Assembly (NCBI GenBank): GCA_038131935.1
Contig: JAYPQH010000010.1
Location: forward strand, 1 to 64,000
Length of the DNA stretch: 64,000 bases
Reading direction: 5' to 3'
Origin: Alphaproteobacteria bacterium
GTDB taxonomy: Bacteria > Pseudomonadota > Alphaproteobacteria > UBA8317
The translations under genes were made by a program, and so were the position numbers. Positions 1 to 64,000 of the stretch are shown here, piece by piece; positions within the stretch are counted from its first letter, which is position 1, and the number at the start of each line of letters is the position of its first letter. Under the pieces are notes generated by a model. That model saw only the letters and a program-made list of their open reading frames with translations. It had not been told where the DNA came from and made no database searches.

Positions 1-534
1 ACAAGCCTCATTCCACTCATATTTTTGTGCTGTTGAAACCTTACTGGCCAACCAAGACCTTCCAATCCTGGAAACTCATCCAATTCTTGATGGGCCTTTT
101 GAATGTTTTCTTGAGTGGCAGGATTTATAAGCGCGGCCTTCATGGCGCCTTTATCTCGAATAAGTCCTGCAACTCTGCGGGTATCTACACCTGAAATGCC
201 AACAAGATTTTGGCTTCGCGCCCAACTATCTAGATCTTGTTTTGCTCTCCAATTTGATGTCGTTATGAAAGTCTCTCTGATGACAAATCCGTTCGCGTGA
301 GCCGTTTTTTGCTCATGGTCCTCATCGTTTGTGCCAACATTCCCGATATGTGGGTTCGTGAACGTAATGATTTGGCCTGAATATGATGGATCGGTTAACG
401 TTTTGGTAGCCCGTCATGGCGGTGTTAAAGCAAATTTCACCGACCACAACATTTTGAAGGCCTAACCCATAGCCATTGATCAATGTACCGTCCTCAAGAA
501 GTAATGCGGCTTTTTGATCTGTTTCCATACTCAT
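1..534 (-). CDS. carA: Carbamoyl-phosphate synthase small subunit, 5' part, runs off left edge; apparent frameshift near 400
   Basis: KAALLLEDG...[13 protein letters not shown], then in another frame [22 protein letters not shown] and [20 protein letters not shown]. Confidence 0.93.
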
Positions 535-933
535 GGGCTAAACCTTTCTTCGCGCGTTGGATCACTTCAGTGGAGCATGTATCGCACCAGTAACAACAAT
601 GGCAAGCTGATGATTATATTGATACCAAATTCTTTTTTGTTGCTACTATTGAAACCGCAAATAGATTTCAAATTTACTGGGAGGTGCATACAATAGGCTT
701 CGGTTGGGAAGGGTAAGATAAGTTGTTAGCCCACTAAAAATTTAAATTTACGCAGAGAATTCTATTTATTCTATAAAAATACTTGTGAGGAACCTTACTG
801 CCATGTGCAGTTACATCATCATTTATGGGTTGAATGAAAAACATTCCTACCTTGCAGATAACGAATTTTTGTGCGTATAGGGCGCGTTTATCACCAAAAT
901 AGTGGTGTATTTGTTTTGAATGAGGCAATATCC

Positions 934-1399
934 ATGGGTATGAGGACTCAATTTACAGAAGATATGAAGGCGGCTATGCGGTCTGGAGACAAACAGCGCC
1001 TAGCGACACTCCGGCTGATCATCGCTGCGGTGAAAGAGAAGGACATTTCTGCCCGAGGAGATGGCCAAGAGGATGGTATAAATGAAGATGAAATTCTTGC
1101 TGTCCTTACAAAAATGGTTAAGCAACGGGAGGAATCAGCAAAGGTCTATGACGAGGGTGGGCGTCCTGAAATGGCGGCGTCAGAACGGGCTGAAATGGAA
1201 ATCATACGGGGATATATGCCAGCCCCTCTTACAGAAGAGGAATTAAAGGCGGCTATCTCAAATGCTATCGCAGATGCAAATGCAACATGTTTAAAGGATA
1301 TGGGGCGCGTCATGGGCTTTGTTGAAGGAGCGTCACGCAGGACAGATTGATTTTGGCTCTGTTTCTCCAACAATCCGTACCCTTCTCCAGCAAGGGTAA
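934..1399 (+). CDS. GatB/YqeY domain protein; frameshift near 1320
   Basis: MKAAMRSGDKQRLATLRLI...KMVKQREES...GGRPEMA; C-terminus LKERHAGQIDFG continues in another frame to TAA at 1397-1399. Confidence 0.9.
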
Positions 1400-1455
1400 T
1401 TATTGACCCTATAAAACCTAACCAAAAGTTGTATTCTTTTCGTGAAGGGAGAGGG

Positions 1456-1662
1456 CTAACGTCTTTGCCGGTCTAATTCTCTTAAAAATTCAAAAAGGAT
1501 TATGCCTGCAATGAAAGGTATGCCGCCGCTAATAGCGCCGCCAATGATGAGAACGAACAGAGTAATTTCATCCCAAAGATATTTTTGAATTCCCCAATAA
1601 ATAATGTACATACTTACGAGTATGAGGGAGATGCTGACGACGTAAAGAATGTATCTAACCAT
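1456..1662 (-). CDS. Small hypothetical membrane protein (2 TM)
   Basis: 68-aa ATG ORF with two hydrophobic stretches and a basic C-terminus, filling an otherwise empty gap. Confidence 0.55.
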   Translation of the reverse strand: MVRYILYVVSISLILVSMYIIYWGIQKYLWDEITLFVLIIGGAISGGIPFIAGIILFEFLRELDRQRR

Positions 1663-1723
1663 GTTCGAATAAATACCCTATGTTGAAGCTATGGTACATG
1701 GGGTGGTGCAAAGGAAATGATAA

Positions 1724-2283
1724 TTGGAGAGCTACACCACGCAGCTTGCAACAGACCATCGATTTTTTATGCAGCAGCTTATAAGTTTTTATCGTAAGAA
1801 AAATGGTTTTATGCGCACCCCAACATTGGTGACCACAGAAGGTGATCAGCCATGTGCTCGAACGGTGGTACTTCGTGATATTTTGAAGAACAATTTATTT
1901 TTTTTACCGATGTTAGAAGCAAAAAGGTACAACAACTGCTTCATTGTCCAAAAGCTTGTTTGCACGGCTATGATCCACATAAGCAATTGCAATTGGTCGG
2001 ATACGGCGTTCTTGAAAAAATTTCGCATCATCCTCAATTGAAATCATGGCAACATCAGGCAAGCCAACGTTTGGAAGATTACATAGGTATAAAGCCGCCT
2101 GGGAGCTTGTTGGAACCTGGTGAAAAGCAAGCTTTTGAACGTCAATATGGAGAAAAAAATATTTGTATATTGGGATTTTCGCCCTACCGTTGGGATGTTC
2201 TACAATTGAATTCACCTCATCATCATCGGTTTCATTGGGTTTTAGAAAATGGCCAATGGATTTCAGAAAATCTTGCGCCATGA
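1724..2283 (+). CDS. Pyridoxamine 5'-phosphate oxidase-like FMN-binding protein; frameshift at T-run near 1900; start uncertain
   Basis: RTPTLVT...PCARTVVLR in the first frame; YDPHKQLQL...DVLQL...HHRFHW...WISENLAP in the second. Confidence 0.75.
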
Positions 2284-4080
2284 ATGAGGTTGCATTTGAT
2301 AGAGATTTTTAGACCGGCTAAGACAGCATGTTTCTATCAAGGAGATCATCGGTCGCGATGTTCAATGGGATACACGCAAATCAAATACAGCAAAGGGTGA
2401 GTATTGGGCATGTTGTCCATTTCATAGTGAAAAATCCCCAAGTTTTAAAATAGATGAAACGCTTGGGCGGTATTATTGTTTTGGTTGCCAACAAAAGGGC
2501 GATGTCATCTCTTACCTTACAGATCACGATCAATTAAGTTTCGTTGATGCAGTTTCAAGTTTGGCGGAAAAAGCAGGTATGGCTATGCCTGAGCAGGTCA
2601 TGCAAAAAGGTCCTCGTTTTGATGATCTCTATAAAGCATGTGAACTGGCAATGCAGTTTTTTCAAGCTGAGTTAAAAGGATCAGCTGCGAAACATGCTAG
2701 AATTTATTTGGTTCGCTCACGTGGTTTAGATCCAGATGTAGCAGCTCATTTTTCCATTGGATACGCGCCTTCTTCTGGTCGCGCTCTGGTAGAGTATCTT
2801 GTGGGTAAAGCTATATCATTAGAAGTTGCGGAAAAGGCTGGGTTAATCGCGCAACGTAAGCATGGCGACGGGTATTATGATCGTTTCCGTGATAGGGTAA
2901 TGTTTCCCATACATGATTTTCGTGGTCGTGTTGTGGCTTTTGGTGGTCGATTGATTTCGGGAGAGGGACCCAAATATATTAACTCCATAGAGACCCCCAT
3001 TTTCCATAAAAAAAATGTCCTGTATAATTTACATCGCGCACGTTCTGTAGCACGAGAAAAAATGCCAATTTTGGTTGTTGAAGGTTACACATGGACTGTG
3101 TAGCATTGCATCGCGCCGGGTTCCCTCGGGTTGTTGCTCCCATGGGTACAGCTATCGGTGATGAGCATTTGCAAGCGCTTTGGAAATTGGTTCCAAAACC
3201 CATTATATGCCTTGACGGTGATCGAGCAGGTCAAGCCGCTGCTGAGCGGTGGTGAACAGCAATTCCCTCAATTGGTGTTGATAGAACATTATCCTTTCTT
3301 GTTTCTTCCTTCAGGACAAGATCCCGACGATTTTTTGCGAGAAAATGGATCATCAGCTTTTGCAGCACTCATAGAAAACGCTCAATCACTCGCATCTTTC
3401 CTCTGGGATTTAGAACTGCAAAAAGAAGCATTGGAAACGCCTGAGGCAATAGCGGGGCTTCGACATAGATTGCGCCAAAGGGTGCAAAGCATTCCCAAAA
3501 GCTTGCGAAATGATTATGCCAAATTTTTCCATGAACGGTTGAGTCATGATCTTCTTCCTGTAAATCAACCAGCAGGCAAATATGTGGAGAACCCCAAAAA
3601 GCGAAAGCCTCCCCCGTGATCATTGGTCGCGAGGATTGTTTGATGGGAATGCTTATATTGAGACCTGATTGCTTCCAGGGGTTTGAGGAGGATATAGCAG
3701 AGCTGCCCATATTTACTGAGGGTGCTCAACGGTTGAAAAATGAAATATTGAGTTGGTTGATGGCTGTAAACTTTGACGACCCCCTTGACGGAGGAGCGCT
3801 TGCGGGGCATCTGAAAGGTTTGGGGCATAATCATGCTGTTCAAACAGCTCAAGCATCGGCAAAAGGCCTGATATCGGGTATAGAGACGTTGGAACCAGTA
3901 GATGTGCATGCCCATTGGAATGTTATCGCGACAAGGCAGCGTAAGCACGCGTTGTCAAAGCGCTTGGAGGAACTGCGTGCTGAATTTACGAAAGCGCCAT
4001 CTGAGGACATACTCGAAAAGATAAAACATGTGCGTGCCGATATGGCATTGTTGGACGGTGAAGATCGTCCGATGGCATAA
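2280..4080 (+). CDS. dnaG: DNA primase, reconstructed across about four frameshifts
   Basis: Zinc finger WACCPFHSEKSPSF...YYCFGC (about 2400-2490), YDRFRDRVMFPI, FGGR, PKYINS, VVEGY, APMGTA, LPSGQDPDD; directly upstream of rpoD; total about 600 codons if ORF 3616..4080 is the C-terminal domain. Confidence 0.92.
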
Positions 4081-4115
4081 ATATGCGACGGAACATTAGT
4101 TAGCTCGGGGTTGTG

Positions 4116-6014
4116 ATGAGCGAAGATACACAAGAAAATAAAGATGCCAAAGCCGGGGAATCCGATAGCGTTTCGCTGGATATGTCACAAGCGAAAGTGA
4201 AAAAGCTTCTCGCGAAGGCAAAAGAACGTGGCTATGTGACTTATGACGAAATCAATGCGGTCTTGCCTTCCAATGAGGTATCCTCTGAACAAATCGAAGA
4301 TGTGATGACCACGATGTCTGCAATGGGCATCAATGTTGTAGAAAATGAGGAAGAGGCTGAAGAGTCAGAGGCCGAGGAAGCTGTTGTCACGACCAAAGGA
4401 AAAGGCAAAGAAGGCGGCTATGACCGTACCGATGACCCTGTGCGAATGTATTTGCGTGAAATGGGTACAGTTGAGTTGCTGTCTCGTGAAGGTGAAATTG
4501 CAATTGCGAAGCGTATTGAGGCTGGCCGCAATGCGATGATTGGAGGTCTATGCGAATCTCCACTAACATTTGAAGCCATTACTGTTTGGCGAGATGAGTT
4601 GAACGAGGGAAAAGTTCTACTCAGAGAGATTATAGATCTTGATGCAACCTTCGGAAAGTCTGGTGATGGCATGGAGCCGGAGGTTGAAGAAAACGATGAA
4701 TTGGAGTCAGATGAGGACTTTGATGAAGATAATGGTGATGATGCTGACGAAGGAAACCTGTCATTATCTGCCATGGAAGAAGCTCTTAAGCCATCAATCT
4801 TAGAGACGTTTGAGAAAATTGCGTCAGATTATGTTGAGCTGCGAAAAATTCAGCAGAACAGAATTGAAGCAGCGTTAAGCAATCAAGATTTTGAAAAAAA
4901 GGCTGAGACCGATTACCAGAGACTTCGCTCTGAAGTTGTTGATTTGGTGAATTCGTTGCATTTGAATAACCAACGTATTGAGTCTTTAATACACCAGCTC
5001 TACTCCTTAAATCGTGAATTGACCTCTGCTGAAGGCCAGTTGATGCGATTGGCGGAAAAGCACAAAGTTGATCGCAAGTCGTTTCTTGATAATTATGTTG
5101 GTTCAGAACTTGAACCAGATTGGTGTGATCGCGTTTGTGAGATCAATGCAAAATGGAAGCGCTTTGTTGAGAAAGAAGGCGAGCAAGTTGAGAGCTTGCG
5201 TGATTTGGTCGGTCGTGTGGGGCAAAAATGTGGCTTGCAGATAGCTGAATTCAGGCAGATGGTTTCTGTGGTGCAAAGAGGAGAGCGCGAAGCTCGGCAA
5301 GCGAAGGAAGAAATGGTTGAAGCCAATCTTCGGTTGGTCATTTCTATCGCTAAAAAATATACAAACCGTGGATTGCAATTTTTGGATTTGATCCAAGAGG
5401 GAAATATTGGCCTCATGAAGGCTGTTGATAAGTTTGAGTACAGGCGTGGCTACAAATTTTCTACCTATGCAACATGGTGGATTCGACAGGCCATTACGCG
5501 CTCCATCGCAGATCAAGCAAGGACCATTCGCATCCCTGTTCATATGATTGAGACCATCAATAAGTTGGTTCGTACGTCCCGACAAATGCTTCATGAAATT
5601 GGAAGAGAGCCTACACCTGAGGAACTCTCAGAAAAATTGCAGATGCCACTTGAGAAAGTGCGTAAGGTAATGAAAATTGCGAAGGAGCCCGTATCTTTAG
5701 AGACACCTATTGGGGATGAGGATGATTCAAGTCTCGGTGACTTTATCGAAGATAAAAATGCTGTGTTACCTGTTGATTCAGCGGTCCAAGCGAATTTACG
5801 CGATACCACAACACGTGTCTTGGCATCATTAACGCCAAGGGAAGAGCGTGTTCTAAGAATGCGTTTTGGAATTGGTATGAACACAGATCATACGCTTGAA
5901 GAGGTGGGGCAACAGTTCTCTGTGACCAGAGAACGCATTCGGCAAATCGAAGCAAAAGCCTTGCGAAAACTAAAACATCCTAGCCGCTCAAGAAAAATGC
6001 GAAGTTTCCTTTGA
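4116..6014 (+). CDS. rpoD: RNA polymerase primary sigma factor sigma-70
   Basis: [68 protein letters not shown]. Confidence 0.99.
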
Positions 6015-6049
6015 AAATACTTAAATAACTTTGTTAAGAGAGAGGCTTG

Positions 6050-6126
6050 GGGCCTGTAGCTCAATTGGTTAGAGCCGACCGCTCATAACGGTCTGGTTGG
6101 GGGTTCGAGTCCCTCCGGGCCCACCA
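6050..6126 (+). tRNA. tRNA with CAT anticodon, most likely tRNA-Ile2 (lysidine) rather than tRNA-Met
   Basis: Acceptor GGGCCTG/CGGGCCC, D arm TAGCTCAATTGGTTAGAGC, anticodon arm GACCG-CTCATAA-CGGTC, T loop GTTCGAGT, encoded CCA. Confidence 0.95.
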
Positions 6127-6411
6127 TACCCTCCAATAAGTTTATTTCTTTTCATGATTAAAAGAGTTTGTTTTTTCTTCCTTTTTGATTCAATTGCCAC
6201 CACTTCCCCTATCAAGATATTGAACTTTTTAAAAAGCTCGTTTGAACCGCTGCTCAAGACATTATGATCCTACAAATGGAGATCTTTTGTAGATGTTCTT
6301 TGCGGCTTTACCATGTCTCATCGCGTTGTGCTGGAAGACTCAAAGGTTGACGATTACCTACTTGGTAAATTTCCATGATCTGTCAAAATTACCTACCCTC
6401 AGATCATTCTA

Positions 6412-7023
6412 TCAAACGCTGCGTATACCACCGATTTTTGTAAGAAGTTCGATAATATCTTGTGTTCCGGATGAGTTTTTCAAATTTGTGGGAACAATAT
6501 GTCCTTGGGGCCTCTGTCGGTTTGCATCTGACAGCATAACATCCAAATTGACATCTACAAAAGGTGCTAGGTCTGTTTTATTTATGACCAAAATATCTGA
6601 TTTTGTAATGCCTAGGCCACCCTTTCTCGGGATTTCTTCACCCATGCATACAGAAATCACATAAATAGTCATGTCTGCCAGTTCTGGGCTAAAGGTGGCT
6701 GCTAAATTGTCGCCACCACTTTCAATCAGAATCAATTCTAGATCCTTATGTGTTGTTTGTAAGTCATGCACCGCAGCTAAATTAATGGAAGCGTCTTCCC
6801 TGATTGCGGTATGAGGACATCCTCCCGTTTCTACACCGCGGATTCGGTCACGGGGTAGGGCTTGGACACGCATCAAATAGTCGGCATCTTCACGGGTATA
6901 TATATCATTTGTGATAACTGCCATATTAATATGAGGATGAAGTGCACGACAGAGGGCTTCTGTTAATGAAGTCTTACCTGCTCCAACAGGCCCGCCGATT
7001 CCAACGCGAAGTGGTCCATTCAT
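6412..7023 (-). CDS. ureG: Urease accessory GTPase
   Basis: [10 protein letters not shown]-loop, ETGGCPH, ESGGDNL, NKTDLA. Confidence 0.98.
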
Positions 7024-7659
7024 GTTATACAAATCCTTGTTTTGGCTGAATGATGTCTCATTGCGCAAATTTCTGAGAGCAATCCACAGCTTGTGAGTTG
7101 GTCAAGGTCCGCTTGTTTTGACCGTTGAACCAGTTGTTCCATTACAGGAAAAAAGAGAGTGGAGTATAATTTGTCCATCGGTTTGACCAATTGGAACAAG
7201 TCTTATGCCAATTGAGATCCAATTGCTTATGATACTGTGAAGATAGGCCGAACTTACCCGGTCGATATCAAGATTCAAACGCTTGATATATGTCCAACAA
7301 CAACGGGTAACGGGCTAAGTGACGTGAATTCCATAGATTTTATTGATGTTATGGGCGAATGCGAAACCTTGATCTTCCGTCTCTTTTCTTCTTGATTGAG
7401 ATGAAGCCAGTGCCACGGCGAGGTCTTTTGTGTCTTGTCCAAAGTAACTCGCGCGCAAAAGAAGCAAATCGTTCCAACTACTACCTTGCTCAACAAGGTT
7501 ATGAAGGTATTGTTTGAACGTATCGCAGTCAGCAATCAAATGATCTTTGATGGCCTGCTCAATCCCATGGCTAAAGGCAAATGCACCCGTTGGAAATGTT
7601 CCTGAAAACATTGCCAGAATTTGATGTAGGGGCATGTCAGTGGCTGTGTTTGTGATCAT
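7020..7659 (-). CDS. ureF: Urease accessory protein; several frameshifts; start uncertain
   Basis: [17 protein letters not shown]-terminus; [12 protein letters not shown] and AMRH...TRI C-terminus in other frames; stop overlaps the ureG ATG. Confidence 0.88.
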
Positions 7660-8092
7660 GAGTTCGTCCATGGCCATATGCACCTCCTTCCGGGTCAAAC
7701 GGTGCGGATACCTCTTCAACTTCACCACCGAGTAATTTTAGCATCTCGGCGATGACATGATCATGTCTGATCAACAAATGACCGTCCTTTACAGAACATG
7801 GCAGGTGGCGATTGCCGATATGCCAAGCAAGTTTGGCAAGATGCTGGCTGTCATGGGCAACCACCTTGAGCAATTTTTCTTCAGCTGCGATTACCAGTAA
7901 TCTTCGGCCATCTTCCAAAACGAGGCTATCACCTGGCTGAATATGCGTTGTTTTTTCAAGGTCAAGCAGAAAAGACATACCCTCATTAGAGCGCATAACG
8001 CGCCTGCGTTGAAAGCGTCCATCATAATCCAGGGTCACTGTTCCCATATGTTCGGAATTACCTGGCGCTATTTTTATGGCACGAATAAGCAT
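7637..8092 (-). CDS. ureE: Urease nickel metallochaperone
   Basis: LAWHIGNRHLP, PFDPEGGAYGH, His-rich tail [11 protein letters not shown]. Confidence 0.96.
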   Translation of the reverse strand: MLIRAIKIAPGNSEHMGTVTLDYDGRFQRRRVMRSNEGMSFLLDLEKTTHIQPGDSLVLEDGRRLLVIAAEEKLLKVVAHDSQHLAKLAWHIGNRHLPCSVKDGHLLIRHDHVIAEMLKLLGGEVEEVSAPFDPEGGAYGHGRTHDHKHSH

Positions 8093-8093
8093 G

Positions 8094-9806
8094 TCAGTAT
8101 AAGAAATATCGTTGTGCCATGGGTAGTTCCTCCGCAGGCTCGCAAGTGAGTAATATTCCATCAGCGCGGACCTCATATGTTTCGGGGTCCACTTCAATGA
8201 AGGGGCGATAATTATTCAACAACATGGAGTCCTTACCTTGCTGCCGGATGTTTTCTACTGCCAAGACTTGTTTTGACAAACCTAATGTTTCTTTAACGCC
8301 AGCTTCAATACTCGCTTTTGAAACAAAAGTGATGGCGTTACGGTTTGCAGGGTGCCTGTGAGCCCCAAACATGGGTCTTGTATAGACAGGTTGTGGTGTT
8401 GGAATGGAGGCATTAGGATCGCCCATTTGAGCTGCAGCAATCATACCACCCAGCAGAACCATCTCCGGTTTTACGCCAAAAAATGCAGGATCCCATATCA
8501 CAATATCAGCTCTTTTCCCTACCTCAATGGAGCCAATATGGTGAGCCATTCCATGGGCGATGGCAGGGTTGATGGTGTATTTAGCCAGGTAACGTTTAAC
8601 CCTTAGATTGTCGTTGTTTCCAATTTCTTCAGGAAGCCTGCCACGTTGTACTTTCATTTTATGTGCAGTTTGCCATGTTCTGATGATGACTTCACCCACA
8701 CGCCCCATGGCTTGAGAGTCCGACGCAATAATTGAAAACGCTCCCAGATCATGAAGGATATCTTCAGCGGCAATCGTTTCCTTTCTTATTCGACTCTCGG
8801 CAAACGCTATATCTTCTGGGATGCTGCGGTCTAAGTGATGGCATACCATCAACATATCCAAATGTTCTTCGAGGGTGTTTCGCGTGTAAGGTCGTGTGGG
8901 ATTGGTAGATGATGGAATGACGTGAGCGGCTCCACAAACTTTGATGATGTCAGGTGCATGCCCACCTCCAGCTCCTTCTGTGTGGAAGGCATGAATGCTC
9001 CGTCCTGCTATGGCGGCGAGTGTATCTTCAACAAATCCACTCTCGTTAAGTGTATCTGTATGAATCATGACTTGGATATCATGTTCTTCAGCCACATTAA
9101 GGCAATTGTCGATGGCTGCTGGTGTTGTTCCCCAGTCTTCATGCAATTTTAATGCGGCAACCCCTGCCAGTACTTGTTCTTGTAGGGGATCCGGCCGTGA
9201 GGCATTTCCTTTGCCTGCCAATGCGATATTCATAGGTATGTCATCGAATGATGATAACATTTGACCAATATGCCATGGTCCTGGTGTGCATGTTGTGGCA
9301 AGGCTTCCATGTGCTGGGCCGGTTCCTCCACCAAGCATCGTGGTGATGCCCGAATGCAGAGCTTCATCAATTTGCTGTGGGCATATCCAATGTATGTGAC
9401 TATCAAAACCACCAGCTGTAATGATTTTCCCTTCACCCGCAATGACCTCTGTTCCCGGTCCAACAATGACATCAACATGCGGTTGTGTATCAGGATTTCC
9501 AGCTTTACCTATTGCAGCTATATTCCCGTTTTTTAGCCCAATATCCGCTTTGTAAATCCCACTCACGTCAACAATAAGTGCATTGGTGATAACTGTGTCC
9601 ATAGCCCCTTCAGAACGAGTATGTTGAGATTGTCCCATCCCATCGCGCAACACTTTGCCACCACCAAACTTTGCCTCTTCACCATAGGTCGTAAAATCCC
9701 GTTCTACTTCGATAACAAGGTCTGTATCAGCAAGTCTCACCCGGTCACCTGTTGTTGGACCATACATAGCTGCGTAAGCTTCTCTAGAGATCAATCTTGG
9801 CATCAA
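8094..9806 (-). CDS. ureC: Urease alpha subunit
   Basis: [45 protein letters not shown]. Confidence 0.99.
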
Positions 9807-10111
9807 AGTGCTCCCATAATATGCTTGCGAAATCCATAGACTCGCCGAGAACCCTGATACGGTATCAGCGTCACCTCTTTTGTTTGTCCCGGCTCAAATC
9901 GGACAGCCGTACCCGAGGGAATATCTAGGCGCATGCCGCGGGCCATGGTGCGGTCAAAAGACAGGGCTTCATTCGTCTCAGCGAAGTGATAATGACTTCC
10001 TACTTGGATTGGACGATCACCTTTGTTGGCGACAAGCATGTTCATGCTTTCCAATCCCGCATTGAGGTTGATATCGCCTTTAGAGCTTACCATTATTTCA
10101 CCGGGTTTCAT
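9803..10111 (-). CDS. ureB: Urease beta subunit
   Basis: [28 protein letters not shown]. Confidence 0.98.
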
Positions 10112-10260
10112 TTTTTCATCCTGTAAATCAAATAACCAAAAATCATGGAGATGATGACCAATAAAAAGAGCGTATCAATGCCATGGGGATGAGGGTGCTG
10201 GCCCTGATGTGCATAGGCGAAAACCGGTAGGAAAAATAAAATAGCAATATATTTCATCAT
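10108..10260 (-). CDS. 50-aa His-rich membrane mini-protein inside the urease operon
   Basis: [50 protein letters not shown]; AAGGA RBS, starts right after the ureA stop, stop overlaps the ureB ATG. Confidence 0.75.
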
Positions 10261-10261
10261 G

Positions 10262-10582
10262 TTATCCTTTCTCTGATGTAGGGCGTATGGGATGATGGAC
10301 AGTGACGAGCTTCGTGCCGTCTGGAAATGTTGCTTCAATTTGAACATCTTCAATCATATCAGGAATACCCGCCATGCATTGCTCAGCCGTGATGACCTTC
10401 CCGCCAAGTTGCATCAATTCAGCGACTGTTTTGCCATCTCTGGCACCTTCAAGAACAAAATCACTGATCAAAGCTATGGCTTCGGGATAATTAAGTTTTA
10501 CGCCTCGCTCGAGTCTGTTGCGCGCTACGATTGCGGCAAGACTAATAAAAAGTTTTTCTTTTTCACGGTTTGTCAGTTTCAT
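10262..10582 (-). CDS. ureA: Urease gamma subunit
   Basis: [33 protein letters not shown]. Confidence 0.98.
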
Positions 10583-10588
10583 ATTGCC

Positions 10589-11416
10589 TCACATAAGCCA
10601 TACAGGGGGAGGTGGGGATTGGGTAAAAATGGGGATCAATCGCAACAAGGTTTTGCGCATGTCATAGCTGTCATTTGCGACCAAACGAACCACGATCATG
10701 TCATCGAACAGGCTGTAACCAGCAAATATTTTTTCGGTGGTTAAGGTTTCTTCAATTTGGCATCCTAAACTTTCTGCGTTGGGCGACACGAACAAGATAT
10801 TTGCAAAAGCATTTGCCGTGCCCAAGCTTGCTGCCCCTCGCTGTTTTGTAATATCTGTGACACCGAAATTTTCTGCAAAACACAGCTGGCCATCTCTATA
10901 AAGGCGCCAACGATCATGAAGGAGTGCTTCATCAATCACTTCCCCCATGGCCATTCTGCCTAAGACTAATGGTTCTATCATGAGGAATGTTGAGGTTGAC
11001 GACATATGTATTTCAAACTGCCGTTTTAATTTGGCTTGGTTAAATAAAATAGTTTCTTGCGCAAGCCAAAAGAAAGAAGCCATCTCTGCAAGGTCAAAGT
11101 AATACTGACTTTGTCCAAATTCCTCATCCGAGCGATAAATACGTTCCGCTGTTTGAGTGGATAGAGAAACATGAGCCATTGGTTCTAAGCCTACATGAAC
11201 AGATAGTTTATCACCACCTGCAATTCCTCCCGCAGTGTTAAGCAAAATCGCATCTATTGATGGCTTGTCTGACTTAGGCAGCATCATTTTTAGACACCCT
11301 TTTTGAAACAAATCAGAGATGTGGGTGTGGCTATCTTTTGAAAAGAAACGACTTTGAATGGCGCCATCTGCGCGTTGTAACTTTTCTTTGGGGGAAATAT
11401 TTCTTGTGACGAACAT
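10589..11416 (-). CDS. ureD: Urease accessory protein
   Basis: LLNTAGGIAGGD, TQTAERIYRS, QETILF, LGRMAMGE. Confidence 0.95.
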   Translation of the reverse strand: MFVTRNISPKEKLQRADGAIQSRFFSKDSHTHISDLFQKGCLKMMLPKSDKPSIDAILLNTAGGIAGGDKLSVHVGLEPMAHVSLSTQTAERIYRSDEEFGQSQYYFDLAEMASFFWLAQETILFNQAKLKRQFEIHMSSTSTFLMIEPLVLGRMAMGEVIDEALLHDRWRLYRDGQLCFAENFGVTDITKQRGAASLGTANAFANILFVSPNAESLGCQIEETLTTEKIFAGYSLFDDMIVVRLVANDSYDMRKTLLRLIPIFTQSPPPPVWLM

Positions 11417-11428
11417 CAGGCCCTGCCT

Positions 11429-12127
11429 CTACACGGCCAACTTGGAACGAACAGCATTTTTTGACAGGGAGCATTTTGCCCCTTGAAGGATGATTTCACC
11501 CCGTTCCATGACATAAATATGATCTGCAAGACGGTACGCAAAATCAAAATATTGTTCGACAAGAAGAATGGCCATTTGCCCCTGGTCGCGCAGATATCCA
11601 ATCACACGGCCTATTTGTTGAATAATGTTTGGCTGAATTCCCTCAGTCGGCTCATCCAAAAGTAGCGCCTTAGGTCGCGTGATCAACGCTCTGGCAATAG
11701 CCAGTTGCTGTTGTTGCCCTCCTGAAAGGTCACCCCCACGTCGGGACTCCATTTCTTTTAATACGGGAAAAAGTTCAAAAATCTCATCTTCAATCATTCG
11801 GTGTTTTTTTTCCAAACAAGAGAAGCCACTCTCCAGATTTTCACGAACGGTGAGTAGTGGAAATATGTCACGTCCTTGTGGTACATAGCCAACACCTTTG
11901 CGTGCCAGAAAATAGGATGGTGTGCGGGGAAGAATATCTTGGCCGTTAAAATGATATCGACCTGCGGTATGACTGTGTGTTCCTGATAAAACCTTAAGAA
12001 GGGATGTCTTTCCAACTCCATTCACACCCATGAGACAGGTTATTTTTCCTTTTGGGGCCTTCAACCCCACGCCGTGCAGAATTTGGCTCTGTCCATAATG
12101 AAGGGTTATGTCCTGACAATCGATCAT
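11429..12127 (-). CDS. urtE: Urea ABC transporter ATPase
   Basis: GVNGVGKT, GYVPQGRDIF, LSGGQQQQLAIARAL, DEPTEGIQP. Confidence 0.95.
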   Translation of the reverse strand: MIDCQDITLHYGQSQILHGVGLKAPKGKITCLMGVNGVGKTSLLKVLSGTHSHTAGRYHFNGQDILPRTPSYFLARKGVGYVPQGRDIFPLLTVRENLESGFSCLEKKHRMIEDEIFELFPVLKEMESRRGGDLSGGQQQQLAIARALITRPKALLLDEPTEGIQPNIIQQIGRVIGYLRDQGQMAILLVEQYFDFAYRLADHIYVMERGEIILQGAKCSLSKNAVRSKLAV

Positions 12128-12129
12128 AT

Positions 12130-12879
12130 TTATCTCCCTAAATAGACTTCAATAACTTTTTCATCATGGATGACATGATCTATTGACCCCTCTGAAAGGA
12201 CAGATCCTTCATGCAGAACGGTGACGCGACAATTGAGGCGACGCACAAATTCCATATCGTGCTCGACCACCACAATGGAGCGTGATTTGGCAGCATGTTT
12301 TAGAATATCGGTGGTTCGCTCTCGCTCTTCTGTTGTCATACCTGCTGCGGGTTCATCGACCAAAAGCAATTCGGGATCCTGAGCGAGTAGCATGCCTATT
12401 TCAAGCCATTGTTTCTGACCATGTGAAAGTTCTCCTGCTATCCGATGTAAGTGTTGTTCGAGGCCAACCTGTTCTGCCAAGTCATGTATTTTTTGGGTGT
12501 CTTTAGATTTTTGCTGAGAGAAGAGGACTGCAAAACCAGAACGATTGTTTTTAAACGCAAGAAGAAGGTTTTCAAAAACAGACTGCTGCTCGAAAACCGT
12601 GGGTCTTTGAAATTTTCGTCCTATACCTGATCGGGCGATAACATCTTCAGAAAGTTTCGTAAGATCGATACCACGGGCACCAAACCTCACCATTCCCTCA
12701 TCTGGCCTGGTTTTGCCCGTGATGATGTCCATCATGGTGGTCTTTCCTGCGCCATTTGGGCCAATGACAGCCCTTAGTTCACGATTGCCTATTACAAAGG
12801 ACAGGGCGTTGATGGCTCGGAAACCGTCAAACGATACAGATACGGCGTCTAGTTGTAATAAAGTTTCTGTTCTCGTCAT
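12130..12879 (-). CDS. urtD: Urea ABC transporter ATPase
   Basis: GPNGAGKTTMMDIITGKTRPD, LSHGQKQWLEIGMLL, VIEVYLGR. Confidence 0.95.
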   Translation of the reverse strand: MTRTETLLQLDAVSVSFDGFRAINALSFVIGNRELRAVIGPNGAGKTTMMDIITGKTRPDEGMVRFGARGIDLTKLSEDVIARSGIGRKFQRPTVFEQQSVFENLLLAFKNNRSGFAVLFSQQKSKDTQKIHDLAEQVGLEQHLHRIAGELSHGQKQWLEIGMLLAQDPELLLVDEPAAGMTTEERERTTDILKHAAKSRSIVVVEHDMEFVRRLNCRVTVLHEGSVLSEGSIDHVIHDEKVIEVYLGR

Positions 12880-14046
12880 GACTGCCTCCGGATGAAAAAG
12901 CGATCTATTAACCCACCAAGACCTTTGGGCGCGTATAGGGTAACGATAACGAAACCAAAGCCTAATAAGACCAGCCACCAATCTACCCACTCAACAACGT
13001 AAAAACCTAAATTGAGGCTTGGTGCCTGTCCGCCTGTAAACCAACTGGACAATAATGAAACAAATGTTGCTCCAATAACAGCACCATAAAGCCTTCCGCG
13101 GCCACCAATAGCAACCCAAACAACGAGATAAATTGATGCAATAGGTGCCATTTCTGCAGGATTTATAATGCCCGCTTGAGGGTAGTAGAGTGCCCCAGCA
13201 ATGGCGGTTATTACAGCAGAGAACACAAAAACTATCAGTTTGTAATTCTCAACTTTATATCCAAGATAACGCAATCTACTCTCATTATCTCGAATGGCGC
13301 GTATGGCATTTCCAAATTTTCCTGAGACGAACCATAAAGATAGAATGTAGGTAAGTGCCAAGCTTAATGCAGAGATCAAAAAGAAAGAGATTGATATGTC
13401 AGCTTGGGGAATATCCTCGAAGCCAGGGATATTTTGCAGGCCAGATAGGCCGTTATTACCTCGTAACCCACTATCATTTTGGAATAAATATAATGACAGA
13501 GCGAGCGTCATGGCTTGAGTAAGAATAGAAAGGTAAACCCCTGTTACGCGTGATCGAAAAGCGAGCCAGCCAAAAATTAAGGCAAGAAGACCCGGGATGA
13601 GGACAATTAATAAGAGTTGGACGGTGAAGCTGTCAGCAAAATACCAAATCACAGGAATATCTGACCTCGCCTACCACCCCAAAAATTTGAGTGCCGATAG
13701 CCTGTTGAATTTCTTGATCTGTTGGGGGAAGTGGGTTGTTATGAAGAGATTCTATAACCAAATTTTCTGTGCGCTCGAACATTAACCACATGCCAATCAT
13801 GTAGCCACCAAGTCCAAAGAAAGCAAAATGTCCAAGTGATAGGATTCCGCAATAACCCCATACCAAATCGAGAGCGATGGCTGCTATGCACAAACAGAGT
13901 GTTTTTCCCAAGGTTTTGATAAAGCTCGCTGAAAAAAATCCTACCCCGAGGCTCTCGGAAAGGATGGTAACAATGAGCGTTACCAACGACAATCCAGCAA
14001 TCATCAAAAAGACCGAAGGATGGGACAAGATAGGCTTGTTGTTCAT
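12876..14046 (-). CDS. urtC: Urea ABC transporter permease; frameshift near 13650-13680
   Basis: DLVWGYCGILSLGH, FRSRVTGVYLSILTQA, YYPQAGIINP, WVAIGGRG. Confidence 0.92.
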
Positions 14047-14049
14047 AAC

Positions 14050-16017
14050 TCAATCCTCTGCCGCACGACCTTTGAGGGCGATAATGCCTTTGGGTCTGAA
14101 CTGAATAAAAATAATGATGAAAATGATCATGTATGTTTGTGCTGCCAATGTGTTGGAAGGGTAGAGCCACTCGATGGCTTTCTGCACGCCACCAATCATA
14201 CCAGCACCTGCCATGGTGCCCCAGATATTGCCCACACCACCAACAACAACAGTCATGAAACTTTGTACGATGTATGCAGAACCAATTTCGATGTTACCTG
14301 AGCAAACAAACCAATGGCAATTCCTGCTATTCCAGCAATGCCAGAGCCAAGACCAAAGGTTAGCATATTTACCTTTTCAGGGTTGATGCCGACGGATGAT
14401 GCCATCCGTGCATTTTGTGTCACGGCACGGACTTCTAGTCCAAACCTCGTGCGTTTTAGTACATAAATGAGAATGGCTAAGAACAGCAGTGCAAGAAAGA
14501 AAATAGCTATTCTTATCAGTGAAATTGACACAACATCATTTACAATCAGTGCACCATCCAACCAATCTGGTGCGGTTAAAGGCCTGGCTTGGGTACCAAA
14601 AATATTTTTAGCCAACTGTTGAAGAGCGATTGATATACCAAAAGTTGCAAGTAATGTTTCAAGTGGCCTTTGGCGGAGATGTCTTATGACGCTGCGTTCT
14701 AGGAGAACACCGGCACAGAATGTAATACAGAAGGCCAGAGGAATAGCCACAAGAAGTGCGATCGTGTAATCGGGGATGATCTGCTGGACAACATAGCCAG
14801 TGTACGCACCAATCATAATAAATTCGCCATGGGCCATGTTGATGATGCCCATAACCCCAAAGGTGATAGCAAGACCAATGGCTGCCAAAAAATAAATTGA
14901 GGCTAGAGATAAGGAATCAAGCAGTAGGTCAAAAGCCTTATAAAAACCAACTTTCTGATTAATATCTTTAAGGGCTGCTTCTGCAGCAGAAGTAACTGCA
15001 CTATCTTTTCAATATATATCTCGAAAAATTTATATGCTGTAAAAAGTTTTGCCGTAGCTGCTGGGTAGTAAATTCATTGGGGGCTAAACCCGCAGCGACC
15101 AAATTTGTATAGGCCCTATCTCGCATATTTTGTTGGTTTAACAAGGAGACAGGAATATCGGCTACTTTACCGTCCTTGATATTATCAATCAAAATTTTAT
15201 TTCGTTCTTCCTTTCCCATCAAACGGGGTTCAAACCCTTTGTCCACCAAAATAGCATAAGCGTCTTCAACGCTGATATCTTGGCCAACGATAAGCTGTTT
15301 TTTGATATTTTTCCCGTCCAGACTCTCTGATGCATTTAAGATAAAGAGCTCTGTCTCAATTAAGGGATTTAAGGTTTGGCGAACATCAACAGATATGTCT
15401 GATGATAGAAATTCAATATTGGTGACGCGTGTCGAACTGTCTTGTCCAAAGCTGATAAGCAATCGTCTTTGTAAACGCTCCATGCGTGCCCGTAGGTTTG
15501 GCTCCGTCTCTGATGCAAGTGCCTCTTGCAAAGGCTCCAGATGCTCTTGAGTAGCATTGCGTTCCAGCTGAGTTAACGCGAGGGCTCGAACAGAAGGGGT
15601 TGTATCTTGCAGCTGAAAACGTACAAGCTCCTGTCGGATCTTTTTGCGAACGCCACTGTTTGGCTTCAATTGTTTAAGTGCTTTGTCGGTCGAAAGTAAT
15701 GGTCCATAAGAACCATCGAATAGCACCAACTGGATTTTGTCGTTGTTTGTAGTTGTCCTGTTATCAATAAAATAAAACCGCTTGTCTGTTTGCAAAAAAT
15801 ATAATTCTTTAGCTTCCCATTTTGCCAATACCTCTGCGGTTTCTGGGGCATTTTCAGAAACCAGTGCATCAAGCACGGAATCCACAGTTCGACTGGATGA
15901 TCTTACCACCAACTTTTCAAATTTTTGTAAAACAAGCTGAGCAGATTTTTGATTGGCCAAGGATATATCTGTCAACAAAACTGGCAATAAGGCCATTATC
16001 AATACAAATAATTGCAT
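14050..16017 (-). CDS. urtB: Urea ABC transporter permease with large N-terminal soluble domain; frameshifts near 14270 and 15000-15050
   Basis: AAIGLAITFGVMGIINMAHGEF, RPLETLLATFG, FIQFRPKGI; N-terminal LKPNSGVR segment. Confidence 0.9.
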
Positions 16018-16086
16018 GGAAAACTCATAAAAATAAAAATGCTGGGGGAGAATCCAGCAGCATGAGCTGCTGCTGGAAAAAATAAC

Positions 16087-17352
16087 TTAGTAGTTCGAAG
16101 TAAGTTGGATGCAGGTTTTGGTCTTTGTGTTGTACATACCGCAACCCAATGATTGCCAATCGGAAACCAACTCAGCTGACTCGGGGAGATAGTCTGTCCA
16201 AGCATCACCTGGAACTTCGGCTGTTTGACTGATAATATCAAATTGCCCGTCTGACTGGATCTCGCCAATAAGGACTGGTTTTTTTAGGTGGTGGTTGGGC
16301 AGCATTTCGGCGGTGCCACCTGTAAGGTTGGGAAATGTTTGACCATACATGGCCTTGCGAACAGCGTCGACGTCAGTTGTGCCGGCTTTTTCAACGGCAT
16401 TAACCCACATGTTAAACCCGATATAGTGAGCTTCCATAGGGTCATTGGTAACCCGGTTAGCCCCCATTTTTGCCTTCCATTTCTTTACAAATGAGGCATT
16501 GGCTTCATTTTTTGATGACTGAAAATAATTCCATGCCGCCAAATGGCCAACGAGGTTGCTTGTATCAAGGCCTGACAATTCTTCTTCACCCACAGAAAAA
16601 GCGACGACGGGTATATCATCTGCCGAAACACCTGCTGCTGCTAATTCCTTGTAGAAGCCGATATTGGCATCGCCATTGATGGTTGATATGACACCAACTT
16701 TTTTTCCATCTGCGCCCAAGGCTACAACATCAGCAACAATTTTTGACCAATCGTTATGACCAAATGGCGTGTAATTCACAAAAATATCGCTAGCAGGAAT
16801 CCCCTTGTCTTTTAGATACTGTTCAAGAATCTTGTTCGTGGTTCTGGGATAAACATAATCGGTTCCCAACAATGCAAACTTCTCGACCCCAAGTTCCTCA
16901 AGGAAATAGTCCGTGGCGGGGATGGCTTGTTGGTTAGGCGCAGCACCCGTGTAAAAGACATTTTTTGAAGATTCTTCTCCCTCGTATTGGACAGGATAAA
17001 ACATCAAGCCATTCAGCTCTTCAAGCACAGGTAATGCAGACTTTCTGGAAACCGATGTCCAAGCGCCAAAAATTACATCAACATTTTGAACCGTTAGCTA
17101 CTCGCGCGTTTTTTCTGCGAACAAGGGCCAGTCTGATGCAGGGTCAACAACGACAGGAACAATTTTCTCACCCAAAAGTCCACCTTTGGCGTTCTGCTCT
17201 TCAATCAGCATCAGCATCGTATCTTTGAGTGTGGTCTCCGATATGGCCATGGTTCCGGAGAGCGAATGTAGAACGCCTACCTTTATATCTGCCAGTGCTG
17301 CAGATAAGCTTGTTGTTAGTGTAAGTGCGGTAATTAAAGCAATTTTTTTCAT
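16087..17352 (-). CDS. urtA: Urea ABC transporter periplasmic binding protein, interrupted by an in-frame TAG at 17098-17100
   Basis: Signal peptide, [58 protein letters not shown]; both ORF pieces share one frame. Confidence 0.93.
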
Positions 17353-17364
17353 GACTTAACTTTC

Positions 17365-17427
17365 GATTACAGGTTGGTTTGAGAAGGGGGGTACTCCTTC
17401 CGCCCCGTTTGAGTACGGGCCGTAATC
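17365..17427 (-). promoter_or_regulatory. Candidate structured cis-regulatory RNA in the urtA leader
   Basis: Outer helix GAUUACGG/CUGUAAUC enclosing hairpins CCCGU/ACGGG and GAAGG/CCUUC, plus complementary GUACUC/GAGUAC; ends 12 nt before the urtA ATG. Confidence 0.5.
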
Positions 17428-17479
17428 ATTAGTTAGGTATCTTGGGTGTTGCTGTCTGCCGCATATTTATCACATAGAT

Positions 17480-17496
17480 GGTGCATGAATTGCACC
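17480..17496. promoter_or_regulatory. Putative LysR recognition site
   Basis: Dyad GGTGCA-TGAAT-TGCACC containing T-N11-A, between divergent urtA and LysR genes. Confidence 0.5.
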
Positions 17497-17508
17497 GGCA
17501 GGGGACAA

Positions 17509-18402
17509 ATGAGGCATTTACAGAGTTTTCGATACTTAAAAAGCATTGTTGAAACAGGTTCAATAAGAGGAGCTGCTGATAATCTTGCAATTTCTCCTTC
17601 TGCACTCAATCGGCATATCCAAACGTTAGAACAAGATATCGATATAAAAATATTTGAAAGATTGACGCATGGTGTTCGTTTGACCCCGGAAGGCGAAATG
17701 TTTTTTGCATACGCTCTTGACCAATTATCTGGTTATAAATTGCTCCGCAATGAAATTGCCAATGTTCGTGGGTTGCAAATTGGGAAGATAAATTTTGCAG
17801 TCAGCAAGGATATTATGCTTCAACCAATCTTACCGTTAATAACATTATTTCAAGAAGACTACCAAAATGTTGAGATTGAATTGTTTGTGCTTGATCCCAT
17901 CAGTATGTTTCAATCATTACGTAACGGGGATCTGGATATGGCTTTGTGCGTAAATCCAAATCTACATAGAGGTCTTACAGTTCTGGGTGCAAAAAACACG
18001 CCAATACAATCATTTATTCCTAATGGGGTTCCTATTTCAAAGTCAGGTATCATGAGGATGTATGAATTGAACGGTATTAGAGTGGCCATGCCACCTCTCG
18101 AGTCAGAGACGGCGCAACGTGTGGTTGCTGGGTGTGAAAGGTCTCATATTGATATTAAGATATCCTATTCAGGGCCTAATATTGCTGAGTACTTGGCCCA
18201 TAGTTCGTTTCCAGTTAGTGGCTGTTTCATGGTATTGGATGGTGGAAAGGAGCCCTATCAAATATCTGGATACAAACGAGTGGCTCTTGATGAAAAAGAA
18301 ATTGGTAGTTGCACCATGACCGTATTAGCCAATGATGAAAAAAGGCTAACAAGACCAGGGCATCGTTTTCTCCGTTTGCTGTTGGCAGCACTAGAGTCAT
18401 AA
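17509..18402 (+). CDS. LysR-family transcriptional regulator
   Basis: N-terminal HTH GSIRGAADNLAISPSALNRHIQTLEQ...FERLTHGVRLTPEG; about 297 aa. Confidence 0.93.
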   Translation: MRHLQSFRYLKSIVETGSIRGAADNLAISPSALNRHIQTLEQDIDIKIFERLTHGVRLTPEGEMFFAYALDQLSGYKLLRNEIANVRGLQIGKINFAVSKDIMLQPILPLITLFQEDYQNVEIELFVLDPISMFQSLRNGDLDMALCVNPNLHRGLTVLGAKNTPIQSFIPNGVPISKSGIMRMYELNGIRVAMPPLESETAQRVVAGCERSHIDIKISYSGPNIAEYLAHSSFPVSGCFMVLDGGKEPYQISGYKRVALDEKEIGSCTMTVLANDEKRLTRPGHRFLRLLLAALES

Positions 18403-18456
18403 AACTATGGATGGGTGGTGAGGTATTTTGTATCACATAGAATATGGATTTAGCCT

Positions 18457-19764
18457 ATGGCAAAGACACTAACCACTTCGCTTCAACCGGCGCAAAAGGC
18501 ACGTGTTAAAAATTGGGCAAAAGCACAAATCATTGAGCGCGCTTCAATTTTTCAAATGTCACCAGATGCTCTTTTTCATTATTTGCATAAAGAAGCAGAG
18601 ATGAATCCCTTTCTTAATTGGAAGCCAACGCATGCGGTATATCCCTATTCAGAATTTCAAAAGCATGAAGACAGTTTTTGGGTGCAACTCGCCAAACAAA
18701 TTGACGAGAATCTTTCAGATGCGCATGAGCGATCATGCGCACATCTTTTGCTTGAAGAGCTTGATAGCACAGGGCGGCTTGAAAAAAATGCACTGCCGAT
18801 GGTGGTGGCTCGTGGGTTTCCAGAGGGTTTTGTTAAAAAAGTCATTGAAAAATTGCAGCGTTTTGAGCCTGCGGGTGTGTTCGCACTTAGCGTTGCCAAC
18901 CAGTATCAACTTCAGCTTCTCGCAGCAGGGTTTCGTAAAACAGACTTATGTTACAAATTAACGATGTATTGGGACGTCTTGCTTGCAAAAGGTCTTCGCC
19001 ATGTTTCTATTGAACTGCATGAGGGTGTAGAAGATTGTCGTAACGCGCTGCAATTATTGGTTCGCCATGGCGGACCACTGCAAATAGAGCCTCAGGAGAT
19101 TGGGGTAACATCACAGGAAGTCACTATTTCATCTTTAGACCCTGTAAAAATCACGATAAGAGACGATTGGAGTGATATGGTTTCATTGGATGAAACACTC
19201 AAAGATCAGGCGCATTTTTTTCAAGGTAATGCACAAGAAGCAAAACAGTTATTATTAAAGGCCCGTCGCCTCATAGAATTGGTGCATCAGCGCAAGAAAA
19301 ATATACGTGAAGTTTCTTACCATGCTGCGCGTTTACAAAAAGAATTTTTACAAAGCTCTGCCAATAATCGCCGTGTTTTGAGTATGCAGACATTGGCAAG
19401 CCTTGCTGATGTGTCTTTGTCTACAGTTTCGCGTCTTTGCGACTATCTGGTGCTGTCATTTAATGGACGAAATATTCGGTTGCGTAACCTTATTATGCGT
19501 TCATTGGCGCGAAATGAACAAGGAGATGAGCTTTCATCAGATCAGCTTATTCATTTTCTAAAGAATAAAATTATACATGAACAACACCCATTGAGCGACC
19601 ATCAATTGGCGTACGCACTACAAAAAGAAGGATTTTGTCTCACACAGATGAGTATAGGACGTTACCGAAGGCATTTGCGCATACCAGACTGCCGTGCGCG
19701 GCGTGCATGGGTTCGATATTTGCCTCACGAACCTCGTTACTGGTTAGATGATTTGCGAATGTAA
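18457..19764 (+). CDS. Highly divergent sigma-54 (RpoN)-like protein
   Basis: NPFL, LDSTGRL, LQRFEPAGVFA core-binding motif, QR..I, STVSR HTH, PLSD..LA..L...G.......YR..L.IP....R C-terminal domain; RpoN box degenerate. Confidence 0.8.
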   Translation: MAKTLTTSLQPAQKARVKNWAKAQIIERASIFQMSPDALFHYLHKEAEMNPFLNWKPTHAVYPYSEFQKHEDSFWVQLAKQIDENLSDAHERSCAHLLLEELDSTGRLEKNALPMVVARGFPEGFVKKVIEKLQRFEPAGVFALSVANQYQLQLLAAGFRKTDLCYKLTMYWDVLLAKGLRHVSIELHEGVEDCRNALQLLVRHGGPLQIEPQEIGVTSQEVTISSLDPVKITIRDDWSDMVSLDETLKDQAHFFQGNAQEAKQLLLKARRLIELVHQRKKNIREVSYHAARLQKEFLQSSANNRRVLSMQTLASLADVSLSTVSRLCDYLVLSFNGRNIRLRNLIMRSLARNEQGDELSSDQLIHFLKNKIIHEQHPLSDHQLAYALQKEGFCLTQMSIGRYRRHLRIPDCRARRAWVRYLPHEPRYWLDDLRM

Positions 19765-20285
19765 GACAGGTTGATAAATGCAAAAATGCACGTAGCTGGT
19801 GCAACCACAAATAGCTTTACCGCGAGCCAACCATCATTATCCAACTGTGTTCGGGCAACCTCGTTGATGAGAGCAAGAAAGATAAAAAATATTCCCCATC
19901 GCCATTCTAAATTGCGCCAAACATCTCTTGTTAATACAAACATGTGAGAAAAGAATTTTTTCATGACTTGAAGATTTTTCCAAGCACTGAAAAGAAGACC
20001 AGCTCCAAAGATTAGGTTGGTTATCGTTGGTTGAATTTTTATAAATAAGGGATTGTTAAGAAACACTGTCAAAAGACCCAGTCCAACCACCATGCTGCCT
20101 GCAACGAGTGCAAACAATGGCAGTCGCTTTTGTGTCATGAGTGAAATGATTGTGGCGAGACATGTTGATATTAAATAGACAAGTGTACCGGTGATAATGC
20201 CAAAAAATTTATTTGTAAGAAAAAACAAAACAAGAGGTAAAAAGTCTAAAGAGACGGCTAATAGTGTTTGACTGAGTTTCTTCAC
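19737..20285 (-). CDS. yciB: Inner membrane protein YciB/IspZ (septation protein A family)
   Basis: DFLPLVLFF, FIKIQPT, W..L..RWGIFF, NEVAR. Confidence 0.88.
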   Translation of the reverse strand: MKKLSQTLLAVSLDFLPLVLFFLTNKFFGIITGTLVYLISTCLATIISLMTQKRLPLFALVAGSMVVGLGLLTVFLNNPLFIKIQPTITNLIFGAGLLFSAWKNLQVMKKFFSHMFVLTRDVWRNLEWRWGIFFIFLALINEVARTQLDNDGWLAVKLFVVAPATCIFAFINLSYIRKSSNQ

Positions 20286-21190
20286 AAGACTCTCTCCGTT
20301 TGGCTCTCCCGTGCCCGCACCAATTCTCGATGAAACAGATAGATGCCGCTTGCAATAATAATAGTTGCTCCAACAATGGTGTTTATTTCTGGGACATCAG
20401 TAAAAAAGATATAGCCAAAAAGGATCATGAAAAGTATCTGGGCATACATGTATGGTGCAATTTTAGGTGCCGGAGCCAAACCATGGGCAACTGTAAAGAA
20501 ATAATGCCCGACACCGCCAAACAAGCCAGTTATGGCCAACAAGCACCATGTTACTATTGAGTGGGACCAGTCCCACGCATGCCACGCAAACGGTGCAAAA
20601 ACAATAATGCCACTACACACGGTATACAAAAACGTTGTATTAACGCCTTCTTTTGCTGCAAGCCATCTTGTCGAAATGTTAAAAAAGGATAGGCAAACAG
20701 CTGCTCCAATGGCTAAAAATATGGCCCAATGCATCTCGGTTTGCCAAGGTGAGGTTACAATCAATACCCCAACAAAACCCACAGAAATTGCATAGAACCT
20801 GTACCAACCAATCCATTCGCCTAAGATTGGTCCTGCTAACAATGCTACGATAAAGGGTGTGGCAAAAAATATAGCCATGGTTTGGTCAAGTTGGAGATAG
20901 GCAACGGCCGTAAAGTTAAGAAAAGTTGTGATGGCCATGAGAAGGCTGCGAAAAAGCTGTAAAAAAGGGTGCTGGCTTTTGGCATAATGCCATGTGTTTG
21001 TAACAGTTAAAAAAATAGCCAAAAGCATGGCATGGCTCATAAAGCGTATCCAGACCACTTGCATGGCGGGAACCTCACTACCCAAAGGTGAGCTTGGGTC
21101 CACAAGGATCTTTGCTGTACCGTCAAGGAGGGCAAAACAGATAGCAGCCCCCAACATATAGAGGGCCGCTTTGGTCTCGGGGCGCTTCAT
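20282..21190 (-). CDS. DMT/EamA family transporter
   Basis: About 10 TM segments, QVVWIRF, PILGEWIGW, APYMYAQI. Confidence 0.9.
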   Translation of the reverse strand: MKRPETKAALYMLGAAICFALLDGTAKILVDPSSPLGSEVPAMQVVWIRFMSHAMLLAIFLTVTNTWHYAKSQHPFLQLFRSLLMAITTFLNFTAVAYLQLDQTMAIFFATPFIVALLAGPILGEWIGWYRFYAISVGFVGVLIVTSPWQTEMHWAIFLAIGAAVCLSFFNISTRWLAAKEGVNTTFLYTVCSGIIVFAPFAWHAWDWSHSIVTWCLLAITGLFGGVGHYFFTVAHGLAPAPKIAPYMYAQILFMILFGYIFFTDVPEINTIVGATIIIASGIYLFHRELVRARESQTERVL

Positions 21191-21222
21191 GGATAAGCTT
21201 TCATGTTAAAGGTAGTCGTTTG

Positions 21223-22094
21223 CTACCTAGGAACCTTGTAAGAATTAAGATTGTTCAGTACCCTTTTGAGGGGTAAAATGCTAGCAGCAAATTCGGCAAA
21301 TTGTGGCATGATATCTTGACAAGAAGATTGGGGGCTGAGCGCATTGGCGCAGCTAATGACTCGTTGCGCAAATGCTGTCTCTAATTGCAATTTTTTGTAC
21401 CAGAGCGATGGTGCTGTCTCCACAACCTGATTGATGATTGGTTGAAGACTGTCACAGGCTTCATTGACGCGTTTTAAAAATTTTTTAACCCCGATATCCT
21501 GAAATGTAGAAGGGCATACCCGTTGCGTTATGTCCGACACAATCAAAGGAAAAAGTGTCAGGATATGCAATTGTTGAGGATCTAGTATGCTCAGGGCATA
21601 TTTCACTGAACTTGATGGCCAAAAAGGATAAGATTGCAGAAATGCGAGTGTTCCAAGATGTTGTTCAGGGGTGTCGGAGCGGGATGAATATATTGGGGCC
21701 TTTCTGGTTTGGGAATGTCACTACGCACAAATCCCAGCGCGGTGTCTATGGCTTTAACACTCCGGAAAACGCCATCTTTGTCACGTGCGAATGCTTCTAG
21801 AAAAACCCGCCATCCAAGTGGAGCAGGTTGCATTTTTATGCGTAGTTTTTGATATCTACTGGTGATGTTCTCTCCAATAAACACATCCCGACTTTGTTGG
21901 ACCATATCAACGCTGAAAGGTGCAAAGCCGTTTATGTAAAAGTCAACTTTTCCCGGTAAGGCTTTTGGGATTTGCAAGGATGAGCCTTCCATGACATCAA
22001 TGCCATGATAGGTTTGGCCCGTGGCAGAAGATAGAAAGCCTACCACGAACCAAAATGAAGCGAGCCAACAGATTTTAATGGTCTGTAATCTCAC
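21223..22094 (-). CDS. Hypothetical exported protein (about 290 aa), reconstructed across a frameshift near 21670
   Basis: GTG start then signal-like RLQTIKICWLASFWFVVGFLSSATG; one extra C in the C-run joins it to ORF 21223..21606 (APTPPEQHLGTLAFLQSYPFWPSSSVKYAL). Confidence 0.5.
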
Positions 22095-22610
22095 GTAAAT
22101 TTTCTGCAAAATTTTTCCCGCGCTCTTGATAGTTTGTTGCTGATTTTGGATTCGTGCAACATCTTCATCAGTGAGGGTTCTCACGGCCCTTGCTGGGCTG
22201 CCAACAATCAAGGATCTCGGTGGAAAACTCTTTCCTTCTGTGACAAGGGCACCTGCTCCTACCAGAGATTCCTTCCCAATGACGGCCCTGTTGAGTACTG
22301 TCGCACCCATGCCAATAAGGCTACCATCTTCAATGATGCAGCCATGCAAGATTACACCATGTCCAACAGTAACATTTTGTCCAATGATCAATGGGCATCC
22401 GGGGTCTGTATGAAAAATACAGTTTTCTTGAACATTTGACCCATCGCCAATGGTGATGGGCTCATTGTCGCCGCGAATTTGGCTGCCAAACCAAACATTC
22501 ACATCGAGCCCAAGGGATACGCGCCCAATGATGTGGGTGCCAGGTGCAATATAAATTCGTGTTTTGTCGGCGATAGACGGACGATGTCCGTTCAATTCAT
22601 ATAGTGGCAT
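22075..22610 (-). CDS. Gamma carbonic anhydrase family protein (YrdA/PaaY-like); frameshift near 22145
   Basis: IRGDNEPITIGDGSNVQENCIFHTD, VTVGHGVILHGC; corrected C-terminus KSATNYQERGKNFAENLREITDH*. Confidence 0.9.
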
Positions 22611-22614
22611 GTAA

Positions 22615-23409
22615 TTATTTCCTCCCTAACCATCTGAAACATCTATTTAACTCACGGATCCCATGTGTGGATGTGCAGAAAACTTCTTCTCCCAAGTCAT
22701 AAGATGCAGCAAGGCATTGTGATAGATTATCTAATGCAAGTTGGTTGCACAACTGAATATCTTGGGCTTGAGACCAACGATGTCGCGTGCCCTCGGAAAA
22801 TGCTTCCTCACCAAGATGATACATGGTCGCAAGTAGTATGATCCGTTCCGCTGCAGAGGGTTTGTTGGGAGATCCTTTTCTAAAAAACAATTCTTTGTTC
22901 GTGTCCGCGGCTTGTTTGGTTAAAAGGCGTTTTCTAGGTCTTGGTATGTTTTGCGCAAAGGTGGGGAATGATATCTTATGTCCCCGCAAATATTCATCAA
23001 GATATTGAGCAAGGGCATCGGAATAATCTGTTTCGATTAGGTTTTGTTTGACTGTTTTTAACAGAGCGTCTTGAGCGCCTGGCAACCTCATAACCGAACT
23101 TTGATCCCTCTCAAGAGACCAAACTAGATAGCTCGAAAAATTATAATTTTGGATATACGCATGAAATGAAGGTTCTTGCGCTGCGATTTTTGCTGACCTT
23201 ATCATAAAGTCTTGAGCCAAAATATCAGGGGCGAGAGAAAGAAGCTTTTTATTGAAGCCACGGACGGCTGAACTTGTGAGACCTATGTCGTTGGTTTGGG
23301 CTATCAATGTACGAAGGCGTTCATATTGATTGCTCTGTGGTTGGTTTTGGGCTTGCAATAGGGTTGGTAATGAAATCGTAAAAAAGACAAGTATGATGCG
23401 AATAAGCAT
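22615..23409 (-). CDS. Hypothetical exported protein with four C-terminal cysteines
   Basis: 264-aa ORF, signal peptide ending LQA, C-terminal C-x10-C-x12-C-x11-C. Confidence 0.75.
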   Translation of the reverse strand: MLIRIILVFFTISLPTLLQAQNQPQSNQYERLRTLIAQTNDIGLTSSAVRGFNKKLLSLAPDILAQDFMIRSAKIAAQEPSFHAYIQNYNFSSYLVWSLERDQSSVMRLPGAQDALLKTVKQNLIETDYSDALAQYLDEYLRGHKISFPTFAQNIPRPRKRLLTKQAADTNKELFFRKGSPNKPSAAERIILLATMYHLGEEAFSEGTRHRWSQAQDIQLCNQLALDNLSQCLAASYDLGEEVFCTSTHGIRELNRCFRWLGRK

Positions 23410-23535
23410 GAATGTAACCTTAAAAATATAATGGTATGAAATTCTACTTTAAGCGGAAACTCTTGTTGAATGGCTTGCCTGTCAACAGGAAAATGGTCCA
23501 CCAGTCGAGAAAGAATTTACCCGAGGATTCAATAT

Positions 23536-24243
23536 ATGCGAGATACAAAAGATCATTTGATTGTAGCTTTAGATGTTCCCTCTTTGGACGAATTACGTCA
23601 GCTTTGTCGTTTGTTGCAGGGTGAAGTCGGTATGGTAAAAATTGGTTTGGGACATTTGGGCTATGGTCTTCACGAGGCTGTAGATATTGCTCATCAATAT
23701 GGTCACAAAATATTTCTTGATTTGAAGTTGTTTGATATTGGGGCAACAGTAAGTCGTTCGGTGGAGGGACTATGTCAATTACCTATTGATATGCTCACTG
23801 TACATGGAGATCCTCATGTCGTGCGTGCGGCTTTTGAAGGAAGGGCGCGTGGCCAAGGAAAGTTTTCGATATTGGCTGTGACTATTTTAACATCATTGGA
23901 TGCTGTGGATATCGACGCTTGCCAATTTGCGCCAATGCCTGTCGAGCTACTGGTTGAAAAGCGTGCTCAGTTGGCTGTTCAAGCAGGTGCGGATGGTGTC
24001 ATTGCTAGTCCTGCAGAGGCCAAACGGTTAAGGGAGCTTCTTGGCCCATCTTTTTATATTGTAACACCAGGTGTACGTCCCCACGGGGCGGATCAAAATG
24101 ATCAAAAAAGAGTTGCAACGCCGCGCGATGCTATTCAGGCGGGAGCAAGTCATATTGTTGTGGGTCGACCAATTATTCATGCAAATGATCCGTTGGAGGC
24201 TACACGTAACCTGCTGTTGCCATTGGCTGGCATGACGGCTTAA
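23536..24243 (+). CDS. pyrF: Orotidine 5'-phosphate decarboxylase
   Basis: LIVALD, IFLDLKLFDIGATV, AVTILTS, VTPGVRP, DQKRVATP, VVGRPI. Confidence 0.97.
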   Translation: MRDTKDHLIVALDVPSLDELRQLCRLLQGEVGMVKIGLGHLGYGLHEAVDIAHQYGHKIFLDLKLFDIGATVSRSVEGLCQLPIDMLTVHGDPHVVRAAFEGRARGQGKFSILAVTILTSLDAVDIDACQFAPMPVELLVEKRAQLAVQAGADGVIASPAEAKRLRELLGPSFYIVTPGVRPHGADQNDQKRVATPRDAIQAGASHIVVGRPIIHANDPLEATRNLLLPLAGMTA

Positions 24244-24302
24244 ACAGCGGTACAGAGCTGGAAAAGAGCGATCGTTTTTCAATAAAATTAATGGAGCATA
24301 AA

Positions 24303-24827
24303 ATGGATATGTCAAAAATACCGGTTGGTGACAAAGCCCCAGATGAAGTGAATGTTATTGTGGAAATCCCCAAAGGTGGACAGCCTGTGAAATATGAAAT
24401 TGATAAGGATTCTGGTGCTGTTATGGTTGATCGTTTCATGACCGCCGCCATGTTTTACCCTGCTGATTATGGTTTTGTACCCAATACGTTGGCTGCAGAT
24501 GGGGATCCGCTCGATTTTCTTGTTGTCACAAGGGCAGATGTTGTTCCAGGTTGTGTTATACGTTGTCGCCCTGTGGGGGTTCTTCACATGGAAGATGAAA
24601 GCGGTGGGGATGAGAAAATTATTGGTGTGCCGGTAACCAAGCTCGATCCATACTTTTCAGAAATTCAGACTTATGAAGACTTCCCAGAAATTTTTCGCGA
24701 TCAAATCAAACATTTCTTCGAGCGTTATAAGGACCTAGAGAAAGGAAAATGGGTGAAGCTTGGCGGCTGGGGTGGACCTGATGAAGCAAAGCGTATCATT
24801 CAAGAGTCTATCGAAAATTTTTCATAA
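24303..24827 (+). CDS. ppa: Inorganic pyrophosphatase (family I)
   Basis: VKYEIDK, YPADYGFVPNTLAADGDPLD, MEDESGGDEKI, HFFERYKDLE. Confidence 0.97.
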   Translation: MDMSKIPVGDKAPDEVNVIVEIPKGGQPVKYEIDKDSGAVMVDRFMTAAMFYPADYGFVPNTLAADGDPLDFLVVTRADVVPGCVIRCRPVGVLHMEDESGGDEKIIGVPVTKLDPYFSEIQTYEDFPEIFRDQIKHFFERYKDLEKGKWVKLGGWGGPDEAKRIIQESIENFS

Positions 24828-24953
24828 GTTTTTATAAAAATCCATCAGTGTTTTTGGCATATTCTGCAGGGCAAAAAGCGATCTCTCGATTAGGGCTGCT
24901 GGTATCATATAATGATGTAGCAAATGTAGTGAGAAGCCTCACAACCTTGTCTT

Positions 24954-26021
24954 TTAAGACAAGGTTGTGAGTGATCGAAACTGCTTGGCAAGTTTGAGGG
25001 TTTGACCTTGGTAATTTGAGTGCAAGGACGAGCCATATAGTTGATCTGGTAGAGATTTGAGTGTTTCAAATACCAAGGAACCTATCACTTGTTCAGCTTC
25101 AATAAGAAAAGGCACTTCGTGGGTTCGTACTTCTAAAACGCCCCTTGATCCCGTTTGATTGTTTTCAACAACTCCGAAGCCTGGATCAAAGAAGCCAGCA
25201 TAATGGACGCGCAGTTCCCCAACATTTGTGTCATACGCCACCATTTCCGCAGCCTGATCGGGAGGGATAGACATCTCTTCTGCCGTTGCTAGAATATAAA
25301 ATTCATCCGGATCTAGAATAAGGCCTAAATTTTTGCGCGCAAAAACAGGTTCCCAGAAATCTAACACATCATAATGATTAGGCTTATCAAAATCGATGAG
25401 GCCGGCATGTTTTCGTGCTTTGAAACCTAAGATTGGGGGTAGTGACGTGCCTAATCCAAGGGTCGCGGCATCAAAGCCTGCAACGTCAACAGAGAAATTC
25501 ATAGGGACCTGGGCGGCTGTAACAATTTGGTCAACATCATGATCAGTAAGCCTTAATTGCACCAGTCTTGTTCCTACATGTACCCTTATAGAAAATGTTC
25601 TGGGTGCTAGTTCAACATATAATTTCCCACAATAACCTGCTGGGATTTGGTCAAAAGCGACCCCTTCGTCGGTGATGACGCGTGCAAACAAATCCAGTCT
25701 TCCTGTAGAACTTTTTGGGTTTGTACGGCCTGAAATATGGCGTGGTAAATTCAATGTTTCCTCAAGTTCAAGGATATATACACATCCCCTTTCCAAAACA
25801 GCACCCTCATCAAGATCAAACTCATGCATGGCAAGTTTTACCAAGCGCTCCTCAACGGAATGTCCATGACCTGGTAAGAAAGACGCTGGGACGCGATAGG
25901 CGCGCCGTGCTAACCTTAGGTCTACAGAGGCTGGTTGATATTGATCTGTTTCAATCGCTTGTGAGGATGACAAAAAGCCACCATCTCTCAAGTCTTGCAT
26001 AGGCAAAATGGCTTTTGGCAA
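24954..26021 (-). CDS. dcd: dCTP deaminase, two-domain alphaproteobacterial type
   Basis: QPASVDLRL, NPKSSTGRLD, RVHYAGFFDPGFG, SNYQGQTLKLAKQF. Confidence 0.92.
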   Translation of the reverse strand: MPKAILPMQDLRDGGFLSSSQAIETDQYQPASVDLRLARRAYRVPASFLPGHGHSVEERLVKLAMHEFDLDEGAVLERGCVYILELEETLNLPRHISGRTNPKSSTGRLDLFARVITDEGVAFDQIPAGYCGKLYVELAPRTFSIRVHVGTRLVQLRLTDHDVDQIVTAAQVPMNFSVDVAGFDAATLGLGTSLPPILGFKARKHAGLIDFDKPNHYDVLDFWEPVFARKNLGLILDPDEFYILATAEEMSIPPDQAAEMVAYDTNVGELRVHYAGFFDPGFGVVENNQTGSRGVLEVRTHEVPFLIEAEQVIGSLVFETLKSLPDQLYGSSLHSNYQGQTLKLAKQFRSLTTLS

Positions 26022-26116
26022 ATGCTATTCCTTTCAAGGATTTTCGTCATCGTTTCGCCATGAATACGATAGGGAGGCCCTTTGGCACAATATGCCCGCT
26101 GAGATAGTTTTGGATA

Positions 26117-26770
26117 CTAAGGTCGTTTCAAAAATATTGGCACGAGCAAAAGTCCAATGAGGAATCCAGCGATATGTGCGTCCCAAGCAACATTTTCAAA
26201 ACCAGGTGGTATAATAACAGCGAGGACAACATGTAACAAAAGGAATCCAATAGAAAACCTTGTCACTTTGGTGTCGAGTAAGGGCAGAGGCGATATTCTA
26301 CCGGGCGTTGGGAGGCGAACAAAGGCCCCAAATAAAGCTGAGACTGCAGCAGAAAGTCCAACAAGGTTTGGGCTTGTATACATGTTGTTAAATGCAAATG
26401 CCGCAGCTCCTGCACCACTGCCAAGCCACATGAGGATGGTCAAACGGAACCAACCTAGCTGTTCTAAAACGGGGGTTCCGACTGCAGCCAGCCACACGCT
26501 ATTTAGCGTTATGTGGATGAAACTTGCGTGCATGTAACCATACCCAACAAGAGCTGTTAGGTACCAAGGGGCAAGCTCTTGTTTCAGCACAGCAATGAAA
26601 ATATCGGTGTTAAAAATAAGAAATGGCAACAGGGGTGGGCGTAACCAATCTAATTGGAATGCAACAAACAAACACCATGCCAAACCAAGATGCGCTAGTA
26701 ACGGGCGCGGCAGATTAATAGCTCGCTCTTTTGACACAACCTGTAACCTTTGCAATTTTATTGCGTTCAA
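26117..26770 (-). CDS. Rhomboid family intramembrane serine protease; start uncertain
   Basis: H...HITLN, VGLSAAVSA, VAWDAHIAG. Confidence 0.88.
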   Translation of the reverse strand: MNAIKLQRLQVVSKERAINLPRPLLAHLGLAWCLFVAFQLDWLRPPLLPFLIFNTDIFIAVLKQELAPWYLTALVGYGYMHASFIHITLNSVWLAAVGTPVLEQLGWFRLTILMWLGSGAGAAAFAFNNMYTSPNLVGLSAAVSALFGAFVRLPTPGRISPLPLLDTKVTRFSIGFLLLHVVLAVIIPPGFENVAWDAHIAGFLIGLLLVPIFLKRP

Positions 26771-26925
26771 ACCTAACGCTGCCGTTACATCTTGGTTACC
26801 TCATTGTCAAAATAATGAATTCCAGCGCGTATATCTGAGGTGTCTATAGAGGTGTTCATGGTGTCGACAATGTTACATCAAATCTTCAAAGGGCGCGACA
26901 ATTATCCCCGTATTAGGTGGTAACT

Positions 26926-26943
26926 TTGATTGCTAACAATCAA
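26926..26943. promoter_or_regulatory. Palindromic operator / FNR-like box upstream of the ccoS-like gene
   Basis: TTGATTG-CTAA-CAATCAA perfect 7-bp inverted repeat; also reads TTGAT-N4-AACAA, one mismatch from TTGAT-N4-ATCAA. Confidence 0.4.
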
Positions 26944-26978
26944 TATTTCTTGCTTGCGAACAGAAATGGAGATTGAGC

Positions 26979-27143
26979 GTGGTTACAGGGCAGCTGATCA
27001 TACCGTTATTGATCCTGCTTGGGGGTTTGGGTTTGGCCGCTTTTATTTGGGTTCAACGGTCTAGCAAGTATGAGCAAAGTGATGATCATGCAAAAAAAAC
27101 ACTCTTCGGTGAAAACAACCCAGAAAAATCAGATTTTGAGTGA
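26979..27143 (+). CDS. ccoS: cbb3-type oxidase maturation protein CcoS/FixS-like, 54 aa, absent from the ORF track
   Basis: GGAG RBS, GTG start, LIIPLLILLGGLGLAAFIWVQRSSKYEQSDDHAKKTLF resembles the CcoS pattern LIP..L.LG..GL.AF.W..RSGQY.D....A.RIL. Confidence 0.65.
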   Translation: MVTGQLIIPLLILLGGLGLAAFIWVQRSSKYEQSDDHAKKTLFGENNPEKSDFE

Positions 27144-27214
27144 AATTTGATTGCGCTTTGCGCCACAATAAGGTTCACATATCATCATCGTGAACGATTG
27201 AGGGGGAGACCACA

Positions 27215-27667
27215 ATGGCAAATCCTACAATGCTCGCAATGATAGCGGGTATGATTTTGTCTTTTGCGGGAGCAAGTGAAGCGCCAGCTGCGAGTCATGA
27301 ACAGAAAGCGGGTGGGTTGGTGCTTGAATTGAACAAGCTAGACTCAGAAGCCACAGATAATAATGCATGTCGTGTCTATATGAGGGTTACAGAGGGATAT
27401 GGCGAAAATGTAGAGCAACTCGACGTATACTTGGTCTTGTTTGATACGCAGGACGTTGTATTGCGGCAATATGTTGTCCCACTTGCCCCTCTAAGTGCCC
27501 AAAAAACAAGGGTAAGATTGTTTGACCTTCCCGAGACAAAATGCGGTGATATTGGGTCAGTGTTATTCAATGGTATTGTGGCGTGTGAGCCTTCAACAGC
27601 AGCAGCTTGTATGAGCAGAAAAATACAACTGCGTTCTAAAGTTGATAACGTCAAATTATTCGAATGA
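27215..27667 (+). CDS. Conserved-looking hypothetical exported protein with four cysteines
   Basis: GGGGAG RBS, signal peptide, LELNKL...CRVY...LVLFD...KTRVRLFDLP...C..IGSVLFN...C. Confidence 0.8.
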   Translation: MANPTMLAMIAGMILSFAGASEAPAASHEQKAGGLVLELNKLDSEATDNNACRVYMRVTEGYGENVEQLDVYLVLFDTQDVVLRQYVVPLAPLSAQKTRVRLFDLPETKCGDIGSVLFNGIVACEPSTAAACMSRKIQLRSKVDNVKLFE

Positions 27668-27672
27668 TGCAA

Positions 27673-27689
27673 TTGACAATCGTTATCAA
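27673..27689. promoter_or_regulatory. Putative Fur box overlapping a TTGACA -35 element
   Basis: TGACAAT-C-GTTATCA vs 7-1-7 consensus TGATAAT-N-ATTATCA (2 mismatches), upstream of the Fe(III)-binding protein and fur. Confidence 0.6.
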
Positions 27690-27738
27690 CAAAGAGTAAG
27701 TCCAATTCCTGTGTTCTTTAGCGTGGGAATTGTACATA

Positions 27739-28740
27739 ATGAAAATAGCTTCTCTAGCTTCGATTATATTTTTATGCTTGCAAACAAGTGGCTTTGCGGG
27801 TTCGCTTAATGTGTATTCATATCGTCAGCCTGAGTTGCTTGCGCCGATCGTAAAGGCGTTTGAACGTGAATTTGGCCATCGTGTTAATCTTCTCTTCGCA
27901 AAAAAGGGCCTCGTGGAGCGTGCAATTCTTGAAGGCGAAAATACTGCTGCGGATGTTATTTTAACAACATCTGTTGCAGAGCTTGAGCGTGCTAAGGCTG
28001 CGGGAATACTCATGTCTGCGGGTGAAAATGTGCAAGATATTGTTGCTGGTGTTGGCGATCCAGATGGTGTTTGGGTGCCATTATCTCTGCGTCCAAGAAT
28101 CTTTTATGTCAGCAAACGTCTGACCGCGCGTGGATCGATGGTTTTTGATGACCTGCTCAAACCAGAATTTGTTGGTAGATTTTGTACCAGGCCATTAAAG
28201 CATGCCTACAATTTAAGTTGGCTGGCTGGAATGATTGATCGCCGCGGGCGCGTAGAGGTTGAAAACTTCTTGCAACAGTTGAAAAATCAGTTGGCAAGGA
28301 CTCCGCAAGGAAATGATCGTGCTCAAGTTCAGGCTATTTATGAAAATATTTGCGATATCTCAATTGGAAATGCCTATTATTATGGAGCTATGTTGAACAG
28401 CAAAAAGCAAAAGCCATGGGCGGAGGCCGTATCCTTGGTATTTGCTAAAGATATGAACGGCGGTGTCCATGTTGATATTTCTGGGATTGGTGTTTTGAAG
28501 GCGTCTAGCAAAAAAAATATTGCGCAAGAGTTCATACAATTTTTACTATCTGCTCAAGCGCAAAAAATTTATGCACAGACAAATCATGAATTCCCCGTTG
28601 TTGATGGTGTGGATAATCCTGCTATATTTGACGGTATTCCAGCATGGACAGCTTCTGAGTCAAGCTTGGAAAACATAGCGAATTTGGTGCCAGATGCAGC
28701 GCGGCTAGTGGATGAGGTTGGTTTCGACATTGGGCGCTGA
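27739..28740 (+). CDS. Fe(III) ABC transporter substrate-binding protein (FutA/FbpA family)
   Basis: LNVYSYRQ, HAYNLS, PQGNDRAQV.AI...CDISIGNAYYYG tyrosine ligands, NHEFPV. Confidence 0.93.
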   Translation: MKIASLASIIFLCLQTSGFAGSLNVYSYRQPELLAPIVKAFEREFGHRVNLLFAKKGLVERAILEGENTAADVILTTSVAELERAKAAGILMSAGENVQDIVAGVGDPDGVWVPLSLRPRIFYVSKRLTARGSMVFDDLLKPEFVGRFCTRPLKHAYNLSWLAGMIDRRGRVEVENFLQQLKNQLARTPQGNDRAQVQAIYENICDISIGNAYYYGAMLNSKKQKPWAEAVSLVFAKDMNGGVHVDISGIGVLKASSKKNIAQEFIQFLLSAQAQKIYAQTNHEFPVVDGVDNPAIFDGIPAWTASESSLENIANLVPDAARLVDEVGFDIGR

Positions 28741-28762
28741 AGCAGTAATAAAGGGTTGAGGT

Positions 28763-29185
28763 ATGGATCTTGTCAAAAAATTAGAAGAGATATGCCTTAA
28801 GAGTGATTTGCGAATGACCAATCAAAGACGGGTCATTGCTGAAGTGTTGATGGATTCGGATGATCACCCTTCCATTGAGGTCATTTTAGATAGGGCCAAA
28901 ATGCGTGACAGCCGTGTCTCTCTGCCAACTGTTTATCGCACCGTAAAGCTACTCGAGGATGCTGATATGCTAGAAAAGCATCTGCTCAAAGATGGTAGAA
29001 CATTGTATGAGGACAAAGTTGGTGAACATCACGATCACCTCATTGATGTTACAACGGGAGATGTTGTTGAGTTCGTATCAGAGGAAATTGAAGCTTTGCA
29101 AGAAGCTATTGCCGACAAGCTTGGTTACAAGCTTGTTGACCATAGATTGGAGCTATATGCCATTCCCAAAAAAAATCCAAAATAG
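28763..29185 (+). CDS. fur: Fur-family transcriptional regulator
   Basis: RMTNQRRVI, DHP, SLPTVYRTVKL, HHDHLID, LVDHRLELY. Confidence 0.95.
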   Translation: MDLVKKLEEICLKSDLRMTNQRRVIAEVLMDSDDHPSIEVILDRAKMRDSRVSLPTVYRTVKLLEDADMLEKHLLKDGRTLYEDKVGEHHDHLIDVTTGDVVEFVSEEIEALQEAIADKLGYKLVDHRLELYAIPKKNPK

Positions 29186-29250
29186 TTACAGTTTACTGGG
29201 CAATATTCTCGTGTGAAAGGACATATAACTTCAGGTTGAATACAAATATG

Positions 29251-29841
29251 TCATTCTGCTGAGAGTTTTTCAAAGACGAAATCAAGACGATCTTGTCCCC
29301 AAAATAATTCACCATCAATCAAAAAAGTCGGCATGCCAAAGACGCCTTGGCTAACAGCGTCATGACCATATTCCTCGATAATGCTTGCAAACTGAGTTTG
29401 TTCTTCTTCATCGGGTAAGGTGAAATTGGGTTCGCATGTCGACATGATTTCCGACATGGTTTGTGGGTCAGCAATGTTTGCTTCGTGACACCATAACGCC
29501 TGTCCTATCTTGTGGGCGGCTTCAAGTTTTTTGGCAGCGGTTGGCATGCGAAGTATGCAACTATGTGCAAGTATATCCGAACTTGGAAAGAATGCAGGCT
29601 CAATATTTAAGTTCAATTTAAGTCTTTGATCCCAGCGCTTAAGCTCTGAAAGGCGGTATTTCTGCCGTGCAGGATGACGTTGGGGCACGGGCACTCCGCC
29701 AGTTTGTGAGAAAACTTGTGCTGCGTTCACAGGTCTTAATTCTAAGGTGAAGGAAAAATTCTCTAGAACGGATAGAAGCCTATGATGACCCATGAAGCTC
29801 CAAGGTGAATTAATGTTAAAATATTCAATGACTGTTTTCAT
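29251..29841 (-). CDS. 2-hydroxychromene-2-carboxylate isomerase / kappa-GST (DsbA-like) family protein
   Basis: SPWSFMG, RQKYRLSELKRW, GVFGMPTF...ELFWGQDRL. Confidence 0.9.
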   Translation of the reverse strand: MKTVIEYFNINSPWSFMGHHRLLSVLENFSFTLELRPVNAAQVFSQTGGVPVPQRHPARQKYRLSELKRWDQRLKLNLNIEPAFFPSSDILAHSCILRMPTAAKKLEAAHKIGQALWCHEANIADPQTMSEIMSTCEPNFTLPDEEEQTQFASIIEEYGHDAVSQGVFGMPTFLIDGELFWGQDRLDFVFEKLSAE

Positions 29842-29874
29842 GTTTCTCTCGGATTGGATGATGGCGTTTTGATA

Positions 29875-30285
29875 TTATGGTTGAGAAGGAAGCAAACCAG
29901 CAGATTTTAGCATCTGTTGGATATGTGGATAGAAGAAGTCAGCACCAGGGTAACCCAAAAGGCGCGAGGCCTCTTTGTCATCTACCATAAGCACGAATGT
30001 TGGTGTGTAGTGAAGCGGTTTTTGTGGATCGATTCCAGTCGGCATGGTATCCGTCATATGAATTATTTTAATAGGTGCGATCTTGCCTTCGATCGTCATG
30101 CCATAACCAGGGCCAATTTCCTCTCTCCATAACTCACAATAGGGACAACTTTTGTCTTCAATCATCAAAAGGTAACTTTTTGGGGATTGTTCTTCGGCCC
30201 AAATTGGATATGAAATACTTAGTATAAAAAATACAGTGAAGAGGTGTAAAAAATATGGGTTTTGAAATCGGATTTGGAGGGGCAT
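29875..30285 (-). CDS. soxS: SoxS-like periplasmic thioredoxin; start uncertain
   Basis: CPYCELWREEIGPGY..T.EG..AP, TPTFVL, RLLGYPGADFFY; adjacent to soxV. Confidence 0.8.
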   Translation of the reverse strand: MPLQIRFQNPYFLHLFTVFFILSISYPIWAEEQSPKSYLLMIEDKSCPYCELWREEIGPGYGMTIEGKIAPIKIIHMTDTMPTGIDPQKPLHYTPTFVLMVDDKEASRLLGYPGADFFYPHIQQMLKSAGLLPSQP

Positions 30286-30989
30286 TCGTTGCTGGAATCG
30301 TCTCATTCTTGTCTCCATGTGTTTTGCCTTTGGTTCCACCTTATCTCACTTTTCTTGCGGGTGTCTCACTTGAAGAATTGACAAGTGAGACAGAAAACCG
30401 CCCCACAACAAGGGTTATGTTATCCGCGCTAGCTTTTGTTTTAGGGTTTGCAACGGTATTTACACTTTTGGGCGCTGGCGCCAGTGCAATTGGGCGAATC
30501 ATGCAGCAGAATTTTGATGTTCTCGCTATGGTTGGCGGTGGCATTATCATTCTATTCGGGCTGCACTTTCTTGGTGCGTTTCGTGTGGCTCTATTCTACC
30601 GAGAAGCACGCGTGCATTTGGAACGAAAACCCCCAGGGTTCTTGGGTGCTTATGTTATCGGTTTGGCGTTTGCGTTTGGGTGGACACCATGTGTTGGTCC
30701 TGTCTTAGCATCGATTCTGTTTCTTGCGGCTGGAGAAGAAACCATTTTCCATGGTATGTTCTTGTTGCTATGCTACGCACTTGGTATAGGCATACCGTTC
30801 TTGCTAGCGGCAGCATTCGCGCATCCATTTATGGGATTTATGGCTCGTTTTCGAAAGCATCTTGGAATAGTGGAGAAATGCATGGGGGCCATGCTTGTGG
30901 TTACGGGAATCCTTTTGATGACTGGAACCATGTCAGAAATTTCATATCTGCTTTTGGAATATTTTCCCGCCATGGGAACATTGGGTTAA
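30255..30989 (+). CDS. soxV: CcdA-type membrane disulfide reductase (SoxV)
   Basis: SFLSPCVLPLVP and AFGWTPCVGP; immediately upstream of soxX. Confidence 0.88.
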   Translation: MGFEIGFGGAFVAGIVSFLSPCVLPLVPPYLTFLAGVSLEELTSETENRPTTRVMLSALAFVLGFATVFTLLGAGASAIGRIMQQNFDVLAMVGGGIIILFGLHFLGAFRVALFYREARVHLERKPPGFLGAYVIGLAFAFGWTPCVGPVLASILFLAAGEETIFHGMFLLLCYALGIGIPFLLAAAFAHPFMGFMARFRKHLGIVEKCMGAMLVVTGILLMTGTMSEISYLLLEYFPAMGTLG

Positions 30990-31276
30990 TATACATTTTT
31001 TATTTTGTATCTGTACTAGGTTCCATAGAGATAGTGATACAGTTTTGTTCTTGATTGCTGAGGCTTGGAAAACATCTTCAAAGGATGTCACGTTATGATC
31101 AGTTGAATTTTTAGCGGTTTTTTTTGCTCTCAGAGGTTATCAACTAATGGACTACTGATGTTCTCATCTGTGAGTAACTTTTACGTTTACACTTGATGTG
31201 AAATAAACTACACTTTTATTATGTTGATCCGATCGGCATAAATTAGAACAAAAAAATAAAAAACAAGAGGGGTGAG

Positions 31277-31727
31277 ATGATGCGGTTTGCAGCCTTTACG
31301 CTGGCAACCCTGATAGGGATGGGGGCAGCCTTTGCTGAGATCTCGGCAAATGACGTAAAAATTGTTGATGGTGAAATAGCAACTTCCTTGACAGGTGTAG
31401 CTGGCGATTCAGCCAAAGGCGCTCTGGCGTTTAAAGGGCGAAAGCTTGGAAATTGCTTGGCATGTCATGCAAATTCAGACATGAAATCAGAACAATTCCA
31501 TGGCGAGGTTGGTCCTGTCATGGACGGTGTGGGTGATCGGTATACCGAAGCTCAGTTACGGGCTATTGTGGTGAATTCCAAAGCAGTTTTTTGGTGATCA
31601 AACAATCATGCCAGCTTTTTATAGAACCGAAGGGTTGAATCGGGTGGCAAAGAAGTTTGAGGGTAAGCCTATTTTGAATGCGCAGCAGGTTGAGGATGTT
31701 GTTGCTTACCTGCGCACGTTAAAATAA
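31277..31727 (+). CDS. soxX: SoxX monoheme cytochrome c; frameshift at T-run near 31590
   Basis: GNCLACH, FHGEVGP; continuation TIMPAFYR...ILNAQQVEDVVAYLRTLK*. Confidence 0.93.
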
Positions 31728-31762
31728 TTTTTAGGAAACAAACAAGAAAAAGGAGATCGTCG

Positions 31763-32215
31763 ATGGCGAATTTCTCACGTCGAGAAACACTCATGGCGGG
31801 GGCAGGGCTGGCTACTGTGGCCATGCTACCAATTTCATGGGCGCAAGCTAACCAATCACTGGTGGATAAAGCCCTTGCTGAGTTCACAGGTGGTAAAGAT
31901 GGTGTTGAAGGTAAAATCTCTTTGGAGATGCCGGAGATTGCTGAAAACGGCAATACCGTACCTTTGACCGTATCCGTGGATAGCCCCATGGATGATGGCG
32001 ATTATGTCTCAAGCGTTCTCGTGCTCGCAACTGGAAATCCAACTCCTGGTGTTGTGACATTTCACTTCACCCCATTGAGTGGTGAGGCCAGCGCAACAAC
32101 CCGAATGCGGTTAGGCAAGACACAGGATGTTCTGGCGATAGCAAAGACATCTAAAGGTGAAGTTTACAAAACAGCAACAACTGTAAAAGTTACCATTGGT
32201 GGCTGTGGCGGTTGA
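31763..32215 (+). CDS. soxY: Sulfur carrier protein SoxY
   Basis: Tat signal SRRE, PEIAENGNTVP, C-terminal VKVTIGGCGG. Confidence 0.98.
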   Translation: MANFSRRETLMAGAGLATVAMLPISWAQANQSLVDKALAEFTGGKDGVEGKISLEMPEIAENGNTVPLTVSVDSPMDDGDYVSSVLVLATGNPTPGVVTFHFTPLSGEASATTRMRLGKTQDVLAIAKTSKGEVYKTATTVKVTIGGCGG

Positions 32216-32245
32216 TTTCCATCATAAATCAAGGAGAACGGTATT

Positions 32246-32569
32246 ATGGCAAGTAAGCCTCGTGTGAAAGCGCCCCGCAGTGCAAGTGTTGGTGAGGTGG
32301 TTACGATCAAAACTTTGATTAGCCACAAAATGGAAACTGGTCAGCGTAAGGACAAAAGTGGAAATGTAATTCCACGTAAAATTATCAATAAATTCGAATG
32401 TACATTCAACGGAGCTTCCGTTTTTAGTTGCGATATCCTACCGGCTGTTTCTGCCAACCCATATTTGCAATTCACCATGAAGGTTCCTGGTGAAGGTGAG
32501 TTTTTGTTTAAATGGACAGATGACGACGGCAGTGTTTACGAGAAAAAATCAAACCTCAAGATAGCTTGA
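32246..32569 (+). CDS. soxZ: Sulfur carrier partner SoxZ
   Basis: IKTLISHKMETGQRKD, AVSANPY. Confidence 0.97.
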   Translation: MASKPRVKAPRSASVGEVVTIKTLISHKMETGQRKDKSGNVIPRKIINKFECTFNGASVFSCDILPAVSANPYLQFTMKVPGEGEFLFKWTDDDGSVYEKKSNLKIA

Positions 32570-32579
32570 GGATGGTATT

Positions 32580-32606
32580 TTGTGGCGGTGAGTATCATCG
32601 CCACAA
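32580..32606 (+). terminator. Stem-loop between soxZ and soxA
   Basis: TTGTGGCGGTGA-GTA-TCATCGCCACAA followed by TTCTTT. Confidence 0.55.
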
Positions 32607-32661
32607 TTCTTTGAAAAATATTAGAAAGTGCAAAAAAGCGCTCAGAATACAGGGGGTAACT

Positions 32662-33477
32662 ATGGTCAAATTGAAAACAACTGCAATGGCGCTGATGCTT
32701 GGCTTAGCAGTTAGTACGTCAGGGGTTGCATCAGAGCGTAAATCGCTCCCAGCTCCTGAAGGGCATCCTTTGAGTGAAATTTTGTCTGGTTATGAGTTCA
32801 GGACGGACGAGACAAAACGCGTCCAAGATGATGATTTTGAAAATCCTGCTTTTTTATTGTTAGATCGTGGTGCTGAGCTTTGGAACACTGTCGATGGCGC
32901 GGCTGGAAAGTCATGCGCTTCATGTCATGGGGATGCGGCCGTGAGCATGAAGGGTGTTGGCGCTTCAATGCCGAAATGGAACAAACAACGGAATATGCCC
33001 ATAACGGTTGAGCGGCAAATAAATATTTGTCGAGAAGAGCAGATGCAAGCCAAGCCTTGGAAGTGGCTCAAAGACCAGAACATGTTGGGAATGACCATAT
33101 TTGTAAAAAATCAATCACGTGGGATGCCAATGAAGCCTGACATGGCGCCTGAAATGGAAGCTGTGCGAAAGAAAGGTGAAGAAATTTACTACACAAGGTA
33201 TGGACAGTTGGATTTGTCATGCGCCAATTGCCATGAAGATTACTATGGTAATTACATTCGTGCCGACATGTTAAGCCAGGGCCAAATCAATGGATTTCCA
33301 ACATACAGATTCAAGTGGAGTGGTGTTGGCAATGTACATCGCAGATTTAAGGGATGTATGAAAAATATTCGCGCAAACCCATTTAAGCCTCAAGGTGAAG
33401 AATTTACAGCACTTGAAGCTTACATGTCATATCGGGGACAAGGTTTGCCTTTAGAAACGCCTTCAGTGCGCAACTGA
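32662..33477 (+). CDS. soxA: SoxA diheme cytochrome c
   Basis: CASCH and CANCH, LSQGQINGFPTYR, RRFKGC, ETPSVRN. Confidence 0.97.
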   Translation: MVKLKTTAMALMLGLAVSTSGVASERKSLPAPEGHPLSEILSGYEFRTDETKRVQDDDFENPAFLLLDRGAELWNTVDGAAGKSCASCHGDAAVSMKGVGASMPKWNKQRNMPITVERQINICREEQMQAKPWKWLKDQNMLGMTIFVKNQSRGMPMKPDMAPEMEAVRKKGEEIYYTRYGQLDLSCANCHEDYYGNYIRADMLSQGQINGFPTYRFKWSGVGNVHRRFKGCMKNIRANPFKPQGEEFTALEAYMSYRGQGLPLETPSVRN

Positions 33478-33489
33478 GTAGCTTTTAAG

Positions 33490-33518
33490 CCTTGGGTCAC
33501 GTCGTTCTTGGCCCAAGG
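33490..33518 (+). terminator. Stem-loop between soxA and soxB
   Basis: CCTTGGGTCA...TGGCCCAAGG. Confidence 0.45.
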
Positions 33519-33561
33519 GTGAACTCTAATAACATTTGTATCATAGTTTCGGGGGTATAAT

Positions 33562-35250
33562 ATGTTCTCGCGCAGAGAATTCATGCAAGTCACAGCTGCA
33601 ACAGCTGCAATTATGGGTGCACAAACACCGTTAGGTGCTCTCGCTGCTACCCAAAAAATATCCCAAAATGATTTGCTTGATTTCGAAAGCAAGGGAAACG
33701 TCACATTAATGCATTTAACCGACATCCACGCTCAGTTGGTTCCCGTCTATTTTCGAGAGCCATCCGTGAATTTGGGTATAGGAAATGTTCATGGCCTTGT
33801 GCCTCACATCACAGGGCGCGAATTTCTTACCCATTATAACATTCCAAGAAATTCACTAGATGCTTATGCCCTTACCTATTTAGATTTTGCCGAAATGGCC
33901 TCGGAATATGGCCGTGTTGGTGGTATTGATCGCATGGCAACTGTGGTTAATGCCGTTCGTGCTCAGCGTCCTAATAATACGCTCCTTTTAGATGGGGGTG
34001 ACACCTGGCAAGGATCTTACACCTCATACCAAACCAAGGGTATGGATATGGTGAAGGCCATGAATAAGCTAGGCTGTGATGCGATGACAGCTCACTGGGA
34101 ATTTACCTATGGGACAGAGCGGGTAGAAGAGCTCGTTGAAAATTTAAACTTTCCATTCTTGGTAGGCAACGTTCGTGATACAGAGTGGGATGAGCCCGTT
34201 TTTGAAGCCATTCAATACTTTGAAAGAGGTGGGGTAAAAATTGCAGTGATTGGTCAAGCGTTTCCTTACACGCCCGTAGCCAATCCAAGACATTTTATCC
34301 CAAACTGGTCTTTTGGCATCCGCGAGGAAGAAGTTGCAAAGAATGTTGAAAAAGCTAGGTCTTCGGGTGCAGAATTGGTTGTGCTTGTCTCACATAATGG
34401 GTTCGATACAGACCGAAAATTAGCATCTAGGGTAAAGGGAATTGATGTATTGCTTTCTGGGCATACCCATGATGCTGTTCCCGAGGCATTACCCGTTGGG
34501 AAGACGTTGTTAATTGCTTCAGGATCGCATGGAAAGTTTTTATCTAGACTTGATTTAGATGTGCGTAATGGAGAAGTGAAGGACTATAGTTTCAGGTTGA
34601 TTCCTATCTTGTCAGATGTCATTGCACCTGATCGTGAAATGACCAAGCTTGTTCAAGAGATACGTGCGCCATTCCAAGATGTTATAAGTGAAAAATTGGC
34701 GACAACCGAGAGTACTTTATATAGGCGTGGTAACTTTAACGGTACGTTTGACGATTTGATCTGTGATGCTCTTTTGGAACAAAGGGACGCAGAGATTGCG
34801 CTGTCACCTGGTTTTCGTTGGGGAGCATCTTTGTTGCCTGGTCAACCAATAACTGTTGATGATGTTCATAACATGACATCTATTACGTATCCTGCAGCTT
34901 ATAGAAATAAGATGTCTGGACAAATGCTGAAAGACGTTCTCGAAGATGTTGCTGATAACTTGTTCAATGAGGATCCGTATTATCAGCAAGGTGGAGATAT
35001 GGTGCGTGTTGGTGGAATGGGTTACGCGATTAATCCCAATAAACCTTTTGGTCAGCGCATTACAAACATGCAACTTCTATCTACCGGTTCTCCTATTGAA
35101 GCTTCCAAGGACTACACAGTTGCTGGATGGGCAAGTGTCAATGAAGGCACTGAAGGGCCAGCTATTTGGGATGTGGTTTGTGATTATTTGCGTGCCAAAA
35201 AATCAGTAAATGTCCAGCCACGTGATCAAGTCAAGTTAGTCGGTACTTAA
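33562..35250 (+). CDS. soxB: Thiosulfohydrolase SoxB
   Basis: Tat SRREF, TDIHAQL, LDGGDTWQG, HWEFT, GHTHD, DPYYQQGGDMVR. Confidence 0.98.
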   Translation: MFSRREFMQVTAATAAIMGAQTPLGALAATQKISQNDLLDFESKGNVTLMHLTDIHAQLVPVYFREPSVNLGIGNVHGLVPHITGREFLTHYNIPRNSLDAYALTYLDFAEMASEYGRVGGIDRMATVVNAVRAQRPNNTLLLDGGDTWQGSYTSYQTKGMDMVKAMNKLGCDAMTAHWEFTYGTERVEELVENLNFPFLVGNVRDTEWDEPVFEAIQYFERGGVKIAVIGQAFPYTPVANPRHFIPNWSFGIREEEVAKNVEKARSSGAELVVLVSHNGFDTDRKLASRVKGIDVLLSGHTHDAVPEALPVGKTLLIASGSHGKFLSRLDLDVRNGEVKDYSFRLIPILSDVIAPDREMTKLVQEIRAPFQDVISEKLATTESTLYRRGNFNGTFDDLICDALLEQRDAEIALSPGFRWGASLLPGQPITVDDVHNMTSITYPAAYRNKMSGQMLKDVLEDVADNLFNEDPYYQQGGDMVRVGGMGYAINPNKPFGQRITNMQLLSTGSPIEASKDYTVAGWASVNEGTEGPAIWDVVCDYLRAKKSVNVQPRDQVKLVGT

Positions 35251-35330
35251 GAGGAGCTGGATGCTAATTGGCTGAGAATCCAAAGAAAAAATACAGTAAA
35301 AAAGTGTGATAATAACGAAAAGGGGTGAAC

Positions 35331-36581
35331 ATGACAACAACACGTCGACAGTTCTTGACCGGTGCAGCTGTGACAGCCGGTGCCGTGGTATCCGGTGGTA
35401 AGGCATTTGCCGAGGCAAATCCGGAAAACTTACCGCCTAATGTTGCAGATTGGAGCCGTTATCTGGGTGCCAGTGTAGATGACAATCCTTATGGTATGCC
35501 CTCAACATATGAGGCGGATGTTGTGCGTCGTTCGGTGGAATGGTTGACCGCATCGAGGGAATCATCAATCAACTTTACACCACTATATGCTCTTGATGGG
35601 ACAATAACCCCTTCCGGTGTTGCTTTTGAACGACATCATGGTGGAGCGCCAAGTGTAAATCCTGAAGAATATCGTTTGATGATTAATGGCCTTGTAGACA
35701 AGCCATTAATTTTTACATTGAATGACTTGAAGCGGTTTCCTCGTGTAACGAGGACATACTTCTTGGAATGTGCAGCAAATTCAGGAATGGAATGGCGTGG
35801 TGCTCAGCTAAACGGTTGTCAGTATACCCATGGTATGATTCACAATATGGAATATTCAGGCGTTCTGCTTAAGCATGTTTTGGAAGAAGCTGGTGTAAAA
35901 ACAAATGCACGTTGGATTCTACCTGAGGGTGCGGACTCTGCTGGAATGACGCGCTCCATACCTTTGGAAAAAGCTCTTGATGATTGTTTGATCGCGTTCA
36001 CCATGAATGGCGAAGCGTTACGAGAAGAGCAGGGGTATCCCGTTCGGCTCGTGGTCCCTGGATGGGAAGGAAATATGTGGGTCAAATGGTTGCGTCGTAT
36101 AGAAGTTGGTGATCAAGCTTGGCATCATAGAGAGGAAACATCAAAATACACTGACCTCATGGAAAATGGTAAGGCCCGCCGCTTTACCTGGGTTATGGAT
36201 GCAAAATCCGTTATTACATCTCCAAGTCCACAGGCACCAATGCTGTCAAAAGGGCCTAATGTACTGACAGGGCTGGCATGGTCGGGTGCTGGTACAGTAG
36301 ATCGCGTTGACGTCACCTTAGATGGCGGAAAAAATTGGTACCATGCTCGGATAGAAGGCCCGAGGCAATCTATGGCCTGCGTTCGTTTTTACTTTGATTT
36401 TAATTGGGACGGTTCACCTCTGTTGCTTCAATCCAGAGCTATGGATTCTACAGGTTATGTACAACCTACAAAAGATGCTCTGCGCAAAATCCGTGGTGAA
36501 AACTCAATCTATCACAACAATGGCATACAAACCTGGCATGTACGCAGCAATGGAGAGGTGGAAAATGTTGAAATTTCTTAA
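35331..36581 (+). CDS. soxC: Sulfane dehydrogenase molybdoprotein SoxC
   Basis: Tat TRRQFL, FERHHGG, LECAAN, GYPVRLVVPGWEGNMWVKWL, YHNNGIQ. Confidence 0.97.
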   Translation: MTTTRRQFLTGAAVTAGAVVSGGKAFAEANPENLPPNVADWSRYLGASVDDNPYGMPSTYEADVVRRSVEWLTASRESSINFTPLYALDGTITPSGVAFERHHGGAPSVNPEEYRLMINGLVDKPLIFTLNDLKRFPRVTRTYFLECAANSGMEWRGAQLNGCQYTHGMIHNMEYSGVLLKHVLEEAGVKTNARWILPEGADSAGMTRSIPLEKALDDCLIAFTMNGEALREEQGYPVRLVVPGWEGNMWVKWLRRIEVGDQAWHHREETSKYTDLMENGKARRFTWVMDAKSVITSPSPQAPMLSKGPNVLTGLAWSGAGTVDRVDVTLDGGKNWYHARIEGPRQSMACVRFYFDFNWDGSPLLLQSRAMDSTGYVQPTKDALRKIRGENSIYHNNGIQTWHVRSNGEVENVEIS

Positions 36582-37196
36582 AATAAAAACCATTTGTGTG
36601 GTGTTATCTCTAGCTGGTACTGTTCACGCTGGTGCTTTGGGACTAGGTCGCTTGGCCACACCAGAAGAAATTGCGGGATGGGATATTGATATCCGTCCAG
36701 ATGGCCAGGGGTTGCCAGAAGGCTCAGGTTCGGTGCTTGAAGGTGAAGAGGTATTCATTGAACAATGTGCGTCTTGCCATGGAGATTTTGGCGAGGGTGT
36801 TGACCGTTGGCCTGTGTTATCAGGTGGCCGTGGAACCTTAGCATCTCAGCATCCTGAAAAAACGATTGGTTCGTATTGGCCTTATCTTTCAACTGTCTAT
36901 GATTACATTTACCGTGCTATGCCGTTCGGTAATGCCCAATCCTTAGAACCCGATCAAGTGTATGGGATCACAGCCTATCTGTTGTATATGAATGACATTG
37001 TTGATGACGAATTTGTCCTATCAAAAGAAAACTTTAATACAGTGAAGATGCCCAATGAAGATGGTTTTTCCAAGACGATAGATCTGAAACTGCACTTTGG
37101 AAACAGACAGATCCTTGCATGCGAAACTGTAAAGAAAATGTCGAGATCACTGGTCGTGCACGAATTATTGATGTGACTCCCGAATCACAAGACTAA
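36565..37196 (+). CDS. soxD: SoxD cytochrome c, short monoheme form; frameshift near 37070
   Basis: WDIDIRPDGQGLP, CASCHG, TIGSYWPY; continuation PCMRNCKENVEITGRARIIDVTPE*. Confidence 0.93.
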
Positions 37197-37219
37197 AACT
37201 ATTAAGATTTTAAAAATAC

Positions 37220-37244
37220 GCGTCTCCAACTTTGTTGGAGGCGC
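37220..37244 (+). terminator. Stem-loop after soxD (no U-tract)
   Basis: GCGTCTCCAAC-TTT-GTTGGAGGCGC. Confidence 0.5.
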
Positions 37245-37254
37245 AAAGGGGTGG

Positions 37255-38142
37255 GTGATGAAGGCTATTGGACAAGCTTTATTCGTTGTTGCTTTGCTGG
37301 TTTCCACAGTTGGGCACACCAAAGAAGTGGCTCTAGATTTAGGAAAAGTTGTTGGTCTAGCCAATTATGATGCACAAGATGTGTCAGAACCTCTATTTCT
37401 GATAAACCATGGTACATTTATGCACAAAGATACTGAGACAATCACGGCTCTTCACCGAGCTTTGTTTGATCGCGGGTTGTCAGTATTATCTATCACCCAA
37501 ACGCTTGGAATATCGCAGCGCAAGGAAACTTATAATTGTGAACGTAATGTTCATCGCGTCGATCATCGAGAAGCGGCATTTGAGATCAAGAGCTGGGTTT
37601 CTTGGGCAAAGGAACAGGGACATAAAAATATCTTTCTACTAGGGCATAGCCGAGGCGGAAATCAGGTCCTGCGAGCTTTGAAGAATGATGTGGTCGTCAA
37701 AGGTATCGTTCTGTTGGCACCAGCGCACCAACAATCTTTTGAGAATGGGCGAGAAACGTTTGAAAAGATGATATCTTTAGAAACAGACGCTTTTTGGAAG
37801 GACATCGAGAACAAAGACAAGCAAGGGGAAGGTGAGACTCTTGCCGATGCAAAAGGTTTTTTATATTGCCCAACCGGTGTTCCTACCATTAGAGCCCTGG
37901 CCGGTAGCTACCTCGACGATGGTCTATATGATACGCACAAACTCGTATCTGAATTGAAAATTCCATCACTTGTGATTGCGGGAAGTGAAGACACAATTGT
38001 TCCAAATCTTGAAGTTGTTTTCCAGCCAATAGACAATGATGTTGAATTTGAAATGATTGAAGGTGCTAATCACTTCTTTCTTGATTTTTATGCAGATGAT
38101 GCTGCAGACCTCATATTGGAATTTGTAAATAAGCATCATTGA
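37255..38142 (+). CDS. Exported alpha/beta-fold hydrolase of unknown substrate
   Basis: Signal peptide, HGT oxyanion motif, GHSRGG nucleophile, GSEDTIV, GANHFF. Confidence 0.85.
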   Translation: MMKAIGQALFVVALLVSTVGHTKEVALDLGKVVGLANYDAQDVSEPLFLINHGTFMHKDTETITALHRALFDRGLSVLSITQTLGISQRKETYNCERNVHRVDHREAAFEIKSWVSWAKEQGHKNIFLLGHSRGGNQVLRALKNDVVVKGIVLLAPAHQQSFENGRETFEKMISLETDAFWKDIENKDKQGEGETLADAKGFLYCPTGVPTIRALAGSYLDDGLYDTHKLVSELKIPSLVIAGSEDTIVPNLEVVFQPIDNDVEFEMIEGANHFFLDFYADDAADLILEFVNKHH

Positions 38143-38153
38143 GGACGTATAAT

Positions 38154-39133
38154 ATGCATGGCTGGTTATTGACGAAAGATGATGAAGGGCAGAAATCTCA
38201 CTTTGGAGCTATTGATGACAAGGGCCTACCCGACGGCGAGATAACCCTATCTGTGGAATACTCAACAATTAATTATAAAGATGGGCTTGCCTTTTCTGGT
38301 AAGTCTCCTGTTGTTCGCCAATTCCCGATGGTACCAGGGATTGATGGTGTCGGTACGGTCATCAACAGTACTCTGCTGATATCCCAGAAGGTAGCCATGT
38401 TGTGATAAATGGATGGGGACTTGGTGAGACCCGTTGGGGATGTCTGGCAGACAAAGCCGTTGTGCAATCACACATGACGGTGCCTTTGCCCAAGGCTATT
38501 TCGGCTGCGCAATCTATGCAGATAGGAACAGCCGGTTATACGGCAATGTTATGTGTGCAGCGTTTGCTTTCTCATGGTCTTAAGCCCGAAGATGGCCCCA
38601 TTATGGTTACTGGTGCGGCAGGCGGGGTAGGTTCGTTTGCACTTATGTTTCTATCAGCACTTGGCTTTCATGCCGTAGCCATAACAGGTCGGGCCAATGA
38701 GGAGCCTTATCTTAAGTCACTTGGGGCAGCTGAAGTTAGGTCTAGAGATCAATTTGGAGAAAAATTCCGTCCACTAGAAAAAGAGCAATGGATGGGTGCC
38801 ATTGACACGGTTGGGTCAAAGATACTCGCTCATATTCTCGCGGGTACGTCCCGAGATGGTTGTGTCGCTGCATGTGGACTTGCCCAAGGGGCAGATCTTC
38901 CAACTTCTGTGATGCCTTTTATTTTGCGCGGTGTCACGTTGGCAGGTGTTGATTCCGTTATGATAGATAAAAGCAGGCGCTTGGCTGCCTGGGAATTGAT
39001 CGAGCAGCATTTTTGCTCAAAAAAATTGGATATCATTGCGGGAAATAGGTTTGAGTTGGAGCAAGCTGGTGAAGTCGCACAGGCTCTTTTGCATGGCGAT
39101 ATCAAAGGGCGCGCTCTTATAAAGGTTTCCTAA
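38154..39133 (+). CDS. acuI: Acrylyl-CoA reductase AcuI/YhdH family; frameshift near 38370
   Basis: YSTINYKDGLA, PMVPGID, IGTAGYTAMLC, VTGAAGGVGS, VMPFILRGVTLAGVDSV. Confidence 0.9.
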
Positions 39134-40145
39134 TAGGAACGGCTTGCTCTAGCCAGATATCTAAGCAACGGTCCCAACTAAAGTTCCGAGCATGAGCCAA
39201 TGCATCTTCACGTTGTAAGTCGCAAGCTAAACGTGCAGCCTGGCTTAGATCCTCATGCAAAACACCTGCCTTATTTGACGTCACAACATCAATGGGACCT
39301 GCAACTGGATAGGCTGCCACAGGCGTTCCGCATGCCATGGCTTCTAACATGACCAGTCCAAATGTATCTGTTCGTGAGGGAAATACAAAAACATCAGCAG
39401 AACGATAATACGTCGCAAGTTCCTCTCCAGATTTATAGCCCACAAAGGAGACGTCAGGATAAGTGGAAGAAAGTTCGGCACGAGCTGGTCCATCACCTAC
39501 GACGATCTTATGACCTTCCACCTTCATGGAGAGAAAGGCTTCAACATTTTTTTCAACAGCTATGCGACCAACATATAAGAACACAGGCTTGCTATCCGTT
39601 CTTGGTAGTTTGGGGCCATCAGGCTTAAAAATTGAAGTATCAACACCTCGCGTCCATAAAACGCAATTTTCAAAACCATGTTCCTCAAGTTCATTAATGA
39701 TGGACAATGTCGGGGTTAAAACTGCCGCACTCTCTTGATGAAACCATTTAAGAAATTTGTAGGTGGCACGTTCCGGAACTGGTAGTCTCTTGGCAAGGTA
39801 TTCAGGGAACCGTGTGTGAAAAGAGCTGGTGAACCGATAACCACGTGCCAAGCACGTCATGCGTGTCCACAGGCCAACAGGTCCTTCAGTCGCAATATGT
39901 ATATGATCCAAATCAGGGGATGAGATCATATCATTGATTGTTTGGACTGGCCACAACGCAAGCCGAATTTCTGGGTAGGTTGGACATGGAAATGATGTAT
40001 GACCTTGGGGTGACACCACCCGAATCTCGATATCTCTGGTCGCAGATAGATCGATTAATGTTCGTAATGTCCGCACCACCCCGTTTACTTGAGGTTCCCA
40101 AGCATCAGTAGCCAAAAGAATTGTGCGTTTTGTTTTTTTTTCCAT
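39117..40145 (-). CDS. GT4 glycosyltransferase, Agt-like glycolipid synthase
   Basis: TDAWEPQVNGVV, HIATEGP, FHTRFPEY, FPSRTDTFGLVMLEAMACG. Confidence 0.88.
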   Translation of the reverse strand: MEKKTKRTILLATDAWEPQVNGVVRTLRTLIDLSATRDIEIRVVSPQGHTSFPCPTYPEIRLALWPVQTINDMISSPDLDHIHIATEGPVGLWTRMTCLARGYRFTSSFHTRFPEYLAKRLPVPERATYKFLKWFHQESAAVLTPTLSIINELEEHGFENCVLWTRGVDTSIFKPDGPKLPRTDSKPVFLYVGRIAVEKNVEAFLSMKVEGHKIVVGDGPARAELSSTYPDVSFVGYKSGEELATYYRSADVFVFPSRTDTFGLVMLEAMACGTPVAAYPVAGPIDVVTSNKAGVLHEDLSQAARLACDLQREDALAHARNFSWDRCLDIWLEQAVPIRKPL

Positions 40146-40154
40146 GTGTTTGCG

Positions 40155-40958
40155 TTAAGCTGCTGCGCTGATCGACTTTGGTGAATTGGATGTTTTTGAT
40201 GATCCTAGACGGTGACTCCAGTCGATGATTTTGAACTGACCATCAAATGTTTCGACCAGTGCTGTGCAGCTTTCCACCCAATCTCCATCATTCATGTATG
40301 TTATGCCATCAACATCTTTGATGGCAGCTTTGTGTATATGTCCCGCTATACAGCCTTGTAAGCCCCGTCTTTTGGCCTCATTGGCAACAGCACCTTCAAA
40401 GTCATCAACAAATTTCACAGCGTTTTTCACTTTGCTTTTAAGATACGCTGATAAGGACCAATAGCTGAAACCCAGTTTGCGGCGGACGAATGCTAGGATG
40501 GTATTTGCGCCTAATGCAGCGGAATAGGCCCAATCCCCAAGATGCGCCAACCATTTGGCGTGTCTGATGACACCATCAAAGGCATCTCCATGAATGATAA
40601 GGTATTTTTTCCCATTGGCAGACTCGAATTCATCATCAAGACGTAATTCAATTCCGCCAAAATGTGTTCCTATGTAATCACGTGCAAATTCATCATGATT
40701 GCCAGGAATAAAAATTACCCTTGTGCCTTTGCGCGCCTTACGCAGGATTTTTTGGACCACATCATTATGTGCTTGTGGCCAGTACCAGCTTTTTTTTAGT
40801 CTCCAGCCATCAACAATATCTCCTACCAGATACAAATTTTCTGATTCATGATATTTGAAAAAATCAAGAAGTAATTCAGCCTTGCATCCCCGCGTTCCCA
40901 AGTGAACGTCAGATATGAATATGGTTCGGTAATGCTCTATTTTCGAAGACTCTGCCAT
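40155..40958 (-). CDS. plcP: Metallophosphoesterase, PlcP-like phospholipase C (often annotated as UDP-2,3-diacylglucosamine hydrolase)
   Basis: FISDVHLG, LVGDIVDGW, PGNHDE, HGD, GHIH, NDGDWVESCTA; adjacent to GT4. Confidence 0.82.
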   Translation of the reverse strand: MAESSKIEHYRTIFISDVHLGTRGCKAELLLDFFKYHESENLYLVGDIVDGWRLKKSWYWPQAHNDVVQKILRKARKGTRVIFIPGNHDEFARDYIGTHFGGIELRLDDEFESANGKKYLIIHGDAFDGVIRHAKWLAHLGDWAYSAALGANTILAFVRRKLGFSYWSLSAYLKSKVKNAVKFVDDFEGAVANEAKRRGLQGCIAGHIHKAAIKDVDGITYMNDGDWVESCTALVETFDGQFKIIDWSHRLGSSKTSNSPKSISAAA

Positions 40959-41024
40959 AATGATATCTGCCCCATTTATTTCTTCAAAGCATTAAACATT
41001 TTTTTTCCGTGAAGAAAGTCTTAT

Positions 41025-41972
41025 TTAACGCTCAAAATAAGCCATTGCCGATTGTTTGTCCGCTTGTATTTGTGCAGCGAGAGCATCCAATCCATCAAAT
41101 TTTTTTTCTGGCCGTATAAATTCCTCAAACCTAAAGGTTAACCTCTTTGCGTAAATATCACCAACATCGCGAAACAAATGGACTTCTAACAAAGGGCTTG
41201 GCTCATCATCTGTAACTGTAGGTTTAACGCCAATATTAGCTACTGCAGGAATCAACTCTTCGTCTATTATTGCATGGCCTGCATAAACGCCCAACTTGGG
41301 TAACAAGTAATTGGATGTATGCACATTTGCGGTTGGAAAACCTAATTGTCGTGCCAATTTTCGACCAGGCGAAACATGTCCAGACATTTGAAATGGACGC
41401 GTCAGCATTCTGGTGGCTTTGTGGGTTTCACCATCACGTAAATACTCGCGGATACGTGATGATGCATGTTCCTCACCACCTTCCAGTGTTTGTCTTTCTA
41501 TCACAACAACATCAACACCTTTTGGTTCAAGATAATATTTTAACATATCTGGGTCGCCTTGGCGTTTTTGGCCAAAATGAAAGTCATAACCGATGATAAC
41601 GGTTTGTGCATTCAGGGACTTCAAAAGTACGTCGTCCATAAATTTTTGTGCGCTTAATCCTGCAAAGTGACGCGAAAATCTTTGGGCAAGGATCGTATCT
41701 ATGCAAAATTGATCGAGCAGTGCAATTTTATCTCTAAGGGTTGTTAACCGAAAATTTTCAGAGGATACATGTGCGATCCTCTGAAAATATGTGCGAGGAT
41801 GAGGCTCAAAAGTTAATAGAATGGGTTTAAGATTACGTTGGGTGCATATCGTTGAACATGTTTTAAGAAGGATTTGATGGCCTTCATGCAACCCATCAAA
41901 ATTTCCAATGACGACGCCGTGACCTTTGTCACCATGATGATAATCCTGATAATTTCTTACAAGAAATGTCAT
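41025..41972 (-). CDS. ribF: Bifunctional riboflavin kinase/FAD synthetase
   Basis: IGNFDGLHEGH, GYDFHFG, SSRIR, LGFPTAN, IRPEKKF. Confidence 0.97.
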   Translation of the reverse strand: MTFLVRNYQDYHHGDKGHGVVIGNFDGLHEGHQILLKTCSTICTQRNLKPILLTFEPHPRTYFQRIAHVSSENFRLTTLRDKIALLDQFCIDTILAQRFSRHFAGLSAQKFMDDVLLKSLNAQTVIIGYDFHFGQKRQGDPDMLKYYLEPKGVDVVVIERQTLEGGEEHASSRIREYLRDGETHKATRMLTRPFQMSGHVSPGRKLARQLGFPTANVHTSNYLLPKLGVYAGHAIIDEELIPAVANIGVKPTVTDDEPSPLLEVHLFRDVGDIYAKRLTFRFEEFIRPEKKFDGLDALAAQIQADKQSAMAYFER

Positions 41973-42045
41973 GTAAAATCCTGGGTATAAAAATTTTTGC
42001 AGATATGTTTTTGTGTAACAGGAGAATTGAGGGAATTATACAGAA

Positions 42046-43029
42046 ATGACAAGTCTAAGTTTGTTTGCCCCAATAGAGCCTTACCAACACGACTATCTCG
42101 AGGTTGGTGACGGTCACCAAGTTTATTTTGAGCAATCTGGAAATCCTGATGGCATTCCTGTGATTTTTGTTCATGGTGGTCCTGGAGGAGGATGTGATCC
42201 TATCAACAGGCAATTGTTTGATCCCCAATTTTATCGGATCATTATGATGGATCAACGTGGATGCGGAAAATCTCTGCCTCATGCCTGCCTTCAGCATAAC
42301 ACAACATGGCATCTTGTTGGTGACTTAGAGCGTTTGCGCGAAACATTACATATTGATTCCTGGATTGTTTTTGGTGGTTCTTGGGGATCAACATTGGGGC
42401 TGGCTTATGCGCAATCTCATTCTGAAAATGTTTTGGCGCTTGTGTTGCGTGGCATATTTTTGTTGCGTCGTCAGGAGTTGCTTTGGCTGTACCAACAAGG
42501 TGCGAGCTTCTTATACCCAGAGGAATTTGAGCGTTATTGTTCTGTGATTCCGAAGCATGAACGCGGTGATTTGATGTCAGCATTTTACAGGCGGCTTACA
42601 GGAAGCGATCAAGAGGAGGCATTGCGTGCTGCACGTGCTTGGAGCCGCTGGGAGGGTGCGCTGCTTTCTATGATGCCAAATGAGCAAAGAGCCCATGATT
42701 TCATGGAGGATCAATTCGCATTAGCCTTTGCACGTATTGAATGTCATTATTTCGTGCATGGTGGTTGGTTTCGCGATGATGATCAATTGCTTCGGGATGT
42801 TGGTCATATTCGTCATATACCAGCTTATATTATCCATGGGCGGCAAGACGTTGTAACACCCATAGATAATGCTTGGCAGCTGGCGAAACGCTGGCCAGAA
42901 GCAAACTATATACCCGTAGAAGGTGCAGGGCACGCTTTTGATGAGCCAGGTATTTTAGCTGAGCTACTTCTGGCTATGGAAAATCTTAAGCCAATTGCCA
43001 ATCAGTTCATATCATCTAGGCGAAAGTGA
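42046..43029 (+). CDS. pip: Proline iminopeptidase
   Basis: HGGPGGG, DQRGCGKS, FGGSWGSTL, ARIECHYF, AGH. Confidence 0.97.
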   Translation: MTSLSLFAPIEPYQHDYLEVGDGHQVYFEQSGNPDGIPVIFVHGGPGGGCDPINRQLFDPQFYRIIMMDQRGCGKSLPHACLQHNTTWHLVGDLERLRETLHIDSWIVFGGSWGSTLGLAYAQSHSENVLALVLRGIFLLRRQELLWLYQQGASFLYPEEFERYCSVIPKHERGDLMSAFYRRLTGSDQEEALRAARAWSRWEGALLSMMPNEQRAHDFMEDQFALAFARIECHYFVHGGWFRDDDQLLRDVGHIRHIPAYIIHGRQDVVTPIDNAWQLAKRWPEANYIPVEGAGHAFDEPGILAELLLAMENLKPIANQFISSRRK

Positions 43030-43331
43030 TATCGTCCCTCGTCGAAACCATCAAAGTAGTCATCTACATCTGGATGGTTAACTGGCCCTGCGTCAGCGTC
43101 AGGAACAAGGTTCTGCTCTGATACGTAGGCTGCGTAGGCTGTCTGTTCATTTTCTGCAAGTAAATGATAGAACGGCTGATGTCGTGATGGGCGAACTTCC
43201 TCAGGGATTGCTTGCCACCATTCTTCTGTATTTGCAAATTCGGGATCAACATCAACGATGACGCCCCGAAAAGGGTATCTGCGGTGACGAACAACGTCTC
43301 CAATCCGAAAGCGAGCGTTTCTTAACAACAT
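43002..43331 (-). CDS. hspQ: Heat shock protein HspQ (YccV-like)
   Basis: FRIGDVVRHR..PFRGVI.DVDPEF, QPFYHLLAEN, AYVSEQNL. Confidence 0.93.
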   Translation of the reverse strand: MLLRNARFRIGDVVRHRRYPFRGVIVDVDPEFANTEEWWQAIPEEVRPSRHQPFYHLLAENEQTAYAAYVSEQNLVPDADAGPVNHPDVDDYFDGFDEGRYHFRLDDMN

Positions 43332-43471
43332 AAATCTAATCCCATCACGTGTAACTTCATATATTTAGTCATCAGTTGGCTTTCGCGCAATCCTTTGCCC
43401 CAACCCAATTAAATAGAAATTACAATAATCAACATAATGATAAAAATAGCAGGTACCCAGAAGTACATCTA

Positions 43472-44544
43472 TCAAACGGCTTTCATAAGCGTTCTAGCGA
43501 GGGATGAAAATGCATCTTTCACATCTTGTCTTGCATCCTTTTGAAGTACCAAAGGCGTACCTGAATCACCAGCTGCGCGAATGTCTGAATGCAGAGGCAA
43601 GCCTCCAAGATAATCAACAGACAATTCAGCAGCCATTTTTTTAACCCCATCTTGCCCAAATGGATAGCTACGTGTTGAGCAACATGGGCAGAGATAGTAC
43701 GCCATATTTTCAATAACGCCATGTACAGGAATCTGAACCTGTCGAAACATTGCAATACCACGCTTTACATCTGCCAATGCCAAATCCTGGGGTGTAGAGA
43801 CGATAACGGCCCCATCTACATGAACCCTCTGTGCTAGGGTGAGTTGAGCATCCCCCGTGCCCGGTGGGAGGTCAATAACCATGACATCAGGATTGTCCCA
43901 CTTCACATCTTTGAGCATTTGCTCCAACGCACCCATGACCATGGGACCTCGCCATACCACTGGTTTACCAGGTGCAATCAAATAACCAATGGACATGGTT
44001 TTTAGACCATGGATTTCTATGGGATGTATTTTCCCGTCTTGGCTCTCAGGTTTGTCACAATGGCCAAGCATAACGGGTAGGGATGGTCCATATATATCGG
44101 CATCGAGAAGTGCGGTACTCATACCAAGCTGAGAAAAGGATGCGGCTAAGTTGACGGCAACAGTTGATTTTCCAACGCCACCTTTTCCCGAAGCTACCAA
44201 TATGACGTGTTTTGCGCCTGTATTAATTTTTTCGCGAGATGAAGGGGCACTAGCTTGCTTGTCTGTTGTAGCCTGACTTGTGGGCCTATCTGGCTTTGTT
44301 GAGGAATGGCTAGATACAAATATGGGGGTGACGGACTGCGCTTTGGTCTCTGTTTGAATATGCTGGCACAATGCTAAGCCGAGATGGCGTTGGGCGCTAT
44401 TTGGATTGTTCCCTAATAAAAGTGAAATTTGGATATGGTTCCCTTGGGTTTCAATCCCGGCGATCAGTCCCTCTTTGTCCAGATTTCGTAAGTTACCTTC
44501 GTAGGTAAGGATTCCAAAGCTTTTTGCAGATTTTCGTTATTCAT
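43472..44544 (-). CDS. mrp: Mrp/ApbC Fe-S cluster carrier ATPase; N-terminus frameshifted
   Basis: ASGKGGVGKST, DADIYGPS, WRGPM, DLPPGTGD, ENMAYYLCPCC; ATG at 44544 overlaps the RND stop. Confidence 0.92.
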
Positions 44545-47500
44545 AGAGTTTCGCTCGCTTTGATCATTTTTTGATCTGTGGTGAGTTTTAGAATGTCATT
44601 CAGAATGGCTACCAAAGAAGGAACCACCAGTAAGATGAGGAATGTAGATACAGCAAGGCCAAAGACAATGGTTGTTGCCATAGGAATAAGAAAACTTGCT
44701 TGGCGTGAGGTTTCAAAAAGCAGTGGTGTAAGTCCTCCGATGGTGGTGAGAGAGGTGAGGAGTACAGCACGTAGGCGCTCACATGTTCCTTCTATAATTG
44801 CATCCATGGGGGCTGCTGTTCGCATTTTTTGGCTTATTGTGGTGATCAGGACAATCGAGTCATTTATGACAATTCCAGACAGTCCAAACATCGCGATAAG
44901 TGACAAAATAGTAATATTAAAATCTTGAATATAATGTCCCCAAATAGCGCCAATAAGACCAAGAGGGATAGTTAGAAGGATTGCAAGTGGTAAAATAAAG
45001 GAGCCAAAAATCCATGCAAGTGTGATGTAGATGAGCGACAAACCAAGAATGCCACCTAGTTTCATATCCCCGAAAGTTTCTGCTTGTTCTTCTGATTTAC
45101 CCCGAAATTGATAGTCTACAAGATAATCCCGTTGCATTTGTTCGAGGACAGATAGTCCAGTGGGGCCTGTCCGCTGCAGAGCCTCCATAATCTCACTGGT
45201 TGTGATTGTGCTTTTGTCTAATTCAGCAGTAACAGCCACCTCACGTTTGCCGTCCACCCTTTGAATTTGTGCAAACCCATTGGAAAATTTGCGTTCTACG
45301 ATGTCTAATATTCTCACATCTTGGCCATTCGTGGTGGTAATATGAATAGTTTCTAGAATTGAAATACCTGTGGATTCTTCTGGATACCGCACTTTGACGG
45401 TCACCTCCTCGTCGCCTCGGGCGAAACGTTGCGCCACAGCGCCTTCAAGAGCATGACGCAGTTGCTGTCCCACGGTCTTTAGTTGCAACCCTAGTGCATT
45501 ACCTCGATCGTTTAAGGATACCAATTCCTCTGGCTTTCCATAAGGAAGATTATCTTCAATATTGCTCACCCCTACAAACCGCTCTAATTGCGTTTTGATA
45601 AACTCTGAGGCATTTTTTAAAGCTTGAAGATCGTTTCCAGTTAATCTTATGTCAACATCCTTACCAGGTGGGCCACCCCGTTGAGCTTGGACAGATAGGG
45701 ACTTTACAGCAGCTAGTTCTGGTATGTTATTTCGCCATGCGTTGATAATTTGTTGGGTACGTACATCTCGAGTATCCGTGGGGCTAAGTTCCACGCGTAC
45801 CCCTGCGAGGGTTTCTGTGGCTGCAGATGTGGAATTAGGGGCAAAACTTGTCCCCACGGCTGTGATCGACATAATGACAAGCTTTGACCCGCCCAATTCT
45901 TCAACCGTCTTGTAAAGGGCGTCTTCAACTTTTAAAATTGTCTCTTGGGTTTTCTCTCTGGATGTGCCTGCAACCATTTCCAAGCTTGCAGAAATGTTAT
46001 CTGGTTCAGGGTCCTCAAAAAACACAAACCCAACACGCCCCCCAGCGACCATGCCGAAGGAAATAATCAAAAAAGAGAAGGCTGTTGCCACGGTGACGTA
46101 GCGCCATGCAACGGCCCGTCTTACGAAAGAGCGAAAGAGTCGATTTTTCAACCATTCAAACATATGATCAAAACGTCGTCTGAATGAGGAAGTTTTCGCT
46201 GCCGATTGTGATGATAAGGCGAGTTTTAAATGATGTGGTAGAATGAAAAAGCATTCCAACAAACTGGCTAGGAGAATAGCAACAACCACCATAGGAATGG
46301 CTCTGATAATATCTCCGATGATCCCTCCAATAAGAAGAAGAGGAAGAAAAGCAGAAATAGTCGTTAAGGTTGCAGATGCAACCGGTGCGGCCATCCTTGT
46401 GGCACCCATCAAAGCAGCTTGTTCGGGTTGGTAACCTTGCCTTGAGAGGTGGTCTGCATGTTCCCCAACAACAATGGCATCATCGACCACAATTCCAATC
46501 GCCATAATCATGCCGAATAGGCTTATCATGTTTATGCTTTGGCCTGTTAGAAACATGATGCTCATGGAGGTTAATACGGCGATGGGAATGCCAACAGCGA
46601 CCCAAAAAGCAATCCTAGAATTAAGAAAAACAAATAGAATGGCAACAACCAGAACAAGTCCTGACAATCCATTTTCGAGGAGCAATGATATGCGTTCCTT
46701 AATGGGCTCGGACTGTATCCCATATCGCTCCACATTTAATTGGCTGGGTAATGTTGGAAGGGTGTCTTTTAGATAGTTATCAATAATTTTCGCCAATTCT
46801 AGCGCATCAGCATTCAAGGAGCGTTGAATGGATAGTTCAACTGCGCGTTGACCTTTGCGCAACAATGTCGCTTGATCTTTGTTAAAGGCTTCTCGGACAG
46901 ACGCAATATCTCTCAAACGGATATGAACACCGGAGGGATTTGCTTTAATAATTAAGTCCTCCAGGGCCTGCGCTTGTTCCACTTGCCCCATGGTTCGTAT
47001 ACGAATTTGTCCATCTCCAACCTTTCCTGATGGCAAATCTTGATTGCGACCGCCAATAGCCTGAGCAATTTCTCCCAAGGTCATATCCAACTGCCTTAGG
47101 CGGGCAGGATCAATTTCCACCCATATTTCTTCATCTCTAATGCCGCGAATATCAATTTTATCAATGCCCATGTTTAAAAGGTCATCCCGCATCTGTTTGG
47201 CGATGACCTTCAATGAAGCCTCTGAATATGGGCCCGATATAACCAGGCGGGAAATAAGATCATAACGCATGATCCTTTTGATGACTGGCTCTTCGGCTTC
47301 ATCAGGAAAGGTGGTGATCCCAGAGATGGCTGACTCAACAGTGGAGAGGGCTGACTGCATATCACTTCCAGGATCATACTCTAGTGCTACAACCGCAGCG
47401 CCTTCAAACGCGACAGACCGAATATCATCGACACCATCAAGAAACCGTACTTCAGGTTCTATTGCGGCTACCAAATTGCTATCCACATCTTCAGCAGACG

Positions 47501-47675
47501 CGCCAGGCCAAGCTACGGAGACTTGAATGACATCGATGCCAAAATCAGGAAAGAATTGACGGTTAAGCTTGGTTAGTGATGCCAAACCCACCAGAACCAT
47601 CAAAATCATGAGTAAGTTGGCTGCTGTAGGGTGATTGGTAAATAAGGCAAGGATGCCTTGTGACCTAGCCTTCAT
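44541..47675 (-). CDS. RND efflux permease (AcrB/AcrD/AcrF family)
   Basis: 1044 aa, GIVVDDAIVVGE, GIVINDSIVL, RLRAVLLTSLTT. Confidence 0.96.
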   Translation of the reverse strand: MKARSQGILALFTNHPTAANLLMILMVLVGLASLTKLNRQFFPDFGIDVIQVSVAWPGASAEDVDSNLVAAIEPEVRFLDGVDDIRSVAFEGAAVVALEYDPGSDMQSALSTVESAISGITTFPDEAEEPVIKRIMRYDLISRLVISGPYSEASLKVIAKQMRDDLLNMGIDKIDIRGIRDEEIWVEIDPARLRQLDMTLGEIAQAIGGRNQDLPSGKVGDGQIRIRTMGQVEQAQALEDLIIKANPSGVHIRLRDIASVREAFNKDQATLLRKGQRAVELSIQRSLNADALELAKIIDNYLKDTLPTLPSQLNVERYGIQSEPIKERISLLLENGLSGLVLVVAILFVFLNSRIAFWVAVGIPIAVLTSMSIMFLTGQSINMISLFGMIMAIGIVVDDAIVVGEHADHLSRQGYQPEQAALMGATRMAAPVASATLTTISAFLPLLLIGGIIGDIIRAIPMVVVAILLASLLECFFILPHHLKLALSSQSAAKTSSFRRRFDHMFEWLKNRLFRSFVRRAVAWRYVTVATAFSFLIISFGMVAGGRVGFVFFEDPEPDNISASLEMVAGTSREKTQETILKVEDALYKTVEELGGSKLVIMSITAVGTSFAPNSTSAATETLAGVRVELSPTDTRDVRTQQIINAWRNNIPELAAVKSLSVQAQRGGPPGKDVDIRLTGNDLQALKNASEFIKTQLERFVGVSNIEDNLPYGKPEELVSLNDRGNALGLQLKTVGQQLRHALEGAVAQRFARGDEEVTVKVRYPEESTGISILETIHITTTNGQDVRILDIVERKFSNGFAQIQRVDGKREVAVTAELDKSTITTSEIMEALQRTGPTGLSVLEQMQRDYLVDYQFRGKSEEQAETFGDMKLGGILGLSLIYITLAWIFGSFILPLAILLTIPLGLIGAIWGHYIQDFNITILSLIAMFGLSGIVINDSIVLITTISQKMRTAAPMDAIIEGTCERLRAVLLTSLTTIGGLTPLLFETSRQASFLIPMATTIVFGLAVSTFLILLVVPSLVAILNDILKLTTDQKMIKASETL

Positions 47676-48943
47676 GGTTGTACGGCCTTAACCAGGGCCC
47701 CAGAACCAAGTTCGGGGAAGCGTGATGTAACAATTTCTGTCCCCTCAGTTAATGAACCAGCCACAATAGCTTGGCCATTTTGTGAAAATAGATAGTTAAC
47801 CTTTTTAGAGGTTATTCGGCCATCTTTGGAAATTTCAAAAATGTCTTTATCTGGTCCAAGTGCTCTTTGCGGAATAACAAAAACGTCTTCTAAGATTGGT
47901 CCCGGCATATGCACTTCCACAAAAGCACCAGGCCGAAGTGGCGCAGGCAATGCCTTTACAACATCAGGCTTAATGGTCGCATATAATCCCACCGATGCTG
48001 TGCTCGCATCATACAAACCTTCAACGCGTGATAATTCTGCAAAAAACTCAGTTGCCTTAGTACCAATGCGCCAAATCACTTTTATGGGTGAACCAACGGG
48101 CAAAATTTGTTGTGTACCATAGCCCAGAATGATTCCAAGATCGGCTTCGGAGAGCTCAAAACGTATCTCCATGCTATCTAATGGCCGTAAAACAGCCATT
48201 TTTTCATTTGGGCTTACTTCCAATCCGACAGCTGCTCGAACATTCGTTACATAGCCTGTGTTTGGTGCGAAAATTTTTGTATCCTGCAAGTCGCGTTCCG
48301 CGCGTTCCAAGGCTGCTTTTCGCTGGTCTGCAATGGCTTCTAACTTATCTACGCTGGCTTCTAATCTTCGAACAACTTGATTTTTCTGAATGATTGTTCG
48401 TTCAGCACGGGTAAGATCAAGTTTTGTTTTGTCCAATGCAGACTGCGATTGCGTACCACGTTCTTGTAGGGCCAATGCGCGATCAAAGGTACGCTGGACG
48501 AGCTCTTTTTCTTCTTTGAGCGAAACGATCTGTGCACGCTCACCTTCGATGTCGGCGAGTACTTCTTGAATTTGGGCTCTGGTTTCAAGAAGTTTCGCAC
48601 GAGCATTCTCAAGATTGTTCTGGAATTGAAAAGGATCAACTTCCACAATGAGTTCGTCTTTTTTAAGCAAACTCCCATTAAACAGATTGCCCCCAACGTT
48701 CAAAATCTGGCCGGCGACAGGGGAACGAATTTCAATCTCGCGGTTGGATTGCACTGTACCATAAGAGGTTATCGAGGGCTGGATTGTTGCACGCTCCAGC
48801 TGCATGGTTTCCACCATCCAATATTTTTCCATTGGAGGTTCAGGTTGTGGAATGGCCTGGGTTGCTAATAGCAATTTAAAAATAGCTGCACTACCCGCCA
48901 AAAGGCCTAAGGCTGCGATTGTCTGCAAAACTGTCTTCACCAT
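47672..48943 (-). CDS. RND periplasmic adaptor (membrane fusion protein)
   Basis: N-terminal TM, long coiled coil, TKIFAP.GYV, LRPGAFV; stop overlaps the RND start. Confidence 0.92.
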   Translation of the reverse strand: MVKTVLQTIAALGLLAGSAAIFKLLLATQAIPQPEPPMEKYWMVETMQLERATIQPSITSYGTVQSNREIEIRSPVAGQILNVGGNLFNGSLLKKDELIVEVDPFQFQNNLENARAKLLETRAQIQEVLADIEGERAQIVSLKEEKELVQRTFDRALALQERGTQSQSALDKTKLDLTRAERTIIQKNQVVRRLEASVDKLEAIADQRKAALERAERDLQDTKIFAPNTGYVTNVRAAVGLEVSPNEKMAVLRPLDSMEIRFELSEADLGIILGYGTQQILPVGSPIKVIWRIGTKATEFFAELSRVEGLYDASTASVGLYATIKPDVVKALPAPLRPGAFVEVHMPGPILEDVFVIPQRALGPDKDIFEISKDGRITSKKVNYLFSQNGQAIVAGSLTEGTEIVTSRFPELGSGALVKAVQP

Positions 48944-48977
48944 GATTTGACTTTCCGCATTTTCACCGCATTACCAC

Positions 48978-48999
48978 CACAACTACTCATGTAGTTGTG
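48978..48999. promoter_or_regulatory. Palindrome upstream of the RND operon (operator or terminator)
   Basis: CACAACTAC-TCAT-GTAGTTGTG perfect 9-bp inverted repeat. Confidence 0.4.
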
Positions 49000-49025
49000 T
49001 CTGATAAATTTGACAACTTTATTTC

Positions 49026-49952
49026 TTAATAACCTTTGTTGCGATGCACCAATCCTACTATTTCTTTGCCCTCAACAAAATCTTTTGCACGTTGAAAAAG
49101 GTCGGGAAGAGTCCATTCAGGACGTGATATACTCGCGATATGTGGGGTAACCACAATTTGCTTATGGTTCCAGGTTGCATCGTCATGGGGAAGGGGTTCG
49201 GTATCGAAGACATCCAAGGTGGCCCGAGCTGAGGGATGACGGTTCAGCCATTCCAAAAGATCTTGTGTTGCGATTGAAGGCCCGCGGCCACTGTTAATGA
49301 TGATAGCATCTGGTTGAAGGTTGCTTAGCAAATCTTTGTTTACAATATTTTTTGTTTGTTCGGTTAAAGGTAACAAATTAATGAGGATATCACGACTTTG
49401 AACGGCATGGTGACAATCTGTGGTGGCAAAAATGTCTATCCCCAGCTCGTCGGTCCGTGATTGAGACGCGACAGCATTCACCTCTACGCCAAGAGAAAGA
49501 AGTGTTCGTGCGACATAGCTTCCAAGCTGTCCGTAACCAAGAACAGTTGCCTTCATGCCGTGAAGTAATCGTGGGCTTTCGGGCCTCCATTCTTTGTTTT
49601 TCTGGTCAGTCAAATATTTCGGAAATTTAAGAACATGAAGAAGAATACTTCCAATGATATAATCCCTCATTCCAAGCGCCAAACCTTCATCTGTCGCGCG
49701 TAAAATAGGACATGCAGGTAATTGGGCATTTTTGATTATTCGGTCTACGCCAGCCCAACAGGACAGAATGGCATGGCTTATATGTCTATGCTGATGATCC
49801 ATGGTTGTCCCATCAACGAGTAAAAGGAAATCAGCGCCCGCGTCAGGACCTACCTCGCTGGTATGCAAGACCTTGCCTTGCGTCCAGAGGGTTTTCGCAG
49901 TTTCAATCCACTCAGCTTCGTTTTCCAAATGAGCGTCAATAATTATATTCAT
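49026..49952 (-). CDS. ghrA: Glyoxylate/hydroxypyruvate reductase A-like D-2-hydroxyacid dehydrogenase
   Basis: AGVD, VLGYGQLG, NLLPLT, INSGRG, LDVFDTEPL, TPHIAS. Confidence 0.85.
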   Translation of the reverse strand: MNIIIDAHLENEAEWIETAKTLWTQGKVLHTSEVGPDAGADFLLLVDGTTMDHQHRHISHAILSCWAGVDRIIKNAQLPACPILRATDEGLALGMRDYIIGSILLHVLKFPKYLTDQKNKEWRPESPRLLHGMKATVLGYGQLGSYVARTLLSLGVEVNAVASQSRTDELGIDIFATTDCHHAVQSRDILINLLPLTEQTKNIVNKDLLSNLQPDAIIINSGRGPSIATQDLLEWLNRHPSARATLDVFDTEPLPHDDATWNHKQIVVTPHIASISRPEWTLPDLFQRAKDFVEGKEIVGLVHRNKGY

Positions 49953-51748
49953 GCGGATTGCTCCAATTCTTCTTTCATCGTTTCTAGTTCTAACCAGCGC
50001 TCCTCACTTACCTGGAGTTGGCGCTGGGATTGTGCCAAATCATGGCTGAGGGCTTCAAATTTATTTGGATTTTCTTGAAAAAGTGTAGGGTCTGACAGCT
50101 GCTTTTCTATTTGTGTGATCCTGTTGGCCAGATTTTCAATTTGCTCAGGCAACAAATCTAATTCTCTTTGGTCTTTGTATGACATTTTGCTTTTTGTGGG
50201 TGCAGGAATGTGGTTTTTTTCTGCGGTCGGTTTTGTACGTTGGCTTTTGGGTGCTGTGTCATCTGAGGGTTGTAAAAAGTGCCTCTGCATATCACTACCA
50301 GCTTCACGTTGCCATTTCCCTTGGCCTTTGAAAACCACTAAACCTGTGGCCAAATGATCGACAAATTTTCTATCGTGGCTGACAAAAACAACCGTAAGTC
50401 CCATTTGCTCAATCAAATCTTCCAGTCGTTCGATTGTCTCAATATCAAGGTCATTCGTGGGTTCATCTAATAGCAAGAAGCCTGATGGATTGAGGAGTCT
50501 TTTGGCCAACAGAACTCTTGCCCGTTCTCCGCCTGAAAGTGCTTCTACACGCAGATGATGTCTGTTTGGACGTAGGCCAAAGCCTTGCAAATAACGTTGG
50601 TAATGAAGACGTTCACCTGCTACATCAACAAATTCCGCGCCGCCGGTTACATTATCATGAACTGTAAAGTCTAAACGCAAACCTTCACGCATTTGATCTA
50701 CAAGTACAGGTACGACATTGGCACCAAGTTTGATCGTTCCATTATCTGGTGCCACATCCCCGGTAATCAGTTTCAATAGAGTTGTTTTCCCAACACCATT
50801 GGGGCCCACAATCGCCAGCCTTTCACCACGTTTTATCTCAAGATCTAATTGTTCAATAAGGAGTGTATCTCCCAATTTTTTATGAACATTATGCATACTG
50901 CATACTTTTTGACCCGTATGTAATTCGCCGCCCACAAGAAGCTCTGGTAAAATATCTTGCCTACGATCTTGGCGAACTTCACTTTTTAATGCGTGGTAGG
51001 CTTCAAGTCTTCTTACATTTCGCTTCCTTCGCGCAGTAACTCCATAACGCATCCAATCTTCCTCAGCACGAAGCTTACGTTTTCGGAGTCTAGCTTGTTC
51101 TTCTTCCTGTTTGAATTGCTCCTCTTGCACATCAAGGAATTGGCTATAACCCACATCTCGAACACGAATATCACCCCTATCTACCCAAAAAAGGCGTTCA
51201 GAGAGTTTTTCTAGAAATTGTCGGTCATGCGAAATGAGTACAAGCGTTTCCTTTCTACTTTTTAGGTGGGCTTCGAGCCATGTAATGGCAACCAGATCAA
51301 GATGGTTTGTGGGCTCGTCTAGCAGCAGAATATCTGCATTGCGGGATAAACATAAGGCAAGTTGCGCACGTCGAATTTGCCCTCCAGAACAATCTGTAAC
51401 TTGTTCCTCGCCCGTGAGTCCAAGATTATTTAGCATTGCATTCAACCGACCAAATTCACTGTCGTCGAGTCCGACTTGCAGTGTTTCAAGTAGCGTGGCC
51501 GATTGTTTGTCTAAGATGTTCTGTTCTAAAACTGACGTTGTGAGTCCCGGTTTGATAAAAACCTCTCCCTGATCAGCTGGTATATGACCCGATAAGCATC
51601 CCATTAAGCTTGATTTACCTGAGCCATTTGGACCAACGATGGCAATTTTATCGCGAGGGTAAACATGAAGATCCGCATGGGAAAAAATCGGCCCCGTGCC
51701 ACGGATTACACCAACATCACTTAAGGATATAAGGGGAGGTTGGGCCAT
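49949..51748 (-). CDS. ABC-F family ATPase (Uup-like)
   Basis: Two ABC domains (GPNGSGKS, GPNGVGKT), WMRYGVTARRKRN linker, C-terminal coiled coil EERWLELE. Confidence 0.93.
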   Translation of the reverse strand: MAQPPLISLSDVGVIRGTGPIFSHADLHVYPRDKIAIVGPNGSGKSSLMGCLSGHIPADQGEVFIKPGLTTSVLEQNILDKQSATLLETLQVGLDDSEFGRLNAMLNNLGLTGEEQVTDCSGGQIRRAQLALCLSRNADILLLDEPTNHLDLVAITWLEAHLKSRKETLVLISHDRQFLEKLSERLFWVDRGDIRVRDVGYSQFLDVQEEQFKQEEEQARLRKRKLRAEEDWMRYGVTARRKRNVRRLEAYHALKSEVRQDRRQDILPELLVGGELHTGQKVCSMHNVHKKLGDTLLIEQLDLEIKRGERLAIVGPNGVGKTTLLKLITGDVAPDNGTIKLGANVVPVLVDQMREGLRLDFTVHDNVTGGAEFVDVAGERLHYQRYLQGFGLRPNRHHLRVEALSGGERARVLLAKRLLNPSGFLLLDEPTNDLDIETIERLEDLIEQMGLTVVFVSHDRKFVDHLATGLVVFKGQGKWQREAGSDMQRHFLQPSDDTAPKSQRTKPTAEKNHIPAPTKSKMSYKDQRELDLLPEQIENLANRITQIEKQLSDPTLFQENPNKFEALSHDLAQSQRQLQVSEERWLELETMKEELEQSA

Positions 51749-53376
51749 TAATTCATCACCGTTTGCTCTTTTGTCTTTCGAAAGGTTATGCTGGGCCAGT
51801 CTTGTTCAGCTTTACCCAATTCCCAGGAAGATTTGGCAAGAAATACTGGGTCGTCATTATGGTCGCGTCCCAGTCCTGCTCGATATTTTGCACAAAATTT
51901 TTCAAATTCTGAGCTATCTTCGTATTCGATCCAACGGGCAAGCACCTGACTTGTTGGTTCAAACCGAACGGGAATTTTATACTCGCGCTCCAACCTATCA
52001 CGCAGCACGTCAAACTGGAGCATACCCACGACACCAACGACATGTTGGCCGCCTAGTTCCAGGCGAAAAATACTTGCCGCGCCCTCCTCGGCAAATTCTT
52101 GCAGAGCGCGCGCCAAATGTTTTGCCCGCAAAGGATCGTCAACACGTGCCAATTGCATGATTTCTGGGGCAAAGCTAGGTATGTTGGTGGCATGCAATAT
52201 TTCTCCCTCCGTGAGCATGTCACCAATACGTAAGGTTCCATGGTTGGGAATACCTATAATGTCTCCAGCATAGGCTTCATCAGCAGTTGTTCTGTCTTCT
52301 GCGAGAAACAGCATAGGGGCTGACACGGTTATGGGCTTTCCAGAGCGGACATGAAACAGTTTCATGCCTCTACGAAAATGGCCCGATGTTAAGCGCACAA
52401 ACGCAATTCGATCACGATGCTTAGGATCCATATTAGCTTGGATTTTGAACACAACGCCGCCTACTTTTTGTTCCGCAGCACTAACCATGCGTTCATATGT
52501 TCCAAAACTTCCAGGCTCTGGTGCAAGGTCAACCAACGCGCGAAGAAGATCCTCAACACCAAAAGACATAAGCGCTGAACCAAAAAATACTGGTGTGAGG
52601 TGCCCTTCGAGATAGCTTTGGATATCAAGGCGGGGCAGCAGTTCACGAGCCATCTCCATATGTTCTAACGTCTCTTCTATCACATCATCTGGGACCAAGG
52701 ATTTTGCCTGGGGATCTTGTAGGCTTTCTATGCGCCGCATATCCATGCGTCGTTCTCTTGCCTCCCTGTCCATGGGCACAAAAGAACCGGTCTCTAAGTC
52801 AACAGCACCAGCAAAGCGTTGGCCGCCTCCAACAGGCCATGTCACAGGCGCAACGTCTAAAGCTAGTCTCTCTTGAATTTCATCAATGATTTCAAATGGA
52901 TCACGTGCTTCTCTATCCATTTTGTTAACAAATATTATGATGGGTATGTCGCGTAGTCGGCAAACTTCGAATAGCTTTAAGGTTTGCGCTTCGATACCTT
53001 TTGCAGCATCTATCACCATCACTGCAGAGTCTACGGCGGTCAAAGTGCGGTAGGTGTCTTCAGAAAAGTCTTCGTGGCCAGGGGTATCTAAAAGATTGAT
53101 AATGCAACCATCATGAGTAAATGCCATGGCTGAGGCTGTTACAGATATTCCTCGATCTTGTTCGATTTTCATCCAATCAGAGCGGGCGCGACGGCGCTCA
53201 CCACGTGCTCGAACTTCACCCGCTTGCTGGATCGCTCCACCAAACATTAATAGCTTTTCCGTAAGTGTTGTTTTACCAGCGTCAGGGTGAGATATGATGG
53301 CGAAGGTGCGTCTTGCTTGCACCGGAGCTGGCAAATTTTGATCGCGTTGTTTGCGCGGTAAGAGAAGCTGGTTCAT
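51748..53376 (-). CDS. prfC: Peptide chain release factor 3
   Basis: RRTFAIISHPDAGKTTLTEKLL, DTPGHEDFSEDTYR, FKIQANMDPKHRDR. Confidence 0.98.
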   Translation of the reverse strand: MNQLLLPRKQRDQNLPAPVQARRTFAIISHPDAGKTTLTEKLLMFGGAIQQAGEVRARGERRRARSDWMKIEQDRGISVTASAMAFTHDGCIINLLDTPGHEDFSEDTYRTLTAVDSAVMVIDAAKGIEAQTLKLFEVCRLRDIPIIIFVNKMDREARDPFEIIDEIQERLALDVAPVTWPVGGGQRFAGAVDLETGSFVPMDREARERRMDMRRIESLQDPQAKSLVPDDVIEETLEHMEMARELLPRLDIQSYLEGHLTPVFFGSALMSFGVEDLLRALVDLAPEPGSFGTYERMVSAAEQKVGGVVFKIQANMDPKHRDRIAFVRLTSGHFRRGMKLFHVRSGKPITVSAPMLFLAEDRTTADEAYAGDIIGIPNHGTLRIGDMLTEGEILHATNIPSFAPEIMQLARVDDPLRAKHLARALQEFAEEGAASIFRLELGGQHVVGVVGMLQFDVLRDRLEREYKIPVRFEPTSQVLARWIEYEDSSEFEKFCAKYRAGLGRDHNDDPVFLAKSSWELGKAEQDWPSITFRKTKEQTVMN

Positions 53377-53635
53377 ATTTTTCTCATCACTGGTTGAGGA
53401 GCTAGTGCTATGGCAGATTTTTGTACTTTTTGGCAAAGCCTCCTCGATAAGGTCTGTGTTGATTGTGAGAAGGGCTGAGATCTCACCAAGCATAGAGTGA
53501 TATTTCTATCTTGCATGGAGCCGTGAATGAATTCCATTGATGCTTCACAAGATTTAAGATGAAATGTCACACTTGCTTTTGCTGCCATGACAGGACATGT
53601 GTGCAATTGTTACCAATGGAACAGTTGAGCAGATC

Positions 53636-54061
53636 ATGTCAGATCAAAGATTGATAAGCTTCGATGAAATCGTGGAGACTTTTTCATACTTGGATAGTTG
53701 GGAAGAGCGTTACGGTTACGTCATGGAGCTAGGTGCTCAATTGGAACCACTTGAAGAGCACCTCAAAAGAGACGAGTTCAAGGTTCGAGGCTGTGCATCA
53801 CAAGTGTGGATGATTCCTTCCCTTCAGGATGGTCATGTGACTTGGCAAGCTGATTCAGATGCACTGATTGTGAAGGGCCTTATCTATCTTCTCCTATCTT
53901 TCATCCAAGACCGTTCATCAGATGACATCACCCGTGATGCCATCTTTAAAGCTTTTGAAAGACTAGAATTGCAAAGTCAGTTGTCTGCACAACGTGCGAA
54001 TGGATTTGCCTCTATGGTTCAGCGCATTGAAACAGATATGCGCAGATTTCGATCACAATAA
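53636..54061 (+). CDS. sufE: Cysteine desulfuration protein SufE
   Basis: WEERY, KVRGCASQVW, DSDALIVKGL, LSAQRANG. Confidence 0.95.
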   Translation: MSDQRLISFDEIVETFSYLDSWEERYGYVMELGAQLEPLEEHLKRDEFKVRGCASQVWMIPSLQDGHVTWQADSDALIVKGLIYLLLSFIQDRSSDDITRDAIFKAFERLELQSQLSAQRANGFASMVQRIETDMRRFRSQ

Positions 54062-54084
54062 AGCAGTTGCAACCAACGGCAATA

Positions 54085-54672
54085 TCAGGCTTTTTGCGCC
54101 AATAAAGCCTTAGCTTGGGCAATCCAGTCACCACGTTCAATACGATTTTGTATGTTACCTAACTGATGCTCCAATAGGATGATATCCTCTTTTGTTAATG
54201 CAGCAAGTTGTTCGATTGTGGTGATCCCACAGGCTTGTAATTTTTCCTCTATTTTTGGCCCTATTCCAACAATATCACTAATGGAAAATGCCTGTTTTAC
54301 TTGACTTTCTTGTGTATGCTGAAGCTCCATTTGGGTTTCTATGTCTGTATTTTCAAAAATACGATCGGGTTGTTGCTCAATGGATTCCATTTGTTGCGTT
54401 ATGTTTTGGGTTTCAAGATCATCTGAGATACTAGAATCCAAATCCACAGCAACCACCGGTACCGCTTCTGTTTTGATATCGGATCCATTTCCATCAATGT
54501 TATGATTTTTAATGATGGTTGAAAAATGTACCTGGTAAGGACTGTTTTTATTCCATTTCCAACCCGTTATAGGTTGGCCAAAAAGAGTGTATAAGCAGGA
54601 AATACCATCGGGATGAAATGTCATGATGGGGGTGAGGGCAAACATAGCTAGGATCTCCAAGACAAATGACAA
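54085..54672 (-). CDS. Hypothetical protein with C-terminal helix-hairpin-helix (DUF4332-like) domain
   Basis: IVGIGPKIEEKLQACGITTIEQLAAL...RIERGDWIAQAKAL. Confidence 0.75.
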   Translation of the reverse strand: MSFVLEILAMFALTPIMTFHPDGISCLYTLFGQPITGWKWNKNSPYQVHFSTIIKNHNIDGNGSDIKTEAVPVVAVDLDSSISDDLETQNITQQMESIEQQPDRIFENTDIETQMELQHTQESQVKQAFSISDIVGIGPKIEEKLQACGITTIEQLAALTKEDIILLEHQLGNIQNRIERGDWIAQAKALLAQKA

Positions 54673-54814
54673 AATTGCATTGTTAATATCGCACCTGCAA
54701 AATTATTTTGCAATGCAGCATTTTTAATATGAGGCTAAGGTTGAGACGCTTTTTCGCAAGAGTGTAGGGGCATTTGCACTTGATGCTCCTTGAAGAAGAT
54801 CATAGCTAGTATTC

Positions 54815-55252
54815 ATGACAAAAAAACAAAAACGCATTGCCATTATATCTTTGTGCGGCGCCGTGCTGGTGGTGACCGTTTCCCTTGTTCTTTCCGCTGT
54901 TGAGGAAAGCCTTGTCTTTTTCGTTACACCTACAGAATTGCAAGCAAAGACGATGAAACCTGACCAGCGCATACGCATTGGTGGATTGGTACAGGAAGGC
55001 TCTGTTCGCTATATTGAGAATGAACAGGTAGAGTTTGTTATCACAGACCAGGTGGAAGATGTCCAAACTAGGTTTCGTGGGCTGCTACCTGACTTATTCC
55101 GTGAGGGACAAGGTGTCGTTGTAGAAGGCTACATGGATAATGGTGTTCTTGTTGCTGCTGAAGTTCTTGCGAAACATGATGAGACATATATGCCCAAGGA
55201 AGTTGCGGATTCATTGAAAGCTGCAGGAACATGGAAAGGTAACAAACCATGA
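54815..55252 (+). CDS. ccmE: Heme chaperone CcmE
   Basis: FFVTP, RIGGLV, LPDLFREGQGVV, VLAKHDETYMP. Confidence 0.97.
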   Translation: MTKKQKRIAIISLCGAVLVVTVSLVLSAVEESLVFFVTPTELQAKTMKPDQRIRIGGLVQEGSVRYIENEQVEFVITDQVEDVQTRFRGLLPDLFREGQGVVVEGYMDNGVLVAAEVLAKHDETYMPKEVADSLKAAGTWKGNKP

Positions 55253-57215
55253 CCGCGGAATTAGGACATGTAGCGCTGATTGTTGCACTTTGGGTTTCGT
55301 GCATTCAGTCTATTGTTCCTTTGTGGGGGTATCACGCGGTCATTTGCAAATGATAGCTATTGCCCAACCAACAGCTATTGTTGCTTTTTTACTCGTTGCC
55401 GCTGCGTTTTTATCCTTAACAGTGACATTTGTTACATCCGATTTTTCTGTGCGTTTGGTCGCAGAGCATTCTCACTCCCTTAAACCTATGCTTTATAAAA
55501 TTTCTGGTGTTTGGGGAAATCATGAAGGTTCTATGCTGCTCTGGATACTCATTTTAACATTTTTTAGTGCTTTGGTGAGTATCTTTGGCGGTCGAATCCC
55601 CAAAACATTTCAAGCTCGTGTCTTGGCGGTGCAAGGAATGATTGCTGTCTCCTTTTTGTTCTATATTTTGGGGACATCCAATCCATTCTTGCGTCTCATA
55701 CCTGCTCCTATTGATGGACAAGACTTGAATCCCCTTCTACAGGATCCTGGTTTGGCGTTCCACCCTCCCTTTTTGTATCTTGGGTATGTTGGGTTTTCCG
55801 TCGCGTTTTCATTTTCTGTCGCCGCATTGATGGAGGGACGTGTTGATCCTGCATGGGGTAGATGGGTTCGACCTTGGACTTTGGTGGCGTGGGTATCTCT
55901 TACGTTGGGCATCGCGCTCGGTAGTTGGTGGGCCTATTACGAGTTGGGATGGGGTGGATGGTGGTTTTGGGACCCCGTAGAAAACGCTAGTTTTTTGCCA
56001 TGGTTACTTGGAACAGCTTTGCTGCATTCAGCACTTGTTGTGGAAAAGCGCGCAACCCTCAAGACATGGACGATTTTGTTGGCCATGTTAACTTTTGCCA
56101 CAAGTTTGTTAGGGACATTCTTGGTAAGATCAGGTGTCCTTACATCCGTTCATAGCTTCGCAACTGACCCAACGCGTGGGGTATTTATTTTGATATTACT
56201 CGCCATCACCGTGGGCGGGGCACTGCTGTTGTATGCATGGAGAGCTCCAAACTTGCGAAGTGATGTGGCATTCGAAGCATTAAGTCGTGAGGGCTTATTG
56301 GTGGTCAACAATCTTCTTCTTGTTGTGGGGATGTTGGTTGTTCTGCTTGGCACGTTATTTCCATTGTTTACAGAAGCTTTTGGGTACAAGGTCTCGGTAG
56401 GTGCGCCTTTTTTCAATTTAACCTTTGTACCGCTTATGGTGCCCTTATTGATGCTTTTGCCGTTGGGACCGCTTTCGTCCTGGAAAAAGGCAAATATACA
56501 GCGTGTGAGCCGGCAATTATTTGGTGCTCTGGCCTTGGCATTGATCACGGCGTTAGGGGTTTTTATCGCTCAAGGTGGAGCTGATTGGATAGCTTATGCC
56601 GGAATTGCATTGGCAGTTTGGTTGATGGTGGGTGCCATCATGGAACCACTGTCACGTGCGGGACTTGGCCAAGTACCAGTGAAAGTATTTGTGCGCAGAT
56701 TGATAGGGTTGCCGTTGGGTCAATACGGGGCTGCTGTAGCTCACTTTGGACTCGGTGTTATGGTTGCAGGTATTGTGGGTATTTCGTGTTTTTCTAGTGA
56801 AAAAATCATTGCTATGGGGCCCAAAGATCAGCTCTCCATTGGAGGTTATACACTTAGTTTTGATGGGGTTGGTAAAGGCCAAGGTCCAAATTATGAGTTT
56901 CTGAGGGGGCGCGTCATCGTCACAAAAGATGGTAAAAATGTAGCCGATTTATTTCCCGAAAAACGGCTTTACAACGTGAAAGGTATGCAAACCACAGAGG
57001 CCGCTATCCGGTTTGATGGAATGGGTGATTTGTATCTTGCCCTAGGTGCGCGACAAGAAAATGGTAAATGGGCGTTGCGTGCCTACTATAACCCTGGGGT
57101 GGACTATATTTGGTTTGGCTGCTTTGTTATGGCGGTAGGCGGTATGTTATCTATTTTTGGATTGCGTTATCGTAGGCATGTCACTCAATCGACAAAAAGG
57201 CTGGTAGAAGCATGA
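55249..57215 (+). CDS. ccmF: Cytochrome c heme lyase CcmF; frameshift near 55290
   Basis: MTAELGH start, WGNHEGS, WAYYELGWGGWWFWDPVENAS, SVHSFA. Confidence 0.97.
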
Positions 57216-57661
57216 AGTATGTTGTCATACTTCTTTTGACGTTTTGGCTGCAGCCCGCTTTAGCAGTAACCCCTTCGGAACAACTTCAAGATCAAAAGTT
57301 AGAAAATCGTGCGCGCGAAATTTCTAAAGGATTGCGTTGTTTGGTATGTCAAAACCAATCAATAGATGATTCTGATGCTGGTTTGGCGAAAGATCTCAGG
57401 ATATTGGTTCGTGAACGTCTTGTTGCAGGTGACTCGAACCAAGAAGTCATAAACTTTGTCGTCGAGCGCTATGGTGATTTTGTTCTTTTGTCTCCTCCAC
57501 TCAAGCCCGCGACATGGCTTCTTTGGCTATCACCTATTTTACTCTTGGCGATTGGAATTTACCTGGTGCGACATTTCTTTAAGGGGCAAAAAAAGGTTAC
57601 CATTCGCTTGAGTGAAGAAGAAAAGCAACGGCTTGCGCAATTTCTTGAAAAGGATGGATAG
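57212..57661 (+). CDS. ccmH: Cytochrome c biogenesis protein CcmH/CycL
   Basis: LRCLVCQNQSIDDS, RYGDFVL.PP. Confidence 0.96.
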   Translation: MKYVVILLLTFWLQPALAVTPSEQLQDQKLENRAREISKGLRCLVCQNQSIDDSDAGLAKDLRILVRERLVAGDSNQEVINFVVERYGDFVLLSPPLKPATWLLWLSPILLLAIGIYLVRHFFKGQKKVTIRLSEEEKQRLAQFLEKDG

Positions 57662-57706
57662 CAAGGGCATATTGGGGTTCACCGATAGATTTGGCGTGAA
57701 AGACAG

Positions 57707-60535
57707 ATGCATCGTGGAATGATGAAGAGGATCTCAATGAAATGCAAATTGAGCCTAAGAGATTTATCTCATTTGCCATTCATGAAAAGGGCAGAGAGAC
57801 TCGTTCCATCCCTGGCAGATGTGTATGAAGGACGAGAAGATCCACTCTTATTTAGACACCAATATTATGATGCGTTGATCGCTTTACAAGACCAGGATTT
57901 GGATTTCAAAACGTTAGGTCGCCACATAAGGTGCTATCGGCACGGTTACTATGCTTGCACAGCAATCGCAGAGTTGTATGGGTTAGAGGGTATTTTGCAA
58001 TCAGCACAACATTTAAGTTCTTTTGCTGATGCAACAATTGATACGGCTCTCAAAACACAATCAAAAAATTTGATAGATAGAAAACGCCTGCCTGAACAGT
58101 TTCTAGATTTATCTTCTTCGGGTCTTATTGTTTTGGCTATGGGTAAATTAGGCGCGGAAGAATTAAATTTTTCCTCCGATGTTGACCTCATCGTCTTTTA
58201 CGATCCTTATCGGGCTGATTTGGTTTCTGAGTTCCCTGATTTTCAGCGCTTTCTTATCAAGTTGGTTCAAGAGACAACACGTTTGTTGTCAGAGCTTACA
58301 GCCGAGGGCTTCGCTTACCGTGTAGATTTGCGTCTCCTGCCTGACCCAGGGGCAACAGCTGTTGTGATTTCAACAGATGCAGCTGAGCAATATTATGAAA
58401 CATTAGGACAAAATTGGGAGCGTGCAGCATTTATCAGGGCTCGTCCCGCAGCAGCCGATGTAACGGCCGGGCATCAGTTTCTTACCCGCTTAAATCCCTT
58501 TGTATGGCGCCGCTCCATGGATGCATATGCTGTAGAAGACGTGAAATCCATAAAAAGACAAATTCAGGCACACTATAATTTACATGATATCTTAGTGGAA
58601 GATCATGACCTTAAACTAGGTGTTGGAGGTATTCGTGAAATAGAATTTTTTGCTCAAACGCAGCAATTGTTGGCAGGTGGACGCATGCCATCTCTACGCG
58701 CACGTCGCACCAAAGATGCGCTCTTGGCCTTGCGTGACGAAGGTTTTATTGAAGCACTTGTTTGTAAGCAATTGATAGATAGTTACGAATCCTTGCGAAG
58801 CTGGGAACATCGGGTTCAATATGTTGATGATCGGCAGACCCATCGGGTCCCAAAAGATGCAGATGCTTTCCAGACTTTTTGTAAATTGGCAGGCTTCACT
58901 CATGAGGACCAGGCGCGCGCAGAAATGCTGACATTGTTCCAACTTGTGCATGGGCATTTCTCAGATTTATTCTCTGGTCATCATCTGGCTTCTTCACAGG
59001 GCAGTCTTTCTTTTACAGGCCCTGATCATGATCCTAATACCTTGGCGACGTTAGAGAAACTAGGGTATCAGGAGCCAGATCGGGTCATGATGCTGGTAAA
59101 ACAATGGCATCATGGGCGTATGGGGGCCACCAGGACAGCCAAAGCGCGGGCACTGCTCACAGACCTCGCGCCAGTGATCATTGAATTATGTGCACGCCAG
59201 GATGAACCTGATGTTGTGTTGGGTCGGTTTGATCGGTTTTTGCGAGGGCTTCCCTCTGGGGTCCAGATTTTCTCTTTGTTTAACCATGAACCGCAAGTTC
59301 TCAATATGTTGATGCGCATTATGGCTGCTGCACCCAAAACCGTGTCCACGTTGATAGAAAAGCCAGCTGTTTTAGAAAGTATTCTGGATCCTGGTTTTTT
59401 CACAATTGAACCAACGTTCGCAGTGTTAAGCGAGAGATTGAAGGGGCGATTAGATTTGGCACAGCATTTTGACCAGGTGTTGGATATTGTGCGAGATTTT
59501 TGCAGGGATGAACAATTCCGTATTCAATTACAAATTCTGGAAGGCTGCTTGTCTTCGCAACAGGCCGGGATGTTTTACAGCATTTTGGCAGATGTTGTTA
59601 TGTCCAGCATCTTTCCTCATGTTGAACATTACATCGCTGCGCAACATGGCCAGCATGTCGCGGGGTTTGCAGTTATTTCCCTAGGAAAATATGGCAGCAT
59701 GGAAATGACCGCTCAATCTGACCTTGATTTGGTTTTTGTTTATGGAGATCAGGACCAAGTTCTTTCCGATGATGGGCGCAAACTACCTGGAGGTGCTTAT
59801 TATACCAAGCTAGGGCAACGTCTTATTGCTGCTCTGAGTGTTCCTACCGCTTCTGGGGAGCTTTATGATGTGGATCTTAGGCTTAGGCCTTCGGGTAATT
59901 CTGGTCCTTTGAGCACCTCTTTATCGAGGTTTTCGCATTACCATCTTGAAGAATCTTGGACTTGGGAACTTATGGCCTTGCTCCGGGCGCGCGTTGTCTA
60001 TGCTCAGCATGATCTACAAACGCGTATCATGGCACTTATTAAAAAAGCTCATCTCCACGCACAAAAGCGACTTAATATAACAGATGATGTCTTACAGATG
60101 AGGAAAAAATTATGGAAAGAGCGACATCCAAGAGGTGTATTTGATATCAAATACCGCACGGGAGGAATGATTGATATAGAGTTTATCCTGCAACATGCAG
60201 TTCTTTTGTCATCGCTTGAGGATTTTCACGAATATGGTGCCACGATCCCAGCTCTTCTGGATTGGTGTGAAGAACATGCCTGCCTCGCACTGGATGACCT
60301 ATCGGTGATACGCCATGCACATTTTATTCTTGCAGACTTAGAACAGTTATCATCTGTGGTGGGCGAAAAAGCACATGAGTTTTTGCTGCGCCAACCGCAA
60401 GACATGCTACTTGCACAATTTTTGAGCCGCCACGGATGGCAAAATTTATGTATGGAAGAGGCTATAAATCGCATTTGTATACCAGTTGTAGATGTGTTTG
60501 TTCGCCAAATCGGTGATTATCGTGCGGAAGATTGA
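57707..60535 (+). CDS. glnE: Glutamine synthetase adenylyltransferase/deadenylase; start uncertain
   Basis: Two nucleotidyltransferase motifs MGKLGAEELNFSSDVDL and LGKYGSMEMTAQSDLDL; GQNWERAA, GGIREIEF, VDLRLRPSG. Confidence 0.96.
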   Translation: MHRGMMKRISMKCKLSLRDLSHLPFMKRAERLVPSLADVYEGREDPLLFRHQYYDALIALQDQDLDFKTLGRHIRCYRHGYYACTAIAELYGLEGILQSAQHLSSFADATIDTALKTQSKNLIDRKRLPEQFLDLSSSGLIVLAMGKLGAEELNFSSDVDLIVFYDPYRADLVSEFPDFQRFLIKLVQETTRLLSELTAEGFAYRVDLRLLPDPGATAVVISTDAAEQYYETLGQNWERAAFIRARPAAADVTAGHQFLTRLNPFVWRRSMDAYAVEDVKSIKRQIQAHYNLHDILVEDHDLKLGVGGIREIEFFAQTQQLLAGGRMPSLRARRTKDALLALRDEGFIEALVCKQLIDSYESLRSWEHRVQYVDDRQTHRVPKDADAFQTFCKLAGFTHEDQARAEMLTLFQLVHGHFSDLFSGHHLASSQGSLSFTGPDHDPNTLATLEKLGYQEPDRVMMLVKQWHHGRMGATRTAKARALLTDLAPVIIELCARQDEPDVVLGRFDRFLRGLPSGVQIFSLFNHEPQVLNMLMRIMAAAPKTVSTLIEKPAVLESILDPGFFTIEPTFAVLSERLKGRLDLAQHFDQVLDIVRDFCRDEQFRIQLQILEGCLSSQQAGMFYSILADVVMSSIFPHVEHYIAAQHGQHVAGFAVISLGKYGSMEMTAQSDLDLVFVYGDQDQVLSDDGRKLPGGAYYTKLGQRLIAALSVPTASGELYDVDLRLRPSGNSGPLSTSLSRFSHYHLEESWTWELMALLRARVVYAQHDLQTRIMALIKKAHLHAQKRLNITDDVLQMRKKLWKERHPRGVFDIKYRTGGMIDIEFILQHAVLLSSLEDFHEYGATIPALLDWCEEHACLALDDLSVIRHAHFILADLEQLSSVVGEKAHEFLLRQPQDMLLAQFLSRHGWQNLCMEEAINRICIPVVDVFVRQIGDYRAED

Positions 60536-60611
60536 TTGCGTGGTGTTGGATATCCCAGAATATCCAAAACGGGTGTTTTAAAAGGGTGTTGTATATGAGG
60601 GGAGCAAAAAC

Positions 60612-61046
60612 ATGGGGGTCGTAGAAGGGCTATTGGTTCGTCCAAAGAGGCATGGAGAGATTTCTTTGCGGGAGTCCATCTTGGGTACGGTCGAAAAAGG
60701 TCTTCAAGGAGATTACTATCAAAAAAAAAGGCCTCGCCAGGTATCCGTTCTTTTTGCTGATCAATGGGAAGAGGCAATTGCTGACTTTGAGGAAAAACCA
60801 CACTGGTGGTATCGACGCGCCAATATCCTTGTCCGTGGCATTCTAAATCCACAGACCGTTGGGGTTAAATTGCGCTTGGGAAGCCTTATATTGGAAATTA
60901 CAGGCGAATGCGACCCATGCATGCGTATGGAAGAGGTTCGCTTAGGGTTAGAGCAAAAGCTTTTGAATTGGAGAGGGGGAGTGACTGCACAGGTTGACCA
61001 ACAAGGACATGTGCATATTGGTGATGCCGTTGAAATTTTGCCTTAG
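60612..61046 (+). CDS. MOSC domain protein
   Basis: GLQGD, RQVSV, RRANILV, LEITGECDPCMRM, RGGVTA. Confidence 0.9.
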   Translation: MGVVEGLLVRPKRHGEISLRESILGTVEKGLQGDYYQKKRPRQVSVLFADQWEEAIADFEEKPHWWYRRANILVRGILNPQTVGVKLRLGSLILEITGECDPCMRMEEVRLGLEQKLLNWRGGVTAQVDQQGHVHIGDAVEILP

Positions 61047-62003
61047 CCTGTCGCATGTAGGCAAAGATGGCCTTTGAAGAGAGGCTCAATTTGCAAGCCA
61101 GCCTGCCATGCGCGTAGTCCTGAACGGCAACATAAAACGATCCTAGAAGAGCTGTCTGCCTCAGCAACATGATTTTTAAGTTGGTCCAAGTTGAGTCTTA
61201 AAGCTTGTTTATGCACCAGGGGACCTTCTTCAGGTTCTCTCAAATCGACAATTATATCTTGGGCGGTAAAATCTTCCTGCGCGATAAAAGGCCAAATATC
61301 TTCAGGTTCAGGAGCATCATGGAATGCAAATGTTGCAAAATGCTGTTTGAGACCATCATAACGTATCAAGGTTCCCATGGGTGAGGGGGAGAGGGCCGAG
61401 AGAATTTGTAATGCCAACTGCGCTTGTAAACTGCCCAAAACCCCAACCACCGGGCCTAGTACCCCAGATTCAGCACAGGTCGTCAATTGAGGGGGACTTG
61501 TGGGAAAACAGCCCTTAATGAAGGTGCTGATCCGCAAAAACATCCCACATATCCTGGGTACCCACTACGGATGCAGAAATCAAAGGTATGCTCTTTTGTA
61601 AGCAAATATCTGAGAGGAAGTAGCTCACTGCAAATGCATCGGCGCAGTCAATAACCAAATCTACATCTTTTACAATATTCTGGACATTATGAGGTGTGAT
61701 TGCTGATGTTATAGCCTCGACGCGTACATCAGGATTACGTTTTGTAACAAATAGTGAGGCTTGTATGGCTTTGTTCTGACCAATATCACCTATATCGAAA
61801 AGTGTCTGTCGATGTAAGTTGGAAAGTTGGATTTCATCTGGGTCTGCAATCTGCAAGCGTCCTAGGCCAGCACCACCTAAATATTGAAGGACTGGTGCGG
61901 CCAATCCTCCAGCGCCAACAACCAACACATGAGCTTCACGCAGTTGACACTGACCATCAATTCCAAATTCCGTTACCGCGATTTGTCGCTCATATCGGTT
62001 CAT
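61043..62003 (-). CDS. thiF: ThiF/MoeB adenylyltransferase with C-terminal rhodanese domain; frameshift near 61550
   Basis: RYERQI, VVGAGGL, SNLHRQ, CAESGVLGP, CRSGLRA. Confidence 0.88.
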
Positions 62004-62596
62004 GATAATTGGGCTCTCCATTCTTGGATGCGTTTTTCTGGCTGCTCATGCATGGTTATAACCGTTACAACCGATATGATGTCCGCCCCGGCTTGCCTTG
62101 CTTCAAGTGCTCGTTCAGGTGTCATGCCGCCAATGGCAACCAATGGTATGTTTCCAACATAGGACTTCCATTTGGAAATTTTCTTCACACCTTGAGGTGC
62201 CCATTTCATCTTTTTGAGAATGGTTGGCCAAATAGGTCCTAGCGCAACATATTGTGGTTCCAAAGCCAATGCCCGCTGAAGCTCCGTTTCATCATGAGTA
62301 GATATGCCTAGATTTATGTTTGCCTTTCTAAGCCCTGGTATATCTGCGGTATCAAGATCTTCCTGGCCCAAATGACACCAATTAGCGCCAATTTCAATCG
62401 CGGTTTCCCAGTAATCATTCACGACCAATATGGCCTCATATTTTGTACAAATTTTTAGGGCATCTTGGAGCATTGATTTTGTTGTTGCGCTATCTTTGTC
62501 CTTAATCCGCATTTGGACGAATGTGACGCCAAGCGGGAGTGCCCGTTCCAACCAATGAACATCATCAAAAATAGGATAAAATGGATCCATTGTCAT
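62000..62596 (-). CDS. thiE: Thiamine-phosphate synthase
   Basis: VQMRIKD, VVNDYW, HLGQED, GISTH, VAIGG. Confidence 0.95.
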
Positions 62597-63357
62597 GATA
62601 GCTCAGCCAATCCTAATAGAGGAGTGGATGGACTTGCCATATCGCGGCTTTCCATAGGATCAGATTGACGTCCTAGTATACCTGCTTGAAGCGCCAACGA
62701 AAATGCCTCAGCCATACCAGCAGGATCACCGGCTTGCGCAACGGCTGTGTTGAGCAAAACAGCATCGAATCCCATTTCCATCGCTTGGGTGGCATGTGAT
62801 GGCAGGCCTAACCCTGCATCAATCACCATTGGAATGTCTGGAAATTGCTTCCTAAGGGTGCGTAGGCCATAAGGGTTGTTCAAACCGAGCCCCGTCCCAA
62901 TAGGTGCCCCCCATGGCATGAGTACTTCACATCCTGCCTCAAGCAATTTACCCCCTAAAATGCCGTCTTCAGTCGTATAAGGAAACACCTTGAACCCTTC
63001 AGACAATAATATTTTTGCCGCTTCAAGAAGGCCAAAGGGATCTGGTTGTAAGGTGTCGGGATGTCCAATAACCTCAAGTTTGATCCAGTCTGTTGCGAAA
63101 AGTTCTCTTGCCATATGGGCGGTCGTGACCGCTTCGTGGACAGAGTAACAACCTGCTGTATTGGGTAAAATCGAGACATTCAGCTTTTTAATGATGTCCC
63201 AAAAGGGAGATCCTCCTGCATTCTCCCGACGTAATGATACCGTAGCAACGCCTGCCTTTGAGCGAAAAAAGGCTTGTTCTAAAATGTGGGGTGATGGGTA
63301 TTGCGCTGTACCAAGCATCAGTGGTGATAAGATCTCTTGTCCATAAAATGTAGGCAT
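62593..63357 (-). CDS. thiG: Thiazole synthase
   Basis: [35 protein letters not shown]. Confidence 0.97.
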
Positions 63358-63358
63358 A

Positions 63359-63559
63359 TCATCCTCCCTGCTGAGGGCTGAGAATTTCAATGCGGTCACC
63401 CGTTTCAATCAATCGGGTGCTACGTTGTGCTCGTGATACAAATTGCCCATTCACAGCTGTTGCGACTGTTGTTTTGTCCAATCCAAGAGAGAGAACAAGC
63501 GCTTCTAGATCTCTCTCCTCTGTTTGGTGTTCAGTACCATTTACGGTGATATTTTTCAT
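63359..63559 (-). CDS. thiS: Sulfur carrier ThiS
   Basis: 66 aa, [11 protein letters not shown]-terminal QGG. Confidence 0.95.
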
Positions 63560-64000
63560 GACAAGGCAGGCTCCTTACCCTCTAAGATAAGCGCTGTCGT
63601 TCTACATGCCAATGCTGGTGCGAGCAAGAAACCGTGACGAAATAGCCCATTAACGTAGATTTTGTTGTTTTTCGAAATAATACGAGGAAGATTGTCAAAA
63701 AATGCTGGGCGCGCATCTGCACCCATTTCAATAATTTCTGCCTCAGCAAAGCCGGGATGCAGACTGTAAGCTGCGTTGAGAAGTTCTACCGCTGATCGCA
63801 CTGTGATGGGACCTCGATGTTGGCTCTCAATTTGCGTCGCGCCAAGCATAAATACACCCTTTCCCCTTGGAACAATGTACAACGGATAACGAGGGTGTAG
63901 AAAACGAATAGGACGCTGATAATTGATGTCCTTGCTAAATAGCATCAGCATTTCACCACGCACGCCGCGCAGTTGAGGTAGCTCGTCTTGTGCGGCAAGG
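63556..64000 (-). CDS. thiO: Glycine oxidase, 3' part, runs off right edge
   Basis: RGVRGEM, LHPRYPLYIVPR, GATQIE, NGLFRHGFLLAP. Confidence 0.92.
   Translation of the reverse strand, partial: LAAQDELPQLRGVRGEMLMLFSKDINYQRPIRFLHPRYPLYIVPRGKGVFMLGATQIESQHRGPITVRSAVELLNAAYSLHPGFAEAEIIEMGADARPAFFDNLPRIISKNNKIYVNGLFRHGFLLAPALACRTTALILEGKEPALS

Follow-up and report, generated by a model that had tools for sequence, protein, structure and literature searches.

An apparently orphan structured leader behind a conserved, putatively LysR-controlled urtA promoter in an alphaproteobacterium

The 63 nt that end just before the start codon of urtA in the window analyzed here (the whole 64,000-nt stretch of an alphaproteobacterial contig) are most likely an orphan structured leader. 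The urtA promoter upstream of them is most likely controlled by a divergently encoded LysR-type regulator, judging from conserved sequence boxes. The reading that we favor, at roughly even odds, is that of an orphan leader structure of moderate stability behind this conserved promoter, with hairpins that have ordinary leader roles. The 63 nt would make up most of the short 5' leader of the urtA-ure mRNA (about 60-85 nt), directly downstream of the promoter. The LysR-type regulator would bind the conserved boxes and set urtA transcription, and probably would also control its own gene. With a start near 17424..17421, the 5' arm of the outer helix P1, GAUUACGG, would largely be promoter or +1 DNA, and the mRNA would carry two consecutive hairpins, P2 and P3, in place of a closed three-way junction. 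P2 would be a 5'-proximal hairpin slowing 5'-end-dependent decay, and P3 a hairpin with a C-rich loop that lies immediately before the ribosome footprint and tunes translation or stability. Metabolite sensing would not be involved, and the long inverted repeat around the hairpins would be lineage-specific. Ordinary bacterial 5' leaders have 5'-proximal stabilizer hairpins and helices over the ribosome-binding site, and the present leader is like them in its shortness, its hairpins near the 5' end and a 3' arm adjoining the ribosome-binding site. It differs from them in that its own ribosome-binding site is weak and is covered only marginally, and its effect on stability or translation is a predicted one.

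The features of the element, all on the minus strand, which is the urtA-sense strand, are as follows.

17365..17427, minus strand: the element, an outer helix P1 closing hairpins P2 and P3
17427..17420 with 17372..17365, minus strand: P1, the outer helix of 8 bp, with arms GAUUACGG and CUGUAAUC
17404..17419, minus strand: hairpin P2, CCCGU-ACUCAA-ACGGG, whose loop contains the first CUCAAAC
17382..17401, minus strand: hairpin P3, GGAAGG-AGUACCCC-CCUUCU, with a C-rich loop
17357..17435, minus strand: extended inverted repeat, UAACU-AA-UGAUUACGG ... CUGUAAUCG-AA-AGUUA, its 3' arm reaching to 5 nt before the ATG
17367..17429, minus strand: a 20-codon open frame, MITARTQTGRKEYPPSQTNL, nearly coinciding with the element

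Read from 17427 to 17365, the urtA-sense strand is GAUUACGG-CCCGU-ACUCAA-ACGGG-GCG-GAAGG-AGUACCCC-CCUUC-UCAAACCAAC-CUGUAAUC. RNAfold gave P1 with the two hairpins as both the minimum free energy (MFE) and the centroid structure, in agreement with the preliminary description of this DNA, which had also correctly placed the end of the element 12 nt before the urtA ATG (at 17352) and noted the two copies of CUCAAAC (17413..17407 and 17383..17377) and the complementarity of GUACUC (17416..17411) to GAGUAC (17396..17391). The further proposal that the latter two words form a competing helix did not survive: this helix reaches only -11.4 kcal/mol against -20.1 kcal/mol for the MFE fold, a cost of about 9 kcal/mol, and a 6-nt complement between the loop neighborhoods arises in 579 of 20,000 shuffles (2.9%). 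The element occupies most of the 156-nt intergenic space between urtA and lysR. It is single-copy in its own genome, which excludes a repeat or mobile element. The 20-codon open frame, from 17429 to 17367, has no Shine-Dalgarno sequence before its start and is probably fortuitous.

P1 contains a G-U pair on the urtA-sense strand (G17421.U17371), and a second one (U17428.G17364) lengthens it; beyond an AA/AA internal loop a further 5 bp are formed by UAACU (17435..17431) with AGUUA (17361..17357). On the sense strand each of the two non-Watson-Crick positions is a G-U pair, which hints at selection at the level of RNA. The mRNA orientation had been favored in the preliminary description, and the two G-U pairs uphold that preference, whereas the energy does not: the 63-nt fold has -20.1 kcal/mol (z -2.11; 7 of 200 shuffles as stable), the 88 nt that include the flanks have -25.6 kcal/mol (z -3.13; 1 of 200), and the opposite strand folds better than either, at -34.6 kcal/mol (z -3.61). 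Folding energy thus does not decide the strand, which is chosen by the two G-U pairs only. When 80-nt windows across both strands of the 64 kb were corrected for composition, 130 of 12,784 equaled or exceeded the element, which places it in a 1% tail, and structure beyond chance is only moderately clear. The most stable of these composition-corrected windows are those at 24891-24941 (both strands), 32531-32581, 21981 (minus) and 42811 (minus), with z from -4.4 to -6.0; the first of them, situated between convergent genes, is a possible terminator.

These figures bear on the explanation that the inverted repeat and hairpins are fortuitous, being functionless sequence in an intergenic region that evolves fast, an explanation which we regard as unlikely. 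It would accommodate the 1% tail, given that dozens of sites in the 64 kb equal the element in stability, the 7 of 200 shuffles that match the exact 63 nt, the orphan status of the element, and an operon which in the assembly has a stop and frameshifts (see below). However, the duplex of the 5' and 3' arms is stronger than expected from shuffles (p = 0.008), both G-U pairs fall on the sense strand, and P3 has counterparts in kin. The leader is also identical in four other samples, where about 1.6 differences were expected, a deficit that is not significant.

The element comes from a 2.48-Mb assembly of 67 contigs that is 89.9% complete, and its genus holds one other genome, the remaining relatives being kin of the same class. 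That sister genome (G001, 84% complete) has no UrtA match, and its LysR paralogues are only 21-24% identical to the window protein, so that there is no close same-genus comparison. A 401-nt DNA query against 40 relatives matched only the urtA coding sequence in one of them (G035). We collected 160 urtA loci from genome and metagenome contigs, with UrtA proteins 83-93% identical (93% and 88% for the closest from genome and metagenome contigs, respectively), and word searches for the element drew in nothing from 80 urtA loci. The extended junction was also cast as a covariance model (R1; 17357..17435, 79 positions, 25 pairs). In the window R1 recovers only the element itself, at 112 bits; at E <= 10 it has no match among 161 other urtA loci (the 160 and one further locus, L172), and 150 further same-class genomes gave no match either. 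When 11 lysR-linked loci are aligned, conservation stops at about 17431, and the sequence downstream of it, P2 included, is not conserved. Since the junction has no homologue in these sets, neither P1 nor P2 can show covariation. The preliminary description had staked its proposal on conservation among urtA leaders; for the three-way junction as a whole this is absent (0 of 161 loci), and what stands of it is the second hairpin, P3, which has counterparts at the same place in the nearest lysR-urtA loci. Four sequencing runs show no variants inside 17353..17508, which, with about 1.6 expected, is uninformative as a test of covariation.

The element had further been taken as a variant or new RNA that senses nitrogen status, or else as a leader bound by a protein. 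A cmscan search against Rfam 15 (E <= 10), with a 1,201-nt query and with a 131-nt query under the laxest filters, matched no riboswitch class, including the glnA RNA, Downstream-peptide and ykkC/guanidine-I families among which the preliminary description had suggested looking. The sole near-match inside the element is to L31-Firmicutes (17.5 bits against a threshold of 33.3), by way of GGGCGGAAGGAG; a match to fstAT (14.9 bits, threshold 72) is on the opposite strand and overlaps only at 17425..17427. None of the sRNA families in Rfam matches the element. The glnA RNA (glutamine-I riboswitch, RF01739) carries GGGCGGAAG and has a P1 of the CGUU/AACG type. The likeness of the element to it and to Downstream-peptide, which stems from the preliminary description, lies in nitrogen-related genes, the idea of three stems and a short string rich in G. 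The element differs in that the covariance model of the glnA RNA does not match the 131-nt query at E <= 10, in that P1 here is GAUUACGG/CUGUAAUC, the CGUU/AACG P1 being absent as had been remarked at the outset, and in that it has no homologues to reveal a family's conserved core. A terminator or attenuator was also considered and rejected; the scan placed none in the leader and gave one match only, at 17286..17306 on the plus strand. With no Rfam match, and with the junction model finding none of the 161 other urtA loci and none of the 150 same-class genomes, a strict riboswitch sensing a nitrogen metabolite is very improbable. Among the papers listed for urtA together with LysR or a riboswitch, none came up that describes this leader or names a LysR protein as the regulator of urtA.

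Regulation of urtA is explained more simply by a protein, because a LysR-type box and promoter are conserved upstream. The genes and sites concerned are the following.

16087..17352, minus strand: urtA, urea ABC transporter substrate-binding protein (TIGR03407, E 1.7e-113)
17509..18402, plus strand: divergent LysR-family regulator gene, an open reading frame all of whose top NCBIfam matches are to LysR-family models, each scoring below its cut-off
17480..17496, either strand: LysR-type box GGTGCAATTCATGCACC, with the T-N11-A core TGC-N7-GCA at 17494..17482
17448..17459, minus strand: conserved box GCAGACAGCAAC, with AGAC invariant and the flanks nearly so
17430..17435, minus strand: TAACTA, candidate -10 hexamer, exactly 17 nt after CAGACA

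On the minus strand urtA is followed in the operon by urtB, C, D and E and then by ureD, A, B, C, E, F and G, down to about 6400. Orthologues of the regulator are encoded divergently from urtA in L007 (50% identity to the window protein), L090 (37%), L112 (35%) and L027 (34%), and five further loci have weaker LysR orthologues with 28-33% identity over part of their length. The family of L007 has a LysR match in 2 of 132 genomes, L007's own genome counted, the other genome contributing the lysR-urtA locus L172. In the order of L007, 5 of 401 genomes match, those of L007 and L027 counted; L175-L177 are loci from this order, in which urtA is divergent from a LysR gene whose product has 36-37% identity. 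LysR queries found nothing in metagenome contigs or plasmids and, at E <= 1e-40, nothing in 400 same-class genomes. The divergent layout is kept in 13 other loci (L007, L172, L090, L112, L027, L159, L020, L009, L033, L077 and L175-L177), which share a module whose T-N11-A and GCAGACWGCAMC boxes are a fixed distance apart, corresponding to 17440-17500 of the window.

The aligned intergenic block of these loci is of fixed length and reads GGTGCA-N7-(T)GCAAC, followed by an A/T-rich stretch and then GCAGAC(A/T)GCA(A/C)C. The TGC and CA columns of the first box are invariant in all 11 lysR-linked loci of the alignment, and both boxes are also present in L175, L176 and L177; the T-N11-A box and the GCAGACAGCAAC box are therewith common to 13 other lysR-urtA loci. 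The TGC-N7-GCA box lies about 33 bp upstream of the second box, and this spacing is fixed across 14 loci. LysR-type divergent promoters have a T-N11-A recognition box and a promoter-proximal activation site, and the present region is like them in its divergent lysR gene, its T-N11-A box and its second, promoter-proximal conserved box, the GCAGACAGCAAC box being a candidate for the activation site and/or the -35 region. It differs from them in that its own regulator has no named NCBIfam equivalog above its cut-off, and the regulator's role is predicted. The module combines a sporadic distribution with a well-defined conserved operator, and it differs from the NtrC control of related bacteria: published work describes NtrC, not a LysR protein, as the urt/ure regulator in Rhizobiales and Rhodobacterales (PMC5343134). 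As things stand, the plausible-looking set of stem-loops downstream of the module, an orphan, is not to be filed as a new nitrogen riboswitch.

A TAAC, TTAC or TAG word occurs at 17-nt spacing after CAGAC(A/T) in nine of the ten correctly anchored loci (it is absent from L020 and L033). By reading, L009 has a TAAC-type word at the same spacing, and L175 (with TAG one base later) and L177 (with TTAG) also fit the 17-nt register. The T of this word is nearly invariant (T78 in the alignment of 11 lysR-linked loci), and downstream of the word the alignment dissolves. We infer that CAGACA and TAACTA could represent the -35 and -10 elements, with +1 near 17424..17421, inside the 5' arm of P1. A scan for the sigma-70 consensus over 17200..17700 gave no promoter-like site, and the proposed promoter rests on conservation, not on a consensus match. 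By reading, no sigma-54 promoter was seen in the lysR-linked group. In other urtA groups compared by eye (for example L021, L023, L024, L036, L058, L080 and L082 versus L026, L056, L062 and L071), the upstream signals appear to differ: some seem to have TGGCA-N-TTGC sigma-54-like sites, and many Rhodobacterales urtA loci have GCAAC...GTTGC palindromes and CCCUCC...GGAG pairs adjoining the start codon.

The position of the 5' end decides whether P1 exists. Its pairing probability is 0.95-0.99 with a start at 17427 or upstream, 0.08 at 17426 and 0.0 at 17423, and with a start inside its 5' arm the three-way junction cannot form. An alternative -10, CAAGAT at 17445..17440, is in register with T-rich hexamers of the relatives; were it the -10, the start would be near 17434 and the whole junction would be kept. 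We consider a 5' end at 17426 or downstream somewhat favored on balance, and one at 17427 or upstream the less probable placement, if a possible one. The element does lie in the 5' leader on the urtA-sense strand. In three RNA libraries, each from a different study, there are contigs that cover urtA in its 5' part and enter the element, reaching 17390, 17407 and 17411. The ends at 17407 and 17411 are within 4 nt of each other, lie inside P2 and show no loose ends, whereas a DNA contig continues past them, and we see in this a weak hint of an RNA end near 17407/17411; it should be noted that contig ends cannot map a start, and that DNA carry-over is possible in RNA libraries. None of the three libraries has a contig covering 17412..17502, an absence that proves nothing.

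If transcription started at 17428 or upstream, the full three-way junction would form, and it might serve as a cis-regulatory switch in which the outer helix and its extension hold the pre-start region and a ligand, temperature or a protein shifts the balance. For this the high pairing probability of P1 with such a start, the two sense-strand G-U pairs and the arm duplex (p = 0.008) can be adduced, and so can the folds of certain relatives. A pyrimidine-rich stretch after the TAAC-type word can pair with the Shine-Dalgarno region, around one or two hairpins, in L007, L172, L177, L175/L176, L020 and L009, with CUCUCUC/GAGAGAG of L007 being replaced by CCCUC/GAGGG in its relative L172. Comparable layouts, with an outer helix around two hairpins and its 3' arm on the Shine-Dalgarno sequence, are present in the MFE folds of L007, L112, L172, L176 and L177. 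Per-locus shuffles, however, gave p < 0.05 only in the element's own locus, L009 and L077 (n = 11). Cognate pairing across 14 loci was stronger than non-cognate pairing (mean -8.39 versus -6.92 kcal/mol, p = 0.021), but without the own locus this falls to p = 0.12; pairing of the 5' segment with the ribosome-binding region is not significantly common to the relatives. Should these pairings in the relatives be real, the start would lie upstream of the TAAC-type word and the -10 assignment would be wrong. Furthermore, the mean unpaired probability over -15..+3 barely changes with the start, being 0.47 for 17435 and 0.54 for 17423. The junction has no homologue, no covariation for P1 or P2 and no Rfam class; the predicted promoter cuts P1, and the invariance of 17353..17508 in the four runs means that natural variation offers no test. 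We accordingly judge a switch of this kind to be quite unlikely.

P3 is the only part of the element with counterparts elsewhere. We counted hairpins that have a stem of 4 bp or more and CCC in the loop in the MFE fold of the 95-nt leader, a criterion defined after seeing the data, over 153 leaders, having dropped loci whose extracted upstream stretch was shorter than 300 nt. Such a hairpin is present in all four loci of the nearest clade (the own locus, L007, L090 and L112), in none of the six other lysR-linked loci and in 3 of the 143 remaining urtA loci; L172 and L177 also have one. C-rich words as such occur in 23 of 153 leaders as against 11 of 148 control regions further upstream, an enrichment of about two-fold. 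An identical loop, AUCCUCCC, is found on different stems 20-26 nt before the ATG in L090 (1142-1157), L112 (1116-1135) and L177 (1319-1336, minus strand; fetched afterwards). RNAalifold on these three hairpins gave 5 pairs, two of them with compensatory changes, and the 10-nt core of the AUCCUCCC hairpin recurs at only two other places in the approximately 0.94 Mb searched, both in coding sequence. By reading, UCCUC in the loop of L177 is complementary to GAGGA of its own ribosome-binding site. When the P3-like hairpins from five loci were aligned with MAFFT, the result was structurally inconsistent, and pairs were not counted on it.

These observations could mean that P3 alone is functional, as the local form of a motif of lysR-linked urtA leaders whose C-rich loop docks a trans-acting RNA or protein or pairs with the ribosome-binding site, everything else in the element being incidental. 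The contrast between the nearest clade and the other urtA loci, the hairpin of L172, the shared AUCCUCCC loop with its compensatory pairs and the complementarity within L177 all point this way. On the other side, the sample is small, amounting to about five kin lineages, and the loop test, set after the fact, was passed in one of the two new lineages, L175 and L176 having a UUCCUUCC loop with no CCC run instead. The own loop, AGUACCCC, shares only 4 of 8 positions with AUCCUCCC, and nothing near the weak ribosome-binding site of the own leader is complementary to it. Homology of P3 with the AUCCUCCC hairpins, by position and shape, is plausible; we treat the C-loop hairpin shared by relatives as a lead, not a finding, and hold it rather doubtful that P3 is the sole functional part.

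A broader, tentative and to us rather improbable proposal is that lysR-linked urtA leaders carry a small and so far undescribed cis-regulatory RNA, namely a hairpin with a C-rich, anti-Shine-Dalgarno-like loop (AUCCUCCC in three lineages) placed 20-35 nt before the start codon and framed in some lineages by a 5' segment pairing with the ribosome-binding region, of which the own three-way junction would be a diverged, lineage-specific elaboration. If true, urea uptake would be controlled post-transcriptionally as well as by LysR, by way of pairing of the loop with the ribosome-binding site, a trans-acting partner or a ligand. AbcR and the 'cuckoo'-type sRNAs of alphaproteobacteria have anti-Shine-Dalgarno loops of the CCUCCC type that act in trans on the ribosome-binding sites of their targets. 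The leader hairpins resemble them in having a C-rich loop on a hairpin and in the context of a gene for an ABC-transporter binding protein; they differ in that the loop is here within the mRNA leader itself and that no Rfam sRNA matches. The AUCCUCCC-loop hairpin of these few leaders is in any event a cheaply testable by-product.

Returning to the favored reading, of an orphan leader behind a LysR-type promoter, the state of the gene it precedes should be noted. In the assembly urtA has an in-frame TAG at 17100..17098, whereas four of four runs (three RNA libraries and one DNA) have A instead of T at position 17099, giving TTG (Leu), and the RNA-library contigs cover this codon. The urtA of the population is thus intact at this codon, and the TAG reflects either an error of the assembly or a nonsense mutation particular to the strain. 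In comparison with the proteins of L007, urtB is spread over three frames (breaks at about 15020 and 14286) and urtC over two (about 13666), so that the operon as assembled contains either assembly errors or decay; the open reading frame of ureF (7315..7728) encodes only 137 aa. Just downstream of lysR, a 435-aa open reading frame (18457-19764, plus strand) matches the sigma-54 model TIGR02395 with 132 bits against a cut-off of 277, and may be a divergent or degenerate rpoN-like gene. The Rfam family 5_ureB_sRNA (RF02514) matches 9362-9650 on the plus strand, antisense to ureC, with 103.7 bits, a match that is probably due to the conserved coding sequence of the urease alpha subunit and not to an sRNA gene.
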